This document shows, one piece after another, positions 1 through 64,000 of a DNA stretch of 64,000 nucleotides. The DNA is from an uncultured virus (IMG/VR IMGVR_UViG_3300025133_000070). Taxonomy: Duplodnaviria > Heunggongvirae > Uroviricota > Caudoviricetes. The position numbers and the translations under genes were made by a program. The stretch lies in the IMG/VR virus record IMGVR_UViG_3300025133_000070. The stretch is one strand, 5' to 3'. The notes below the pieces were generated by a model. That model ran no database searches and was not told the DNA's origin. It was given only the letters and a program-made list of their open reading frames with translations. Numbering within the stretch: position 1 is the first letter of the stretch; each line of letters starts with the position of its first letter.

Positions 1-1790
1 GGGATCGCCTGAAGAGGCTCTCCTTCCTTTGCTCCTGCTCTATACACCGTCAACCCTTTCAGGTACGGAGCATAATCCAAAGCCGCTTGAGAGAACTCCT
101 CAGGTGTAGAAGTGGCAGGGAGATTAATAGTTTTCGAGATACAGGAGTCCATGTATTTTTGGATCGTCGCTTGTACCCGAATGTGGTCTTCGGGGGCCAC
201 ATCATAGGCTCCTACGAAGCATTCAAGTGATCTGTCTTTTTCAAAGTATTCTCGGAATAGGGGGTCAACAACTAATTTCTCTTTCCAAATATTGTTATGC
301 CGATAACGGCGGGTATACATAGCAGAGAAAATAGGCTCAATGCCTGAACTAACCCCGTGGAGCATAGAGATAGTACCGCAAGGAGGGATAGTAAGCATAA
401 CAGCATTTCTGATCCCGTATCGTTTGATAAGCATTCTAATACGAGCGGGGAGAGTTTTTGCATAATCTTCATTTAAATATTGTTTGTATTCGAACTCTGG
501 GAATGGGCTCTTGTCCCTTGCGAGATAAATAGATTGCTTGTACGATTCATCTCGTATAGTAGTGAACAGTCGGTCTAAGAACTCAAGGCACTTTTCACTA
601 CCGTACTTAATCCCCAGTTTAATGAGCATATAATGTAGACCTGTTACGCCTAACCCAATCCTACGAGATCTTTCTCCAATCCTCCTGCATGTGTCCGTAG
701 GAAACTTATTAACAGTAAGTACATTGTCTAAGAACCGAATACCTGTTCGCACCGTTCTTGCAAGACGCTTCCAATCCACATCAGTCCCATCATCAAGTAC
801 CATATTAGAAAGATTAACATTGCCGAGGCAACAGTTCCCATAAGAGGGTAATGAAATCTCACCACAAGGGTTCGTTGAATCCAGCCTTTCAAAGTATGAA
901 ACATTCGTGTACCTATTTGCTAAGTCGATGTTATATATACCAGGATCGCCCGACTCAACAGAATTTTTCCAAATAATATTCCACAAATCTCTAGCTTTTA
1001 TATCCTTTTTACAAACGACCTCAAAAGTATCCTTCCAATCTTTTTTGTAGAAATTATTAGCTCGCGTAAGGACATCCTCCTCATCCATACCTACAACACT
1101 AACAACCTCTTCACCATTACGAACTAGATCGTAGGAGTGATACTCTTTATTATTAAATGTAAAGAACCAGTCCTCCTCCAACTCTACAGCCTCAAGAAAC
1201 CTGTCGGTAATAGCAACAGAGATGTTGAAATTGTTAAGCTCCCCCTTATCCAGTTTAACATGGAGAAATTCCATAAGGTCAGGATGAGTAACATTAAGAA
1301 TGCCCATAAGAGCAGTTCGCCTATTTTTTCCCGCTCGTACATGTTCACCCACCTCATTGATCATCTTCAACACAGAGACCGAACCAGGGGCTGAGTGAAG
1401 AACGCTCCCTATGTGGTCTCCTTTCGGACGAATCTTTGAAACATTAAATCCGACACCTCCCCCCGCACAGGAGATTCTATACATATCTTGGACGGTCTTC
1501 CCGATAGAATCCACGCTGTCTTCTGGGTTAATGACATAGCAATTAAGCAAGTTATGATGACCCCTATTACGACCAGCACCATAAATAATCCTCCCGCCAG
1601 GGATAAAGTCTCCAGAACCGATAGCTTCATAGAAGTATTTTTCAATTTTTTCTTTCTCCTCATCTCTCTCTGCGGATGCCACAGTTTTAGCAATAACCCT
1701 AGCCCGTTCAGCCCACTTAGTTTCTCCAGGATATGCGTATCGAGATTCAAAAATTTCCTGACCAAGTTCGTTTAGGGTTGCGTTTGCCAT
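1..1790 (-). CDS. nrdJ: Ribonucleotide reductase large subunit, probably class II (adenosylcobalamin-dependent); 3' end runs off the window
   Basis: Not in the ORF track because it has no stop in the window. Manual translation from ATG 1790 gives MANATLNELGQEIFESRY...FIPGGRI...LLNC...GGGVG...HPD...NFNISV...STNPCGEI (NPCGE at 858-872)...CCLGNVNL...RRIGLGVTGL...IPPCGTIS...SGIEP...ISKTINLP...KGLTVYR. No ATP-cone is evident. The class assignment is inferred. Confidence 0.88.
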   Translation of the reverse strand, partial: MANATLNELGQEIFESRYAYPGETKWAERARVIAKTVASAERDEEKEKIEKYFYEAIGSGDFIPGGRIIYGAGRNRGHHNLLNCYVINPEDSVDSIGKTVQDMYRISCAGGGVGFNVSKIRPKGDHIGSVLHSAPGSVSVLKMINEVGEHVRAGKNRRTALMGILNVTHPDLMEFLHVKLDKGELNNFNISVAITDRFLEAVELEEDWFFTFNNKEYHSYDLVRNGEEVVSVVGMDEEDVLTRANNFYKKDWKDTFEVVCKKDIKARDLWNIIWKNSVESGDPGIYNIDLANRYTNVSYFERLDSTNPCGEISLPSYGNCCLGNVNLSNMVLDDGTDVDWKRLARTVRTGIRFLDNVLTVNKFPTDTCRRIGERSRRIGLGVTGLHYMLIKLGIKYGSEKCLEFLDRLFTTIRDESYKQSIYLARDKSPFPEFEYKQYLNEDYAKTLPARIRMLIKRYGIRNAVMLTIPPCGTISMLHGVSSGIEPIFSAMYTRRYRHNNIWKEKLVVDPLFREYFEKDRSLECFVGAYDVAPEDHIRVQATIQKYMDSCISKTINLPATSTPEEFSQAALDYAPYLKGLTVYRAGAKEGEPLQAI

Positions 1791-1791
1791 A

Positions 1792-3378
1792 TTATTTTCC
1801 TGTTATTTTAGAGATTCCTTTAGACTTTATCATAGTGATAGTCTTAGCGTTGTCCATTAAAGATTTAAGATAATTATTATGCGTAATTACGAACAAAGTC
1901 TTATCTTTCTTCAATTCTGACAAGAGTATATAGAGTCCCTCCAACCCCTCTTGGTCAAGATTCTCAGCAACTTCATCGAAAAACATTAGGTTAGATTTCT
2001 GGTTGTGTGAAATCTTCAAAAGTTCCTGCAACCCCAGCATGACAGACAAACTAATCTTCCTCTTCTCCCCTCCAGACAGGGACATGTAATGAATAGGTTT
2101 CTTATTATGCGTGATCGTCTCCTTTAAACTCTCATCGAACTCAATAAAAAACTTGCCTTGTGAGAGATGAGATAAGTAGAAGTTTACTTTAGAATTAAAA
2201 TACTCTAATACATTTTTAATAATATATTTAACTATACCTGATTCAGAAAAAGCTTTCTCCCAAAAGCGCATGATCTCGTACTTGCTGTTGAACTCTTGCT
2301 TAACATCATGGGCTTCTTGGATCTTACCAAGAGTGTCAGTCTTAATATCCTCAAAGGTTTCAGACTCCTTCCTAAGCTGGTTGTACTCAATAATTTTATG
2401 ATATTCAATAGAAGTAATAGGGACTTCTTTTATTCTGTCATTGTACTTAGTTTTATCCTCTTCATGTTCAATAATATGACCCCTACATTCTTCTATCTCT
2501 AATGCAACTCTTTTAGGATGAAAGGGGGCATCAACAGACTGGCCGCACTTATCACAATATTGATGCTGCTCTGGGTTTTCTAACTTAAACTTTAGGTATG
2601 CAATTCTATCTTCTAATACACCAATATCCTTATTGGCAGAAGCTATACTCCACTCAGCAGAACTATTATCATTCTCTAGCTGTATAACCTCAGAAAGAGA
2701 TAGCGACAAGATAGACTCATCGTATTTCCCTTCTACATTTTTACGAAGCTTAGAGAGAGAAGCAATCTTTTTATCATAAGACTTTATACTCTTCTCATGC
2801 TCCTGAATAATAGCATCCTGTTTTCTAACTGTCTGTGAGTATACAGACTTTAGCTGTTTAACCGACTCTCTCAAAGAAAAAAGATCATCCAAGTTCAGGA
2901 AATTCTTAATGATCGTTCTCTTATCCTCAGGCGTAGCATTAATAAACTCAATGTTATTCTGCTGTCCGAAAACTGAGGACGCTAAGAATACTTTATAATT
3001 GGTTTGAAGAAGCTCATCAATGAATGCCTGGGTGTTCTGGGCATTGTCTCTAGTAAGCTCCTTATCCCCCCTATGCAGCTTTAGGAAGACGGGCTTTCTA
3101 CTCCTTTCAATTACAATATCATCGTTAACCGTAATCTTTACCGAACACTTTTTCTTCTCCTTGTTATTTATCAATGCCTCTTCAGTAGACTTACGAATGG
3201 TCTTACCAAACAAACCCCAAACAACAGCTTCAACTAGAACACTTTTGCCTGAGCCATTGCTACCGTTTGTATCCTTATTGATACCTTCAATTAATACTAT
3301 ACCTTTATACTTATCAAAGCGTAACTTTACATTTTTGATAGAGTAAAAGTTATTGATTTCTATCTTGTTGATTTTCAT
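1792..3378 (-). CDS. gp46: Rad50/SbcC-like recombination ATPase (T4 gp46-like)
   Basis: Walker A GSNGSGKS, coiled coil with CDKC zinc hook, ABC signature LSGGEK, Walker B FFDE, ITH. Confidence 0.95.
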   Translation of the reverse strand: MKINKIEINNFYSIKNVKLRFDKYKGIVLIEGINKDTNGSNGSGKSVLVEAVVWGLFGKTIRKSTEEALINNKEKKKCSVKITVNDDIVIERSRKPVFLKLHRGDKELTRDNAQNTQAFIDELLQTNYKVFLASSVFGQQNNIEFINATPEDKRTIIKNFLNLDDLFSLRESVKQLKSVYSQTVRKQDAIIQEHEKSIKSYDKKIASLSKLRKNVEGKYDESILSLSLSEVIQLENDNSSAEWSIASANKDIGVLEDRIAYLKFKLENPEQHQYCDKCGQSVDAPFHPKRVALEIEECRGHIIEHEEDKTKYNDRIKEVPITSIEYHKIIEYNQLRKESETFEDIKTDTLGKIQEAHDVKQEFNSKYEIMRFWEKAFSESGIVKYIIKNVLEYFNSKVNFYLSHLSQGKFFIEFDESLKETITHNKKPIHYMSLSGGEKRKISLSVMLGLQELLKISHNQKSNLMFFDEVAENLDQEGLEGLYILLSELKKDKTLFVITHNNYLKSLMDNAKTITMIKSKGISKITGK

Positions 3379-4363
3379 GAATAAGTTTTAATCCAGAGAG
3401 GAGATCTTCTTTATTAATTTTTGTTTTGCTTGAGTTAATATAGTAATCAATTAACTCATCATTAAGAGCAGTTGTAAATACTCTACCATCCGTTTCAAAT
3501 TCTTCCTTATCATCCAACAAAGGCTTGTACTTAACTTCTATAGACCCTACCTGTAACTTGTCACACAGGTCTGCAATCCTATCCTGGTCTTCATCAATAC
3601 TATTGATGTTAATTCGTAGTAAAGTAAAGAAGGTATTATTCCCCTCGTCATTAATCCAATCAAGATTATCTTCTACCTTGTCATAGTCTACAACTAAATG
3701 TCTTGGTCCTCTTTGGTTGGGTACTTTGTCCATCCCACTTTCGTCCAGTAACCCGTAGTAACAGTCTTTTCCTGCTTCTCCGAAGTTGGTGGAGTAGGGA
3801 GTTCCGATGACGGATACAGCTTCGTTCTTACCTTCTTTATGAATATGCCCAAGAATCGTTGGGTTTCTAAAATCGGATAGAGACAGGCTAAAATCAGCAT
3901 CCCCAGCAGAGTTAAGCACCCCATAATAACCAAAGTGCCCGAACACAGTATAACCCCTAGGAGCATTGAGAAGCTCTCTTTTAATTTTTGTTTCATCTTC
4001 ATAGTGTGGAATAAATACCCATTTGTTTTTGTGATCTATCCAAGTGTGAGTAATAACTTTCACCTTTGGACTTTGAAAAAGACTTAACGCTGTAGTACCA
4101 TCGTCAGCTTTATTTATACTATCGTGATTCCCTCTTAAAATAAAAATATTTTTAGTCTTACTAACCTCATCAAACAACTCTTTTAATGCTAGTAATACTG
4201 TTGGTCTAGGGTTTCTATGCATCATAAGGTCCCCCAGAAAAATAACCTTATCACAAGTAGGGTTCTCTTTACAAATTTCTAGTACAGACTGTTTCTGAGC
4301 AGCCAGTAACCCCCTTGGTTTGTTATCGAAATGTAAATCCCCAATTACTAATGTCTTTACCAT
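3350..4363 (-). CDS. gp47: Mre11/SbcD-like metallophosphoesterase nuclease (T4 gp47-like)
   Basis: GDLH, GD, GNHD, GH and GHIH motifs, adjacent to gp46. Start moved to ATG 4363 (MVKTLVIGD), which overlaps the end of the upstream gene. Confidence 0.93.
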   Translation of the reverse strand: MVKTLVIGDLHFDNKPRGLLAAQKQSVLEICKENPTCDKVIFLGDLMMHRNPRPTVLLALKELFDEVSKTKNIFILRGNHDSINKADDGTTALSLFQSPKVKVITHTWIDHKNKWVFIPHYEDETKIKRELLNAPRGYTVFGHFGYYGVLNSAGDADFSLSLSDFRNPTILGHIHKEGKNEAVSVIGTPYSTNFGEAGKDCYYGLLDESGMDKVPNQRGPRHLVVDYDKVEDNLDWINDEGNNTFFTLLRININSIDEDQDRIADLCDKLQVGSIEVKYKPLLDDKEEFETDGRVFTTALNDELIDYYINSSKTKINKEDLLSGLKLIHENQQDRNQ

Positions 4364-4557
4364 TTTTTTATTGGACACTTTTCAGTATCCATCTTAGTTT
4401 TATACTTTAAAACACAACCACAAAGAGAACAGAGGTTAGAAGAGTTGTGTTCACATTTCATACAGATATTCATCCGTTGTTCAGCAGTTAGAGAAACCCT
4501 ACAGCCCCCAATACACCAGCAATATAGTGCTTTTATAAATCTAAATATTTTCTCCAT
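4357..4557 (-). CDS. Small Cys-rich protein of unknown function
   Basis: RMNICMKC...CSLCGC...KCPIKKW pattern common in phage small proteins; tightly packed in the operon. Confidence 0.7.
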   Translation of the reverse strand: MEKIFRFIKALYCWCIGGCRVSLTAEQRMNICMKCEHNSSNLCSLCGCVLKYKTKMDTEKCPIKKW

Positions 4558-5242
4558 TAGTACATAAGGCTTTCCAACTTACAGGAAACAGTGATTCCAT
4601 GATTGTTCCAATCGCTTTCGCAAATTCTTGTGTCTCCTGTTGAGTATGCTCTTCAGTCCTCAGTTTATATAGGTGATGCCACCCAAGAAGGGTTCCTGTT
4701 GTAACTGTAGTAGTAAACATTGCCTGGGGTAGGACCATCCTAGCTTGTTCAGGACACACTCCAAGCTCAAGTAACCTCTCATAAACTTCTGCTATTTGGC
4801 AATACAAATCATCAACTTTCTCATCTACAATAATAGAATCCTCAGTAGGCAACCTATCTTTACTGCTTCCCTGCTTTACATTATCAGCCCTTGGCCTCCA
4901 CTCATCCGTTGTGGGGTAATGAAACTCTGGGTCTGAATCAATATATCTACGAGATACCTCGCTCCAAGAGAACCCTACCTGATGTTTACCTAGCTGACGC
5001 AGTACGAATAAAGGCGCGACGATGCGTAAAGTACATACAGGATGACGGAAAGGCAGTAGATGTCCATGCTCTGCCAGATAGTTGATAAGTTTTGTATCTG
5101 TTTTGTGATCAAATATTTCATGTGTCTTATCAAAAGAACACCTCGCTGAATTTACAACAAGCAAATCACCATTACAGGTGTTGCTCATAGGCTCTACTGA
5201 GCCCTTGTGCAATATATGTTTTACTTCCAAAAGGTCCACCAC
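4541..5242 (-). CDS. thyX: FAD-dependent thymidylate synthase
   Basis: VNSARCSF, GHLLPF, RQLGKHQ...SEVSRRY (variant of RHR-x7-SxR), EQARMVLP, LR...Q.E. Confidence 0.93.
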   Translation of the reverse strand: MVDLLEVKHILHKGSVEPMSNTCNGDLLVVNSARCSFDKTHEIFDHKTDTKLINYLAEHGHLLPFRHPVCTLRIVAPLFVLRQLGKHQVGFSWSEVSRRYIDSDPEFHYPTTDEWRPRADNVKQGSSKDRLPTEDSIIVDEKVDDLYCQIAEVYERLLELGVCPEQARMVLPQAMFTTTVTTGTLLGWHHLYKLRTEEHTQQETQEFAKAIGTIMESLFPVSWKALCTNGENI

Positions 5243-5604
5243 TTACTAGGGTTAAGATAATGTCTAGCTCGTTTTAATTTTTGTACATCATCATTAAAGC
5301 CACCCAAACCCCTGTTACAAGAATGACATAACCAACCTCTGAACTGTGCGGTTTTATGATCATGATCTAATACCCACGAACCAATCCTAACACCCCCTAA
5401 ACCCTTCACCTCTTCTTCATTTCTTAAACAAATAGGACAAACATGATCGGCAGGAGCAACTCCGTACTTCTTTTTTAATTCTCTTCGCTCTTTATTAAGT
5501 CTATTGGTACACTTCTTGCACTCTGGTCTTAGGAAATTAGCTCCGCTATGTCTACCGAACGCTGAGTTGTCAAGGTCTTGTAAGCATTTATTACATTGTT
5601 TCAT
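5221..5604 (-). CDS. Endonuclease VII-family HNH nuclease
   Basis: CPIC...LDHDHKT..RGWLCHSCNRGLG, plus an N-terminal CxxC/CxxC pair. Confidence 0.9.
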   Translation of the reverse strand: MKQCNKCLQDLDNSAFGRHSGANFLRPECKKCTNRLNKERRELKKKYGVAPADHVCPICLRNEEEVKGLGGVRIGSWVLDHDHKTAQFRGWLCHSCNRGLGGFNDDVQKLKRARHYLNPSKWWTFWK

Positions 5605-6686
5605 AGAATAGGAATCCCATTATCAAAAGTTACTTCTTTACCATCTCCAAAGGACTTACCGACCTCTGCATCAATAGCAAGAGGTACATCAAAATGAATA
5701 TTAAAAATTTCCTTGATCAGCGGATAATTAACCATTTCATCGTATAGAATCTCCAGTGTATCCTTCACCTCTTCTTGAGGACATACAATTTCAATCGAGT
5801 CATGTACCGTAGCTACAGGTTTAGCTTGCAGTCCAGCAGCCTCAAACCTTCTGGATGCTCCTAGAAGAGAGGTAAGAAGTATGTCAGAGGCTGCACTTTG
5901 GATAGTAAAGTTCAGTCCCTGCCTCAACGCTCTGTTAATGACCGAGCGATCCCTACTCACCACATCAGGCAGGTTACGTTTGCGACCAAAGATAGTGTAA
6001 GCATACCCATTAGTTTTAATAAAGTTGTTAACGAAGTCCATGTATTCAAAGATTCCTGGGTACACATTCTCATAATCTTTAATAATCCTCTCGGCTCTCC
6101 GCATAGGAATGCCCATCGTCTCACTTAAATTGAATGCACCTCCCCCGTATACAATAAGAAAGGAAACAGTCTTGGCAATTTGCCTCTCAGTCTTACTAAT
6201 TTTTTCTTTATTGAACAGAAGCTTTGCAGTGTAGGTATGAAGATCAGCACCTTGATTGAAAGCTAATTGCATATTCCCTTCCTTGGCAATATGAGACAGG
6301 ACTCGTAGCTCCATTGCTGCATAATCAGCAGCAATAAACGCCCAGTCGTCAGGGGCTCTGAAAAGGCTCCTGATGTTGTTTTTAGTTTCTCGGGGTAGTG
6401 TGTGGAAGGACACTCCCATTGCCTTCTGAGCGTTGTACGCAGCGCATGAGAGCCTCCCAGTTGCAGTACCATCAAAGCGGAAGTCTACAAAGACTTTATT
6501 GCGCTCATTATAAGCAATAGCATTCTTTGTTCCATCAATATAAGTCTTGGTTAGCTTCTCAGATTTACGAAGATCTAGCAACCCTTTCAGGAATTTCTTA
6601 GCTTCCACCAAATCTTCTGTGGTCTTTGACGCAACAACAGACTTGCTTACCTTTTTCCCTTCGTCTCTATGCTGCCATTTACCCAC
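5601..6686 (-). CDS. polA: Family A DNA polymerase, catalytic (fingers/palm) fragment
   Basis: TATGRLS, motif A ADYAAMELR, motif B RQIAKTVSFLIVYG, TIFGRKR, NFTIQSAASD, motif C VHDS; GTG start with GGAG upstream. Confidence 0.95.
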   Translation of the reverse strand: MGKWQHRDEGKKVSKSVVASKTTEDLVEAKKFLKGLLDLRKSEKLTKTYIDGTKNAIAYNERNKVFVDFRFDGTATGRLSCAAYNAQKAMGVSFHTLPRETKNNIRSLFRAPDDWAFIAADYAAMELRVLSHIAKEGNMQLAFNQGADLHTYTAKLLFNKEKISKTERQIAKTVSFLIVYGGGAFNLSETMGIPMRRAERIIKDYENVYPGIFEYMDFVNNFIKTNGYAYTIFGRKRNLPDVVSRDRSVINRALRQGLNFTIQSAASDILLTSLLGASRRFEAAGLQAKPVATVHDSIEIVCPQEEVKDTLEILYDEMVNYPLIKEIFNIHFDVPLAIDAEVGKSFGDGKEVTFDNGIPIL

Positions 6687-7158
6687 GGCTTTCTAACTCC
6701 GTATCAATATGTTCAAGAAGTAGTTTAAGAGTAGGTGCAGAGACCGAAGGTTTTCCTTTGGCTGTTTTGTCAGGAGGATAAAGTTCCATACCACCTTCCC
6801 TGGTGTAAAGGATTTCAATTAAATCATTGTTGGAGGATAAATTATCAGTCTTCGTAACACTCTTACAAGTGTATAGAAAATCCTCCTCGTCCATATTAGT
6901 AGATCGCAACTGCTTACCTACAGAATCTAGCGTGGACAAGTCTACATCCAACCCATTATACTCCATCTCTGCGAAAGTTTCAAGAGAAGGCATAACAACA
7001 TTCTCAATAAGTTTCATAACAGGTTGTCCATCTAACCTTTCCATGATAAGGTCGAAGAGCTTAAGGGTAAAGTAGGTATCCATCGCATTGCCTTCACAGC
7101 AATCAGATAGATCCATGTTCGCCCAATCAAATTTACTGGGGTTATCAATTGTTAACAT
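6679..7158 (-). CDS. Family A DNA polymerase, middle fragment (ExoIII plus thumb start)
   Basis: GNAMDTYFTLKLF (ExoIII-like), MEYNGLDVD, NLSSNNDLIEILY, KTAKGKPSV are typical PolA exo-end and thumb segments. Confidence 0.85.
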   Translation of the reverse strand: MLTIDNPSKFDWANMDLSDCCEGNAMDTYFTLKLFDLIMERLDGQPVMKLIENVVMPSLETFAEMEYNGLDVDLSTLDSVGKQLRSTNMDEEDFLYTCKSVTKTDNLSSNNDLIEILYTREGGMELYPPDKTAKGKPSVSAPTLKLLLEHIDTELESRG

Positions 7159-8180
7159 TAGAGATCCTCCAACTCATTGGCGAAATACAGTTTAGTTAAG
7201 TCCATCAAACTCTTGGGCATGTTCTCATCCAGAAGGTGGTGCATGATCTTAGTGTCCCAGACATTCTTAGTATAGATTCCATAGTTAAGCAAGAACTTGA
7301 GATCGAACTTAGCATTGTGAAAGACCTTCCTATTCTTAGGATTCTCTAAGATGCGGCGAAGAAGAACCCAAACCTTAGCATAGTGTGGTTCTCCCTTTCG
7401 GAAAGGACTATCTTTATGATCCAAAGGAAGCACCCAAGTCTGCTCTTTAGAAGTAATAGAGATTGTCATAATACTATCCTTCAAAAAATTCAGACCTGTG
7501 GTTTCTGTGTCAACTGCTATCGTTTCATAGGAGTCCCATAGCTTCTTTGCTAATGCCTCGACCTCTTCGATCTGCGTGAGGACTTTATAGGTAAAGTTCC
7601 CTTTAACTCTTTTGCCAAGTACATATTTTTCATATGCATTTTGGATGTCTGTTTTGAACAGGATTGTGTGGCGAGGCTCCTTAATACAGGAGTAAGGATG
7701 AAAAATAGGCACAACGATACAGCGATGCCCTCCAGTAGTGATATATTCATAAGATTTTCCTCTCTTGCTTGTGATGCCACTCTTCTTGATCAGCATCTTC
7801 ATGGCTAAGTTCCCACAAGGGAACACTAGTTTAGGCTTTACCTTATCTATGGTGGCCTCTAGGTGGACGCGACATAACTTCATATTGTCTGGGGTCATGT
7901 CTGCTTCTTTAACAGAGGGACACTTGACAGACGCAGCTAACCTATAACTTTCTTTGTAACACTCATCAATGAGAGACACCTCTGCCTTAGAGAAGGGTGC
8001 AATGGTTCCCAACCTATAGTTAAGGGAATCAGACAGAAATAAGACAGGTGCTTCTCCAAAATCCTCATAATCCATAACCGAATGGCATGGTTTACTTTTC
8101 TCCAGAATGGAACACCCCTCACATAAAGGATTATCCCCATGAGTTTTGTGTCCTGCGTACAACTTATCGAGATCGAACAT
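7158..8180 (-). CDS. Family A DNA polymerase, N-terminal fragment: UDG-like Fe-S domain plus 3'-5' exonuclease (ExoI, ExoII)
   Basis: CEGC, SVKC, KLC, KPKLVFPCG and PIFHPY of a family-4 UDG-like fold; AVDTETTGL (ExoI); FHNAKFDL (ExoII); WDT. Confidence 0.88.
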   Translation of the reverse strand: MFDLDKLYAGHKTHGDNPLCEGCSILEKSKPCHSVMDYEDFGEAPVLFLSDSLNYRLGTIAPFSKAEVSLIDECYKESYRLAASVKCPSVKEADMTPDNMKLCRVHLEATIDKVKPKLVFPCGNLAMKMLIKKSGITSKRGKSYEYITTGGHRCIVVPIFHPYSCIKEPRHTILFKTDIQNAYEKYVLGKRVKGNFTYKVLTQIEEVEALAKKLWDSYETIAVDTETTGLNFLKDSIMTISITSKEQTWVLPLDHKDSPFRKGEPHYAKVWVLLRRILENPKNRKVFHNAKFDLKFLLNYGIYTKNVWDTKIMHHLLDENMPKSLMDLTKLYFANELEDL

Positions 8181-8182
8181 GG

Positions 8183-8191
8183 CTATAATAG
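8183..8191 (+). promoter_or_regulatory. Putative -10 element (CTATAATAG) for a leaderless transcript of the gp55-like gene
   Basis: TATAAT 5 nt before ATG 8195 with no SD; the same motif recurs at 9243, 12488 and 62723. Confidence 0.6.
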
Positions 8192-8194
8192 GGT

Positions 8195-8536
8195 ATGAAT
8201 AATCATTACATAGACAACAAGAGATTTGAAGAGATCATCCTATTATACCAGCAAGACCCAGAAACTTACGAGGATGATCTAGTTTCTTTATTTGATCTGC
8301 TAATCACCAACATAATCGAGTCTTTTAGATTCAAAGTAGACCCCGATGATGCGAAACAAGAATGCTTTGCCTTGGTTCTTAAGACAGTAAAGAACTTTAA
8401 GCCACGCAAAGGGACAGCCTTTAACTATTTTACAACCATCATAGTTAACAATCTAAAACTGCTGTACACTAGGAACAAAAAATACAATCAGAAAATAGAA
8501 AACTATATTGAAAGAAAGAAGGATGATTTTATTTAA
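8195..8536 (+). CDS. gp55: Late-transcription sigma factor, T4 gp55-like (short)
   Basis: HYIDNKRF...DDAKQEC...KNFKP...AFNYFTTII match gp55-family hallmarks (HYVNN, AFAYFT). Confidence 0.75.
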   Translation: MNNHYIDNKRFEEIILLYQQDPETYEDDLVSLFDLLITNIIESFRFKVDPDDAKQECFALVLKTVKNFKPRKGTAFNYFTTIIVNNLKLLYTRNKKYNQKIENYIERKKDDFI

Positions 8537-8849
8537 TCCTAAGGTTCTTCATCACCATAGAAAGGTAATCCTCTGAATGAATCCCTCTTTTGTTTAGGCG
8601 TACAAGCTGAGGAAGCTTCGTTGTGTTATATATAACAAAGCTGTGGGGCATACGAAAGCTGTCCACGATGTAAAGGGGCTGTCCTTGCTCAACATCTTTA
8701 TACTTTTCTCTGAGCTTGGACAACAAAACATTAGAGTGCTTGTCCCACAAAGAAATAAATAGAATATTGATAGGAGACCTATCTCTCTTGTAAGTTCGAA
8801 TGATCTTATTAAGATCGTTTTCCTTTTTAAGGAAATGTAATTTGTACAT
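8529..8849 (-). CDS. Hypothetical protein, possibly a thioredoxin-like fold without CxxC
   Basis: ILFISLWDKHS...YIVD...LPQLVRL pattern; TAATG coupling with the upstream gene. Confidence 0.5.
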   Translation of the reverse strand: MYKLHFLKKENDLNKIIRTYKRDRSPINILFISLWDKHSNVLLSKLREKYKDVEQGQPLYIVDSFRMPHSFVIYNTTKLPQLVRLNKRGIHSEDYLSMVMKNLRIK

Positions 8850-9238
8850 TACTCTTCGTATTTTTGAGGACTATCGGACGGGAGACCAGAAAGATCATGT
8901 TCCATGACCGCTGATTCTGCTAACCTAACCTCACCATCCTCATTCTCAATGACAGTAATGCCAGACGCAGCGAGTTCCTCTTTGTTCTCTGAGGCGTACT
9001 TCTGTACCATATCAGAAAGCTGTTGGTTAAGTGTCTCAATACCTGTTACGAAGACTGTCTTAATAAAAGCCTCGTCCGTAATTTCTTGAGGTTTGCATAC
9101 ATCTGCAAAGTTCTTGTAGGCTATTGCCTCATCTTTCGAAAGTTTAACTTGTAATTTCATACGATTTCTACTCCGCTCATCTATACGGATTCTCCATTTA
9201 TTGACATCTAGCTTAATACTTGTTTGCTCGGGATCCAT
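8849..9238 (-). CDS. Hypothetical protein
   Basis: 129-aa ORF preceded by the CTATAATAG motif. Confidence 0.65.
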   Translation of the reverse strand: MDPEQTSIKLDVNKWRIRIDERSRNRMKLQVKLSKDEAIAYKNFADVCKPQEITDEAFIKTVFVTGIETLNQQLSDMVQKYASENKEELAASGITVIENEDGEVRLAESAVMEHDLSGLPSDSPQKYEE

Positions 9239-9242
9239 TTAA

Positions 9243-9251
9243 CTATTATAG
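9243..9251 (-). promoter_or_regulatory. Putative leaderless -10 element CTATAATAG
   Basis: Minus strand reads CTATAATAGttaaATG (ATG at 9238). Confidence 0.55.
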
Positions 9252-9266
9252 TATAGGTAATAAATT

Positions 9267-9779
9267 ATGGAAGACAATTACGATTTTTCTGCGTTGAAAA
9301 AAAAGAAGAGGGTAAACAGCAGGGCTAAAGGCTCTACCTTTGAGAGGTCCATAGCCAAGACACTTAATGATAGATTCAACACCACAGAATTTTCAAGAAC
9401 TCCTGGGTCTGGTGCGTTCGCCACCACACACTCTCTTCCTGACCACCTTAAAATTTATGGGGACTTGATCACACCATTAAACTTTAAGTATTGTATAGAA
9501 TGCAAGAAAGGATACAATAAAGAAAACTTATATAGTATATATAATTATAGTTCAGACACCTGGAAATTTATAGAACAATGTGAAAAAGATTCGGAAAAAT
9601 GCCAGAAGACACCAATGGTAATATTTAAACAAGATAGACAAAAAACCCTGGCTATAGTCCCCTATAATAGTTTATATAAATCTAATAACTACATAGAGAT
9701 ACATAAAGAAGAAAAAACATACAGAATATATCTATTTGATGATCTTCTTAAAGAGCCTGACTACTTTTGGTTTGATTAA
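9267..9779 (+). CDS. Phage PD-(D/E)XK Holliday junction resolvase
   Basis: NSRAKGSTFER...RTPGSGA...GDL...IECK...PMVIFKQDR. Confidence 0.8.
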   Translation: MEDNYDFSALKKKKRVNSRAKGSTFERSIAKTLNDRFNTTEFSRTPGSGAFATTHSLPDHLKIYGDLITPLNFKYCIECKKGYNKENLYSIYNYSSDTWKFIEQCEKDSEKCQKTPMVIFKQDRQKTLAIVPYNSLYKSNNYIEIHKEEKTYRIYLFDDLLKEPDYFWFD

Positions 9780-12483
9780 TCAAGGTCTCAAGTAATCTCA
9801 TCTGTCCCACCATGTATTGATGGAGGGTACTTGCAGTAACACGCTCTGATGGTATTCCGGGGAAATATTGTCCCATCTGTTCGGCACTTTCTAGACCAAC
9901 ACTACAAACTGTGCGCGTCTCTCTCCCTTTAGTAGTATCTGTACCTTCAAACCCAAGATCACAGGAAACACCACCAACGCTTATCTTAATCGTAGATCCT
10001 TTTCCTCCTGTAGTATTAAAAGTAACCGTGTCCTGAGTCTTTCCTAGTGCCCGTGCTGCTATATCAGCATCATTAGCCTCTGCCATCTGCCGGAATACTT
10101 CATTGTGTCGGAAAACGAGGGATCTATTACTTTTATGGGAGGTAATATCCGAAACTATATCTCTATAATTTCCTCCAGTCATGATTGCATTTCTAATTAT
10201 CCAATCTTTTGCAGCTTGTTGTTTAACGGGATCGGAATCATCTTCAACAGCCTCTTGGACCATTTTAATTCTAGCTTGTCTTTCAAATAGTTCCGCTGCC
10301 ACCTCTCTAGTTGCTGCGTTTTTAAAGTCTGCATCTCCCCCTAAAAAAGTTTGACCTAGTTCAGTTTCTTTCGCTTGATCATAGGATAACTTACCCTGTA
10401 TAATTGTTTGCAACTCACTACAGACTTGCTCTGGTTGAGTAGATTTTATTTTACCATTAGAAGTATAGGTATTCCCATCCCTAACCGACTTTCCCATCGC
10501 AGCTATATCACTTTCTAATTGTTCTTCGAACCCTAAGAATGCCTCCCACCGATCCTTCCCAGGTCCTGTAGTAATATCACCAAACTGTAGTTCGTCTGCC
10601 CATTCGGTGAAGCCCTCTTGGAACTTTTTATCCTCAGCAGCTACTTGGACAGGGTTGCCTTGGTCATCAACTATAGGAGTACCTTTCTTGTCAACAGCAT
10701 CCTTACGAAAGTCCCCACGAATAGCCGCCCTTCTTCTTGCTGTATTATTATATTCTCCTAGTTTAGCCTTACCGATCTCGTCCTTCTGGTCTTTTTGCCC
10801 AACCCCAAGTTCCCACATTTTTCCATCAGAACTTCTCCTAAGTGCTTTTTCTGGGTCCAACTCTAGTAGTTTACACGCAGCTTCAGCCTTCGCCTTATTC
10901 TTATCCTCGTAGTACAAAACAGTGTCGCTCCTCCCCCCAGAGCCCCCTTCTGTACTTAGATCTCCAGCGGAATCTGCGTCCATAGCTTTAGCAAACTGCA
11001 TATGTCTTAATATAGTCATCATGGCATACCTAACTAATGGCCTACCTCCATCTGTAGAAGCCAATTCAGCTTGTTCCAGAAGGACTTGTTCCCCAGACCA
11101 GGAATCAAAAGTTCTAGCTGTCTCAGCGTCTCCAGATTCGTCCAATCTTGCTCTGGACCACTCTATAAGTCTTTGTCCTTTACCTCCAATATAAACAGCG
11201 ATATCCCTTAGAGAAGCTGAAACTGCATCATCACGGGCCTTACCAGCGGGTAAACTTTGAGCCTTAGAAAGTGCTACAGCAGCAACCATACATTTCTCAT
11301 CAACAGTTGATCTAATTGTATTAAGACCTGTACCTCCTGGGGATACTGGTCCCGCCAATGTCTTTAGTTCTACTTCTTCACATCGTTTTTTAACAGCCGC
11401 TAAAGCGTCAATTTGTAAATCATTCATGGTGTTAATCACCACTCCTGTTTCCTGATTACCACCAAAGATTAATAATTTATCATCATACATACCAACTTTT
11501 TTATTAATATTTTCGCAATCCTCATCTTTTGCCTTACCTGTCAAAAATTTCATAAAATCTCTATGATTTTGTGCCACTTTAACTATTAATCCAGGAGGTA
11601 TTTGTTCAGTCTCACCTTCTACACCTATGGCTTGTCCGTTAGCTAATTTATAACCCCAGGCTGCGTTCCCCTGCCCTGTTGCAAACATTCCAGGAAACTC
11701 ACAATACTTTGGCTTAGGTTTAATTGTTACACTAAGACAATATTTCTTTAAATCTTTAAAAGTTTCTTGTATAGCCTCTACACCCGCTGATATATTATTT
11801 GGATCGGTCGGATCAACACTGTATAAAGATTCTCCTGTTTCCTCATTTATCCTTTCTAAGAAAACCGCATCTGCTTTGTTTCCTAGGTCTTCCCATCGCT
11901 TTTGTTCTGCTTCTGCTTCTTGTTGGGCTTTAATAGCAGCAGCTTGTTGTACTGTTCTGGCAACACCATCCTCCTCTCCTGTTTCAGCACCCGCTACAAA
12001 CTTACCCACAAATTTTTCAAACTGATCAGGTTTAGCTTCTAGTTTAGGAGATATTGTAACATCCTTCCCATTAATTATTCCTACTTCTCCAAAGGAAACT
12101 CCTGAGTTAGCTTTGATTACTTGCTGTCCTATAGTCTCAGCACTTCTTGGAGCCGTAACTTCTTCTTCTCCTTCTGGTGGTCTTACTGGTAGCCCTGTTG
12201 CGGCTGTCCCTCCTTTACCAGGACCAACATAAAACTTAATTTTAATTCCCGTAGGTGTTGTAAGTTCTTTTTTTTCCTTATTAGTTCCTTTTTGAATATC
12301 AGCCAAATTGTCTTTCATGAATGCTACTGCTGCACCAACACCATCAACTGCTTGATCTTGACTCACAGAAACTTTATCTTCAGGTTTGACTTTTGGGGTA
12401 TCCGCTTCTAAGATATAAGTAAGTTTAAATGTACGCTTCTTAAGCTTTTCGTAGCTCTCCATTAGGTCTGAGAAGTAATCCAT
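9748..12483 (-). CDS. Large hypothetical protein (911 aa), possible internal head or ejected protein
   Basis: Long uninterrupted ORF; N-terminal LMESY...ILEA resembles prohead-protease cleavage sites. Confidence 0.6.
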   Translation of the reverse strand: MDYFSDLMESYEKLKKRTFKLTYILEADTPKVKPEDKVSVSQDQAVDGVGAAVAFMKDNLADIQKGTNKEKKELTTPTGIKIKFYVGPGKGGTAATGLPVRPPEGEEEVTAPRSAETIGQQVIKANSGVSFGEVGIINGKDVTISPKLEAKPDQFEKFVGKFVAGAETGEEDGVARTVQQAAAIKAQQEAEAEQKRWEDLGNKADAVFLERINEETGESLYSVDPTDPNNISAGVEAIQETFKDLKKYCLSVTIKPKPKYCEFPGMFATGQGNAAWGYKLANGQAIGVEGETEQIPPGLIVKVAQNHRDFMKFLTGKAKDEDCENINKKVGMYDDKLLIFGGNQETGVVINTMNDLQIDALAAVKKRCEEVELKTLAGPVSPGGTGLNTIRSTVDEKCMVAAVALSKAQSLPAGKARDDAVSASLRDIAVYIGGKGQRLIEWSRARLDESGDAETARTFDSWSGEQVLLEQAELASTDGGRPLVRYAMMTILRHMQFAKAMDADSAGDLSTEGGSGGRSDTVLYYEDKNKAKAEAACKLLELDPEKALRRSSDGKMWELGVGQKDQKDEIGKAKLGEYNNTARRRAAIRGDFRKDAVDKKGTPIVDDQGNPVQVAAEDKKFQEGFTEWADELQFGDITTGPGKDRWEAFLGFEEQLESDIAAMGKSVRDGNTYTSNGKIKSTQPEQVCSELQTIIQGKLSYDQAKETELGQTFLGGDADFKNAATREVAAELFERQARIKMVQEAVEDDSDPVKQQAAKDWIIRNAIMTGGNYRDIVSDITSHKSNRSLVFRHNEVFRQMAEANDADIAARALGKTQDTVTFNTTGGKGSTIKISVGGVSCDLGFEGTDTTKGRETRTVCSVGLESAEQMGQYFPGIPSERVTASTLHQYMVGQMRLLETLINQTKSSQAL

Positions 12484-12487
12484 AGTA

Positions 12488-12496
12488 TATTATAGC
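12488..12496 (-). promoter_or_regulatory. Putative leaderless -10 element CTATAATA
   Basis: Minus strand reads GGCTATAATAtactATG (ATG at 12483), just downstream of a terminator. Confidence 0.55.
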
Positions 12497-12500
12497 CAAG

Positions 12501-12539
12501 TTAAACAGGCTCAGTCTGCTTTTAACCACAGACTGAGCC
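12501..12539 (-). terminator. Rho-independent terminator after the tail tube gene
   Basis: 11-bp perfect stem GGCTCAGTCTG / CAGACTGAGCC (12508-12539) followed by TGTTTAA on the minus strand. Confidence 0.75.
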
Positions 12540-12566
12540 ATAGATACCTAAACATCACCTCCCTAG

Positions 12567-13160
12567 TTAAGATGGGTTAGCGTAGTTATAAACATTCATG
12601 AAATCATACTTGAAGTTCACAGTCAGTTGGTGGAATTGGTTTTGAGTATAGTTAAACTCTGAAGCAGACCATGAGGTTGGGTAAACCCCATAAAGCTCTA
12701 CAGTAGAGTGAGGAGTCATCGTGTTATCAAGCATGACGATCTCCACTTTATCAGCTTTAAAAGTCTGTCCAGCAGTGCCTCCAGGCTGTGCGCTCTTAGT
12801 CATCTCACCAGTGATAGGATCGTAGGTGTGACGGAAGTAGCGGTACAGATCAGCAGCCGTTTCACGAAGATAGAGATTGTCGAAGTCCACCTGAAGCTCA
12901 CCAGGAGTGGTCTTACCAGGGTAGAAAACCTTATCGTTGATACGATCAACAGTAATCGCTTCGTTCTTCATTTCCAACCCACCAACTTTCTTGGCAGCCA
13001 GAGTGAGATCAGCTTGGTTCGTCACATCTTCAGGAAGCCCAAAGAAGTGAATCTCAAATTGATATGCCCTTACCGAATCAAGATCAGTTGAAATGGTGGG
13101 GAGACCCTGACCAGGGGTGAACTTACGGTCATACTTAGTCTTGTAATAAGATGTTGCCAT
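12567..13160 (-). CDS. gp19: Tail tube protein (T4 gp19-like)
   Basis: Directly downstream of the sheath; YPGK, YDPITG, ELYGVYPTS, LTVNFKYD. Confidence 0.9.
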   Translation of the reverse strand: MATSYYKTKYDRKFTPGQGLPTISTDLDSVRAYQFEIHFFGLPEDVTNQADLTLAAKKVGGLEMKNEAITVDRINDKVFYPGKTTPGELQVDFDNLYLRETAADLYRYFRHTYDPITGEMTKSAQPGGTAGQTFKADKVEIVMLDNTMTPHSTVELYGVYPTSWSASEFNYTQNQFHQLTVNFKYDFMNVYNYANPS

Positions 13161-13171
13161 TATTTAATTCC

Positions 13172-15385
13172 TTAGAGAGAACCTAACTGAGCCGACTGGT
13201 TCGTTAGGTTGATTTCGAAGATGAGGATCTCAGCAGTCTTGGTAGGCTTAATGAGAACCTTAGTCCAAAGTTCATTGCGATCAATTCTAACAGGAGTGTT
13301 AGTAGTTTCATCACAAACAACACGGAACTCGGTGATGCCTCTTCTTCTACGGATATCATCGAGGAAGGGGTTAAGAACACCTTCGATTTGTGACCAAGTG
13401 AACTCATCGTTAGGCTCGAAAACAAATCGCTGGGTCGCTGCAAGGATAACCTTGCGAATGTAGATCATAAGTCTGCGGATATTAATTCTATCCAAAGCAG
13501 TTGCAGATCTTTGAGTAGTTCTTTGACCAAAGATGGTGATACCTTGTTGCGGGAAGGAAACGATTGGGTTAACAACATTGCCTCCACTGTAAAGGCTGTC
13601 TCTGTCACCTTGGTTCAGTTTGACTTCCACCTCGGTAGGCTTCGTGAGACGACCTCTACGATATCCCGCAGGAGCAAACCAGCTATCAGCCACAGCGTCT
13701 GTGAAAGCCATCTGACGGGCTCCGAAGACCGCAGGATCGTACCAGCGATCTTTGCCGTCGAAGGTGCTGAACACCTTCACCCAAGGCCAGTAGATAGCAG
13801 CATAAGAACTATTAATTGCCGCAGTTCTAGACCCACCAGTAGAGGAAGATTTACCGTTACTCCAATCAATAGCATCCTGAACCGTTCCCACTGCAACAGG
13901 AGGCGAGACAAGAGCAAGGAAGTTTTGAGTAGTTTCCGCTAACGTGATAAGGTTATTCTGAACCGATTGGTTTTGAACTCCTGGGACCAAAGCAATTCCA
14001 ATGTTAAGAGTCGGGTCATCAAGAGATTGCATACCAGTCTTAGGCTCAACAGAAGCATCTCCAATCAAGGCAGTTGCGTTAGCACTGTCAGATCCTGTGC
14101 CGTTATCTCCACCAGCCATACTGGTAGCTGTCGCAGGAACAAGCTTGTTCCATCTAGAGGCAGCATCAGAGACTCTGGATTGCGAGACGGGGGATTCTGT
14201 TCCATCCCCTGCGGGTTCTGCCCATTGATAATCTACTTGGAATTTAGTTGTTCCCATCAAAGTACTTAAAAGATCGGAATAATTCGTTAGTTCGGTTGCG
14301 GTAGCATCAGCATCATCCTTAACCAAATTACCTTTAATAATATCAGAGGTAACATTAGTCTCGCCAGTGTTAATAACATTTTCAACAAAAGCACCTGAGC
14401 CAACAAAACTACACTTGAAAGTTTCTGCTGTAGTACCATCTTGATTAACATTAACATTAAAGTTTTGTGACCCTAGATCCGCAGCAGTAATGCTGTTACC
14501 ACTTGTATTGCCATCCGTCCTAGTTCCAGCATTGTAACCCGCTCCAGGATGTAAAGACTCCACTTTATAGGCAGCGGAATTCGTTCCTGTGGTAAGAATA
14601 CTTCCACCGTAAACCCTTACAGCAGAAGCATAAAGACCAGAAACACCATAAGCCGTTGTTCCACTTGCAGGGGTAGTTGCCATTAAGGCAGAAACGCCAC
14701 CATTAGTAGCACCAATAGTTGTTGGAGCGAAGGAAGTACCACTACAAGCAGAAACACCAATAGAAGCACCAGAACCAGCAAAGCTTCCGACAATAGCACC
14801 AGAAAGACCTAAACCAGTAGCATCAGCACCAACAGCCCCATCAAAGAAACAACCAACCTTATCAGCATCTAAGCCACCACCGACAATTTTGCGAATTGCC
14901 TCAGCTTGGCTAGTAGCAGTACTCGCAGGAATACTAAAGTCCTTACCTGCACTAGAGTTGTCAGGATACTGAGCCGTTCCTGCGTTATCATAAACTTGAA
15001 TTCTTAAAGTAAGAGGTGTTCCAACTCCAAAACCTTCCCCAGCAGTATAAGCAGCACCACCAGAAACTATAACAGCAGGACAAGCACCAATACCCATAAT
15101 AGCAGACGCATCAGCAGCCGAACTACCTGCGGCTCTTACGAAGTACATGCTGTTGGTTTGCTCTAAAATTTCTAGTGCGCCCTCAAGAGCTTGACCACTA
15201 ATGGATTCACTTGGAGAACCAAAAGTACTAATAAGGTTATTTTGGCTAGTGATTAAGGTAGCCTTGTTCGTGGGACCCTTACTAGCAAACCCGACGATAC
15301 CAACAATAGAGGTATTAATTGACGGGGCGTATTCTGAAATATCTTTCTCAATGGTGTATACACCAGGGCTTACATAATTTACCAT
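13172..15385 (-). CDS. gp18: Contractile tail sheath protein (T4 gp18-like)
   Basis: YVSPGVYTIEKD, GFASKGP, YWPW, WFAPAG..RG, RINIRRL, FEPND, VVCDETTN. Confidence 0.97.
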   Translation of the reverse strand: MVNYVSPGVYTIEKDISEYAPSINTSIVGIVGFASKGPTNKATLITSQNNLISTFGSPSESISGQALEGALEILEQTNSMYFVRAAGSSAADASAIMGIGACPAVIVSGGAAYTAGEGFGVGTPLTLRIQVYDNAGTAQYPDNSSAGKDFSIPASTATSQAEAIRKIVGGGLDADKVGCFFDGAVGADATGLGLSGAIVGSFAGSGASIGVSACSGTSFAPTTIGATNGGVSALMATTPASGTTAYGVSGLYASAVRVYGGSILTTGTNSAAYKVESLHPGAGYNAGTRTDGNTSGNSITAADLGSQNFNVNVNQDGTTAETFKCSFVGSGAFVENVINTGETNVTSDIIKGNLVKDDADATATELTNYSDLLSTLMGTTKFQVDYQWAEPAGDGTESPVSQSRVSDAASRWNKLVPATATSMAGGDNGTGSDSANATALIGDASVEPKTGMQSLDDPTLNIGIALVPGVQNQSVQNNLITLAETTQNFLALVSPPVAVGTVQDAIDWSNGKSSSTGGSRTAAINSSYAAIYWPWVKVFSTFDGKDRWYDPAVFGARQMAFTDAVADSWFAPAGYRRGRLTKPTEVEVKLNQGDRDSLYSGGNVVNPIVSFPQQGITIFGQRTTQRSATALDRINIRRLMIYIRKVILAATQRFVFEPNDEFTWSQIEGVLNPFLDDIRRRRGITEFRVVCDETTNTPVRIDRNELWTKVLIKPTKTAEILIFEINLTNQSAQLGSL

Positions 15386-15395
15386 TTAATTTCTC

Positions 15396-15572
15396 CTAAG
15401 CGTTAGAAATCTTAAAGATCCTACGTCGATGTAGGGTTTTGATCTGTTCTGTGATGTAGCTCTCGGGAACTACAAGGCTTTCCCCTGGCTTCATACTCCT
15501 CTCCTTACATCCTTTTTCTGTACTGAAGTAGACGGTGAGGCACTGAAGACTATCATTTTTTACAACTTTCAT
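15396..15572 (-). CDS. Small hypothetical protein (58 aa) upstream of the sheath; below the ORF-track cutoff
   Basis: MKVVKNDSLQCLTVYFSTEKGCKERSMKPGESLVVPESYITEQIKTLHRRRIFKISNA; SD AGGAAGGA upstream; fills the gap, and its TAG overlaps the sheath SD. Confidence 0.7.
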   Translation of the reverse strand: MKVVKNDSLQCLTVYFSTEKGCKERSMKPGESLVVPESYITEQIKTLHRRRIFKISNA

Positions 15573-15627
15573 AACTAATTCCTTCCTTTATTATGTACTA
15601 CAGGCCGACCCTTTTTATGAAAACTTT

Positions 15628-16437
15628 TTACCCACATTCTGTATTCACTGCTACTGTAAGAGTGGGGGCACTATTCTTCTCATCTTTCTCTGTTGCAGTA
15701 TTGTAAATATCGGCATAAATACCAAACGCATATTGTATATTACTAGTATAGTACAGATCTGTATACTGGAAAGTGCCTGAGAAAGTCTCTCCTGGATCTA
15801 AAGATCCTATAGATTGTTGTGCGACTAGCTCAACATCAGGATAAAATTCAAGAGAATCCATTGTTAGTATGGCTTGATCGGGTGCGTCAGTTCCATTTAA
15901 GAATCGCCAAAAACCTACTACAAATGGTTGGGAAGTATCATTCCCACTATTCACAACGGTATAAGAGTAGGTTGGTGCAGGGGGAGGAGGGGGCGCAGGA
16001 GGCGCAGGAGGCTGTCCTGTATAACAATAATTCATCGCTGCTTGCATATTTGTAGGAGGATAATGTCCTTGCCCAGAAGCAAAAAGCTCTGTTAAATTAA
16101 CAGAAAAGCTTTGCATCCTGATGTCTGGGTTAGGAGCATCTGCTGTATCTCCCGTATCAACCGAAAATCCAGTACCTGCGACAACCTTAGACTGCCCTGC
16201 TATTGTTGTTGCAGCCGCATGGGGTGATTTACCATGTGTTGTTATTGCATCTCCAGGTAGAGAAACCTTATCACCTTCTACAAACACACTTTGAGATCCT
16301 GGGCCTATAATCAATCCACCAGCAGTGTCTGTTTGGACTCGGGATATTCCCTTACCTCCAATTTTCACTCTGCTACTTCCTGATTGGGAATGTCCACAGG
16401 TTGCGGCAGTAGTGGCTACACAAATAGGATCAGCCAT
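15628..16437 (-). CDS. PAAR-type spike tip protein with Pro-rich linker and C-terminal Ig/CARDB-like domain
   Basis: CGH...GSSRVKIGG...GSQSVFVEG..VSLPGDAITTHG..PH...GQSKVVAG, then PPAPPAPPPPP, YTVVNSG...LDPGE...ADIYN..TE.DE.N. Confidence 0.75.
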   Translation of the reverse strand: MADPICVATTAATCGHSQSGSSRVKIGGKGISRVQTDTAGGLIIGPGSQSVFVEGDKVSLPGDAITTHGKSPHAAATTIAGQSKVVAGTGFSVDTGDTADAPNPDIRMQSFSVNLTELFASGQGHYPPTNMQAAMNYCYTGQPPAPPAPPPPPAPTYSYTVVNSGNDTSQPFVVGFWRFLNGTDAPDQAILTMDSLEFYPDVELVAQQSIGSLDPGETFSGTFQYTDLYYTSNIQYAFGIYADIYNTATEKDEKNSAPTLTVAVNTECG

Positions 16438-17600
16438 TAACTAGTCTCCACTTTAAATTCTTCAATCTTACCAGTCGAAGTGTAAAGAAACTTAGGACTA
16501 GGGATGTATGTTCTTAAGACTATGTTCAGAGTTTTCTTAAGAACCCTATCAGCCTTGTCTGCTACTGCAACCTGACCCACATCGTCCTCAGAGTCTAAGT
16601 ATGCTTTGGCTAGTGTGGAGAACTCTGTTGGAACCTGCATTTCAGGATTAAACTTTAATCTAATCTGTTCAAGAATTTGATCCATGTCGGACATATACTT
16701 AGTCCAGATATTTAATTGATACTTAACATTCACTGCCCTAGGGGCTAGACTAAGAACTCTGAAAGCTCTATTCTTTTCTGCATCCCAGTAGCTCTCGTTA
16801 ACTAAAAGACTTTCAGTTTTCTGTCGAGCAGTATCATTGTCTGAAGTTGTTTGACCTATAGAAATGATCGGAAGAATAATATTATTTTCTTGCTTCAACT
16901 TGGCAATAGCTCTCTCAGCATTAGCATGGATACACATGATACTATTAAACTTCTCCTCTGAATCAATATATCCTACATCGTTAAAGGATGCGATCATAGA
17001 GCGTAGAGATTCTCTGTAAACAAAAGAGATGTTATTCTTAGCTTGGGTCATTTTGTAAATTACTTTACGCACATCTCCTTCCCTAGTATCCCATCTGTCA
17101 TTCCTACTTGTAAATGTGGAGGCATCCCATGTAGTAAGAACAGTATCAGGCATTGATACGGTGTTTTTAGATGCTCCATAAGTAACTTCATAAAGATCTA
17201 CTGGCTCCCCTGCTGTCGCATCCCAAGATACAGAAGCTCCATCATAGTTTATAATCTCCTCTAAAGTTACAGGGATAACATAGTGAGGAATAGTAGGGGA
17301 TCCAAGATATTCAGAAGAAACATAAGGTAATCCTGAAACCGAAAACTTCAAATCCATATGGCTATCAGCAGAAGGTGGATGTGAATCTAAAGTAAGTAAA
17401 GTACTTAATCCAATAGCTTGTAATTCCTTTAGTCTAGAAACCCCGTCCCTGTCTATTATAGATAAATAAAGATTTGCCATTTTTCCAGGGAAAGGAATCA
17501 TATTTCCAGTGTTTAATGCCATAGCTCCAGCGACAAACGCAGCATTATTAGGTGTGATTCCCCAATTCCAACTTGCAACTTGAGTGTCACTAATGATCAT
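16437..17600 (-). CDS. gp15: Tail terminator / sheath stabiliser (T4 gp15-like) with N-terminal extension
   Basis: ILPIISI...PRAVNVKYQLNIWTKYMSDMDQILEQI..KFNP; lies after gp13-gp14. Confidence 0.8.
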   Translation of the reverse strand: MIISDTQVASWNWGITPNNAAFVAGAMALNTGNMIPFPGKMANLYLSIIDRDGVSRLKELQAIGLSTLLTLDSHPPSADSHMDLKFSVSGLPYVSSEYLGSPTIPHYVIPVTLEEIINYDGASVSWDATAGEPVDLYEVTYGASKNTVSMPDTVLTTWDASTFTSRNDRWDTREGDVRKVIYKMTQAKNNISFVYRESLRSMIASFNDVGYIDSEEKFNSIMCIHANAERAIAKLKQENNIILPIISIGQTTSDNDTARQKTESLLVNESYWDAEKNRAFRVLSLAPRAVNVKYQLNIWTKYMSDMDQILEQIRLKFNPEMQVPTEFSTLAKAYLDSEDDVGQVAVADKADRVLKKTLNIVLRTYIPSPKFLYTSTGKIEEFKVETS

Positions 17601-18169
17601 TCGTCTATACCTGCATACCCCCCAAGTTCATCGCTGACCTGGGTAAGAGGGGTGTCCTGAACATCAGGAGCATCACGGAGGAGTTTAGCAGAGCATACTA
17701 AGTGGTACACACCATACGATTCAAAGCTATCCTCAACAACTTCGAAAATTTCATACCTTTGATCTTGGAAAAAAGGCTTAATAACATCTCCAGGGATCAC
17801 AGACCTACCAAGCTTCCTTTCAATGTAGCTCTTGTTGAAAGTAAAGAGTTGATCATTGGTTAACTCAATACCAAACTGGGTAAGTTCCTCACTCATGGAG
17901 ATTGGATCGTAGTGACCATGAACTGTAATTCCTTGTTTGGCTACAGGCTTGTTACGAGACTCCATGTAAACAGGATCATAGTCAGCAGACTGATAATACT
18001 TGTAGAAAGAGAACTTAGAACCAGCAAGACGAATCATCTCATCATCAACCAAGTTGAAGAGGTTAATATCTGGATTCTCCTGATCGAAGAGGTTAAGAAG
18101 ACTCTCTCCCTCATCAAGGTCAGGAAGCTCAGGTAGCCTCGTCGTCGCTTTGTAGTTCTTCTTTGCCAA
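17597..18169 (-). CDS. gp14: Neck / head completion protein (T4 gp14-like)
   Basis: DEMIRLAG, DPVYME, LTQFGIE, PGDVI...YEIFEV; synteny; TTG start. Confidence 0.8.
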   Translation of the reverse strand: MAKKNYKATTRLPELPDLDEGESLLNLFDQENPDINLFNLVDDEMIRLAGSKFSFYKYYQSADYDPVYMESRNKPVAKQGITVHGHYDPISMSEELTQFGIELTNDQLFTFNKSYIERKLGRSVIPGDVIKPFFQDQRYEIFEVVEDSFESYGVYHLVCSAKLLRDAPDVQDTPLTQVSDELGGYAGIDE

Positions 18170-19726
18170 TTACTGATCTCCAGCGTCATGAACTTTCTTC
18201 CTGCTATGGTAAGCATCTGCTTCTGCATCTTTTCTAGTTTCCCCACCAAGGCGAGGAGAGCCTTCAACAGACTTACCAGCCTTAACGGCTGCTCTTCTTC
18301 GGTTCATAGATCCTTGAATAGCATCTTTAGTTCTTAGGTTAGTTTTTACGCCGAGTTTTTTATCTACATTAGCCTGAGTTGTTGCCACCTCTTTTTTAAC
18401 TAGAGGATCTTTGATTTTCCCACCAGTATCTGAAACTCTACCTTCTGGGTCTCCTGCTTTTGCCGCTATCCTCTTTGCGGTAGGACCAGCTTCCCACTCC
18501 ATTAATTTTTTAACATAACTATTCATGATTTTGCCTTCCGTTTGTGTTTTCTTTTCTTCTTTATCAGCCATACTTGTTGCTGCCTGAGATCCAGCACGAA
18601 GAACAGCCGCTCTTACCTTTGGATTTTTAGCAACTTTTGTAAGTGCTTTTTTTATCACAGCAGCTTTGCCTTCCTCTTGAACTTCAGCAGACTTATTCTG
18701 AGCCGCTAATTCTTTTTTCTTCTTATCTTCATCAGACGCTAAAGCCTTCCCAGCAACCTTCTTTACAACGCTGCCCACTACTGCCCGACCCGCCATAGCG
18801 GCAACAGCAGGAAGAAGCTCATCAATTCTAAAGCCCATAGCTTCAGCTAAATACAAGCCCATCCTTCTATACTCAGAAGAAGAGTTTACTTTTCCTGGCT
18901 TTTCTCCTGGCTTATAGGGAGGTACAGGCTTCGTATGCGTAAGTCCACCCATGCGCGGAGGCTTGCCTCCAGATCTTTTGTGTATTTCTGCTCTCTTTTT
19001 ATCGACAGCCTTTTGTCTTGCTGCTGCAACAGCATCATCAGATTTTTTCTCCCCCGCTTCTAATCGTTTAGCTGATTCTTCATCACCCCTCTTTCTACGA
19101 TCATCAATATCCTTTTGAAATTCGGGGCTGCGATCTTCGTTATTGAGTTCTTCATCAGCAAGTTTTTCATCATGTTTCTTAACTGCATCTTTACCAGCTT
19201 TCATAATCTTATCTCTAAAGTGTTGGATCCCACCAGGATGCCCCTGCTTCGCTTTTCCCATAGCCTTCTCTACAGCGTCAGGAGCCTCAGGCTTCTTGGG
19301 TTTTTTCTTAGATTCTTCTTTTGCGGCTTTATCAGCAGCAGCTTCGTCAGTCTCTTCATTCTTAGTTTTCATAATCTTTTTTCCTTTCTTTGCTTTGGTT
19401 TCGTTTTTCCAACCACCATGTTGAAAATCATCTGACGCATTATCAGAAGTTTTTGAAGAATACCCTGTAGTATCATCAGCAGCAGGAGTCCAATAACCTT
19501 TTTTAGTCTCCTCAGCTTCCCACTTATCATCGTGTTCATCTCCAAGCTTCTTAGCTTGTTTTCCTGCTCCAGGCTTTATAACTTTAGCTGCAATAGCTTC
19601 TTTAAGTTTTTTACCAGTAGCATAACTTTGCTTAGTGGAGTCCTGACAAATAGCAATAGCTGCTCCTATATCTTTGGACTTCTTTACTTTATCGACACAG
19701 CGATGTACTTTTGTTCCTTTAGGCAT
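18170..19726 (-). CDS. Lys/Ala/Glu-rich low-complexity protein, probable internal head protein
   Basis: Highly charged with several LxE-type sites; lies between gp13 and gp14. Confidence 0.55.
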   Translation of the reverse strand: MPKGTKVHRCVDKVKKSKDIGAAIAICQDSTKQSYATGKKLKEAIAAKVIKPGAGKQAKKLGDEHDDKWEAEETKKGYWTPAADDTTGYSSKTSDNASDDFQHGGWKNETKAKKGKKIMKTKNEETDEAAADKAAKEESKKKPKKPEAPDAVEKAMGKAKQGHPGGIQHFRDKIMKAGKDAVKKHDEKLADEELNNEDRSPEFQKDIDDRRKRGDEESAKRLEAGEKKSDDAVAAARQKAVDKKRAEIHKRSGGKPPRMGGLTHTKPVPPYKPGEKPGKVNSSSEYRRMGLYLAEAMGFRIDELLPAVAAMAGRAVVGSVVKKVAGKALASDEDKKKKELAAQNKSAEVQEEGKAAVIKKALTKVAKNPKVRAAVLRAGSQAATSMADKEEKKTQTEGKIMNSYVKKLMEWEAGPTAKRIAAKAGDPEGRVSDTGGKIKDPLVKKEVATTQANVDKKLGVKTNLRTKDAIQGSMNRRRAAVKAGKSVEGSPRLGGETRKDAEADAYHSRKKVHDAGDQ

Positions 19727-19728
19727 GA

Positions 19729-20616
19729 TTAAAACATTGTGAACGCAGGAGGTTCTTCAATTTCTGAGAGAAGCTCTTCTTTAAGCTTTTCTTTTTCAGC
19801 CACACTTTGTTGCATCAGGGCATCACCGTTTAAACTTGCGCCTCCCCCTGGAGATGGAAGTGATTTATATTTCCCTCTTACTTCTCCTAGAACTCCTTTA
19901 CATACAGCTAAGGCATAGCGTTGAATCCAGTTCTTGTAGTAGGGGTGCATGGTGTAAGAATCCAAAGCTCTATAAACTAGAATAACCGTTTGGCTATTGT
20001 TAACAGGAGTTGGATATAATTGTAAGATATTTCCATTAACAACATCCCAAGAACCTTCTTGGCTTAGAATCTTTCTGATCATTTCTAAGTGCTGTTGCAT
20101 CAGATAGAAGTCTGAAACTTGGAAGTTACTAAAGAGGAAGTTATCTTGGAAGTACTTGATAAAGAAATCAAACTCCAAGGTTCCAGCCATGTTCTGGAGA
20201 CTTAGTAACGATTTCTTGTAACAAACATAGCTTAGATTATAAGCTATATGCATGGGTAACACATAAGCGTTTACCCCTGCTGAACATTGAAAGGTTGCAC
20301 ACTGAGTTGTCCAGAAAGGAGCATGATAATCTAGATTGGTTATCGCCTCATCAATTGCAGTCTTAATTTGAAAGGGAGTAAGTTCAACCCTAACTACGGG
20401 ATGTCCTAATCTTGCAAGGACAAAATCGTGAATAGTTTGCTCAAAAGGATCAAGCTCAACTCCATCAGACAAAAGACCTTTATTTAATTTAAAGGAATCA
20501 ATAGCAGTAGAATACAAATCAGTATCCCCAAGGTTTCTACCTCCGTAGTTACCAAAGGTATCACCATATCCCATCAATATTGGGTCAACTTTAGGTGCCG
20601 CTGCTGCTCTTGCCAT
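19729..20616 (-). CDS. gp13: Neck protein (T4 gp13-like)
   Basis: LARLGHPVVRVEL...AIDEA, WIQRYALAVCKGVLGEVRGKY...PGGGASLNG. Confidence 0.9.
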   Translation of the reverse strand: MARAAAAPKVDPILMGYGDTFGNYGGRNLGDTDLYSTAIDSFKLNKGLLSDGVELDPFEQTIHDFVLARLGHPVVRVELTPFQIKTAIDEAITNLDYHAPFWTTQCATFQCSAGVNAYVLPMHIAYNLSYVCYKKSLLSLQNMAGTLEFDFFIKYFQDNFLFSNFQVSDFYLMQQHLEMIRKILSQEGSWDVVNGNILQLYPTPVNNSQTVILVYRALDSYTMHPYYKNWIQRYALAVCKGVLGEVRGKYKSLPSPGGGASLNGDALMQQSVAEKEKLKEELLSEIEEPPAFTMF

Positions 20617-20821
20617 GATTTTCCTCTATAAAAATGTTAGGTTTAGAAGATTTTGCAGGTCTCCCCTTCTTCTTTTTCAGTATAGGTTTATTAATTAATT
20701 CTAAATATCTAGAAGTAACTAAAGTCTTTGATTCAAATAATTCTGACGGTCTAATCTCTACTACTTCACCATCAATGTGAAGAAGCATATTCCACCTACA
20801 TCTGCTTCGATATTTATACAT
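20591..20821 (-). CDS. Small hypothetical basic protein
   Basis: 76-aa ORF between the capsid terminator and gp13; KKKGRP. Confidence 0.55.
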   Translation of the reverse strand: MYKYRSRCRWNMLLHIDGEVVEIRPSELFESKTLVTSRYLELINKPILKKKKGRPAKSSKPNIFIEENHGKSSSGT

Positions 20822-20841
20822 AATGTTCTAAAGTATATAGG

Positions 20842-20880
20842 AATGAAAGAGGGCCAGAGGACAAAAAACCTCTGGCCCTC
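20842..20880 (-). terminator. Rho-independent terminator after the major capsid gene
   Basis: 12-bp perfect stem GAGGGCCAGAGG / CCTCTGGCCCTC (20849-20880) followed by TTTCATT on the minus strand. Confidence 0.8.
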
Positions 20881-20905
20881 GTAAACATTTAATTACCTAG
20901 TCAGA

Positions 20906-22615
20906 TCAAGTCACAGTCGTAGTGCCTAGGACACTGGTGTTACGAGAGAACGGGCTGAACAGGTAGTTACTCGTAGGACCAATAATTCTGATCACACGGT
21001 AGAATCTGTTCATAGGCTCAATCTGCACCTTGCCGTAACGGGTCAAGATACCCTTCCTGGGCTGGAAGGACTCGGGATCCGTGATGGTAGGCAGTTGCTG
21101 GAGAGGAATGTACGGAGAGTACACATAACCAGCATCCATAGCGTTTTGGCCTTTGTAACCGACAAGAATCTCATCAGTCGGGAACATAGGATCAACATAC
21201 AGGTCATAGCGACCCATAAACTTGCCCTTATACTCAATGCTGTTCCGACCGATGTTGGTCGGAGCATCACTAGGCATCACACCACCTTCCAGCTTGGCAG
21301 CACTCTCAAGAAGAGAGCAAACAAGCGGAGAGGTCAGCAGCCAATTACCAGGACCACGCATCGTGGTGCGGTAAATGTCCTGCGAAGCGAGGTTAATGAT
21401 CGCAAGCAGGTTTGAGTAGATTTCGCCAACATGACGAGGATACATAGTCGGGCTTTCCTGACTGAAATCAATCACGAAGATATTGGAGTCCGTTTTAGCG
21501 GAGCCAAACTCAGTATTGCTTCCAGTACCTTGAGATCCACTGAAATCGTAGGTGAATTGCGCGGGAACGAAAGTACCCGTTGCAGCCGAGTTACCATCAA
21601 GACCAGGGAAGGCAGTTCCAGCAGTACCCATACTGATGTAGTTGCTATCCATGATGTTTTGATTCACACCACCGAGGTTCTTACCACTCATACCGTAAGC
21701 GATCATGCGAAGGTCTTCGACAAGTTCACGGTCGATCTCAAGCTGAAGTTCCTTCGAAAGAAGGTCCGTCAGTTCACGCTCAAGGTCGAGGTTGTGATAA
21801 GCCTTAAGGTCTTGAGAAGCCTCAAGAGTCCAAAGGGCTCTCATCTTACGAGTCTGAGCCACAACAGCTTCCTGCTCGATGTGGAAGGTCATCTCAGGGA
21901 TGCCCGTCCCAGTCAGACGCTCACCACCCGAAAGGTTATAACCTCCAACGAAGTTGGAGTTAGGCCAAGCAGCGATCTGACCACCCATCGTACCAGAGGG
22001 GGCACCAGCACCAAAGATCTCTCCACCACCAGAAGGAGTAGCAAAGACATTGGAGACATCGAAACCAGCACCAGCAATATCACCATCAAGACCAACAGAC
22101 GAAACCGCAATCTGGGCACCGTCTTTGTCAACGAAAGTACCTTGAGCAACACCAGTTGCACCGCCGTAGACATTTCTTTCAGAGGCAGTACCAGAAGCAG
22201 AACCAATACGCTGTGCAACATTGCCAGCGTAGGTCAGGTTGAACTTGCTGAAGACGTTTTGGTTATCACCAGCAACGGCTCCACCATTACGGGCGCGAGA
22301 GTTACCCAGGTAGAAGACTTGTGAAACAGGTCCCTGCATAGGCTGAACACCAACAAGGCTGTTGGCAATAAGTTTCGGGTAAACCCGACGAACGAGAGGG
22401 AAAGCGAACTTTTGGAAGGTTCCAAGCTGACCAGTAGTGGTAGCAGCAGCGGAAATAGCTTCGTCAATGTTTCTAATTTTCTCGTCAATAATTGATTTAG
22501 CTTGGTTTTCGAGAAGTTGAGCCGTAACACGACGAGTGTAATCACTGTCGATGCCTTCTAAGACAGGCTCCCACTTCTGGACAAGCGTTTCATCAGTTTG
22601 ATGCATCATATCCAT
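20906..22615 (-). CDS. gp23: Major capsid protein (T4 gp23-like)
   Basis: KWEPVLEG, LLENQ, PLVRRVYP, VGVQPM.GP, TRKMRALWTLEASQDLKAYH, EIDRE, YSPYIPL, FQPRKGILTRYG. Confidence 0.97.
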   Translation of the reverse strand: MDMMHQTDETLVQKWEPVLEGIDSDYTRRVTAQLLENQAKSIIDEKIRNIDEAISAAATTTGQLGTFQKFAFPLVRRVYPKLIANSLVGVQPMQGPVSQVFYLGNSRARNGGAVAGDNQNVFSKFNLTYAGNVAQRIGSASGTASERNVYGGATGVAQGTFVDKDGAQIAVSSVGLDGDIAGAGFDVSNVFATPSGGGEIFGAGAPSGTMGGQIAAWPNSNFVGGYNLSGGERLTGTGIPEMTFHIEQEAVVAQTRKMRALWTLEASQDLKAYHNLDLERELTDLLSKELQLEIDRELVEDLRMIAYGMSGKNLGGVNQNIMDSNYISMGTAGTAFPGLDGNSAATGTFVPAQFTYDFSGSQGTGSNTEFGSAKTDSNIFVIDFSQESPTMYPRHVGEIYSNLLAIINLASQDIYRTTMRGPGNWLLTSPLVCSLLESAAKLEGGVMPSDAPTNIGRNSIEYKGKFMGRYDLYVDPMFPTDEILVGYKGQNAMDAGYVYSPYIPLQQLPTITDPESFQPRKGILTRYGKVQIEPMNRFYRVIRIIGPTSNYLFSPFSRNTSVLGTTTVT

Positions 22616-22630
22616 AATTATAAAATCCTA

Positions 22631-23275
22631 TTAAGATTGGGAGGAGAAGGGCATGAACTTCATGACCTCATCGTTTAAGAACTCATTAGAATAAGAAGTT
22701 CTTTCTTCGTTGATCTCTTTATCCGCACTAGAGACAACAATCGCTCGTTCGGAAGAGACGAATTTCTCCTCAGAAGCAGCTTCCAGATTCTCAACTTCCT
22801 CAAGAAGCTGTTCCTTCTGGCCTTCAAGATCATGTACCGTACTTTCGGTAACGGAAACCTTGCTATCTAGAACTTTAACAGTGCTGTGAAGTTTTTCGTT
22901 TTCACGAACAAGCGAATTCACTTGCTCCGTTAAAACATCAAACTCTTCCTGAAGTTCGCCATGTTGGCTAGTCATTTCAGAAAGAGCAGTATCTTCGTCG
23001 CCACTATTTAACTCTAGGGCCATTAAAGTTCTTACTGATTCAAAAAGTCTAGCGTTACGGAACACCTCACTTTCTTCACTAAGTTCAGCAATAGCTTGTT
23101 CTTTTAATTGATCTACTTTCGTTCTAAGGTAAGCACTTACCTTAGCCTCAAGTAAGCTGATTTTCTCCGAGACTTGCTCATTAATAGTAGAATCCACCAT
23201 TCCGAAGATAGCTTCGACAGTGGATTCATCAAGTCCTTCTGGTAAAATATCAGCGATATTCTTCACATTACTCAT
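22631..23275 (-). CDS. gp22: Prohead core scaffold protein (T4 gp22-like)
   Basis: Acidic coiled coil between protease and capsid; LPEGLDE, VSAYL. Confidence 0.75.
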   Translation of the reverse strand: MSNVKNIADILPEGLDESTVEAIFGMVDSTINEQVSEKISLLEAKVSAYLRTKVDQLKEQAIAELSEESEVFRNARLFESVRTLMALELNSGDEDTALSEMTSQHGELQEEFDVLTEQVNSLVRENEKLHSTVKVLDSKVSVTESTVHDLEGQKEQLLEEVENLEAASEEKFVSSERAIVVSSADKEINEERTSYSNEFLNDEVMKFMPFSSQS

Positions 23276-23356
23276 AAGTAAAAATCTCCTAGGTTATTAT
23301 ATTTATTATCTAAAACAAGATAATATGTTTTTTTTTAAAAAATGTAGGTGTTGCTG

Positions 23357-24931
23357 TTAAGCTTTAAGTCCTAACATCTCAGCGAGCATGAAACCAATTT
23401 GCTTATAGGCCCTGGATGCCGAGATATCGCCACCTTCTCCTGGACGAGAAAGCTGTCCTGTAGTCGTCATTCTTTTTCGGGTAGTTGCTAAACTTTGTCT
23501 ACTGGATCCTTGCTTGGATTTAATCTTATTAAATCTTTTTTGAAGCTCGGGATTAATATCAGTTCCTGATTTACTTACAGGGGCAGACGGTCTTTTGCCT
23601 GAAGCAGGAGCTTCAGCAGTAGGCTTACCAGCAGTAGGCTTACCAGCAGTAGGCTTGGGAGCATTCTTTGGACCCTTAGCCGCCCGTCTGTCAGCTATAT
23701 TCTTCTTAGCATTAGCTCTTTGGACATTTCCCCGCTGATTAACTATCTTTGCCTTAGTTGCAGCATCCGAGACCTTAACCGCTGTATCAATAGCCTTACC
23801 AGGAAGTGCGGCAGCACCTTTAGCAAGGTCAGCAGCCTTTCCAGCAGCGGCTTTCGCACCAGCAGCAACCTTCTCTCCCCCTGTAACGGGTTTCCCAGCA
23901 GCAGCGGCATCCTTAGCCTTTTGTCGGATTCTACCAGCCTTAACATCACCTTTAGCTAAAATCCCAGCACCTTTGGCTGCACCCTTAGCCTTAGCAACTT
24001 CCATGCCTTTAGCGTGTCTACGGGCTCTAAAGTTACCCATCATACCACCAGTATCTTTAGCAGGATCTTTTGCAGCCAATGCAGTTGCGCTTCCTTTATC
24101 TAATTCATCAGCAAAGGCTTCTCCAATAAGAGCTTCAGCAAATCTATGCCAAATACCATCGGCTTTTACCAACTCGAAAGCTTCCCCACGAAGCTTTTTG
24201 AAATCAGAAGCTTCAATCTTCCCATCACCATCAGCGTCAATCGCTTCTTGGTTCCCAGGTAGGTTCTTCTTAGCTTTCTTTTTCTTAGTCTTAGCTTTCT
24301 TTTTCTTAGTCTTAGCTTCTTCAATCCAAGGAGTATAAGCATCTCGCATCTTAGACTCAAGCATGGTAACAAAATTGCTTTCTTTCTTAAGCTTAGACTG
24401 AGACTCTTGAACGAACTTGGATTCAGTAGACTCAGCAAGGCCAGGATAAGCTCCTCTAGTTGAGGGGTCAGCAACGAGATCGAAAGTTACAAGACGGAAA
24501 TCCTCGTTAACAATCTTGTCTCCATTGTGATCCTCAGAAAGAGTACCCATTCCTCTAGAGGAGATACCGATCTTTACTCCACCCTCCACTAATGCTTTAG
24601 CAGTAAGACCCGCAGGGGTTTTAAGGATTTCAGCTTCACCAACAAGCTCATCTCCTTTCATATCTAATTTAGTAATAAGGTGAGATGCGTTGCCTAACTT
24701 AACCGTATCGTTCTGGGGGTGATCAAGTTCACCACAAAGCCTTCTCTCAGAGATAAGGGGCTGAACTTTTTTAAGTTGGCTCTCTAGTACCGCTGTAGGG
24801 TAAATTCTTCCGTTATTATTCTTCTCATTACAACGACCGAAGACTCCACGAATTTTCATAGGTCCATCAGCTTTGCCTTCATTCATAACCTGAAGTTGTT
24901 CAATGATAAATGTGTCTTGTAGTAATTGCAT
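23357..24931 (-). CDS. gp21: Prohead protease (T4 gp21-like) with long C-terminal low-complexity extension
   Basis: NNNGRIYP, GELDHP, SHLI, TPAG, GISSRGMG, TFDLVADPST. Start set at ATG 24931, right after the upstream stop. Confidence 0.92.
   Translation of the reverse strand: MQLLQDTFIIEQLQVMNEGKADGPMKIRGVFGRCNEKNNNGRIYPTAVLESQLKKVQPLISERRLCGELDHPQNDTVKLGNASHLITKLDMKGDELVGEAEILKTPAGLTAKALVEGGVKIGISSRGMGTLSEDHNGDKIVNEDFRLVTFDLVADPSTRGAYPGLAESTESKFVQESQSKLKKESNFVTMLESKMRDAYTPWIEEAKTKKKKAKTKKKKAKKNLPGNQEAIDADGDGKIEASDFKKLRGEAFELVKADGIWHRFAEALIGEAFADELDKGSATALAAKDPAKDTGGMMGNFRARRHAKGMEVAKAKGAAKGAGILAKGDVKAGRIRQKAKDAAAAGKPVTGGEKVAAGAKAAAGKAADLAKGAAALPGKAIDTAVKVSDAATKAKIVNQRGNVQRANAKKNIADRRAAKGPKNAPKPTAGKPTAGKPTAEAPASGKRPSAPVSKSGTDINPELQKRFNKIKSKQGSSRQSLATTRKRMTTTGQLSRPGEGGDISASRAYKQIGFMLAEMLGLKA
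23615..23657. repeat. 15-bp in-frame tandem repeat (KPTAG x ~3)
   Basis: gcagtaggcttacca repeated. Confidence 0.8.
24268..24318. repeat. 21-bp in-frame tandem repeat (AKTKKKK x ~2.4)
   Basis: tcttagctttctttttcttag repeated. Confidence 0.8.
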
Positions 24932-24932
24932 A

Positions 24933-25379
24933 TTATTTGTCTCCCTTGTCTGGTCTGCCATCCTTGCCACCAATTCCTCGTTTAGCTTTGATAGTTCTTG
25001 TTCCATATTTTTGGGCTAGTTTATCGGAGCCACTACCATATCTGAGCATTGTTCTAGAAGCGTGTTTCTTAACACTGTCCCACTTTGAGGAAGGAGTTGA
25101 ACTACCAGGAGTAAACCCTTTGGCAATCTTACCTCGCCCACTCTTCTTACCCCACTTTCCTTTAGAAATCACATATAATCTACCAGCAGCTTTAGTTGAA
25201 AAAATCTGGCCGTAAGAACCATCGGATAAGGCAGCCTTTATACTATCATAAGTCTTTACTCTGCCTTTGAAAGACTTTTTCTTATCATCCTTAGTAGCGG
25301 CTTTGGAGGTGTAGGCTTTCCTACCCTCAGTGGAACCTCTAGCTTCAGTCAGATAATAAATTGCTTCCGTTAGTTTCAT
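24933..25379 (-). CDS. Basic hypothetical head-cluster protein
   Basis: MKLTEAIYYLTEA N-terminus, Lys/Gly-rich; coupled to the protease gene. Confidence 0.6.
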   Translation of the reverse strand: MKLTEAIYYLTEARGSTEGRKAYTSKAATKDDKKKSFKGRVKTYDSIKAALSDGSYGQIFSTKAAGRLYVISKGKWGKKSGRGKIAKGFTPGSSTPSSKWDSVKKHASRTMLRYGSGSDKLAQKYGTRTIKAKRGIGGKDGRPDKGDK

Positions 25380-25891
25380 TTTTGTTTTCTAAGTTTGCTT
25401 CTAATAGCTCTCTTGAGTACTTCCTTTCGAGAGTCCCCAGGAAGTTTAGAAGCTTTGGAGGATTTATAACCATACCTTTTCTCCATAGCTTCCCAAGAAT
25501 CATCACATTTTTGGGGACCAGCCATATTAACACCAATGCTACCACTACTTGTAGTAGCAGCAGTCATCTCTTTAAGAAGACTCTTAACTTCTTCCAGCAA
25601 AGGAACAAGTTGTTGAGCGGTTTCTTCGGTTAATGCTTGTGGAGATTGAGCCTCTTCTGGTTGTTCCCAAACAAGTTCAGGAATTTCCTCTACCGCAGGG
25701 GTGTCCTGAGGATGATAAGCTTCTCCTAAAAGTTCCGTCATGAATGAATCGGGAACTTTAACTTTGGAGATATCTCGTCCAGCAGGGGCCAAGCCATTAC
25801 CTTTAGCACTAGAAGGTAATTCCTTACCTTCCTTAATACCTTCTACCTGATTCAGAATTAGATTCTGTGCGAAGTCGCCAATGCTATCCAT
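25376..25891 (-). CDS. Hypothetical head-cluster protein (possible core component)
   Basis: 171-aa ORF in the operon upstream of gp21; LLKEMT motif. Confidence 0.55.
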   Translation of the reverse strand: MDSIGDFAQNLILNQVEGIKEGKELPSSAKGNGLAPAGRDISKVKVPDSFMTELLGEAYHPQDTPAVEEIPELVWEQPEEAQSPQALTEETAQQLVPLLEEVKSLLKEMTAATTSSGSIGVNMAGPQKCDDSWEAMEKRYGYKSSKASKLPGDSRKEVLKRAIRSKLRKQK

Positions 25892-25896
25892 GGCGA

Positions 25897-26244
25897 CTAC
25901 TCCTCGTCTGAGTCTTGAAAAAGAAGCTCGGCAATAGTCTCATCAATAACAGTGTCGATATCCTCATCACCCTCATTCAGTTGGCTTAAACGGTCAACAA
26001 GACCAACCACAACATTCAGATGCTCCAGGATACGCTCTTCATCAATAGCTTCGGGTAGTTCAGACACACAAAGGGGGCAGACATGAGCAGTAGCCTCTTC
26101 GACCACCTCTTCAGCTTCAACAGCCTCTTCAGCAGCCTCTTCAACAGTCTCTTCGCTAAGGAGAGGCGAAATCCCAGCCTTGCCCCAAGCAGCAGATTCC
26201 ATCAATTGTTGACGAAGTTCGTCACTTAATTTCATATGATCCAT
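25897..26244 (-). CDS. Acidic hypothetical head-cluster protein with CPLC
   Basis: Glu-rich; first gene after the TAGATA element at 26289. Confidence 0.55.
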   Translation of the reverse strand: MDHMKLSDELRQQLMESAAWGKAGISPLLSEETVEEAAEEAVEAEEVVEEATAHVCPLCVSELPEAIDEERILEHLNVVVGLVDRLSQLNEGDEDIDTVIDETIAELLFQDSDEE

Positions 26245-26342
26245 AATTAATATCTCTATATTAAGGTTAAGATTTTCATCTCTACATTTATCTAGCCTAT
26301 AAGACTAATTTGTTTAGTTTTATTTTAAAAAATGTAAACTCC

Positions 26343-29300
26343 TTACCTGCTTATCGGCCCGAAGGAGGAATCTTCAGTAGTTGTAGGAGGTACAATGGTT
26401 TCATTATCTCTAGTTCCTTTGATAGAAACAAAGGTATCCGCAGGAGCCCCCACCTTCCTACGAACAAGCTGAGTTTTTAGGAAGCTAATTCTTTGATCGG
26501 CTCGGTTGATTGGGGGAATTACTTTTACTTCTTCAATTAAGCCATTTCTAATAGAATCTCGAATTGTCTTAAAATTCTCCAAGCGAGAAAGGGTATTAAA
26601 TTGTTGTAATGTAAGTCTACTAAAAACATCAAACTCGGTAAGAGATTTTCCAATCCCGTTTAATCCTAATAAATAATTAGTGTTTAATTCAGTAATAATT
26701 TCCTTCAATAAACGGAACCCCGTTTTCTTTCTAGAAGGCAGATAATTCTCTGCTGCTACAAACTGGTCATCTTGCTCATACCCTGTAGTAAAAACAACAT
26801 CCGAGGGGACTACCTGAGTAATTCTAGCTTGAAGATTTGTTTTCCCATAAACATCTTTTCCTGTCAAACCCTGAGTTTGTGTTCTAACGAACTTATTTGT
26901 TTGAGCTTTACTAAAATTAGGAACAATGGTAGTATTACATTTCAATTGTCTCATTATAATCCCTGATGTTTCTACCTCTTTTATAGTAGATTTTGTATTA
27001 AATATGTTTAAATCACTTCTATTAGTGGGGTAGACCAGAATATACCAAGGGATTTGTCTAGTAAGAAGGGGGATAGTCTTATTTTCCTTAGGAGAATCAG
27101 CCAAAATATCAGTCTGTTTCATAGTCAGAGAAGAAGTAGATTGAATATAATCTAACATGAGGTCTTCATCGTCTAAAATGAAAACTCTGTGGTTAGCTTT
27201 ATATTTAATATAATCATTACTTGTCCTCAAAGCTTCAGTAGTTGTAGTATCCATTAATTCGTATGTGGCTGTGGAATCTTTTAATAAGAAAGAACCTCCA
27301 AGATTTGGTTGTGTATTAATTGAACTTAGTACACAACTCAACATATAAAAAGGCTGTCTGGGAGCAGATAAAGAGTAATCAAATTCAATTCCAGATAAAA
27401 TACTAGAACTTACTTCTAAGGTTCTACCTGTTTCTCCTCCTAAAAGACCTATTACTGTCTGTCTAGTTTGTTCTGGGAGCAAGTATGCGTGATCTATCTC
27501 AGACTTAACGTACAATCTAACCGAAGTAGAGCCCTTAGTAACATCAAAATAATCTCCATCAGAAATTCCTAAAGTACTTCTATTAATAAAGGTATTATCG
27601 TCCTTAATATAATATTTTTTGACCTCTCCTCCAAGGGTAATCTCAATATACTTATCAATATCCGAAGCTAAAGTCTTCCAACTAGGAAGAATGTTTTTCA
27701 TAACCCCATCTGCCTGAGCAGGATCTAATGTAAACTTATCCCGATCAACAATAGCCAAGGCCGCCACTTCATTTACCTTCTCACTAACACTCTTTTTAAT
27801 CGTAATTGGGTTTCTTGTTTTACTCTCTTTAACCAAATTATTTAAATAATCAAGAGTAATTTTTGATATTGTTCCATCTAGGATTCTACTACCAATCATT
27901 GAAAATATTTGATTTTTGGTCAACAAAGACCCAGAATAAGTTTTAATTTGTCCCAAGAGGTTCTGGACTTCTGGCTTGAGGCTATTGTATACCGTATTTG
28001 GTGTTACTCCAGCGGCCCTGGTACTATCCCAGTTACCAACACTTAACTGCTTTGATAAAACGTACTCAATATTACTATCAATGTTAGTATTAAATAGTTC
28101 AGTAATACTTGAATTATTTTTAACTAATCGAGGACGAGAAGGTGTTATAACAAAAGCAACATCAGGATCTTCAATCCCTTCTGGTTTTTCTCTAAGAATT
28201 CTTGAAGCTATTGCAGGACTATTTAAATCAAACTCTCTACTTGGTTCGGAAGTACTTAGAAGAGATTTAGTTATATCACCCGCAAAGCCTCCAGTAGACT
28301 CACCAAGGCTAGTTACTCCTCCCCCAATACTTTTCTCACCACCATCATCCCACCCAGTCCAACCTCCTCCTCCATCTATACCTCCTGCTCCAGTATCATC
28401 TCTTGATCCCGTAGTTCCTCCTTCAAAGAAGCTATCTCCTCCCCCATCTATACCTCCTGCTCCAGTATCATCTCTTGATCCCGTAGTTCCTCCGTCAAAA
28501 AAATCATCTTCTCCTCCATCAACTAATCCTCCCCCAGTATCATCTCTTGATCCCGTAGTTCCTCCTTCAAAGAAACCCCCACCACCATCATCAATTCCTC
28601 CTGCACCAGTATCATCTCTTGATCCCGTAGTTCCTCCTTCAAAGAAACCCCCACCACCATCATCAATTCCTCCTGCTCCAGTATCATCTCTTGATCCCGT
28701 AGTTTCTCCATCAAAAAACTTATCTCCGTTATCATCATGACAATGAAGTACGCAAGCAGGTTTTGTTAGATAAGTAATTGTTTTTGGACCCCAGTTAGAA
28801 TCATAACGGCATCCTTTTACTCCTCCTGTATCCGCACAATACCAAAGGGGTTTTTGTTGACCCCCTCCTGGGGGTACGGTGGGAGGTGAGGGGGGTGTTC
28901 CTGGGCCTCCTGGGGAATCTTTACCACCAGTTCTATCCCAGCCAGTCCAACCCGATCCCCCACCATCATCATCATCCAACCCCGGACCAGAACCCTCGTT
29001 CTCACCTCCACCCTCCACCTGTCTATAACATATTAATTTAACTTTGATCTTCCCACACTCTCCAGTACAAGATTCACCTTCTTTCTTAAACTCTTTACAA
29101 TCAGCACCTACTGTTCCTTTTTGAGAGTCCTTATAACACTCCCATGTCAATCCAAAACCCCACTGGTCCATAATTGCAAGTTCTTCTTTCACAGCCTGAT
29201 CAATAGTTGCTTGATCACCTTTTTCTTGCCCCTTACTACATTTTTGTTTCCACCTTAAAGTAACACTTTTCCAACCCTCTCCTTGGTTATAACTTTTTTT

Positions 29301-29783
29301 AGGTTTCCCTACAATTTTACATTGACAAATAAGTTGACCCCCTCCTGGAGGCGCAGAAGGTCCTCCAGGAGGTGATGAGGGACCTACACCTCCTGGTCCT
29401 GGACCTCCAGGGGGACCATGCCCAGTGAAACCTCCTGCGGCATCTTCGCAATTAGCCTTACAGGTTGCTTGATCCCTATAAGAGTTCGGAGGCGGGGGTA
29501 GGGTTGAATCTTGCGTTATAGATATACACTTTTTCTTCCAAGGAGTTATGTTTGTACAAACCCAATAAGTGATGTCAACTGGAGGAGTACTTGGGCCTCC
29601 AGGTCCTGATCCTCCTCCATCATCATCCTGGTCAAAATCTACCCAATCGTCTCCAGGTCCCCCAGGAGGCTCACCACCGTCCCCACCATCAATGGTTCCT
29701 CCTCCATCAAAATCAGGAAAGTTGCCAGGACCGAACCCTGGGAGGTATGTCCCGCAACCAAATGTGGTCTGGTCTCCAGCCAT
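26343..29783 (-). CDS. Large probable virion protein with Gly/Pro-rich, Cys-rich and 24-aa repeat N-terminal half
   Basis: 1146-aa ORF at the end of the baseplate/fibre operon. Confidence 0.6.
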   Translation of the reverse strand: MAGDQTTFGCGTYLPGFGPGNFPDFDGGGTIDGGDGGEPPGGPGDDWVDFDQDDDGGGSGPGGPSTPPVDITYWVCTNITPWKKKCISITQDSTLPPPPNSYRDQATCKANCEDAAGGFTGHGPPGGPGPGGVGPSSPPGGPSAPPGGGQLICQCKIVGKPKKSYNQGEGWKSVTLRWKQKCSKGQEKGDQATIDQAVKEELAIMDQWGFGLTWECYKDSQKGTVGADCKEFKKEGESCTGECGKIKVKLICYRQVEGGGENEGSGPGLDDDDGGGSGWTGWDRTGGKDSPGGPGTPPSPPTVPPGGGQQKPLWYCADTGGVKGCRYDSNWGPKTITYLTKPACVLHCHDDNGDKFFDGETTGSRDDTGAGGIDDGGGGFFEGGTTGSRDDTGAGGIDDGGGGFFEGGTTGSRDDTGGGLVDGGEDDFFDGGTTGSRDDTGAGGIDGGGDSFFEGGTTGSRDDTGAGGIDGGGGWTGWDDGGEKSIGGGVTSLGESTGGFAGDITKSLLSTSEPSREFDLNSPAIASRILREKPEGIEDPDVAFVITPSRPRLVKNNSSITELFNTNIDSNIEYVLSKQLSVGNWDSTRAAGVTPNTVYNSLKPEVQNLLGQIKTYSGSLLTKNQIFSMIGSRILDGTISKITLDYLNNLVKESKTRNPITIKKSVSEKVNEVAALAIVDRDKFTLDPAQADGVMKNILPSWKTLASDIDKYIEITLGGEVKKYYIKDDNTFINRSTLGISDGDYFDVTKGSTSVRLYVKSEIDHAYLLPEQTRQTVIGLLGGETGRTLEVSSSILSGIEFDYSLSAPRQPFYMLSCVLSSINTQPNLGGSFLLKDSTATYELMDTTTTEALRTSNDYIKYKANHRVFILDDEDLMLDYIQSTSSLTMKQTDILADSPKENKTIPLLTRQIPWYILVYPTNRSDLNIFNTKSTIKEVETSGIIMRQLKCNTTIVPNFSKAQTNKFVRTQTQGLTGKDVYGKTNLQARITQVVPSDVVFTTGYEQDDQFVAAENYLPSRKKTGFRLLKEIITELNTNYLLGLNGIGKSLTEFDVFSRLTLQQFNTLSRLENFKTIRDSIRNGLIEEVKVIPPINRADQRISFLKTQLVRRKVGAPADTFVSIKGTRDNETIVPPTTTEDSSFGPISR
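28370..28725. repeat. Five in-frame 72-bp tandem repeats (FF[DE]GGTTGSRDDTGAGGIDxGGx)
   Basis: Core ccagtatcatctcttgatcccgtagtt starts at 28390, 28462, 28534, 28606 and 28678. Confidence 0.95.
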
Positions 29784-29786
29784 AAC

Positions 29787-32273
29787 TTAACTCTTTAATG
29801 TAATCGTGGGGTTGGTTCCGTTTAAGTTTCCATATAGATAAAGAACGTCTGCGTTGGGAACTCCTGTAATATTCCACATTACCGTAGGATAGGTACACTT
29901 TCCTATTCTTGGGTTTCCAACATACCCCCCAGGGTATGTTGCTTGAACTGGTGCTGTGTTAGAGTATAAAATATCTCCTACCATAACAGCAAAACCACTA
30001 AACCGCTCACCACCTCGATCAGACACCCAAACACCATTATGTTTTCTTGGAGCAGGGAAGGAAGCTTGTCCCTTTCTATCCATTTTATCGTGGTTATTTG
30101 TATCAGCAACAAAAGAAACATAAATAGTGAACTCATCATACCCTTTCTCAACCCAAGTTCCAAAATAGGATCCTGCATTATCATCGAAAGTTGAACCTCT
30201 ATAATTTTCCGCTATACTATTAATCAAACTAACATCAACTTTGTAGTCTGCTAACCAGGACGGTCTAACAAACTTAATTTTTTTAGAAATATAACTAAAG
30301 TTTACTCGGGATACATTATGCGAAGCAGCCCCCTGCTCCCAACCTTCAAAGCTTCCCGTATTACTTAATCGAGTAGGGACTCCTCCTCCAGTCGTAGTTC
30401 CGTCAGCGTATGTTACATCTTTAAAGCTTCCCGCAACAATGCTGGGGTCGATAGAGCTTCCTCTTGCCAGAGTAGATAAATAGGTATTTATATAATCATT
30501 AGGCCAAAGCCCTTGATCTTGTAAAACTCCTCCACTATTTTCTATACACCATTGAGACAGATCCCAATCAGGATAAGTAGGAACATTAACTTGTGCAGCA
30601 ATACCACCAAATCCATACTTTTGTGTAATATATTGTTTGATATAGGAATCAGCATTTGTTCCTGCGTTGCCATCATCAGCAAAAACACCCTGATAATAAT
30701 CATACAAAACTCCTTCAGGACCAAAGTTCCAACCACCGAATACATATCCAGTAGCTAAGGTGTTAGTACTGTCTTGGGGAGTTCCTGTATTTTCGTCTGT
30801 AAAGGTATCAATTTGTCCTTGGAGATTATCATAAACTCGTTTAACCTCATAATCTAATTGTCCCTTACCTACAGCAGGGTTAGCAAGAGAAAGCTGTGGG
30901 AACGCTGCGCCAATACCAGCCCGTTCGTTATACGCTAATTCAGCAGTCCTAAACAAGGGACGAATATCAATAACATCTGTAGTTAGAACAACTTGTGATC
31001 CGCTCTGAACCCATACATAGGCTACAGGAAGAATAGATTGACCCACAAGCTCGTAAGCATTTGCCTCTAGTTTCTCTGAGATCAGCGGAGCAAGGTTTAA
31101 AATATCATCGGGAGCAGGGAAGGAGCCTCTTATATCTTGTGCAATATCGTTAGCAGAAGTAGAAGTAAAGCCCATACCAGTATTAAGCTGGTCTCCAGGG
31201 TGAGCGAGAATCCCATGATCATCATTTAAATTATCAAGATAATCCTTACTAAAGTTAGTAGTCTCTTTAAAGTTTGTTTTAATTCCTGCCCCACGCACAA
31301 TACCTAGAGTAGGTTTAGTGATCCCCGTCTTACCCGAAGGTTTTAAAATGTTAACTCCACTAGAATCAACAGGCTTACTGTAGATAAAGACTAAATCAAT
31401 TCTACTTTGAACTCCTGTCACTTGAGTAGTTGTTCCCGCAGAATTTGTATAAGCAAAATCATCAGGATCGAACTGAGGAACTTCAACCGTAATCTCATCA
31501 TCTACATCAACGACTGCGAGACGAGAAATTCCTCTCCAGCGTTTGATAAAGTAGCTTTCTGTTCTAGGAAATTTAGCCCAACCAGTATTAGTATTAGTAG
31601 TTTCAAAACTAGGCAGCGTGTAACTATCTGCTGTCGATCCTTGAGATTTAGCCCAGATAAGAGCTTGAGTAATTACCATAGGTGAATAAGCTGCTCCTCC
31701 ACCAGGAAGGTTAACATCATCCCCACCGTAAGCTAACCCAGTTAAGTCCACCCCATCAGTATCAATAGGGGTATCTGAATTTACAACAGGCCAAGTAAAA
31801 GCTCTTTCCACAAGACCAGTCATACCCATAGCTTCCTGGGCAACCGCTTGTTTAAAGGTTTCTAAAGCAGCCTCTAGAACTGCATTTTTAGCATTAGGAA
31901 ATGCTCCTGGGTTAGGGAGTGCTGTCTCCCAAGCATCCACATCTCCAACCGCTGTACCCATAACTTGGGCTAAATAAGCTAGAGGGGTTTTAGTTGATGC
32001 GTCATTAATTCTAGCCGTATATCGGCCAGGGTTAACACGAAGAACTCTATCTCCTCCTGTAGCAAAAGGACGAAGTTCATCTAAATCACCTCTCTTCACT
32101 CCTAAAAGTTTTGAGGTATCTTTTCTAACTTGATCTTTAAGCCATAAGCAGTTTTCTTGAAGCTGTTTTAACGGAATGTTATCTACTTCAAAATAATAAG
32201 GATCATTAGCTTTGAAAAACCTAATCGGGTCAGTGAACCGATAATTACTATCTGTATAAACTTGTTCAGCCAT
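29787..32273 (-). CDS. Probable tail fibre / baseplate-associated virion protein
   Basis: N-terminal DNIPLKQLQENCLWL anchor-like helix; beta-rich; operon context. Confidence 0.5.
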   Translation of the reverse strand: MAEQVYTDSNYRFTDPIRFFKANDPYYFEVDNIPLKQLQENCLWLKDQVRKDTSKLLGVKRGDLDELRPFATGGDRVLRVNPGRYTARINDASTKTPLAYLAQVMGTAVGDVDAWETALPNPGAFPNAKNAVLEAALETFKQAVAQEAMGMTGLVERAFTWPVVNSDTPIDTDGVDLTGLAYGGDDVNLPGGGAAYSPMVITQALIWAKSQGSTADSYTLPSFETTNTNTGWAKFPRTESYFIKRWRGISRLAVVDVDDEITVEVPQFDPDDFAYTNSAGTTTQVTGVQSRIDLVFIYSKPVDSSGVNILKPSGKTGITKPTLGIVRGAGIKTNFKETTNFSKDYLDNLNDDHGILAHPGDQLNTGMGFTSTSANDIAQDIRGSFPAPDDILNLAPLISEKLEANAYELVGQSILPVAYVWVQSGSQVVLTTDVIDIRPLFRTAELAYNERAGIGAAFPQLSLANPAVGKGQLDYEVKRVYDNLQGQIDTFTDENTGTPQDSTNTLATGYVFGGWNFGPEGVLYDYYQGVFADDGNAGTNADSYIKQYITQKYGFGGIAAQVNVPTYPDWDLSQWCIENSGGVLQDQGLWPNDYINTYLSTLARGSSIDPSIVAGSFKDVTYADGTTTGGGVPTRLSNTGSFEGWEQGAASHNVSRVNFSYISKKIKFVRPSWLADYKVDVSLINSIAENYRGSTFDDNAGSYFGTWVEKGYDEFTIYVSFVADTNNHDKMDRKGQASFPAPRKHNGVWVSDRGGERFSGFAVMVGDILYSNTAPVQATYPGGYVGNPRIGKCTYPTVMWNITGVPNADVLYLYGNLNGTNPTITLKS

Positions 32274-35200
32274 TAGTTATCCCTCGAAAGATCAAAGATT
32301 GCAGCGGATTTAAACCCAACTGAGCCTGATGCATCCCCAACATAAGATTCAGATGCTCTGTTACTAGGAGAATCATTTCTAGCTCTATAAAGTGTTACTT
32401 TTTTGGGTCTGCCAGCCATACCCACGCTGGCATTTTTAGCATTAGCAAAAGCCTCTGCTGCTGACTCATCTACCATACATTGAGTGGGGTTCTCTTCTAA
32501 CATCTCATTACAGTAATAAAATCCAGAAGTCCAAAGCTGATCAGGAACTCCATCTGAATCAGAATCATAGCTTAGCTTAAGAAGATCAGGGAAATCTCCA
32601 CTAGCATTCGTTTTTCCTGTTGGCACTAAAGCCGAGAGGGGAGCAGAGCAGTTGTATCCTTGAGCAAACAATTGGTACGCTGGTCCAACTGTTCCACTAA
32701 AGGGTCCATCTGCATAGGGTGCTGCGCCTTTGAAATACCCGCTTAAATCAGTTTGAAGAACTCTTGCGCTAGATTTTGGAGTCCAATAAATTCTAAACAC
32801 TCCTTGGTTTTCAGAAGTATGCTCCGTAGCCCCCCAATGATAAGTCTTAGTTCCACTTACATTAATTTTAGCCTCACCCAAAGCTTGTGCTGTTTCATCA
32901 TTAACAACACCAGACACAGGATAAAAGGCATCAAAAGGATGATTAACAGTAACGCCAGAAGGAACAACCCACACAGAACTCCCCGCTCCAAACGCATCTA
33001 GAATACTAAGACTACCCGTGTCGGGAGTACCCTCTGGGGCTCCAGACGCTGGGACCTCGTTATCGTTTCCAGAGTCCGTTCCATTTACGGAGGATGCCCA
33101 CAACGCACTTGGACCGTGATAAAGAGTATCACCAGGGTACATCCCACTCACTGACAAGTAAGAAGCATTTAGTCTAGAGTTATCAGCAATATTCCAAATC
33201 ATTAATTTATCGCAATCAGAACCGCTAGAATTATAATAATGCCCGTCCAGAGGAGTAATATTTGTTCCTATGGGGAAGTGAACATTTTTAACATTTACCA
33301 CACTATCTTCTGTAGCTCTAAGACATACCCCGCCTTGGGTAACTTTAGTTAAATCATTAGCATAACTAGTATTTATAAGTTCTGTTGTCTTAAAAAACCT
33401 GTTGAGTCCAACCAAGTCGGAAAAACGAGGAGGATCAGGAACAGTAAAATTAAGACCAGCAACATTAGCTAAATCATCAAGACTATAGAATGTTATAGCC
33501 GAGGTGTCCTGAGGGTTGGGATAGAATTGTAACGACCCTGAAGAAGTATACGAACTGGTATCAAAAGTACCTGTAGGATAATCTACCCCCGCAGCTAAAG
33601 CAGCAGTTCCATTCGTTGCTCTACCCCAATTCGCATAGAAAGACCCTAAATCAGCCATGTTAAGATTAGAGTTCTTATTAGCTACTAAACAAGCTCTCGT
33701 AGAATGAAGCTCAACAGAGGTGTGGTTTCCTTGGGAATTTAGATCAAATGCACTTACTTCTAAACCAAAAGCATCTCTAGATCTTGCTGGTTCGATGTTA
33801 AGTGTAGAGTTATCCTCTACTAGAACATCCACACCAAACTGACCGATTGCAGTAGGACCATGTAAGTTAATTTCAGAAGAATTATTAGCGTAAACTCCTG
33901 CCATTTTTTCTTGATAGGAAATTCCTGGAGGACCCCACACGAATGTACATCCTGATCCACTACCAAAGCAACTTACTTTAGAGTTATTACTAGCTTTAAT
34001 AGCTCTTCCATAGGAAGGAACATTAGCAATATTTTCAGAAGTCCCACTTACCTCAATATAAGCTTGAAGTAAATCTAAATTTGAATTATCATTAACAGAG
34101 ATAGCGGGTAAGGAATTTCTATTAGATCCTCCCCACTTGATTACTCCGTGTGCAACTTCGAATCGGGTATTACCATAAGTGGTAGGAGTGCTATTTTTTA
34201 AAGTAAAGCCAAAGGAGCTATTCTTCACCAGATCAATATGTTGCGCGTTTGCAGACATGTCTAGTTGCTTGCGATCAGCTTGTCCCGCAACCAAAGGCGA
34301 GGCTGGGGAATCGAAAAGGAACGAGGAGTTTGTAGCTCTAATAGCTTCATTGCTATGAGCATCAATACATAAATTCTCAAAAACTACTTTTGATCCAACA
34401 GCTTCGATACCCCTATCGTCTCCATAAACATCTAATAGTCCTTTAACATCTACTTGTGAGTTATTTAAAAGGAATCCATAGCCTGTGTTTAGTTCCGATC
34501 CGATAATACTAGCTCGTAGCGGGTCTGTAGGAAATAATCTCTGAATACCCCCTGTAAGTTTCGAGTTATCAAGAACGAATCCAGCGTAGTTTCTGGAAGC
34601 TAGGATGTTACAATCAACTGCTGAACCTCCTGTATCGCCTGGATAAGTAGTATTAAGCGGGGTTGGAAGGGAGCTTACTAAGACTTCGCTATTAACAGCG
34701 TGGAATCCGTAACCAGTCTTAGCTTCTCTAGTAGTTGTACTTGTTAGCTTGTAGTTTCTATAAGCAGCAGCAGATCTCGACAGAGTAACTTGGGAGTTGT
34801 TGAACTTAAACCCAGCTTCTTGTGCCCTGACCCCAGCGCAGTTTTCCAGAAGAACATCTGAGTTGGTTACTTCAATAGCATACTTACGAACAGTTTCTCC
34901 ATCAACAAAGAAGTTTCTAATATAGATGGGACCGTCACAGTTCTTAACGCTAATCTTAGAACATTTATTTAAGTAATTATTTCCTGCCACATCTTGCCCT
35001 ACGGCAGTCGTTACTCCTGGTCTAAAAATCTCTGAGTTCGTGGCTTGGTTAGTTGCACTTACATCTATAGAGGCTAAAGTATTATCAACAGAAGTAAAAT
35101 CTGTATTCTCATAAGGATAATAAGTAAACTCATTCTCGTCTCCAGCATCAGTAATAAGTCCAGTACCTCCTCCAATAGTTACAGAAAGAGGAGCCTCCCT

Positions 35201-35833
35201 TAAAGTATGTTTGGGATAATAAAACGAGTTAGCTGCTGTTGCTCTGTCATCCCCAGGCCCTGACAGTACAGCAGTTGAAATGTGAACGCAGGAGGTATCG
35301 AGTAAAGTGCTACTCAGGTCTAAAGAACTTACTATATAAACTAAGGGATGGGATGCATTATAAGTAGGGGCACTTCTTGTATTTTTGACATCACCTGATG
35401 CATTATAAACCCTAGCGAAGTTTCTATTAATGATCTCAATAGAGCCCCCCTCCTCAATTCGGAAATTATGTAGTTCTAACTTTCCAAGATCTCCAAAGTT
35501 TCCAACCTCAACTAAAACGGGGAAGCGAACTACTTTAGGAATTGCAGCAATACAAGAACTCAGATCCGTAAAGATATTATTGTTAGCAGCCAAGGTTGCA
35601 GTTGGTGTATCAGCAGAAACGGTTAAAGCTAATCCAGGAACTCCAGCCGAGGTAGTAAATCCTTGCTGCTCCCAAAGCTCGTAGGTGCGTTCCTCTAGAT
35701 CGTACAGAGGCAGGTTATCTTGCTCCCAGTTGTAAAAGGAGCTAGTATCGTACTTAGACACATAGGGAGTCCAAGAATTATACAGCATAACACTGCCACT
35801 GCTGGTGTAAATATCGTTTCTGTTAAAAGGCAT
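32273..35833 (-). CDS. Probable tail spike with right-handed beta-helix (pectin-lyase-like) repeats
   Basis: Repeating G/A-x-x-x-x-N-N-S-x-V/L units (GFKFNNSQV, GFVLDNSKL, AIKASNNSKV, GVYANNSSEI); DLSSCIAAIP motif. Confidence 0.65.
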   Translation of the reverse strand: MPFNRNDIYTSSGSVMLYNSWTPYVSKYDTSSFYNWEQDNLPLYDLEERTYELWEQQGFTTSAGVPGLALTVSADTPTATLAANNNIFTDLSSCIAAIPKVVRFPVLVEVGNFGDLGKLELHNFRIEEGGSIEIINRNFARVYNASGDVKNTRSAPTYNASHPLVYIVSSLDLSSTLLDTSCVHISTAVLSGPGDDRATAANSFYYPKHTLREAPLSVTIGGGTGLITDAGDENEFTYYPYENTDFTSVDNTLASIDVSATNQATNSEIFRPGVTTAVGQDVAGNNYLNKCSKISVKNCDGPIYIRNFFVDGETVRKYAIEVTNSDVLLENCAGVRAQEAGFKFNNSQVTLSRSAAAYRNYKLTSTTTREAKTGYGFHAVNSEVLVSSLPTPLNTTYPGDTGGSAVDCNILASRNYAGFVLDNSKLTGGIQRLFPTDPLRASIIGSELNTGYGFLLNNSQVDVKGLLDVYGDDRGIEAVGSKVVFENLCIDAHSNEAIRATNSSFLFDSPASPLVAGQADRKQLDMSANAQHIDLVKNSSFGFTLKNSTPTTYGNTRFEVAHGVIKWGGSNRNSLPAISVNDNSNLDLLQAYIEVSGTSENIANVPSYGRAIKASNNSKVSCFGSGSGCTFVWGPPGISYQEKMAGVYANNSSEINLHGPTAIGQFGVDVLVEDNSTLNIEPARSRDAFGLEVSAFDLNSQGNHTSVELHSTRACLVANKNSNLNMADLGSFYANWGRATNGTAALAAGVDYPTGTFDTSSYTSSGSLQFYPNPQDTSAITFYSLDDLANVAGLNFTVPDPPRFSDLVGLNRFFKTTELINTSYANDLTKVTQGGVCLRATEDSVVNVKNVHFPIGTNITPLDGHYYNSSGSDCDKLMIWNIADNSRLNASYLSVSGMYPGDTLYHGPSALWASSVNGTDSGNDNEVPASGAPEGTPDTGSLSILDAFGAGSSVWVVPSGVTVNHPFDAFYPVSGVVNDETAQALGEAKINVSGTKTYHWGATEHTSENQGVFRIYWTPKSSARVLQTDLSGYFKGAAPYADGPFSGTVGPAYQLFAQGYNCSAPLSALVPTGKTNASGDFPDLLKLSYDSDSDGVPDQLWTSGFYYCNEMLEENPTQCMVDESAAEAFANAKNASVGMAGRPKKVTLYRARNDSPSNRASESYVGDASGSVGFKSAAIFDLSRDN

Positions 35834-36432
35834 TAGAAGTTAAGCGTCCATCTAAAAATGAGACTAAAATCACTAGTCTTTCGTATATTACTAAAGGTTC
35901 TGTAAGCTACCAGAATAGGTCTGTCATCAGTAGCTCCTGTCGGGTTCTTCATTAGCAGTCCCACCTCATTAATATTCGCGTCATTACTATCTCTTGTAAT
36001 ATTGTTACAAGCTTCCTCATCAACAACTAAAGTATATCTAACAGAAGCATCTGCAATTTTTGTAATCTTGTTGGCAGGAATAAGGGCAGCCGCATTAGAG
36101 GTTAGTGTTGTATTTGTAATTTGATCTTTAACTGCTATAAACAAGTTACTACCTGCTCCATATTCAGCAGTAGTAGCTGCTCCAGAAAGCTGGTAAATAG
36201 AACTAACCTCTCCACCCGTAGGAGGACCTGAAACTCCAATCTGGAACCTGTCAATTTGATAATCAAGGACTGAGTTTGACCCTGATCCAGTAAACATATA
36301 AGTAAGACCCACACCCATACCAGAAACGATAATGTTATGATCATCAAACACAATCTCCTCTTGACCGTCATTAAATCTCTTAATGATAGTTAGATGCCCA
36401 TTAATTCCTAATTCTTCTGTAAAATTTCTCAT
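35833..36432 (-). CDS. Baseplate/fibre attachment protein
   Basis: NIIV, INEVGL, LVAYRTF..I.K...FSLIFRWTL pattern of phage tail-collar/baseplate proteins. Start placed at MRNF (36432); the ORF-track start is 36459. Confidence 0.55.
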   Translation of the reverse strand: MRNFTEELGINGHLTIIKRFNDGQEEIVFDDHNIIVSGMGVGLTYMFTGSGSNSVLDYQIDRFQIGVSGPPTGGEVSSIYQLSGAATTAEYGAGSNLFIAVKDQITNTTLTSNAAALIPANKITKIADASVRYTLVVDEEACNNITRDSNDANINEVGLLMKNPTGATDDRPILVAYRTFSNIRKTSDFSLIFRWTLNF

Positions 36433-36437
36433 AGCGT

Positions 36438-39400
36438 TTAATGGAAGTGTAATCTCCACTTAATAGTTAGGTCTGAATAGTTTAACGATCCTGCATTAGT
36501 ACCGCTATCTTCTATGTAACCTAAGTTCTTTGTTAAATGTTTCGTAGCAAATAGTTTATATTTCCTAGGATTATTTAGGGGTCCAAACGAATAAGGAGGA
36601 GTATTTCCTGCCTTAATTGATTCGTCCATATCAATTGTCCATAACCCCATGTTATATATGCCCCCATACAGGTTAGAATATCCCACATCTCCTGAGCCTA
36701 CTATCATTGAATATTCAACTGTTCCTGAATTAGTAGCATCTATTCCTCCTGATACATGGAGTCCTCCTTCTCCCTGTTGTTCTGCAACTGTGGGAGAAAG
36801 TCCTGATACAGCCTGATATGGGGTGGAAGAAATTCCATAGCTTGTAGGATGTACTTCTGCTTGCGGAGCCCACATATAAAGCTTCTTTCCATTTGTTTCG
36901 TCTGTGATATTCTCACGGCTTCCACCTGTACCCGCTGTGTCTCCTAGATACCAATAGCAAGTAAGTCTATCACCTATGGCCGTATCAGAGTGTAGATTAT
37001 TTCCATCCACCCTATTAATAAATCTATACCAATCATTACCCACATCTTCAATGGTTAAAATAGAGTTAGCATCTGCATTTTTTACAGTAGGAACAACTCC
37101 ATCATCAGCATACTCAATAGTATGCTGATAACCTACAGTCGTGTCTGGGGGACCTGTTGCATCAACATCTTTTATCTTAATAATCATAGATGAAGTATAC
37201 CCTTCCGCTAAGGTTCCTCCACGCTTAACATACATACTTTGATAATAAGAATTGCCAGCAGATACTAAGAAATTAGGAGTAACCGTATAATCATTCTCAG
37301 GGTTCTGAGCTAACGCTAAAGCGTACACTACATCAGATCCACCAGATTCTGGATCTATTCCAGCACTTACTACCATAGAAGACGGACCCCCAAAAGGGTT
37401 CGTAACATCCACAGCCGACCAGCCGCCCATCATATTAGCATTACAAGTCCAAGTTCCGTTAAAATCTCCATCATCAGGATCAACATCAGGATCATCTGTC
37501 CAATACACGGTATATGCGAACATATTAGGATTAGGCACATTACCAACCACTTGTTTAGGATCATAAACCTTTCCAACAAACCCAGAAGCATCCATAGAAC
37601 TTGCTTCATTTACGATACTATTGTAGGTTCCAGAAACAAAGTTTGGATCAGTTCCGTTATCAACATGCAAGTAAGCAGCAGAGTTGTCTAAAGAACTCAC
37701 AAGAGCCCAATTAGATCCTCCTGTACTAGAACCTTCTGGGTAACATCCAAGATAATAACCTTGAGGACCTAAAGAACCTATTCCACTCAGTTGGGCAGCA
37801 GTATAGTTACCATAAGCTGCAATCCAATCGTATTGATCCTGTCCATTTGTCACATTGTTGGTCAAACAATTAAAGAATTTAGGCTCTTGATCTCCTTGTT
37901 CTCTATATGGAATAACATTTAAGTTCTGTCCCATATTAAATCCACTAACAACAGAACACGAAGTATCAAATAAAGCAGTATCTCCATCCTCTACTCTAGT
38001 ACTCTCAGGGTTGGGAGGACTTGAAAGATAATTAATGGGAGTATAAGAAGAAGTTAGTAAATTATCTTCTGCATAGGTTGGAACATTTCCTGACACAGCC
38101 CTATATTTGGTAGGAGGAGTTCCCAAGGTCTCATTAGTGGTTCCAGGCCTTTGAGTACGATATCCAATAGGCCACTGTTCAACTTGGGGAGCAAACAACC
38201 ACAAACTCTCGTCTGAACTCTCCTGATCATAATAATCTCCAAGATAGAATCTTACATGACACATATCTCCCTCTACCGTATTATCATTACCAGCAGCCTC
38301 TGCTCTTCCCAAACCACTTACACAATTTGAAATTCTATACCAATCATTTCCTACATCTTCGATAAAACCAGTAGATCCACTGTTTTGTCCCCCAATAGTA
38401 GGAATACCGCTCCCCGCCCCAGCCGCAGTTAAATATACAAATGTAACACTATTAGTTTGGTCATCAGGTTCTTGGATATCGTGAACCATCATTACAAAAG
38501 ATGAAGGAGTTAGGGCTCCTGAGTCAGGTCTTTTTACATATGTACTAAAGATTGTATTATATCCATGTTTTAGATAAATACCCCGATCTCCTGTTGATCC
38601 TCCACCAGCTTCAATAGCAGATACCTCTTTTGCTGCTAGATAAGTGTAGGCTCCCGCCCCAGTAGACCCACTCAAAGCTATTGAGGACGCTCCTCCAAAT
38701 GGATCGGTTTCTGTAATACCAGAAAAGCCTCCAATCGGGGTGTTTATTCCATACCAATAAATACCATCTAGATCTCCTGCCCCCAACCCTGGACTATTCC
38801 AAGGATCATCGGTATAGAAAAGTAAGTTAGGATTGGGTATGGGTTCGTTTAATACTCTAACTGTTCCATTATCCTCTACGGCTCCTGGGCTATGATCTCG
38901 ATTTAGTACGCTGCCTGACACATCCCAGTTATTAAATTGATAATTCTGATTATTGAATTGAAGCTCTGTGGGCCACCTTCCTAGTTCAAGTTGCCAACCA
39001 TATGTATACATCCCTCCTTCAGTAATTCCTACGGGATCTGACATGAACGATGTGGGGTACATATAAAATGAAATCGCACTTAGACCAGAAACAGGAGCCA
39101 ATCCTGCTGTCCAGACTCTATACCAACCATCTCCCTCATAACTAGCTCCCCCATTCTGTCGCCAGTTTTCAATAGAATATCCATATGCGGATGATCTATA
39201 CTCGTTGGTGTCTTCCCCTACAAGATTATATTGTAAAACCATCGAACTAGGAGTAGTATAATTGGGAGTAGTATCCGTAGCGTACTCTACCGTAGTACCG
39301 AGTCTAGAATACCCTAATTGTCCATATCCATAACTTCCATTCCAACCCTCCCCTCTAAGATTATAACTAAAATGTATTCTTGGGTGGCGAATAGTTAAAT

Positions 39401-39959
39401 CGGGAGTTGTCCCATCAGGGACAGGCAAAACAGCAGCCTCATCAATAGGGTATTTTACATATACAGAAGCGCAAATCCAGTTATCTTGTCCACCACTCAG
39501 AGTCCAATCATATTGATTAGTCTGAGTGTAAGATAAGTACCCATTAGCATCATCATCCTCTTCAATTATAGCCACAACATGAGCCGTAGAAGAGGGAATA
39601 TCAGCATATTTAGGAGGGGGAGTTATTTCAGGAACTGAAGAAACAGTAGCATAGTTTGCATACCAATTATCATCAGCAATATCAGTAGCAGAAGGAGTAG
39701 AAAAAGTAATAAGATTCCTTCTACTATTCATAGCATGAGCATTATACTGATAAGCAGAAGCGTCCTTACCAAACGAGATAGCTTGGATAGTATAGTTAGA
39801 AGAGTCTAGAATAGAGGAGGTAGCATGATCTGCAATACCAGATAAGGACGGAGAGACTGTCATAATGTCAGCTAATAGTTCTCCTGCCCCATTCACAAGA
39901 AGGTTACTTTCCTTGTGAAGAAGTTTGTCTCCGTCCCAAATTTCTACTTCTCCTCTCAT
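36438..39959 (-). CDS. Baseplate-associated protein with three inserted carbohydrate-binding-like jelly-roll modules
   Basis: Termini resemble the 35833 protein; three N(L/M)..(Y/F)T...S.YVK...WYR...Q.E modules. Confidence 0.6.
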   Translation of the reverse strand: MRGEVEIWDGDKLLHKESNLLVNGAGELLADIMTVSPSLSGIADHATSSILDSSNYTIQAISFGKDASAYQYNAHAMNSRRNLITFSTPSATDIADDNWYANYATVSSVPEITPPPKYADIPSSTAHVVAIIEEDDDANGYLSYTQTNQYDWTLSGGQDNWICASVYVKYPIDEAAVLPVPDGTTPDLTIRHPRIHFSYNLRGEGWNGSYGYGQLGYSRLGTTVEYATDTTPNYTTPSSMVLQYNLVGEDTNEYRSSAYGYSIENWRQNGGASYEGDGWYRVWTAGLAPVSGLSAISFYMYPTSFMSDPVGITEGGMYTYGWQLELGRWPTELQFNNQNYQFNNWDVSGSVLNRDHSPGAVEDNGTVRVLNEPIPNPNLLFYTDDPWNSPGLGAGDLDGIYWYGINTPIGGFSGITETDPFGGASSIALSGSTGAGAYTYLAAKEVSAIEAGGGSTGDRGIYLKHGYNTIFSTYVKRPDSGALTPSSFVMMVHDIQEPDDQTNSVTFVYLTAAGAGSGIPTIGGQNSGSTGFIEDVGNDWYRISNCVSGLGRAEAAGNDNTVEGDMCHVRFYLGDYYDQESSDESLWLFAPQVEQWPIGYRTQRPGTTNETLGTPPTKYRAVSGNVPTYAEDNLLTSSYTPINYLSSPPNPESTRVEDGDTALFDTSCSVVSGFNMGQNLNVIPYREQGDQEPKFFNCLTNNVTNGQDQYDWIAAYGNYTAAQLSGIGSLGPQGYYLGCYPEGSSTGGSNWALVSSLDNSAAYLHVDNGTDPNFVSGTYNSIVNEASSMDASGFVGKVYDPKQVVGNVPNPNMFAYTVYWTDDPDVDPDDGDFNGTWTCNANMMGGWSAVDVTNPFGGPSSMVVSAGIDPESGGSDVVYALALAQNPENDYTVTPNFLVSAGNSYYQSMYVKRGGTLAEGYTSSMIIKIKDVDATGPPDTTVGYQHTIEYADDGVVPTVKNADANSILTIEDVGNDWYRFINRVDGNNLHSDTAIGDRLTCYWYLGDTAGTGGSRENITDETNGKKLYMWAPQAEVHPTSYGISSTPYQAVSGLSPTVAEQQGEGGLHVSGGIDATNSGTVEYSMIVGSGDVGYSNLYGGIYNMGLWTIDMDESIKAGNTPPYSFGPLNNPRKYKLFATKHLTKNLGYIEDSGTNAGSLNYSDLTIKWRLHFH

Positions 39960-42900
39960 CAGTTGTCTATCTCCACGCTTGAAAAACTATAATAGTTTGG
40001 TTGTTGGTTGTTTGCATTCGTAGCACCCCAAGTTGGGCTTAGTCTATAATTCAATCTACTACCACCACTTACTTCCATAGTGCCTGATGTAATTGTAGCA
40101 TCTCTAGAAGCGAGGTTGGTAGCATACATCCCTGTACCTAGTCCCGCCAATCCATTATAGAACTTTAAAACATCCCTAAGTTGATCTTTATCTAGGTAAA
40201 GTTTATCTTCTGTTACAAAAGGTCTTAGAGGAATACCACTAGTGTCAACTCCATGACCTGTTCCGATACCAGTATTCTCTCTCTGGGTTACATCCTGAAG
40301 TTCAATAGAGTCTATCAAGAGGTACTTGTCTGGATTATTGTTAGGAACAAAGAAGACTTCCACAATGTAATTCGTGTCATCCCTATTCACTTGTGGAGTA
40401 ACCTCATAAACATCATTCTCCATTGGAATAATATCAAGATATTCAGAGTTATTATGGATAGTAAAGTTTCTAGTATCAAATTCTATTTCAAAGTTTTCGA
40501 AATAGCTATCCTTAATATTTAGAAGAGTATTATTATTTAGAACTTCAGAAGAGTCTGAAGTATTACCTAAACAGAACTCCTCCTCTGTAGGATAAGTCTT
40601 AACTGGGAAATCATACAGATGGGCTAGAGATTTCTTAACTGCTGGTAGAGATAAATCCCCTTCCTTTGTAACTTCCCACTTTCCGTTTGGAGTCCAGGAC
40701 CACATATATCCTGGTGGGTTTTCTGGTTCTACAATCTCAGGAACAAACTTAAACGGGGTTGGACCCATATTGGTTCCTTGTTTATATTGTTCAAGCTGTG
40801 GCCCATAGAATCTCATTTTCTTTCCTTGGATGTTTGTGTGGTATCCTTTTTTATCCATATACCAAACAAAACCCATTTGGTCTCCCGCCAAAGTGTATGA
40901 GGGATCCACATCAGAAGATTTCAGTCTACCCCACAGTCTCCACCACCCATCTCCTGCATACTGTTCCCCTGATTCTATCGCAGTATTTTGTCCAGGCATA
41001 TTGTAGTCATCGTTACTGCCATTGCCATATCTTTGAGGAACCCCATTAGCATCAAAATACCACCCCCAATAGTTAGAAGCTGCGGTAGGATCAGCATCTT
41101 CGTCATAAAAATTAAAAGTTACCCCACTCGTCCCATCCGTCATATCCCGCTTAATATACATGGATGCTACCCACTCGGTAGTTTTGTCAGGATCAATTGC
41201 TGCGCTAAGATTATTAGACCCTAGGAAGGTGTGTGTACCTGTGTCAGTAGTCATGAATTCCATCTCTATCCCAGATGTACCTGAAGCATAATTCCAATAC
41301 TTAGTAGCGAACTCTGGTGGACGATCATCTACTTGAACCCCAGTTCCCCCACCATTTAATTGGGCTGGATTACTTCTAATTCTAGCTCGTCCGTCATTTC
41401 CTGCCTGACCAGTATTTTTGGCTCCACGGTAATAATTGGTCCACATAAACTTGTTTTGGGAATATGGAGCCTTAGTATGAATCCATACACCTAGCTTGCC
41501 CCCTCCCAATATAGGAGAGTTTTCTTCAGCAACTAAAGACTTTACATTAAGTTTAAACTTGTGATCTTTAATAAATTGGTTGGGCCTATCCCCATACGAG
41601 GATAGATCAAATCTTAGTCTAGGCAATCCTCCAAGAGACTTACACTTAATGACACTGTTGTTAATTAAGAAATTCTCCATTCCAGGCACCGCATTAGAAG
41701 AATCTAATTTAAATACAGTAAACTGGTTAGCGTTAGGTGCCCCCGAAGTTTGGACAAACTCAATACCACTTAAAATATTTGCATTTCTAAACTCTGCATT
41801 GTAAGGAGCCCCTTCATAATAAATACAAGTATTTAAAGATGTGTCCCTGGAACTATTAGCAGAAACCGAAGTGTAAGTACCTGATAACGGAACCACTCCT
41901 TGACCTGGATATTCAGCGATATAAGTACCAGAAGCAGGGAGGTCAGCAGTCTTGTCACTATATGCTGCTACAGCACAAGTACTGAATACTCCTGATCCGT
42001 TAGTATTGGAGATTGGGACAACATTTGTACGGACACTGGAGGCTATGTAATTACCCCCTATAGTAGAAGCAGCATACCCAGTTAGATCAAAATCACAATT
42101 GTAGAGACCTTTACCAAACACTTGGGCAAAGATATTGCCTCCAGTCTTGTCAATCTCGTTCAAACCTAAAGGATGTTTAGCAAAATACTTACAATAGTCT
42201 CGATGAGCTTTCTGGAGTCCAGTACCGAAGCTAAAGTTCTCGTAGTCTGCAAAAGAGTTTAGAACAAAGCCACTAGCAATAGCTTCGTTAGCAAAGCTTT
42301 GTCTATTGTTCTTCCAATAAGCATCAGCAGCATAAGAACTAGAAGTTAAATTAATCTGTTCGTTAGCGTAATCATAAGCCTTAGATTCAAGAAGCTCATG
42401 CATGGTGTTATATAACTCAGGAACCTGACCTCTATCTACATACCTGTCTGTAGTAGAACCCACTTCTGGCATCTTGTTATTTGACCCAAGAGAACTTAAT
42501 CCCCTATAAGGATAAGTTGCGCTAGTATAAACTCCAGAGAATTGACGAGAAGAATCAAGCTTCTCACACTCATGCCAAACCCCTGATGGGTTGATGGGGT
42601 CAAGTATAGGATAGAACTCTCCTGCTGAAGGGACATACCCTAAAGTATTTTCTCCTCTGTCTATAACAGTAGGCACAGCCCCCTCCACAGCTTGATATGC
42701 AGTGGGACTAGTTTTATAACCTGTTCTCCATTGTTCTAATTGTGGGCCATAAATCCATAATCTGGTACTAGCAAGATCCTCATAATGTCCTACATATCCG
42801 TCGATATCTCCCATAATAATAAAATTGGATTCTAAATCTCCTTCTATAGTGTCCCCATCCAACTTCCCAAGACCAGCACAAGCAATACTACACCTGTACC

Positions 42901-45900
42901 AAGCATTGCCGACATCTTCTATTGTTCCAGTTACATTTGTGGATTCTAATTTAATAGTTGGAACTTGCCCCCCACCTAAGTACTCAAAGTCTACACCATT
43001 ACTTTCCAGGCCTGGGGAAGCAGGGTCGAATAGATTTAGGTCAAAGGATGAGGGAGTTAAGCCTGTGGGAGGTCTTTTTACATATAAACTCAGAGTTAAG
43101 GTATCACTTGATCTCCAAACTTTTTCACGAAATGGGCTTCCTGCTACTCCATAAGGACCCCCTGTTATGGCCGAAGTTTCCTGAGCGTATATATATGAAT
43201 AACCTCCCCAATCAGCGGGGTCTGTGCTTTCTTGAGAACTTACCTCTATAGCAGAAGTTCCTGCAAAGGGGCCGATCTCGTCAATAGCAGAAACACTCCC
43301 TAATCGGGCACCCCTCCAATAATTTCCAAGAAAAGCACCCGCTGCTTGATCTATATTTGGACTTTCCATAGGAGCGGAAGTATAGGAAAGTAAGTTTGGA
43401 TTCTGAGCTTCTAAATCCCAATTCACAGGAGAATTGAATCCAGTCCTATCGTAGTATCCTTCTTTCGGAAGAGTATATCTAAAGTTTCTTCTTCTTAAAG
43501 CTCGTCTAGGAACACCTTCACGCATTCCCGTTCCATCCTGCGGGTCATAATTGGCATCAGTTGTGGTTAAAATAGTTGATTCAAGGGAATCCGTTATTCT
43601 ATCAACATCTGCTCGTTTAAAAGTATTCAGTCCCCCTCTTCCATTAAAGTTTCCTGGACCTACAGCACCCATAGCTGCTCCACTAATCTCAAAGTTTCCT
43701 AGCACAGAGGCAGAAGTATATCCTGCTCTTGTATCATCTTTATCAAAGCCCAAGTATTCCCACTTAGCACTTGAGGTGGAGAGGGCATCCTCTGCACTAG
43801 CAGTTAGATTTACTCTAGTAATAGCATGAGCAGGAGAGAACTCTCTTGCTACTCTAGCTGCTTCATACAAAGCATACTTTCCGTCACCCTCTAAAGTAGT
43901 TTTAGCAAAATCAAAATCAGTATCTTTAAAGTTAATGAATAGATGAGAAGACTTTCCGTTCCACAAGTCCAGCAGATTCTTCTCATAGTCTGAGATACTA
44001 AGCATTACATCATCAAAGTTCGACGGAACTTGCACCGAACTAAATAGCATTAAGAACTCATTTAAAGTTCCTAGATCTGAGTCGTCTGTAACCGCACTGC
44101 TAAGGATATAATTACCTACCTCATCAGCAAAGCTCTCCTTTACTTTAAAACACTTAAGCCTAGCTACTAACAAGCTGACCAAATCAGCAGTAACAGTAGA
44201 GTCTCTATAGTATTTTATTTCTTCAAATGGGGGAAGTGGGTAGTTTTCTTTCTCTCTATAAGAGAATAAGAAATTAAGATCTCCTTGAGGCTTAAGGTAG
44301 GTTGGTCTTTCCCCTGTGGTTGGATGATCTGCTCCAGCCATATACACACCTGAACCTAACGCACCAAATCCTGTCGCAGCCTCAAAGGCTTTACTTTCGT
44401 CAAATTGTTTCGCTTCTTGTTTGTAAGCTTGGTATCCAAGACTGTCTACTGAATGAACATGAAAGGGTTTCATCCCTGGCTCATTAACAACGGTGTATCG
44501 TTTTGTTGTACATCCATTAGCATCAAGTTCCCACAATTCAGGTACAGAAAACTTGTTTCCATGAAACAAAAAGTTATCAGGAAAAGCTTTATATAAATCT
44601 AAAAGAATACTGTCTGTAACAATTTTAAGATTTTCATCTAAGCTACTGGTACTATAGGCGTAGATTCCTGCTTGATTAGCTAAATCAAAGGTCCATGTAT
44701 TCAAGTCTTTAAATAAGGGGGACTCTGTGCCTAAAGCGTACCAGATTAATTGAGGAATATATGACTCCCAAAGTTCATCCACCTTACCAGAGACATCAAA
44801 AACAGAATCAACAATTAGCGCATTAATAGCAGCTTGAATAGCATCTATCGTTCCTGATTTCTTATAGAGATCTAAAGCCAAGCGAAGTTGTTGTCTCCAC
44901 TTTGAAGGAGAATTACCACGAAGTCTAAACCCAATAAGGTCTGCTATGTATTGAATATGCTCATCTTTAACATTTTCAATATCATAAATTAAACCAATGT
45001 TGTCAATTTCATTAGTAAGATCAGCAAACTCATACCCCAACAGATTAGTAAACTTTCTAAAAGGTCCTTTAGCTGTTCGATCAGTTAAAGATAAAGAAGC
45101 ATCAATAAAATTATCAAAAGCACTTTTAACTGTATAGTCCTGTTGATCAATATAGAGGGGAGAGTAGATTACATCTACTAAAGTTTGAAGAGCTTCAAGC
45201 TTCTGGGTTCCACTGGTATAAGTTGGAATAACCCCAGCACTAGACTCAGTGATACCATCTGCTGTTCCAGAAACAAAATCAGTAGGAATATATGAACCGA
45301 AAGAACAGGTTTCGTTATTTCTCCACAGGTATTCTGTTAATCCTTTAATACCGTCAATAGTCTCTAACGTATTTCCTAGATATAAAGAATTTAAAGAGCT
45401 AAGAACATAACTCGATGGAGAATAATCTAACCCTCCATCGGCAGATGTATTTAAGAAATACATCCATCCTAAAGTATCTACTAAATGATTATGAACACTA
45501 CTAGCATTTACATCCCCTGTTAGTGCTGAAAGCGTTGTCATATTCGCCTGAAGCGGATCCACCTGAGTAAGACTCGGAGGTATAATCATGGGAAGAAGTG
45601 TCCCAGACAAATAGGTGGCGAACTCTGCGCTAGTATCGTAGTTTGCGAAAGTAGTGCTTAAAGGCAAAAGAATCTTGCTTTCAAACAAGAAGGGATTAAT
45701 CTTAGTTAACTCATTTTGTTTAACAAAGTACTGGGATATTCCACTGATATTCCCTAAAGCACTTGTTTGGCTATTAGCCACTCCCGATAGAGGTATAACA
45801 TTAGAAATTCGGGACGCAACATTAAGGTGGGAATTAATAACCTGAGAAAGGGGGTTTACCTCGGTTCCACTTAATGATAAATCTTCCGTCTTATACACCT

Positions 45901-45982
45901 CGGGGGTGATAAGTTCTACTAGATCTACAAAGTTAGTCTTGTAGTATTTTCTAGGATTTGGTGTGTACTTGCTATCGCCCAT
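39959..45982 (-). CDS. Large baseplate wedge protein (gp7 / P2 gpI-like) with two jelly-roll insertions
   Basis: Follows gp6; YDIENV...IQYIADLIG...WRQQLR..LDLYKKSGT..AI is the gpI/gp7-type motif. Confidence 0.7.
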   Translation of the reverse strand: MGDSKYTPNPRKYYKTNFVDLVELITPEVYKTEDLSLSGTEVNPLSQVINSHLNVASRISNVIPLSGVANSQTSALGNISGISQYFVKQNELTKINPFLFESKILLPLSTTFANYDTSAEFATYLSGTLLPMIIPPSLTQVDPLQANMTTLSALTGDVNASSVHNHLVDTLGWMYFLNTSADGGLDYSPSSYVLSSLNSLYLGNTLETIDGIKGLTEYLWRNNETCSFGSYIPTDFVSGTADGITESSAGVIPTYTSGTQKLEALQTLVDVIYSPLYIDQQDYTVKSAFDNFIDASLSLTDRTAKGPFRKFTNLLGYEFADLTNEIDNIGLIYDIENVKDEHIQYIADLIGFRLRGNSPSKWRQQLRLALDLYKKSGTIDAIQAAINALIVDSVFDVSGKVDELWESYIPQLIWYALGTESPLFKDLNTWTFDLANQAGIYAYSTSSLDENLKIVTDSILLDLYKAFPDNFLFHGNKFSVPELWELDANGCTTKRYTVVNEPGMKPFHVHSVDSLGYQAYKQEAKQFDESKAFEAATGFGALGSGVYMAGADHPTTGERPTYLKPQGDLNFLFSYREKENYPLPPFEEIKYYRDSTVTADLVSLLVARLKCFKVKESFADEVGNYILSSAVTDDSDLGTLNEFLMLFSSVQVPSNFDDVMLSISDYEKNLLDLWNGKSSHLFINFKDTDFDFAKTTLEGDGKYALYEAARVAREFSPAHAITRVNLTASAEDALSTSSAKWEYLGFDKDDTRAGYTSASVLGNFEISGAAMGAVGPGNFNGRGGLNTFKRADVDRITDSLESTILTTTDANYDPQDGTGMREGVPRRALRRRNFRYTLPKEGYYDRTGFNSPVNWDLEAQNPNLLSYTSAPMESPNIDQAAGAFLGNYWRGARLGSVSAIDEIGPFAGTSAIEVSSQESTDPADWGGYSYIYAQETSAITGGPYGVAGSPFREKVWRSSDTLTLSLYVKRPPTGLTPSSFDLNLFDPASPGLESNGVDFEYLGGGQVPTIKLESTNVTGTIEDVGNAWYRCSIACAGLGKLDGDTIEGDLESNFIIMGDIDGYVGHYEDLASTRLWIYGPQLEQWRTGYKTSPTAYQAVEGAVPTVIDRGENTLGYVPSAGEFYPILDPINPSGVWHECEKLDSSRQFSGVYTSATYPYRGLSSLGSNNKMPEVGSTTDRYVDRGQVPELYNTMHELLESKAYDYANEQINLTSSSYAADAYWKNNRQSFANEAIASGFVLNSFADYENFSFGTGLQKAHRDYCKYFAKHPLGLNEIDKTGGNIFAQVFGKGLYNCDFDLTGYAASTIGGNYIASSVRTNVVPISNTNGSGVFSTCAVAAYSDKTADLPASGTYIAEYPGQGVVPLSGTYTSVSANSSRDTSLNTCIYYEGAPYNAEFRNANILSGIEFVQTSGAPNANQFTVFKLDSSNAVPGMENFLINNSVIKCKSLGGLPRLRFDLSSYGDRPNQFIKDHKFKLNVKSLVAEENSPILGGGKLGVWIHTKAPYSQNKFMWTNYYRGAKNTGQAGNDGRARIRSNPAQLNGGGTGVQVDDRPPEFATKYWNYASGTSGIEMEFMTTDTGTHTFLGSNNLSAAIDPDKTTEWVASMYIKRDMTDGTSGVTFNFYDEDADPTAASNYWGWYFDANGVPQRYGNGSNDDYNMPGQNTAIESGEQYAGDGWWRLWGRLKSSDVDPSYTLAGDQMGFVWYMDKKGYHTNIQGKKMRFYGPQLEQYKQGTNMGPTPFKFVPEIVEPENPPGYMWSWTPNGKWEVTKEGDLSLPAVKKSLAHLYDFPVKTYPTEEEFCLGNTSDSSEVLNNNTLLNIKDSYFENFEIEFDTRNFTIHNNSEYLDIIPMENDVYEVTPQVNRDDTNYIVEVFFVPNNNPDKYLLIDSIELQDVTQRENTGIGTGHGVDTSGIPLRPFVTEDKLYLDKDQLRDVLKFYNGLAGLGTGMYATNLASRDATITSGTMEVSGGSRLNYRLSPTWGATNANNQQPNYYSFSSVEIDN

Positions 45983-47580
45983 TAGTCTAGTAATTCTACA
46001 TTAATTGTTAAGTTATTCAACTGAACAATTTCATTAAAATCAATTGAGATATCTTGTTCAATGTTATCTATAGTTGAGTATCGAACTTCATCAACCTCAA
46101 AGATTTGTCTGTTCATTTGAGCCACATTAAAATCTTCTCCGAACTCTTTATTATCTACATTCATATATGTTAGGATCTTATCTCTAACTCTCGCTTTAAT
46201 TTGATCCTGGTTTTCTTCCTCTTCTCTATCAATCCGAATTGTGGTAACTAAATCTAAAGTTCTAATAAGCCCATCAACAATAACCACATCGTCTGTTGCC
46301 ATCTTCTTCTTGTTAATAGCAGTTAGTAATTGAGTTTTAAAGTTTGTCGTAGCTCGTTGTAATTGAAAATCAGAAGCTTTTTCAAGAACATAAATATCAA
46401 CTACATTAGCAGAAGAATAAGCTTGTCGAGTAGCTGCTGTAGCCTTACCAATTGTACCAAAGGTGCTAATAAACGTATTAGCGAACACAGAATAATCCTC
46501 TAAAGTAACTAAACGATCCTGCCTTCTAAAATTTAGTGGAGCATATCGTTTAGCATGGTCTAAAGTCTCGGCATTTGAGCCTCCTGTACCTTTAGAAGTA
46601 TTTGTTATATTTACAGAAATAGCACCGTCAAGAGTCCCAGCAAGAGTATTATCAATAGTATTCTTTCCTATGTTCCCTCGGGTTCCTCCCCCCACTCTAT
46701 AAAAGACATAATAATTAGAGGTGTCATCTGGAGAAACCCCTACACTGCCGTCCCCGAAAACTATGGTCGCTTTGTAATCATCGTCGTAAACTACTTCAAA
46801 AATCTTATCAGAAGATCCAGAAGCGAAAAACACATTAGGTACTTCAACAAAGGCTCCGTTCTTGGTCGCATTAGGCCCATCAGTATAAACCTGAACGCTT
46901 CCCTCTACAACAGGACTTTGTGTAAGTTTAATAGTTTTAACACCTTCAGTGGCTGCGAAACTTCCTGTATCTTTTACTAATGTACCTTCTTGTAAAACTA
47001 CATTTTCAAATATTTTATTATCAGCATCAATAGTTTCACTAAAATAAAGTTCAACATTACCAGTACTATTAACTGTATCAACAAGCCCATTAACAACTTT
47101 ATATAATGTATAAGTTAAAATTCCTCCATCTTCAGGAGAGACAGTTTCAATTATTCTATTTTGTGCGCCAATAGTTAAAACTCTCTTCGGGGCTCCAACG
47201 GTTAGTGCTGTCGGAGAAGTAATCTTCGCATCAGTCGCAGCAGAAAGAGGACCCTTCATACGAATTCCAATTAACTGCAATAGCTTCTTAACGCTAGGTC
47301 GTTGTGTTGCAGTGGCTAGAAAGTTCTCATTAGCAAGCATATCAGCCTTCATAGACATAACAGATCCCATGTAGGCTACAAGCTCTAAGAACATCATTCC
47401 TAAATCAGATTCTACAAAATACTTATAATCTCTAGGATAAACTGCCTTAGCATAATCAATTAGAGAATTACGAAGAGTAAGAAAATCAGTAGCAGCAAAG
47501 TTAATAAGAGAAGGTCTCTTTACTACAGGGACTTCTGCTAACTTCATAAAGTCCGATGCAATGGTTCCAGAAAAGTTCAT
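45982..47580 (-). CDS. gp6: Baseplate wedge subunit (T4 gp6 / gpJ-like)
   Basis: DF..LRNSLIDY, LELVAY, ENFLATA, FGDG..G, YRVGGG..GN, GG...E, QDRLVTLEDY. Confidence 0.93.
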   Translation of the reverse strand: MNFSGTIASDFMKLAEVPVVKRPSLINFAATDFLTLRNSLIDYAKAVYPRDYKYFVESDLGMMFLELVAYMGSVMSMKADMLANENFLATATQRPSVKKLLQLIGIRMKGPLSAATDAKITSPTALTVGAPKRVLTIGAQNRIIETVSPEDGGILTYTLYKVVNGLVDTVNSTGNVELYFSETIDADNKIFENVVLQEGTLVKDTGSFAATEGVKTIKLTQSPVVEGSVQVYTDGPNATKNGAFVEVPNVFFASGSSDKIFEVVYDDDYKATIVFGDGSVGVSPDDTSNYYVFYRVGGGTRGNIGKNTIDNTLAGTLDGAISVNITNTSKGTGGSNAETLDHAKRYAPLNFRRQDRLVTLEDYSVFANTFISTFGTIGKATAATRQAYSSANVVDIYVLEKASDFQLQRATTNFKTQLLTAINKKKMATDDVVIVDGLIRTLDLVTTIRIDREEEENQDQIKARVRDKILTYMNVDNKEFGEDFNVAQMNRQIFEVDEVRYSTIDNIEQDISIDFNEIVQLNNLTINVELLD

Positions 47581-48041
47581 GATATGTTTACCTCAACATC
47601 AAATGTTTCTAAATCAGCAGTATCTAATTTTAATGATAAAACCACTTTAAGGGAGTTTCCTCCTGCTGGTCCTGCTTCTCCCATAGGAAAAATAGCTAAT
47701 TTTCCTATGTGGGCTCCTACAATATAATTCTTAAATGAGTATTGAATCTCCCTCTTAATTGATTCAAAAGTAGATTCATCTAATGGTTGAAAAAGATACT
47801 TTCGTAGATTGCACCCAAAATTGGGAAGCATAACTCGCTCTCCCCTCTCTGTTAAAAGTAACTGCTTAACTGCTTCTTTTATCATAACAACACCAGATCG
47901 CTTTGAAAAGAAGCCCCCTCCCGAAGTAGATCCCAGGGGGAAGGATAGCCCGTAAACCTCTTGCTTCTGCGAGGTTGGTCCTTGCTTCATATACCTAGGA
48001 GGTATTCTTCCAAAAACCGAAACTGTTTGGTTAGCTGCCAT
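47577..48041 (-). CDS. gp25: Baseplate wedge / sheath initiator (T4 gp25-like)
   Basis: IKEAVKQLLLTERGERVMLPNFGCNL..YLFQP. Confidence 0.92.
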   Translation of the reverse strand: MAANQTVSVFGRIPPRYMKQGPTSQKQEVYGLSFPLGSTSGGGFFSKRSGVVMIKEAVKQLLLTERGERVMLPNFGCNLRKYLFQPLDESTFESIKREIQYSFKNYIVGAHIGKLAIFPMGEAGPAGGNSLKVVLSLKLDTADLETFDVEVNIS

Positions 48042-50746
48042 TAGGTAATAATATTCTTGAAGAAGCCTTCTTGGGCTTTATAGTTTTTTAAAACTTCTGC
48101 ATTATCTAGGGCTCTAGAGTAAAATTTTAAGCTTCCTATGTGACCACGCAATCCGCTTGTTACTCCTGATCTATTCCCTCCTAGGAAGTTGCCGTGCTGG
48201 TACATACCATCCGTGTATCCTCCACCAACAATCCAAGGAGTATAGAAGGTATTTAGGAGAGGACCTTGTTTTAGTACCGTAGGACCATCCACCGTAGTAG
48301 AGGAGTATTGGAAACTATTATCTTTCTTAAAAGAAGGCAAACTTGGTGCAACTTGGGGGTCTACCCCAAATACAGTAGAAATAGCAGACGTAGCCACTAA
48401 TGAACCATCAGCAAAAAGTTTAATTGTGTCTGTAGTAGGATCACAGGATATATCAATAAGAACGAATTGAGAAGATACATTGCCGAAGGCTGTGGCAGAA
48501 AGGTCCACTTTCATTTTATAGAAAGTTTCATAATCCTGACAATCATCATTATTAATCCAAGAGGCTGAGGAGAGGTCTCTAGCTTGGGTTGGGGCTATGA
48601 AGAAACTTAAAGAGGAGGCTGGGTCGTTATCGTAATTATTATTGCTGTAAGCTGCGGAGGCTTGGGTAATTCTTCTATCTCTAGTAAAGCCACAAACCAT
48701 TCCTCGCACAAACTGATCACCTCGTCTATTTTCTAAGAAATCCAGATCTCGTGCCGTTGCTGTGTGATCTATAGCAGAAGCTCCTGATGCTGCGCCAACA
48801 TTCTCACTAGCTAATATTACCTTTGTAAGCGCAGATGCTGTAGAACTGAGCCAACCAACTCCTCCGTCCATAATATCAGGAACATGAGCCCAGCACTCCA
48901 TAGTAAACCCACTTGGCGAATAAGTTAGATCCTGGAACTCTTTAGTGTCGGGGAGCTTTGCATAAGATCCTAGTGCTGATGCTGCTGCGGGATCACTAGA
49001 TTTATTCTTAACAATACCTTCTAAATAAGGGATGCCTAGACCAGAGACAAACATAGTTTTTTTAGAAGACCCAACTAACTGAGCATTGTTATACATATTC
49101 TCCGTAGCACAGTTGGTTACTGGGAACGCAATAGAGGATGGTAACTCTAAATCAGTCTCCAAGAAGTTGTATATGGCAAAGAGATTATCATTTACAATCT
49201 GATCATTTAAAGATAGTACAGTTCCTGCGTTTGCGGAGGATGGAGAATAAAGAATAGATCCTTTTCCTACAGTAGGAACATTCAGATGTCCAATCGAGAG
49301 AGAAGGAGGTTTTGCACTTGTCTTAGCAAACTTAGCATCAATAGGTAAAACAATACCTACAACATCTGCTTGTTTGAAAATTAAAGAATTTTGTTTTTCA
49401 AAATCTACTGATAGATCATAATCAGCTAAATAAGAAAAATCATTAATTGGAACCTCCCCAGGAGCAAACCTAGGACCAGCCAAATCTCCATAAATTTGGG
49501 GGGCTTTTACAGCAACCTCAATCTGCTTCTTTCTTCTATTTATTTTATTATTATGGTTAGCAATTTCAGAGATAATTAAGTTTCTCTGGTTAGTTACAAT
49601 TGAAGAGTCTTCTCCGTAATCAGCGATAAAGGTATATAAATCAGAAGACAAGTTATACACTTGCTTATTTCTTTGTTGTTTAAGGACTGAGAGGAAGTGA
49701 TCCTCGTCATAATACATCTGGAGTCCTTGGCTATCATCAATTCTATCTATATCAAAAATGTTATCTGTAAACTTATTTAACGCTTTGATTGAGACCGCTT
49801 CACCCTTTCCTCCAAGGTTAGGATCGTAATCATATTTCCATTGATCCCCAATAGGAACTATTCCCGAAATAGCTAGAAATACGGGATCCAAACCACCAGA
49901 CTGAGAATCATAATAAAGACCATCAGAGGTTAGTACATACTGTCCTGTAGCAGTTTTCGGGGGTCCATAAGTAAGTCTAAAGACTTCTTGTTCATCACTC
50001 CCAACTTCAGGATCTTCCAAAGGACTTCTAGGAAAAGTAGTTTGGTTTAAGAAGGGATCTAATTCTGTTGAATCAAGTAGCTTGGGCTCTAATGAGGGGT
50101 CTGCAACCCTTTCCTTGATGATATCATTGATTTCATCAAGCTTACTATTGCATTGAGAAATAAAGTTTGCCGCTGAAGCGAGTCGAGCTTTATCTCCTGA
50201 ATACATAGAAGCAAAGAGTTCATTGGCTTCTGCTGAAGGAAGGGTAGCTCTCTCGTCAGCAGAGTTCCCTGATTGGTAGGATTGGAGGTCGTTCCACTTC
50301 TGAAGACAATCAGTGATCGCATCAATTTGATTTGTTATATCCGTATAGTTTTGGTATATTTGCGCTCCAAATGATGCAGCATATTGGAAGGCTCCTAAAA
50401 GACCAGAGAGGTTATCTTTTGTTTGGCTATCATCATTATCAATCCCCATCCAAGCAGTATCTGAGAAAAACTTAAATACTCCGTTCTCTGTATCAAATTC
50501 AATAATACCCGTATTCAACATCAGCTTCTTGAAGACCTCTTTGGTTATTTCATTAGCTTTCGATTTTCCCGCAGCTACATTTGATTGCATATTGCTTAAT
50601 ACAGAGCTTGGAAGCAGCTTCATAGCATCCTGGGCGATATTCAACATACAGCTAGGCATTCCATAAGCCATGCCCAGGGCCTGAATAGCTCCAGTCCCTG
50701 TTTGCCCCTGAACTTTTAAGAATGTTTCTAAATCAAATGATGCCAT
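48041..50746 (-). CDS. Virion protein with C-terminal LamG/concanavalin-like domain
   Basis: FTMECW, IKLFADG, GHIGSLKFYSRAL..AEVLKNY. Confidence 0.65.
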   Translation of the reverse strand: MASFDLETFLKVQGQTGTGAIQALGMAYGMPSCMLNIAQDAMKLLPSSVLSNMQSNVAAGKSKANEITKEVFKKLMLNTGIIEFDTENGVFKFFSDTAWMGIDNDDSQTKDNLSGLLGAFQYAASFGAQIYQNYTDITNQIDAITDCLQKWNDLQSYQSGNSADERATLPSAEANELFASMYSGDKARLASAANFISQCNSKLDEINDIIKERVADPSLEPKLLDSTELDPFLNQTTFPRSPLEDPEVGSDEQEVFRLTYGPPKTATGQYVLTSDGLYYDSQSGGLDPVFLAISGIVPIGDQWKYDYDPNLGGKGEAVSIKALNKFTDNIFDIDRIDDSQGLQMYYDEDHFLSVLKQQRNKQVYNLSSDLYTFIADYGEDSSIVTNQRNLIISEIANHNNKINRRKKQIEVAVKAPQIYGDLAGPRFAPGEVPINDFSYLADYDLSVDFEKQNSLIFKQADVVGIVLPIDAKFAKTSAKPPSLSIGHLNVPTVGKGSILYSPSSANAGTVLSLNDQIVNDNLFAIYNFLETDLELPSSIAFPVTNCATENMYNNAQLVGSSKKTMFVSGLGIPYLEGIVKNKSSDPAAASALGSYAKLPDTKEFQDLTYSPSGFTMECWAHVPDIMDGGVGWLSSTASALTKVILASENVGAASGASAIDHTATARDLDFLENRRGDQFVRGMVCGFTRDRRITQASAAYSNNNYDNDPASSLSFFIAPTQARDLSSASWINNDDCQDYETFYKMKVDLSATAFGNVSSQFVLIDISCDPTTDTIKLFADGSLVATSAISTVFGVDPQVAPSLPSFKKDNSFQYSSTTVDGPTVLKQGPLLNTFYTPWIVGGGYTDGMYQHGNFLGGNRSGVTSGLRGHIGSLKFYSRALDNAEVLKNYKAQEGFFKNIIT

Positions 50747-50755
50747 AATCGCCTC

Positions 50756-51850
50756 TTAGTATGTAGTAACTCCCTCATCTCCGTAATAACTTTGTCCACC
50801 CTGCGTGATGGGTGGGGTTGGTCCTGCTCCATTTGCCAAGTTTATTTTACCAGCATCAATATTTACGGTTGGTCCTGCTTGTACCTCTAAGTTTTGACCA
50901 GTTTTAATGCTGAAGTTATCGTTAGATTCCATCCTAATCGCTTGTCCTGCCTTCAGGTCAATATTTCCCCCTGCATCTAAACGAATATCCCCCTTTGTTT
51001 TAATGACAATAGCCCCACCAGTACCGTTAGTTTCAATCTGAATTAGTTGGTTGTTTCCTGCACTATCTAAACACTCAATAAAGATTCGTCCTGCTTCCGC
51101 TTGAGTGAACACATTGACATCCTTCCACTTACTCTGAACATTTACATTTCCTGCTTTATTGGGTTCACCTTCAGCAGCATTAACTCCTGTTGAGTTGTTG
51201 AGAAGCTGAAGTTCCCTACCGTCCCTAACCAAAATATCGGTCTGAGATTCTGTATTAATATACTTTTGAGGGCCAACGCTCTCAACCTGAATAGATCTAG
51301 CAGCCACACTATTATTTTGCGGGTTATCAGCTAAAGTGATTTTACTACCATTACCAGAGTCTAAAATAATAGAGTCGATGCCTGGGGCATCAGAAAGAGT
51401 AACTGTCTTATTTACGTTTGATCTAATTTCTGTCTTCTTGTTAATGAATCCAGGATTATAATCCTCACTTACGATAATGCCTCCACCTTGTGGTCCTGTA
51501 AGTTGGACTGCCATGGGCTCCCCTCTTGCCCTGTAGAGGTTCGGGTTGGCTCTCTCTAGAGGATATAGGCTATCATCGGCAAGTGCCGCTCCTTCGACTT
51601 GGAGGGGCTCTGGAGCGAAGGTAGAGCCTAGGTAATACCAGTCATCAGAGCTTCCTGGTTTACAAACCAAGACTTGAGTTCCTACCTGCGGGATGCCTAT
51701 AAAAGCCCCTGCTCCGTTAGAAGCATAGGGACTCACATATTGAACTCTTTTTTCCTCATTTCCTAACTCAAAAATTCTAGCTAAAAAGGATCCACTCCGA
51801 CTAGCATCGGTTCTATCCCTAACTTCTGCTAATGAAATTATCTGGCTCAT
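50756..51850 (-). CDS. Central spike (gp5/VgrG C-terminal-like: OB fold plus beta-helix), no lysozyme domain
   Basis: V...D...G...ARI, YVSPY, IPQVGTQVLV, YYLG; C-terminal KTKGDIRLDAGGNIDLKAG repeats. Confidence 0.75.
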   Translation of the reverse strand: MSQIISLAEVRDRTDASRSGSFLARIFELGNEEKRVQYVSPYASNGAGAFIGIPQVGTQVLVCKPGSSDDWYYLGSTFAPEPLQVEGAALADDSLYPLERANPNLYRARGEPMAVQLTGPQGGGIIVSEDYNPGFINKKTEIRSNVNKTVTLSDAPGIDSIILDSGNGSKITLADNPQNNSVAARSIQVESVGPQKYINTESQTDILVRDGRELQLLNNSTGVNAAEGEPNKAGNVNVQSKWKDVNVFTQAEAGRIFIECLDSAGNNQLIQIETNGTGGAIVIKTKGDIRLDAGGNIDLKAGQAIRMESNDNFSIKTGQNLEVQAGPTVNIDAGKINLANGAGPTPPITQGGQSYYGDEGVTTY

Positions 51851-54687
51851 TCGGTAGTCTCCTCTTCTTCAAACTTAGGGGCATTCTTTACAAGGTTAAA
51901 TTCAGAAGTAGCAGTACTTGTATTAATAATATGTTTGAATCCCATTATCTTATAAAGACCGCTAAAGAAGGAATTCAATAAAGTTCTTTCAGCATCAACA
52001 GATTGCTTTATAGGAGCATCTTGAGCAAAAACTAGACAAGGAGAAGATATATGATGAATATTTGATACATGAAAAAGGGGCAAAGTTTTTATACTCATTT
52101 GAAGAGCCTGTCTATACATATTTTCCATCATATCAGTCATCACTGATTGGGGGTTTCCAGGTAATAGTTGGTCAATTGCGATATACCCCCTAAGATCCTC
52201 ATCGTCTCCTCCTTCCGCTTTCTCTAATACCGCAGCAACAGCATTAGCAGCCTCTAATGGATCTTGGACTTTAAGCTCTCTCATAAGCTCTATGGACACA
52301 TTCCCTTTTAAGTCTTCTATTAACTCTTCTCTATTATCTGCTCCTAAAGCAAAATTCTTTTGTTTTAAATAGGCAACCGCAGCACCAACAGTGCGAATAG
52401 GAAGAGTCCCTGTGCCGATAGGTAAAAGACCTTCTGCGACAGCCGAAGCTTTTCTAGTAACCATCTTTGAAAATCCTCCCTTTAGTTGTGCAAAATAAAC
52501 TCCTCCAAATTTAAAATTCATATCTAGAATATTAGGATTTGTTGTATTGTATCTAAAAATAGGAACTCCTTGTTTCTTTATATAATTTATTTCTGTGTTG
52601 GTAAATTCTTTATCAGAGTACCCAAAGGTATCAGGAATATCAGAAATGTCTCCAAAGGATCCTGCTCCTGTAATAGGAGGAAATGCAATTTCTCTTACCG
52701 CTTTATTATAGCTCTTATTAGTTAGGATAATTGCATCTAATGGGTGTAGAGGAATTGCTTTAACTGCACCAATAATACCTGCTTTATAAATTTCAGCTTG
52801 TTCTTTGGCTTTAATATCATAAGCTGAAGCCTCGTCTGCGGTCTGGTAATTTATCAGATCATCATTAGCCCCGTATGCCTTATCCCAGTATTCCCCCAGA
52901 TCGTTTGGGTTGTTTACCTCTCCCCAAGAATTAACAATATCATCAGAAGCTTTTTCATACTTATTCTGATTGGTTTGGGCTAAAGCAGCAGCCGCTTCAT
53001 ACTCTTGTATATTTTTAAACTTGTTATCTAGATCAATCTTGCCATAGAGATACTTCTGAATCAATGCTTGGTCCCCGATAATAACTGCTTCTTTTTGTGT
53101 ATTAAATTCTCTGTAACCACCAAAGGTAGGAAACTTGTGTGTGGGGAGGGTTTTATTACTGCCTCCCCAAAAGTCCAAAAGTTTTATATCTGTCTCATTA
53201 AATATACCTAAGTGTATTTGGTATTCTTCTTTAGCATTCTTATTAATCTTGTTAATAATCGTATTAACAACATCCATATGATTTGGAATACCTTTATTAC
53301 TAGCTTTTTGAGCTATAGCATAAAAATCATGTACATCAAAATATTGTGCAAACCTCTCGTCAGCAGTTGTAGTCTTTTCATACTCTTGAAATGCTGATAT
53401 CGTGTGCGAAGGAGTAGCTTTTAAATCTCCTGAACTATTAGCATAGTCTCTAAGAACCTGATGAAGTTCTAATCCAAAGGAACTTAAGAAGTTAGACATG
53501 AAGTTTTCTTTATATCCTAAATCTCCTAACTCTTTACTATATTGGTACTTTACTAGATCTGCGATGAATGCCCCTTCTAAAGTGGCACTAGAGGAGTCTA
53601 ATATCTCCACCCCAGAAGCATCAACAGCCTTCTTTAGTTTTCCCATAGCCCCTCTTGCATTTTTAATACTATCATTAATCCACTGTCTACAAGTAACATT
53701 AATATTTGGAAGAAGAATAATTACATTTGGATTTCCTGTTGCTTTTTGAACATAGCTTCTTAGAGCGTCAACAACTATAGAATGAAAATCAAATTCTCCT
53801 AACTCGGAAGATACCTCGTCTAGTCCTATCTTTTTTAAAGCCTCTGAAATATCAGTTCTGTTTTTATAGGAAGTTTCAATATCCCCCTGAATACCAGCAA
53901 CAGCGAGGTCCTCTAAACCTAAGTAGGTAAGAGGATCATAAGCTCGTTCATTTTTTAATATTTTAGTAAATTCGATAGGTTTGGAGATTCCTGAGTATCG
54001 TTGGGTCAATCCAGCTAAGTCTAAATCTACTTTCTCATTAGAGGCTCCCCTTCTTTGGCTTAATTGAACTGATCTTGCGGTAGGAGTTAGTGTTAAAGTA
54101 ATTTTTCTAGCCCCCTTCACGGTAATATCAGCCCCAGTCAATATTGTTCGATGAGGACCTGACCAAAGATCTAATTTGTTGCCTGATCCATAAGCTACAT
54201 AAAATTCTTTTTCTCCATAATGCTGCTCCATTTCTTTTTGAAGCTCTGAGAAATACTGCTTATCGTAAAGCAGTTGGCTTTGTTTTGCATCTTTACTTAC
54301 CCCATCTGCAATTGGATCTTTAACATCTGAAGAGTCTTTAGTATCAGCTTTCCCTTGTTTTTCATAAGTAAACTTATTATAAGCTTCTGTGTTATAACTA
54401 AATCCAGCGATGTTTCTAGTTATACTATCAGACATAAATCTACGCTCAAACTCTCCTTTAGGATCAATAAAAACTAGCGTCATTTTCATACCTTTTCCTA
54501 TACCCATGGTATGTTCAAAAGAAATAAAATTCGGATTTGATTCGTTATCAAAAAGAAGAACATCATCTAGATCTCCCTTTTTGGTTAACCCTTGGATTAA
54601 ACTCTTATAGGTCGCTCCGTCTGTAAAGAGCCGATCCATTACCTCTCTATTGAAGCCAATAATTACATTCGCTGTGGGGACTCTCAT
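51847..54687 (-). CDS. Probable baseplate hub (gp27-like) protein
   Basis: Position between gp53 and the spike; C-terminal SIKTLP...FSGLYKIMGFKH.I....SEFNLVK. Confidence 0.55.
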   Translation of the reverse strand: MRVPTANVIIGFNREVMDRLFTDGATYKSLIQGLTKKGDLDDVLLFDNESNPNFISFEHTMGIGKGMKMTLVFIDPKGEFERRFMSDSITRNIAGFSYNTEAYNKFTYEKQGKADTKDSSDVKDPIADGVSKDAKQSQLLYDKQYFSELQKEMEQHYGEKEFYVAYGSGNKLDLWSGPHRTILTGADITVKGARKITLTLTPTARSVQLSQRRGASNEKVDLDLAGLTQRYSGISKPIEFTKILKNERAYDPLTYLGLEDLAVAGIQGDIETSYKNRTDISEALKKIGLDEVSSELGEFDFHSIVVDALRSYVQKATGNPNVIILLPNINVTCRQWINDSIKNARGAMGKLKKAVDASGVEILDSSSATLEGAFIADLVKYQYSKELGDLGYKENFMSNFLSSFGLELHQVLRDYANSSGDLKATPSHTISAFQEYEKTTTADERFAQYFDVHDFYAIAQKASNKGIPNHMDVVNTIINKINKNAKEEYQIHLGIFNETDIKLLDFWGGSNKTLPTHKFPTFGGYREFNTQKEAVIIGDQALIQKYLYGKIDLDNKFKNIQEYEAAAALAQTNQNKYEKASDDIVNSWGEVNNPNDLGEYWDKAYGANDDLINYQTADEASAYDIKAKEQAEIYKAGIIGAVKAIPLHPLDAIILTNKSYNKAVREIAFPPITGAGSFGDISDIPDTFGYSDKEFTNTEINYIKKQGVPIFRYNTTNPNILDMNFKFGGVYFAQLKGGFSKMVTRKASAVAEGLLPIGTGTLPIRTVGAAVAYLKQKNFALGADNREELIEDLKGNVSIELMRELKVQDPLEAANAVAAVLEKAEGGDDEDLRGYIAIDQLLPGNPQSVMTDMMENMYRQALQMSIKTLPLFHVSNIHHISSPCLVFAQDAPIKQSVDAERTLLNSFFSGLYKIMGFKHIINTSTATSEFNLVKNAPKFEEEETTE

Positions 54688-54992
54688 TACAATTTAGGAA
54701 TAATAATTCTTTGGTTTTGTGTAAACCCTTCTCCTGGGTCAGAGATACCGTTTACCAGCATTAGAAGCCACCAATTTTTGGGACTGCCATAAAAAACATT
54801 AGAGATTAGGTCTGGGCGATGCTCATAACCAACAGGAACATAACCAATCTCATACTCATATGCGTTTCCTAAGTTTGCTAATATATGATCAAACTTAGGA
54901 GTATTCAGAATAGTTGTTGTGGTCACACCCCTATGCAAAACTTGATTATAATCTAAACTATAAGGTCCTCTATTTTTTCCTAAAGATGCCAC
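54687..54992 (-). CDS. gp53: Baseplate wedge LysM-like protein (T4 gp53-like)
   Basis: HRPDLISNVFYGSPKNWWLLMLVNGISDP...IIIP. Confidence 0.85.
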   Translation of the reverse strand: MASLGKNRGPYSLDYNQVLHRGVTTTTILNTPKFDHILANLGNAYEYEIGYVPVGYEHRPDLISNVFYGSPKNWWLLMLVNGISDPGEGFTQNQRIIIPKL

Positions 54993-55969
54993 TACAGTCC
55001 CCCGTATCCTGGATCCATGCTATGCGTATCACCCAACACAACGGCTTCCCATCCCGCTAAATTATCTTTCTTAATAATGTCGGCAGTATCAAACTCTCCA
55101 AAGTCTCCAGTGCGTATTTCCTCTAACTTCATAGTAACTTTTAGTTGACGGGGTAGTAAAGTATCTAAATCATACCCTGCTGCTTCATTATAGTCAATTG
55201 TGTAGTTCGTACATATACAAGGAATATCTTGATAAAGAATGCCATGTCTTAACCTTAATACAGGAGGACCGTAAAGGGGGTTTTTAGAATTATTTACTAC
55301 ACTAGATCTCACAATATTTGTCCAATAAATAATAAGATCAATAATTCTATACTTTATTTGTTTTTGTTGATTGTCATCAAGAATTTTAGTTGGAATAGTA
55401 GGATCTTCATCTACAACGGTCCTATTTAGGACAAAAGAACTTATCTCATCTCCTACAATTCCATAACTATCCGTAAACTCCCTTCTTTCCTCAACGGTCA
55501 TGCCTTGTAATGCCCAATCTGAAGTTAAAACTTGTTTTGCTGATTCTGTAGCTTGTTCCTTTGTATATTTAGTCCCAAGCTCAAAAGCCATTCCCTTTGG
55601 TGCAGAGTCTGCCTTATATGGTTTTAAAAACTTTTCTTTTTCAGAGTCTACATTCATTGGATCTTTTTCATACTTAACAAACTGGTCCAACGAAACTCCT
55701 GGGTGATCGTCTAAGATGTGCGGCAACGTCATATTGAAAGATAAAGTAAGATTGCGGGAGTCGGCTCCCAGATAACTGTACAAATTACTTGATCTAGAGA
55801 TCAAAGAATACTTTTGATACTTTGCTTTCTTATTTTCTTTAATACTAACATTTTCGAAGAAGGGTAGCTCAATAACATAAAAATCACTACCCTGTGTTGG
55901 TACAGGGAAGTAAAACATGAGCTTTGATCTTTGGGGTAATGCTCTATCAACTATGTGTCTGTTTGTCAT
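54992..55969 (-). CDS. Tail tube initiator (gp48/gp54-like)
   Basis: ISRSS...Y....R.LTLSF, PPVLRLRHG, PCIC..YTIDY, LPRQLKVTM.L; follows the tape measure. Confidence 0.65.
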   Translation of the reverse strand: MTNRHIVDRALPQRSKLMFYFPVPTQGSDFYVIELPFFENVSIKENKKAKYQKYSLISRSSNLYSYLGADSRNLTLSFNMTLPHILDDHPGVSLDQFVKYEKDPMNVDSEKEKFLKPYKADSAPKGMAFELGTKYTKEQATESAKQVLTSDWALQGMTVEERREFTDSYGIVGDEISSFVLNRTVVDEDPTIPTKILDDNQQKQIKYRIIDLIIYWTNIVRSSVVNNSKNPLYGPPVLRLRHGILYQDIPCICTNYTIDYNEAAGYDLDTLLPRQLKVTMKLEEIRTGDFGEFDTADIIKKDNLAGWEAVVLGDTHSMDPGYGGL

Positions 55970-57756
55970 TATTTATCCGTAAGGTCTGTATGGGAGCCTC
56001 CTGCGACTGCCTCTGCTGCTGCTTTTGCTCGTTGTACGTTTGCTTCTCTTAGCTCCTCTAGCATCTCTTCTGCGGTGGTGTCTCTTCCAACCCCAAGAAT
56101 ACCTTCAATGCTTCGTCCAAGCATATTAGCTGTTTGATCTAAGAACTCTGGGGTTGTTTTAATTTCTGGGGCCGTATTTATTGCTGTTTCTGCTGAAGAC
56201 TCTTTAATATCTTCTGTAAGTCCCATAGTTTCTTTATCGATTTTTATTTGCGTTTTAAGAGCCCCCATAAGCTCACTATGATTCATATTATCAATACTGT
56301 TTTCCTCATCTTTAGCCTTCTTCGCAGCCGCTAACTCTTTATTCTTTTTTCTATTTGCTTCGTTTTCTAAAGTTGTAAGCTTAAGAGATTCTCCAAACTC
56401 AGCGAGACTGTCATTGAAGGGGATAAGATCCCCCAAAAAAATAAGCAGTTCAGCAAACCCTAATTTTAGTTTATCCACAGACCAATTCAGTGCCTCCATC
56501 ATTATGGCCCCAACTTCAAAATGTTGAAATAAAGCAACAACCAAACCTATAGCTGCTCCTATTGCTAGGAAAGGCCAAATAATTGGAAATAATGCTATAC
56601 CCAAACCAACAGCCATCGCAGTTAAAGTAGCTAGGGCTGCAACCAAAAGAGGGATAGTGATATCAATAGCCAATTTAAACTTATCTTTAAGATCTCCGAA
56701 TTTCTTTTTTATTTTATCAATCATTCCTGAAAAGCCTCCTAACTTTAGGAACACCTTAGTTAGAGAATCCACCACAAGCATAACACCCTTTCTAAGTGTA
56801 GTTCCTATTACGATACCAATTCCCTTAATTATTGGGAAAAACTCCTTAAGCATCTCCTGAAGAGGTATCATAATCTCATCTTTAATAACACTTAATTGCT
56901 GACCAAATGCTTCAGCATCAGCCCCCTCTTGTTTTACTCTTGTTCCAAAAGCCTCAGAAACCGTAGTGAAGTTAATCGCTGCTGGGCCAAAGGTGTCTGC
57001 TGCAACACCAAGAGACGCATAAAAGCCTTCTGCCCCTCCCCCAATTTCACTAAACTTACTTGAGGCTGTTTTGAAAGCTTCTTCTAAAATTTTGGCTGCC
57101 TCTTCCGAATTCTTAGAAGCAGAAAGTTGTTCTCTAACTCCACCTATACCAAGCTTAGTTAGCCTTTCATAACCCTCCATGCTGGTATCCATAACCATAG
57201 TCATCACAGAGTTAAGTTGTTTATGCATACCTTGGGGTAGTTGGGCGGTTAACTCCACCATAGCACCCGTAACTTTATCTCCCATACCTGCCATAGCCTG
57301 AGCAGGGAAAGAGGCTTCTAAGGCAGTCATCGCAGTAACTAATTTATCAGTACTAATTTGCCACTCTGCTCCAGTATCAACTAGACTACTTGATAATTTA
57401 TTAGTTTGCTCTCTCGATAATCCAAGCTGGGCCTCCAAAGCAGCCATAGCTTTAGCTGTACTCGCTGATGCCGTTCCTGTTAGTCGCTGTTGGTTAATAA
57501 GCCTAGCGATTCCTTTAGTGTTTCCCTGAAGACCAACCTCCATACCAGCAATAGCACCAGCAAACCTTTGGTTCATATCGCCCCGCAAACCTTCCATAGT
57601 ACCACCAAGCTGGTCATTGGTTTGCTCAAAGGTCATGCCTAAAGCTAAACTAGCTTTTTCAGCTTTCTGAGCAAAATCCATGGCACCTTTAATCTGGGAG
57701 GTTAATCCCTCCATGGCTTTAGTTAAGCCACCTAGTACAAGATCTGATACTACCAT
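55969..57756 (-). CDS. Tape measure protein
   Basis: Ala/Gly/Met-rich helical protein with a hydrophobic TM-like stretch (IPLLVAALATL...IGLVVALF); first gene of the tail/baseplate operon. Confidence 0.7.
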   Translation of the reverse strand: MVVSDLVLGGLTKAMEGLTSQIKGAMDFAQKAEKASLALGMTFEQTNDQLGGTMEGLRGDMNQRFAGAIAGMEVGLQGNTKGIARLINQQRLTGTASASTAKAMAALEAQLGLSREQTNKLSSSLVDTGAEWQISTDKLVTAMTALEASFPAQAMAGMGDKVTGAMVELTAQLPQGMHKQLNSVMTMVMDTSMEGYERLTKLGIGGVREQLSASKNSEEAAKILEEAFKTASSKFSEIGGGAEGFYASLGVAADTFGPAAINFTTVSEAFGTRVKQEGADAEAFGQQLSVIKDEIMIPLQEMLKEFFPIIKGIGIVIGTTLRKGVMLVVDSLTKVFLKLGGFSGMIDKIKKKFGDLKDKFKLAIDITIPLLVAALATLTAMAVGLGIALFPIIWPFLAIGAAIGLVVALFQHFEVGAIMMEALNWSVDKLKLGFAELLIFLGDLIPFNDSLAEFGESLKLTTLENEANRKKNKELAAAKKAKDEENSIDNMNHSELMGALKTQIKIDKETMGLTEDIKESSAETAINTAPEIKTTPEFLDQTANMLGRSIEGILGVGRDTTAEEMLEELREANVQRAKAAAEAVAGGSHTDLTDK

Positions 57757-58127
57757 TATGCTATTTTCCTAATTCGTCTGAGGGGTCCATAAATATTAGA
57801 CATTATGTATGTTCTATAATTTTCTTCAGGGAGTTCCTTATTTTTATATAGAGTTTCTAGAGAATCTGGTGAATAATCTCCACCCTCAGGTATCTTAAAC
57901 CCTGTTAATAGCTTATTTCCTGTTGCAGCATCTCTGGTAATAGGCTCAGTAAGCAAAAATAGCCTCTCGGCTCTACTGCCCTTTCCTATCCCTAGCTTGT
58001 ATCTAAAGAATAATACATCCCCTGGGTCTGCACAGGAGTCCGATTTAGGGACCATAGACACATCCATAGATGGATCTGCTCCAACAGATTTTAAAAAATC
58101 CTGAATTTGTTTTGAAAATTTAGCCAT
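57756..58127 (-). CDS. Hypothetical protein, weak resemblance to T4 gp2-type DNA end protector
   Basis: PGDVLFFRY...LLTGF...YRTYI pattern; functional call is weak. Confidence 0.4.
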   Translation of the reverse strand: MAKFSKQIQDFLKSVGADPSMDVSMVPKSDSCADPGDVLFFRYKLGIGKGSRAERLFLLTEPITRDAATGNKLLTGFKIPEGGDYSPDSLETLYKNKELPEENYRTYIMSNIYGPLRRIRKIA

Positions 58128-58141
58128 GCTCTTATATTATA

Positions 58142-58149
58142 TATAAATA
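58142..58149 (+). promoter_or_regulatory. T4 late promoter consensus TATAAATA
   Basis: Exact match 13 nt upstream of ATG 58163 in a divergent intergenic gap. Confidence 0.5.
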
Positions 58150-58162
58150 TTAAGTTTAAACC

Positions 58163-58468
58163 ATGAGTGATAACCTAGACATAGAGATTATAGATTTTCT
58201 TGATTTGATAAATGAGACACTTAGTTACTCATTCATAGAAAAATGGAGACATAAGTATTCTGAAAAGTTTGTTAAGCATTTCCAGTTGAAGGTTCTGGAT
58301 GCTATGAATAAACAGAAGCCAATCAAGCTTGAGATGCTTTATAATTATCTAACTAAGAAGTGTAAGTATTCACCAGATCAGGTGACTAACTTCTTTAGGT
58401 CGATAGAGATAGATATCTATCACCCTTTTATATATGGTACTTACCCTAAGACTTCTTCTTCTTCCTAG
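58163..58468 (+). CDS. Hypothetical protein
   Basis: 101-aa ORF that fills the gap between minus-strand genes. Confidence 0.65.
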   Translation: MSDNLDIEIIDFLDLINETLSYSFIEKWRHKYSEKFVKHFQLKVLDAMNKQKPIKLEMLYNYLTKKCKYSPDQVTNFFRSIEIDIYHPFIYGTYPKTSSSS

Positions 58469-59222
58469 CTTTTAATTCTTCTATCGTTTTCTGTACCTCA
58501 TGCATGGTACAGAATTCAGGGCAAGCAGTCTTGTAGGCACACCAATTACAGAACTCGTTCCTGTTAGACCTCATCTCATCTTTCTTCTTCTTACGGATCT
58601 TCCAGACCTCATCTACGATCTTGCGTAAGTGAGCATTGATTTGAGGCACAGAGTACTGTACATGGACGAAGTTATTGGTTAGTGGGTAGTAATGTGCAGC
58701 CACGATCTTAGAGATGGGAACCTCGTACAGCTTACTAATAGCATATACATAACCTTTTAGTTGGGTATCCTGATAAAGCTCAACTTTAGTCTTTTCCCTC
58801 TTAGAAGTCTTATAGTCGATAATAAGATATCCACCATCGTCACCCTTAATCACTCGGTCAATAATACCGTTCAAGGTGATATCGTCCTTTACGGGGACTT
58901 CGAAGACTACCTCGGTCCCTACGGTCTCTCCCAACTTTGCATTGAACTTAAGAAAATTGTCAATACATCTTAAATCCTTGCCCTCATACTTCTTTGATAC
59001 CTTGTATGAGCCCTTCACCTCTTCAGCGATCAACAGCATCTCATCTTGAGTCTTTGCGTTCACCCCGTCCTCTAGGACCTTGTGGATATAAGACCCAAAG
59101 TGGAGAGCTTCGGTGTTGGTCTCAGGAGGCTCAGGAAGACGCTCAACATACCGATAACGGTATTTCAGTTGGCATTGTTTAAATGTCTGGAACTTAGATT
59201 CGGAAATTGTTTTTATGTACAT
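58446..59222 (-). CDS. RecB/Cas4-like PD-(D/E)XK exonuclease with Fe-S cysteines
   Basis: QCQLKY, GSYIH, GIIDRV...IIDYKT, QL..Y, CNWC.....C; SD GAGGTG. Confidence 0.9.
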   Translation of the reverse strand: MYIKTISESKFQTFKQCQLKYRYRYVERLPEPPETNTEALHFGSYIHKVLEDGVNAKTQDEMLLIAEEVKGSYKVSKKYEGKDLRCIDNFLKFNAKLGETVGTEVVFEVPVKDDITLNGIIDRVIKGDDGGYLIIDYKTSKREKTKVELYQDTQLKGYVYAISKLYEVPISKIVAAHYYPLTNNFVHVQYSVPQINAHLRKIVDEVWKIRKKKKDEMRSNRNEFCNWCAYKTACPEFCTMHEVQKTIEELKARKKKKS

Positions 59223-60210
59223 AATAGCACCTCAGTTTATTAGAGACTATATTACGCAGAACTTCAGGGATATTGGCAAACTCTCTGCTAGTGGGCGTGA
59301 GTTTATCATGGAGTCCTTGTTCGTGAATAACGACTGGAAGAAGCACATGAGCGTCAATGTAGATAGTGGTATGTGGCAGTGCTTTAAGACAGGAAGATCA
59401 GGAAACTTCACCAGACTTTATTCAGAAGTAGAAGGTGTTCCTTACTTCAGGGCTCAACGAGATCTTATTATTAGGAACTTTGAGTTCCTTGGGGAAGAGG
59501 TTCCCGAATTAGCTAGAACAGAGAATCAATTAGAGCTAGACACAAGCAAACTTACTCCTATTACATTGAGGTCAGGACACTCAGAAGATAAAAAAATACT
59601 AGATGCGTGGAGCTTCATTTGGGGTAGGAAGCTATTCAATACTGACCATGAAGAACTTGATGCCTTTTACTTATGTACTGACGGAAGATTTAAAGATCGG
59701 ATTATTATTCCATTCAAAAGTGATGAAGGGGTGGTTTACTACTTCCAGGGCAGGGCATTGTATGATATGTCTCCTAAGTACTTGAACCCTTCTACAGAGA
59801 TTGCTCCCAAACCTTCTGATATCCTGTATCCCTACTCTGAGAATATGGATCACCTAGTTGTCTGTGAGGGGCCTCTAGATGCTCGCTCCTTGCAACTTCA
59901 AGGAGTAAACGCTACAGCTACCATCGGAAGCTCTATTAGCCTACGACAAGCAGAGATTTTGTCTACCTTCAAGGGGAAGATTATTCTAGGTTATGACAAT
60001 GACGATGCTGGTCAACGAGGGGTTAGCAAATTTGATAGAACCAGAAAAGAATTGAGGATGGAAGGCTTTGAAGTCTGTCCTCCACCCTCAGGGTTTAAAG
60101 ACTGGAACGAGGCTCATGTGGCAGATGAAGACTTATTCCAATGGGTTACGGAAAAGACCACTTCCTACGATTTCGAGTATCAGATTAGTAATCAACTAAA
60201 TTTTGATTAA
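59215..60210 (+). CDS. DnaG-type DNA primase
   Basis: RIIIPF, FQGR, KYLNP, Toprim VVCEGPLDA, YDNDDAG, KDWNE; start position uncertain. Confidence 0.9.
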   Translation: MYIIAPQFIRDYITQNFRDIGKLSASGREFIMESLFVNNDWKKHMSVNVDSGMWQCFKTGRSGNFTRLYSEVEGVPYFRAQRDLIIRNFEFLGEEVPELARTENQLELDTSKLTPITLRSGHSEDKKILDAWSFIWGRKLFNTDHEELDAFYLCTDGRFKDRIIIPFKSDEGVVYYFQGRALYDMSPKYLNPSTEIAPKPSDILYPYSENMDHLVVCEGPLDARSLQLQGVNATATIGSSISLRQAEILSTFKGKIILGYDNDDAGQRGVSKFDRTRKELRMEGFEVCPPPSGFKDWNEAHVADEDLFQWVTEKTTSYDFEYQISNQLNFD

Positions 60211-60748
60211 AGGTCGGACACTGTGTTTCACAAGCCATTAGCACTTGAGCAACATGGGAACCTATGGTAGCTGAAGTATCATATGTGGGATTATATGCTC
60301 CTGGCAGCTTTCCAACAACAACATTTGATGTTTGTTGGCAGTTTGATTCTTTATCAGTATTAAGAACCCATTTTCTGCGGGTATAGCCAACAGCACTAGT
60401 AGTGAAAGTTCCAGAAAGACCTAATCCTCCAGTACTACTATCACTAAATAGCTGCAATCCTTGTCTTTGGTACAGCCCACTACAATAGGAAGCTTTTTCA
60501 AGTTCTTCCACTACCTGAACTGAGAAGTTAACATCCACATAACTATAAAGAACCTGAGGACAACCAGAAGCAACACCGTTAGATAAAGTAGGTGCAGTAT
60601 CATAAACAAAGACCCTCTTCCACATCCCGTTGCCTACTTGTGTGTGGGTGTGCCAATCTGCAAAGTCGCAAGAACTAGTGTCTCCAGAAGTGTTTAGCCC
60701 CGTTCCTGGGGCTCCCGCAATAGCTGTGGGGTTTAGTGTGGATACCAT
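60185..60748 (-). CDS. Hypothetical, probably a virion protein
   Basis: Thr/Ser/Gly-rich 187-aa ORF with its own TAGATA element and SD (AGAGGA). Confidence 0.55.
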   Translation of the reverse strand: MVSTLNPTAIAGAPGTGLNTSGDTSSCDFADWHTHTQVGNGMWKRVFVYDTAPTLSNGVASGCPQVLYSYVDVNFSVQVVEELEKASYCSGLYQRQGLQLFSDSSTGGLGLSGTFTTSAVGYTRRKWVLNTDKESNCQQTSNVVVGKLPGAYNPTYDTSATIGSHVAQVLMACETQCPTFNQNLVDY

Positions 60749-60812
60749 AATATTTTTCCTCTACCATATCTAGGCTATCTCCTAGATGTTTTTTAAAAAA
60801 TATTATCTAAAT

Positions 60813-61796
60813 TCAACTAATAGTAAAATAGAACGGAGGAGTTACGAAGTCCTGGGTTAAATAAGAGTACTTAGCCACAATGATAAATGTCCCTGTGCCT
60901 AGGTTCCCCGGAGCATCTGTGTCAAAAGTATAAAGGATTGTATTATCTGTCGTAGTTGTGGCATCTTGATCAGCCGTAAAAAGGTTGGACCAAGCTGGTT
61001 GATTAACACTATCATCATTAACCCGTTTAATCATAATCTTAGGGTTAGTGATTTGATAATCCTTCAAGATATTCTTGGTTTCTTCTGAAAGAGTACTATT
61101 CTGAACCGTAATATCGGTCGTAATCTTCATATCAATTTTTTCCCCATAACGAAGCTTCTTGTTGAGAAGTTTGTTACGAGTAGTAATCAGAAGGGGTTCT
61201 GTGATCGTAGTAAAGGTATCGTTATAGAGACTGAAGTTATTAATAAAGAGTTGGTACTCAGAGGTATCAAAAAGTTTTACAGTCCAAACATCAATGTAGT
61301 CCTGAACAGAGGAAGCAGCGTTGGCTACTGTAATTCCGTTATTAAAAGGATATCTAATATTGTAACCACCTGACAAACTGATATTACCATCTAGAACAGC
61401 AACATAGTCTCCAACACCTACTCGGTAAATCCCACTTGCTTGGGGTCCTGGGACATAAGCAGGGAACCACGCTGTATCGGCCAACTTATTGCTTGTTACT
61501 CTTACCGCTCCAGTATCGTCTAGAGACCACCCATCATGAGTATCTGGAGCAACCCCACCAGAAACCCCAAAGTTCATTAAAACTACAGAAGTAGCATCAC
61601 TTTTGATTAACCCATCGTCAGTATCAACAATAGAGCTAGGGGAAGCATTAGATAACTTAGCAAAGATAGTGCAAGCACTAACATCATAAGGATCAATAAA
61701 TTCACCGTCATTAATAAATAGCGTTCTAATTGCTACTTTTCCACCCACGCTTGGACGGTTAAATCTATCAACTAGCGTTACTTCGTTTAATTGCAT
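60813..61796 (-). CDS. Hypothetical, probably a virion protein (beta-rich)
   Basis: 327-aa ORF downstream of the gp26/gp51-like pair. Confidence 0.55.
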   Translation of the reverse strand: MQLNEVTLVDRFNRPSVGGKVAIRTLFINDGEFIDPYDVSACTIFAKLSNASPSSIVDTDDGLIKSDATSVVLMNFGVSGGVAPDTHDGWSLDDTGAVRVTSNKLADTAWFPAYVPGPQASGIYRVGVGDYVAVLDGNISLSGGYNIRYPFNNGITVANAASSVQDYIDVWTVKLFDTSEYQLFINNFSLYNDTFTTITEPLLITTRNKLLNKKLRYGEKIDMKITTDITVQNSTLSEETKNILKDYQITNPKIMIKRVNDDSVNQPAWSNLFTADQDATTTTDNTILYTFDTDAPGNLGTGTFIIVAKYSYLTQDFVTPPFYFTIS

Positions 61797-61965
61797 CTTG
61801 TTCTCTCTCTAGATCTTCTCTTAGTAATTTTAAGAATATGGTTCTCTCTGTACGAGTCATAGTTTTTACATCGGAATATGTAAAATGCGCTCGTTTCACA
61901 AGTATATAGGCTTCTAGAAGAAGAGAATCGACATCAATTACTTCATCTAGTTCACATCGAAAAAA
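61768..61965 (-). CDS. gp51-like C-terminal extension of the gp26-like protein, read in the -1 frame
   Basis: Open -1 frame FFRCELDEVIDVDSLLLEAYILVKRAHFTYSDVKTMTRTERTIFLKLLREDLEREQDAIKRSNAS*; not in the ORF track; begins at slippery A AAT TTT TTC. Confidence 0.7.
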   Translation of the reverse strand, partial: FFRCELDEVIDVDSLLLEAYILVKRAHFTYSDVKTMTRTERTIFLKLLREDLEREQDAIKRSNAS

Positions 61966-62693
61966 TTTGCGTCAATTGGCAGATCTACGACCGACACCCC
62001 TCCGCAGTCCTTACAAATAAATTTAATCTTAGTGTCAACACCATATTCGGACTTTATAGCATTTAAGATGGTTCTAACATCTTTGAGAGGAAGTTTATCC
62101 ATCACTGCGGAAATAATGGACTTATCAGTATGTCCTTCGATCTCTGTCACAAACCGCCATAATTGATCTAGGGCCTGTTCTGTATCCATGAAAAGTCTTT
62201 CATCCTTCACTCTAGGTTGTCTAACTTTAATTTCTTTTTTTGCAATTGGTAGAGTAAAAGTGATAGGATCTTCAAAATCATCAGGAACAGGGTTTACATT
62301 AAGCTCAGAAAGCTTAACCGTTGTAGGGTTTTCAGCTTTACATTCTTGACATAAAAGGAGAGTATTGTAGTCATCACCATAGGAGATTTCTCTCAACTTC
62401 ATAATTAAATAAAGCTTATCCATAGGAAGAAGATCCATTACTTTAATATTAGTAACACATCTCTGTAAAACTAGGTTTACTGGGTCATCATTCTTTTTAG
62501 CCCCTACAATAGCTTTCTCATCCTCAAAGGTCATGGGCCGCACGGTAATTGGCATATCCTCATCTTCTAAAGTATAGGCTCTACACTCAGAGGGTAGTTG
62601 TACCTCTAGTGCTGTGTCCGAGGGCACCTCTTTCAGTAGGTCCTCAATAATTTTCTGCTTTGCAGCGTCAGCATTTGGATCGTTTGTTATCAT
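61947..62693 (-). CDS. gp26: Baseplate hub assembly / tail chaperone protein (T4 gp26-like)
   Basis: LPS, VRPMTFEDEK, D..YL...LR.ISYG, CQEC, CKDCG, LPIDANFF. Confidence 0.8.
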   Translation of the reverse strand: MITNDPNADAAKQKIIEDLLKEVPSDTALEVQLPSECRAYTLEDEDMPITVRPMTFEDEKAIVGAKKNDDPVNLVLQRCVTNIKVMDLLPMDKLYLIMKLREISYGDDYNTLLLCQECKAENPTTVKLSELNVNPVPDDFEDPITFTLPIAKKEIKVRQPRVKDERLFMDTEQALDQLWRFVTEIEGHTDKSIISAVMDKLPLKDVRTILNAIKSEYGVDTKIKFICKDCGGVSVVDLPIDANFFDVN

Positions 62694-62722
62694 ATATAAA
62701 CTCCATTAAGGGATTATCTAAA

Positions 62723-62731
62723 CTATAATAG
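62723..62731 (+). promoter_or_regulatory. Putative leaderless -10 element CTATAATAG, back-to-back with a minus-strand TAGATA (62715-62720)
   Basis: CTATAATAGtgtgATG (ATG 62736). Confidence 0.55.
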
Positions 62732-62735
62732 TGTG

Positions 62736-64000
62736 ATGAAGATCCATGTAGATACATTAAATTCACGCATCGAGACGGATAATCCCGAACTTCTTCGTGC
62801 CCTATACGAGCGATACTCCTTTAAAATTCCAGGAGCAGAGTACTCGGCTGCCTACAAAAGAAGGCAGTGGGATGGAAAAACACACTTTATTTCTAGATCA
62901 GGTGTTTTTAAATCAGGACTATTATGTAGTATTCTTGAAGATTTAAAGAAGATTGAGTGTGAACCAGAGATAGTAAACAATACTTGGAAGATATTAGTAC
63001 CTGAAGATTTTTCTCCCCAGGACCACCAAATAGATGGATTTAAGTACTATGACTACCAACAAGAGCTTATTGCTCTTGGCCTTCAAAATAAGCGCGGTAT
63101 AATCCAATCCCCTACAGGTTCAGGTAAAACTTTAATTATGGCTGGGTTAATTAAAGCTTTAGCGGGACGAAAAATGGTTATTCTTTTCAATGCAAAACAA
63201 TTACTCACACAAACTTATAAATTTCTTACTGACGATTGCGGAATTGATAATGTTGGTCTATGTTATGGTGAAGGTTATATTTACGGGGATATTATGCTTT
63301 GTACGATCCAAAGTATTGAAAAGATTCTCGATACACATCTGGAAGAAACTGAGGTGCTGATGGTGGATGAGTGTCATGAATTTGCTAACGGAAAAACTAC
63401 ACTAGCAGCCCTAAAAAGTTTTCCAAAGGCTTTGTATCGTCTAGGATTTACTGCTACGCCTCCGAATGATCCCATCCCAAGGTATAACTTAGAAGGAACC
63501 CTAGGCAGCACTCTACAAGTTGTAAACACTGCTGATCTGGTAGACTCTGGGAAACTCACAAAACCAATTATTCAAGTAATTCAAAGACCTTATTCTGCGA
63601 GTGGATTAGATGAAGACATGTCTTATTTGGATGTTTACGAAGAATATATTGTAAACAATGAAGAAAGAAACAACAAAGTAAAGGAGATTGTAAATGACAT
63701 CAAAAAACAAAACAAGCGAGCCCGTATCCTTATTCTTACCAAGTCGCTTGATCACGGAAGAGCCTTGGAAGACTTACTTGGGGGACAGTGCGAATTCCTG
63801 GAAGGGGCTAATTCGGTCGGAGAGAGGTATAACGCTATATCTAGATTCAGAGGATGCGGAGATTCTAGTATCCTCATTGGCACTAAAATCCTCCAAACGG
63901 GGATTAACATTGAGGAAATAACCCACTTTATTAATGCACGGGGTATGAAATCAGAGATAGCCACTCTTCAAGCTCTTGGGAGAGCATTAAGACGGCACGA
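62736..64000 (+). CDS. uvsW: SF2 DNA helicase (T4 UvsW-like), runs off the window
   Basis: Not in the ORF track. MKIHVD...YSAAYKRRQWDGK, DYQ, SPTGSGKT, DECH, GFTATP, TGINI, QALGRALR. Confidence 0.9.
   Translation, partial: MKIHVDTLNSRIETDNPELLRALYERYSFKIPGAEYSAAYKRRQWDGKTHFISRSGVFKSGLLCSILEDLKKIECEPEIVNNTWKILVPEDFSPQDHQIDGFKYYDYQQELIALGLQNKRGIIQSPTGSGKTLIMAGLIKALAGRKMVILFNAKQLLTQTYKFLTDDCGIDNVGLCYGEGYIYGDIMLCTIQSIEKILDTHLEETEVLMVDECHEFANGKTTLAALKSFPKALYRLGFTATPPNDPIPRYNLEGTLGSTLQVVNTADLVDSGKLTKPIIQVIQRPYSASGLDEDMSYLDVYEEYIVNNEERNNKVKEIVNDIKKQNKRARILILTKSLDHGRALEDLLGGQCEFLEGANSVGERYNAISRFRGCGDSSILIGTKILQTGINIEEITHFINARGMKSEIATLQALGRALRRH

Follow-up and report, generated by a model that had tools for sequence, protein, structure and literature searches.

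The whole stretch of DNA that was analysed, 64,000 nucleotides from an uncultured virus (IMG/VR IMGVR_UViG_3300025133_000070), is referred to below as the window. The region considered here contains three genes, A, B and C, whose coordinates are collected in Table 1. A sequence-only reading had described them as three abutting open reading frames (ORFs) with a GGAGG-type and a GGAG-type motif at their two junctions; the ORFs, which are on the minus strand, and the motifs are present as described. At junction 1, the TAA of A (7160-7158) shares its last nucleotide with the ATG of B (7158-7156); at junction 2, the GTG of C (6686-6684) and the TAA of B (6681-6679) lie within an overlap of 8 nt. 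The nearest in-frame stop lies five codons 5' of the ATG of B and two codons 5' of the GTG of C, as the same reading had noted in general terms; these distances were read from the window sequence together with locus L001, whose A, B and C proteins are 99-100% identical to those of the window. There is no intervening sequence between the pieces in the window. A Pfam search of A, B and C gave no intein or Hint match, which agrees with the absence of intein motifs claimed earlier, and an Rfam search of positions 4500-9500 gave no family at E<=1. The spacer upstream of A carries the palindrome CTATAATAG at 8183-8191, which is promoter-like with a near-zero leader; this motif occurs in 6 copies in the window, against 0.88 expected.

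Table 1. Features of the split polymerase region, in coordinates of the window
Feature	Position	Strand	Description
Gene A	7158..8180	-	340 aa ORF
Gene B	6679..7158	-	159 aa ORF
Gene C	5601..6686	-	361 aa ORF, GTG start
Junction 1	7156..7170	-	GGAGG 7170-7166, 7-nt spacer, TAATG; A stop/B start overlap 1 nt
Junction 2	6679..6700	-	GGAG 6700-6697, 10-nt spacer, GTGGGTAA
UDG-like domain of A (residues 69-187)	7620..7976	-	Pfam and profile match to UDG structures
ExoIII segment of B, E22-G23-N24-A25-M26-D27	7078..7095	-	D27 corresponds to Klenow D501, G23 to Klenow Y497
Divergent intergenic spacer, 14 nt	8181..8194	.	Between gene A and a sigma-70-region-2-like gene, 8195-8536 (+)

Protein A matches two Pfam families in succession: UDG at residues 75-169 (E 1.7e-6; 28.6 bits, cut-off 24.3) and DNA_pol_A_exo1 at residues 199-334 (profile positions 2-129 of 173, E 6.8e-23). 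A profile of A matches the UDG structure 4zbx with E 3.5e-13 and also matches 1ui0, and its residues 198-327 match residues 7-136 of the Klenow chain. Thus, a family 4 UDG-like domain precedes the exonuclease, as in UDG-PolA fusions. In A, C20, C23, C87, C103 and H161-P162 are invariant; the four cysteines may bind an Fe-S cluster, as those of family 4 UDGs do. Where family 4 UDGs carry GE(A/G)PG, A reads F48-L-S-D51-S52.

Protein B has no Pfam match, and its profile matches residues 160-292 of the Klenow chain (E 4e-7), a span that includes the ExoIII aspartate. B thus covers the end of the exonuclease, namely its last helices and ExoIII, then the beginning of the polymerase domain and half of the thumb (the first), and it closes with a helix (residues 142-158). 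Protein C matches Pfam DNA_pol_A over positions 57-380 of 381 (E 1.2e-76), and its profile matches the large fragment of Bst Pol I (E 2e-55); it comprises the second half of the thumb, with a long helix at residues 23-60, the palm and the fingers.

The catalytic positions were followed through 42 sequences. ExoI (D224 and E226) and ExoII (D293 and F292) of A are invariant, and N289 is kept in at least 90% of the sequences; G23, N24 and D27 of B are likewise invariant. In C, the TGR motif (T76-G77-R78), motif A (D121, E126), motif B (R168, K172, F176, Y180, G181) and motif C (H295, D296) are all invariant. At ExoIII, where the unsplit relatives P0121, YungSlug (YAAAD) and RcKickapoo have Y-x3-D, the metal-binding aspartate is kept as D27 and the tyrosine is replaced by glycine, and this position is glycine in all split forms. 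The earlier claim that ExoI to ExoIII are spread over A and B is supported, with the amendment that ExoIII is non-canonical. Since the canonical ExoIII tyrosine is missing, proofreading activity is not assured.

The PHROG family phrog_17 (DNA polymerase) is matched in order by A (538-785), B (797-927) and C (928-1237). When mapped on Klenow and Bst, one cut falls between ExoII and ExoIII and the other falls inside the thumb. Judging from these profile alignments, A, B and C follow the order of a single family A DNA polymerase (PolA) of the UDG type, and the suggestion that the three ORFs together hold one complete PolA in the proper order is borne out on phrog_17, Klenow and Bst. In total, A, B and C have 860 aa; two relatives with an unsplit enzyme, P0121 and Bacillus phage YungSlug (891 aa), give a range of 809-891 aa.

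C was used to scan IMG/VR, and 80 loci were kept out of 207 related stretches; these loci contain 51 distinct A, 51 distinct B and 55 distinct C proteins. Junction 1 is broken in all 72 evaluable loci, with the stop of A and the ATG of B at the homologous position, and junction 2 is broken at the homologous position in all 77 evaluable loci. None of the 80 loci contains a fused gene, and the identity of A drops to about 50% across the loci. Conservation of the two breakpoints among relatives, which had been proposed as a check, is thus found throughout this set. A DNA search of a phage collection with the region gave no match, and tblastn found only distant polymerases, at less than 36% identity, so that a close relative in culture did not emerge from this collection; the best matches of A and C there were SPO1-like Herelleviridae and Gordonia phages (about 26-35%).

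Abutting ORFs can be made by single-base indels, and in one relative, L026, B is further disrupted, a break that could reflect gene decay or an assembly error. Both points would fit an artefact of sequencing or assembly, or a pseudogene in decay in a phage that uses another polymerase. Several observations make this explanation extremely improbable: the same breaks recur in every evaluable locus, in many metagenomes and across deep divergence; the catalytic residues are invariant; and each of the three pieces shows little amino-acid change next to saturated synonymous sites. All three genes are under strong purifying selection, with pN of 0.04-0.31 and (saturated) pS of 0.66-0.86 in 23 ungapped pairwise comparisons; another 3 of the 26 (those of A with L012 and L068 and of C with L073) were dropped because internal indels misaligned them. 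In addition, metagenome contigs (as distinct from raw reads) of four runs from four independent studies have no indels across the region, which answers at the level of contigs the earlier call for an indel check at the junctions. Both junctions are bridged by record 9 of X4, records 18 and 19 of X6 and records 24 and 26 of X8, and junction 1 by record 5 of X11. Because the arrangement recurs in every related locus examined and the four runs are free of indels, these comparisons argue that it is neither chance nor error. A second polymerase may nonetheless be encoded elsewhere in the phage genome, outside the part seen.

At junction 1, the 1-nt overlap of the window is found in 34 of the 72 loci, and in the other 38 an insert of 151-2287 bp, made up of unrelated genes that are often on the opposite strand, sits at exactly that point. 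For junction 2, 74 loci were compared: 56 have an overlap of 8 nt and a GTG start, 12 have one of 4 nt (ATGA), 5 have one of 23 or 26 nt, and the remaining locus, L026, is anomalous. Most loci have a frame relation of +1 between B and C and those of the ATGA type one of -1, and further overlaps also occur. Relatives with opposite-strand inserts carry a promoter-like TAWTATATAG-NN-ATG directly 5' of B.

These details bear on whether the ORFs are joined into a single chain by frameshifting or hopping, RNA splicing or protein trans-splicing. Phages are known for recoding, and each junction of the window has overlapping stop and start codons. Even so, we consider such joining very unlikely: the overlap at junction 2 varies among relatives, A and B are separated in more than half of the loci evaluable at junction 1, often by genes read in the other direction, and the start codons are conserved together with Shine-Dalgarno (SD)-like motifs. 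Inserts between A and B might be expected to be introns or to encode homing endonucleases; however, no Rfam family reached the gathering score in nine insert-bearing loci (97.9 kb in total), and 12 sampled insert ORFs matched no homing-endonuclease family. An intron-interrupted gene was rejected on these results and on the uninterrupted sequence of the window. A polymerase carrying an intein or split intein was rejected as well, given that no Hint or intein family is matched and that the combined length equals that of an unsplit homologue, leaving no space for intein halves.

A profile of B was compared with 1.84 billion representative proteins, which yielded 710 matches. The best 89 are all of 181 aa or less (standalone B proteins or fragments of B), the next 8, of 480-563 aa, begin at residue 1 of B and continue through C, and unsplit proteins follow. 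At two loci of this BC type, L083 and L084, an A-type gene ends at the same point and the synteny is the same. On this evidence, a form with two genes, A|BC, exists in syntenic relatives that are more distant, which is new here. Note that for 6 of the 8 proteins the label "two-piece" depends only on the protein beginning at the first residue of B. In a tree of the C region, the two-piece and three-piece forms fall in one clade (SH-aLRT 100), and the three-piece forms make up one clade (99) that is sister to P0090 (97); 2 changes suffice to explain the tree, and fewer would not be possible. The tree comes from a quick search with SH-aLRT as its only support measure, includes 21 of the 42 C rows and has several long branches. 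As read from it, the tree places a single fission at junction 1 first and a single fission at junction 2 later.

P0090, in which B and C are contiguous, also indicates where the second cut fell. Residues 1-158 of B correspond to its residues 1-166, and residues 2-361 of C to its residues 179-552. By this alignment of B and C to a contiguous relative, the second cut fell in a lineage-specific insertion that the thumb already had. The sequence-only reading had drawn attention to extra residues on both sides of junction 2 as possible docking helices. In the model described below the two sets are indeed in contact (B 141-158 and C 6-43), but since they are already present in the fused P0090 they were not born with the split.

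Structures were predicted with two different programs, AlphaFold2 for the single chains and ESMFold2 for the complex. Alone, B has a pLDDT of 59 and a pTM of 0.25, and in C alone residues 1-14 and 36-100 are below pLDDT 50. In the three-chain model, B has a pLDDT of 87 and the other chains 89-90. The ipSAE of the complex is 0.92 in all three runs, with at least 96% of contacts common to the runs, and the controls give 0.00, 0.00 and 0.64, the last being the control in which A was kept and C replaced; of 157 solved complexes, 116 attain the mark used for this score, and of 215 mismatched pairs, 2 do. Multimer modelling, which had been suggested as a check, therefore predicts confident docking. 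The predictor has been exposed to many PolA structures with one chain, and resemblance to these may contribute to the high score. The lowest predicted errors are found where the ExoIII helix of B packs on the ExoI and ExoII strands of A.

This packing also bears on the alternative that the three are separate proteins without a fixed 1:1:1 enzyme; for example, A might be regulatory or optional, and proofreading might be switched by the supply of A or by the promoter of B-C. A and B-C could be transcribed separately, because a promoter-like motif precedes B in the relatives whose inserts are on the opposite strand. The loss of the ExoIII tyrosine from all split forms and the location of all polymerase motifs on C are compatible with such an optional role. 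However, A is conserved equally with B and C and always adjoins them, its exonuclease strands receive the helix of B in the model, and neither B nor the head of C is predicted to fold alone. We regard this alternative as improbable.

The reading that we prefer, and which we hold to be very probably correct, is that the replicative PolA consists of three separately translated proteins that assemble into one enzyme with the shape of Pol I, as the result of two fissions. On sequence and model evidence it most likely works as a three-protein complex. A, B and C would assemble, probably during folding, into a UDG-type enzyme of SPO1-like architecture, to which A would give the carboxylates of ExoI and ExoII as well as the UDG-like domain, B the helix with the ExoIII aspartate, the connection between exonuclease and polymerase and the first thumb helix, and C the second thumb helix, the palm and the fingers. 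Since the parts are divided in this way, A and B would together form the proofreading site, and B and C the thumb. In the window, the stoichiometry would be set by translational coupling, through the overlapping stop and start codons and the SD-like GGAGG and GGAG inside the upstream coding sequences. The split would have arisen by two successive fissions at surface loops, the first between ExoII and ExoIII, giving the A|BC form that persists in the more distant syntenic relatives, and the second in the lineage-specific thumb insertion, giving A|B|C. The heterotrimer put forward by the sequence-only reading, with its proofreading site across two chains, is thus supported in silico, by the breakpoints, frames, inserts, selection, residues and model.

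A bolder extension of this heterotrimer seems to us rather unlikely. It would make the enzyme an obligate three-subunit Pol I with a composite, altered proofreading centre, with loss of the ExoIII tyrosine and the first fission at one and the same node, and would make the A|B gap a landing pad that receives promoter-bearing cassettes of accessory genes, allowing switchable fidelity or module exchange. If it were true, separate transcription of A and B-C would let proofreading be tuned against synthesis, or polymerase modules could be swapped by recombination.

Textbooks present polymerases of the Pol I type as single chains. In a large clade of uncultured marine phages, by contrast, a PolA cut inside two structural units is kept under strong selection, and in the model two proteins contribute to an active site and two to the thumb that grips the DNA. 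The natural series of one, two and three genes could be used to study how an essential enzyme tolerates fission, and its split points, validated by nature, could be used in split-polymerase engineering. In addition, annotation and PolA marker surveys of viromes will miss or mis-size the split genes.

The source is an uncultured marine T4-like phage, a myovirus with a gp23-like capsid, and the three-gene PolA is shared by many relatives. A relative also occurs in a Prochlorococcus single-cell assembly, which is only a hint of the host. In the Prochlorococcus assembly, psbA/psbD (PF00124) matched a different contig, C2. Rhodothermus phage RM378, a candidate for a split PolA, was set aside after profiles A1, A2, A3 and PF00476 found nothing in NC_004735. 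S-TIM5-like cyanomyoviruses, considered as the lineage of the window phage, were set aside because their polymerase is described as mitochondrial-like, unlike the enzyme of the window (PMC10087341).

Several other replicases are split. Split family B polymerases are found in some T4-like phages and archaea, and in split-intein DnaE the halves are rejoined by an intein. These resemble the window in having a catalytic core encoded in more than one gene and presumably reassembled; they belong to different polymerase families, and the intein that rejoins DnaE has no counterpart in the window. A further case of this kind, also from a different family, is the minimal Pol III alpha of jumbo phages, which is encoded as two proteins (PMC7824862).

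Within PolA, UDG fusions are described for SPO1 and its relatives and for N4-like phages (PMC10201439). These enzymes have the same order as the window, that is, a family 4 UDG-like domain, the 3'-5' exonuclease and the polymerase. However, the UDG-PolAs of SPO1 and N4-like phages are single chains with the canonical Y-x3-D at ExoIII, whereas the window has three chains and G-N-A-x-D. Marine podoviruses related to Zobellviridae have a PolA in two pieces, rather than the three of the window, with an unrelated small ORF between them; the authors leave open whether this insert is an intron, and it resembles the junction-1 inserts in relatives of the window phage (PMC10580990).

Our literature searches, which covered the main text of openly accessible papers, found no description of a three-gene PolA, nor is one described in the passages covered of PMC10201439. 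Within this scope, the closest published case is the two-gene, exonuclease|polymerase split of PolA in S-SBP1-like and S-TIP37-like T7-like cyanophages (Czernecki et al. 2023, NAR, PMC10201439; PMC12695635). There, the authors call the S-SBP1-like split the first seen in PolAs, dismiss frameshifting and report a predicted complex that superposes on a one-chain relative (PMC10201439). That split and the split of the window are both natural fissions, conserved in a clade, and in both the resulting genes are neighbours that overlap, the start codon lying 5' of the stop. They differ in that the S-SBP1-like enzyme belongs to the T7-like cluster, has Tyr at position 3 of motif B and is cut once, at the exonuclease/polymerase boundary, into two genes, whereas that of the window is a UDG-fused PolA, has Phe176 at that position and is cut twice, inside structural units, into three.

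The polymerase of the window is spread over three genes, A, B and C, whose ORFs abut one another on the minus strand (see the table). At junction 1, the A|B cut, GGAGG (7170-7166) is followed after 7 nt by TAATG, in which one base is common to the stop codon of A and the start codon of B. At junction 2, the B|C cut, GGAG (6700-6697) is followed after 10 nt by GTGGGTAA, and the GTG of C is placed 8 nt before the end of the B stop codon. The nearest in-frame stop upstream lies 5 codons before the B start and 2 codons before the C start. The three abutting ORFs, both junction layouts and the stops a few codons before the downstream starts had been described in the sequence-only reading, and the window sequence gives the same coordinates, overlaps and spacers. 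At its end, C overlaps an Endonuclease VII / HNH-type gene by 4 nt (5601-5604), and this gene is followed by ThyX.

Coordinates of the features discussed in the text
Feature	Sequence	Position	Strand	Remarks
Gene A	window	7158-8180	minus	340 aa, ATG start, ORF listing
Gene B	window	6679-7158	minus	159 aa, ATG start, ORF listing
Gene C	window	5601-6686	minus	361 aa, GTG start, ORF listing
UDG-like domain	window	7620-8180		N-terminal part of A, which contains the domain
Endonuclease VII / HNH-type gene	window	5221-5604	minus	Pfam E 5.5e-15
ThyX gene	window	4541-5242
Sigma-like protein gene	window	8195-8536
CTATWATAG	window	8183-8191
CTATWATAG	window	9243-9251
CTATWATAG	window	62723-62731
CTATWATAG	window	39987-39995
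CTATWATAG	window	9662
CTATWATAG	window	17453
Y-E-x-I-G-E-S-I-W-x-T-Y gene	L003	4512-5504	minus	others in further loci
Y-E-x-I-G-E-S-I-W-x-T-Y gene	L008	5031-5495	minus
Y-E-x-I-G-E-S-I-W-x-T-Y gene	L026	4021-5202	minus
Y-E-x-I-G-E-S-I-W-x-T-Y gene	L064	3240-4735	minus
Y-E-x-I-G-E-S-I-W-x-T-Y gene	L037	4158-5138	minus
Broken B gene	L026	5590-5957

Pfam assigns UDG to residues 75-169 of A, DNA_pol_A_exo1 to its residues 199-334 (covering only profile positions 2-129 of 173) and DNA_pol_A to C (profile positions 57-380 of 381), while B has no Pfam match. All three products match phrog_17 (DNA polymerase) in PHROGs, colinearly at 538-785, 797-927 and 928-1237. For the search of solved structures, profiles were built from 42 sequences per piece (A1 for B, A2 for A and A3 for C). 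The A profile matches the family-4 UDG 4zbx at residues 69-187 and Klenow chain 7-136 at residues 198-327; residues 9-145 of B match Klenow chain 160-292, ExoIII Asp included; and C corresponds to Bst Pol I chain 262-575 at residues 23-348 and to Klenow chain 301-585 at residues 33-322. Because the profiles map in this way, the first cut is placed, by alignment, within the exonuclease domain and separates ExoII from ExoIII. On the Klenow chain the second cut lies between residues 292 and 301, and on the Bst chain between ~245 and 262; by the subdomain limits of the two enzymes, we take this place to be the thumb. In the predicted folds, B has a terminal helix (142-158) and C a long helix near its start (23-60); the two are in contact in the complex model, which is consistent with the thumb placement. 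As a separate observation, the UDG-like domain of A has invariant C20, C23, C87, C103 and H161-P162 and is without a recognisable GE(A/G)PG-type motif at the position where family 4 UDGs carry it.

A scan of IMG/VR with C gave 207 related stretches, from which 80 loci with 68-99% identity to C were kept and examined by local tblastn and ORF tracing. Both breakpoints proved to be conserved. The stop of A at query residue ~340 and the ATG of B at residue 1 are found in 72/72 loci with A and B, with a 1-nt overlap in 34 and 151-2287 bp inserted in 38; the stop of B and the start of C are at the homologous place in 77/77 loci with B and C. Of the 74 loci in which B is complete, 56 have an overlap of 8 nt at junction 2, 12 have one of 4 nt (ATGA) and 5 one of 23 or 26 nt, and L026 is anomalous. 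Distinct proteins number 51 for A, 51 for B and 55 for C, and their identity to the window goes down to ~50%, ~54% and ~67%, respectively. Among the outcomes that the sequence-only reading had named as speaking for a single gene are a contiguous gene in all close relatives and single-base indels at the junctions. No fused gene occurs among the 80 IMG/VR loci, and Logan contigs of 4 runs from 4 studies cover 5500-8300 with zero insertions or deletions and bridge both junctions. Whole or in part, the stretch is present in 23 runs (22 studies), which their records all describe as marine metagenomes; 3 of them may be the source sample. The frame of C relative to B varies with the clade, being +1 in most and -1 elsewhere, and a conserved frameshift signal joining B and C would not be compatible with this.

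Two relatives deserve separate mention. In L026, a 67-kb relative, B is broken further, with residues 1-88 and 108-143 in different frames and a shifted start, which points either to decay of this copy or to a fault in the assembly. QCKN01000003.1, a 130,604-bp contig, has a three-gene polymerase whose B is 55% identical. Because it belongs to the single-cell assembly of Prochlorococcus sp. AG-409-P03, there is a hint that at least this relative infects Prochlorococcus; the sole psbA/psbD-type match in that assembly is on another contig.

Invariant positions in the split genes include the carboxylates of ExoI (D224 and E226), ExoII (D293) and ExoIII (D27 of B); the TGR motif and polymerase motifs A, B and C do not vary either. 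Across 23 usable ungapped comparisons, non-synonymous differences amount to 0.04-0.31 per site against saturated synonymous sites (0.66-0.86), which indicates purifying selection; 3 further comparisons were dropped as misaligned. The ExoIII Tyr position is an invariant Gly (G-N-A-x-D) in three-gene forms and Gly in all two-gene relatives inspected; Y-x3-D is kept in three unsplit relatives. One of these, the distantly related 1247-aa DNA polymerase of Rhodobacter phage RcKickapoo, has an insertion of ~300 aa straight after TGR that looks like an intein, because in the alignment its first residue is Cys and its end, just ahead of the following conserved block, reads ...HN.

To trace the origin of the split, the B profile was searched against 1.84 billion representative proteins, giving 710 matches at E<=1e-3. 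The best 89 of these are all <=181 aa (standalone B or fragments). The next 8, of 480-563 aa, begin at the first residue of B (MLT...) and continue through C (the fused form BC), and after them come unsplit polymerases, such as the 809-aa P0121. For two BC proteins the phage contigs could be identified (L083 and L084). Both share the synteny of the window, and their A-type genes, 330-332 aa long, end at the same point as A; one of the contigs has a 92-aa ORF between the A-type gene and BC. For the C region, a maximum-likelihood tree was built from 21 of the 42 C rows, 8 two-gene and 13 unsplit proteins, by a quick search with SH-aLRT support only and the root on an unsplit protein. All forms in two or three genes fall in a single clade (support 100), and within it those in three genes are a clade (99) sister to P0090, the closest BC protein (97). 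Two changes, as few as there can be, explain the gene arrangements on this tree. The likeliest history is a single fission at junction 1, which would have given A|BC, and then a single fission at junction 2, which would have given A|B|C.

Residues 1-158 of B align to 1-166 of P0090 and residues 2-361 of C to 179-552, so the 'extra' residues flanking junction 2 are, on this alignment, a basic thumb insertion predating the cut. As to the suggestion that they may act as docking interfaces, the B and C segments touch in the model. As a single chain, B gives a poor prediction (pLDDT 59, pTM 0.25), and C on its own has residues 1-14 and 36-100 below pLDDT 50 with confident palm and fingers. The three chains (residues 190-340 of A together with C and with B, the partner that was scored) were folded with ESMFold2, a predictor other than that of the single-chain folds. 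The multimer modelling proposed earlier gives confident docking, with an ipSAE of 0.92 in 3/3 runs against 0.00, 0.00 and 0.64 for control complexes (the last with A kept and C replaced), a modelled score that shows likeness to one-chain PolA and not binding, since split-gene halves can pass the test by resembling solved one-chain structures. At least 96% of contacts are shared among runs and B reaches pLDDT 87; in the benchmark, the ipSAE mark was reached by 116/157 solved complexes and 2/215 mismatched pairs. The lowest-error contacts are between the ExoIII helix of B (28-35) and the ExoI/ExoII strands of A (222, 243, 286-288, 308-310). Taking model and sequence together, a heterotrimer of A, B and C appears well supported.

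Introns or homing endonucleases as the inserts between A and B are ruled out by Rfam, which finds nothing in nine insert-bearing loci, and by family searches, in which 1/12 sampled insert ORFs has any match (a GT2 glycosyltransferase). Opposite-strand genes make up many of the inserts and encode very basic low-complexity proteins with an N-terminal Y-E-x-I-G-E-S-I-W-x-T-Y, in one to four tandem copies. This family has no Pfam or PHROG match; in many relatives it sits exactly at the A|B junction, and it is absent there in the window. The remaining inserts consist of a lipoprotein-like gene or of short ORFs on the same strand. Loci with opposite-strand inserts have a conserved TAWTATATAG 2-3 nt upstream of the B ATG. 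A shorter form of this palindrome, CTATWATAG, occupies the 14-nt spacer that separates A from the divergent sigma-like gene and recurs at the other divergent gene pairs of the window. The window as a whole has 6 copies against 0.88 expected (0/100 shuffles reach 6). Three copies are in very short spacers of divergent pairs (8180/8195, 9238/9267 and ~62706/62736), 2-15 nt from start codons. The palindrome may serve as a promoter in both directions, with transcripts that would have almost no leader, and the sigma-like protein of the phage perhaps takes part in its recognition; if so, A and B-C would be separate transcription units in relatives with opposite-strand inserts. Beside contigs of the window type, run X8 has a variant contig that departs from the window sequence at 7143 into a TAWTATATAG-type motif, so that insert-bearing and insert-free forms co-occur.

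The window is a tailed-phage genome, with genes for tail sheath, baseplate, a gp23-like major head protein, RNR, SbcCD-like, ThyX, Endo VII, primase and DnaB-like helicase; its capsid protein is ~30% identical to T4-like cyanomyovirus capsids. Its polymerase belongs to a known kind, phage PolA enzymes whose gene has undergone natural fission. Full-text searches outside subscription journals and supplements gave no account of a PolA in three genes or of one cut within the exonuclease and the thumb. Notable here are where the cuts lie, how widely they are conserved and that a two-gene intermediate survives. Two-gene polymerases are noted in OM43 phages in PMC10580990. In Czernecki et al. 2023 (PMC10201439), UDG-PolAs are described as single chains, whereas the window enzyme has three genes. 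The two-gene exo|pol split PolA of the same paper, a split that serves as a clade marker in PMC12695635, is like the window polymerase in having overlapping genes, and frameshifting, dismissed by its authors, is argued against in both.
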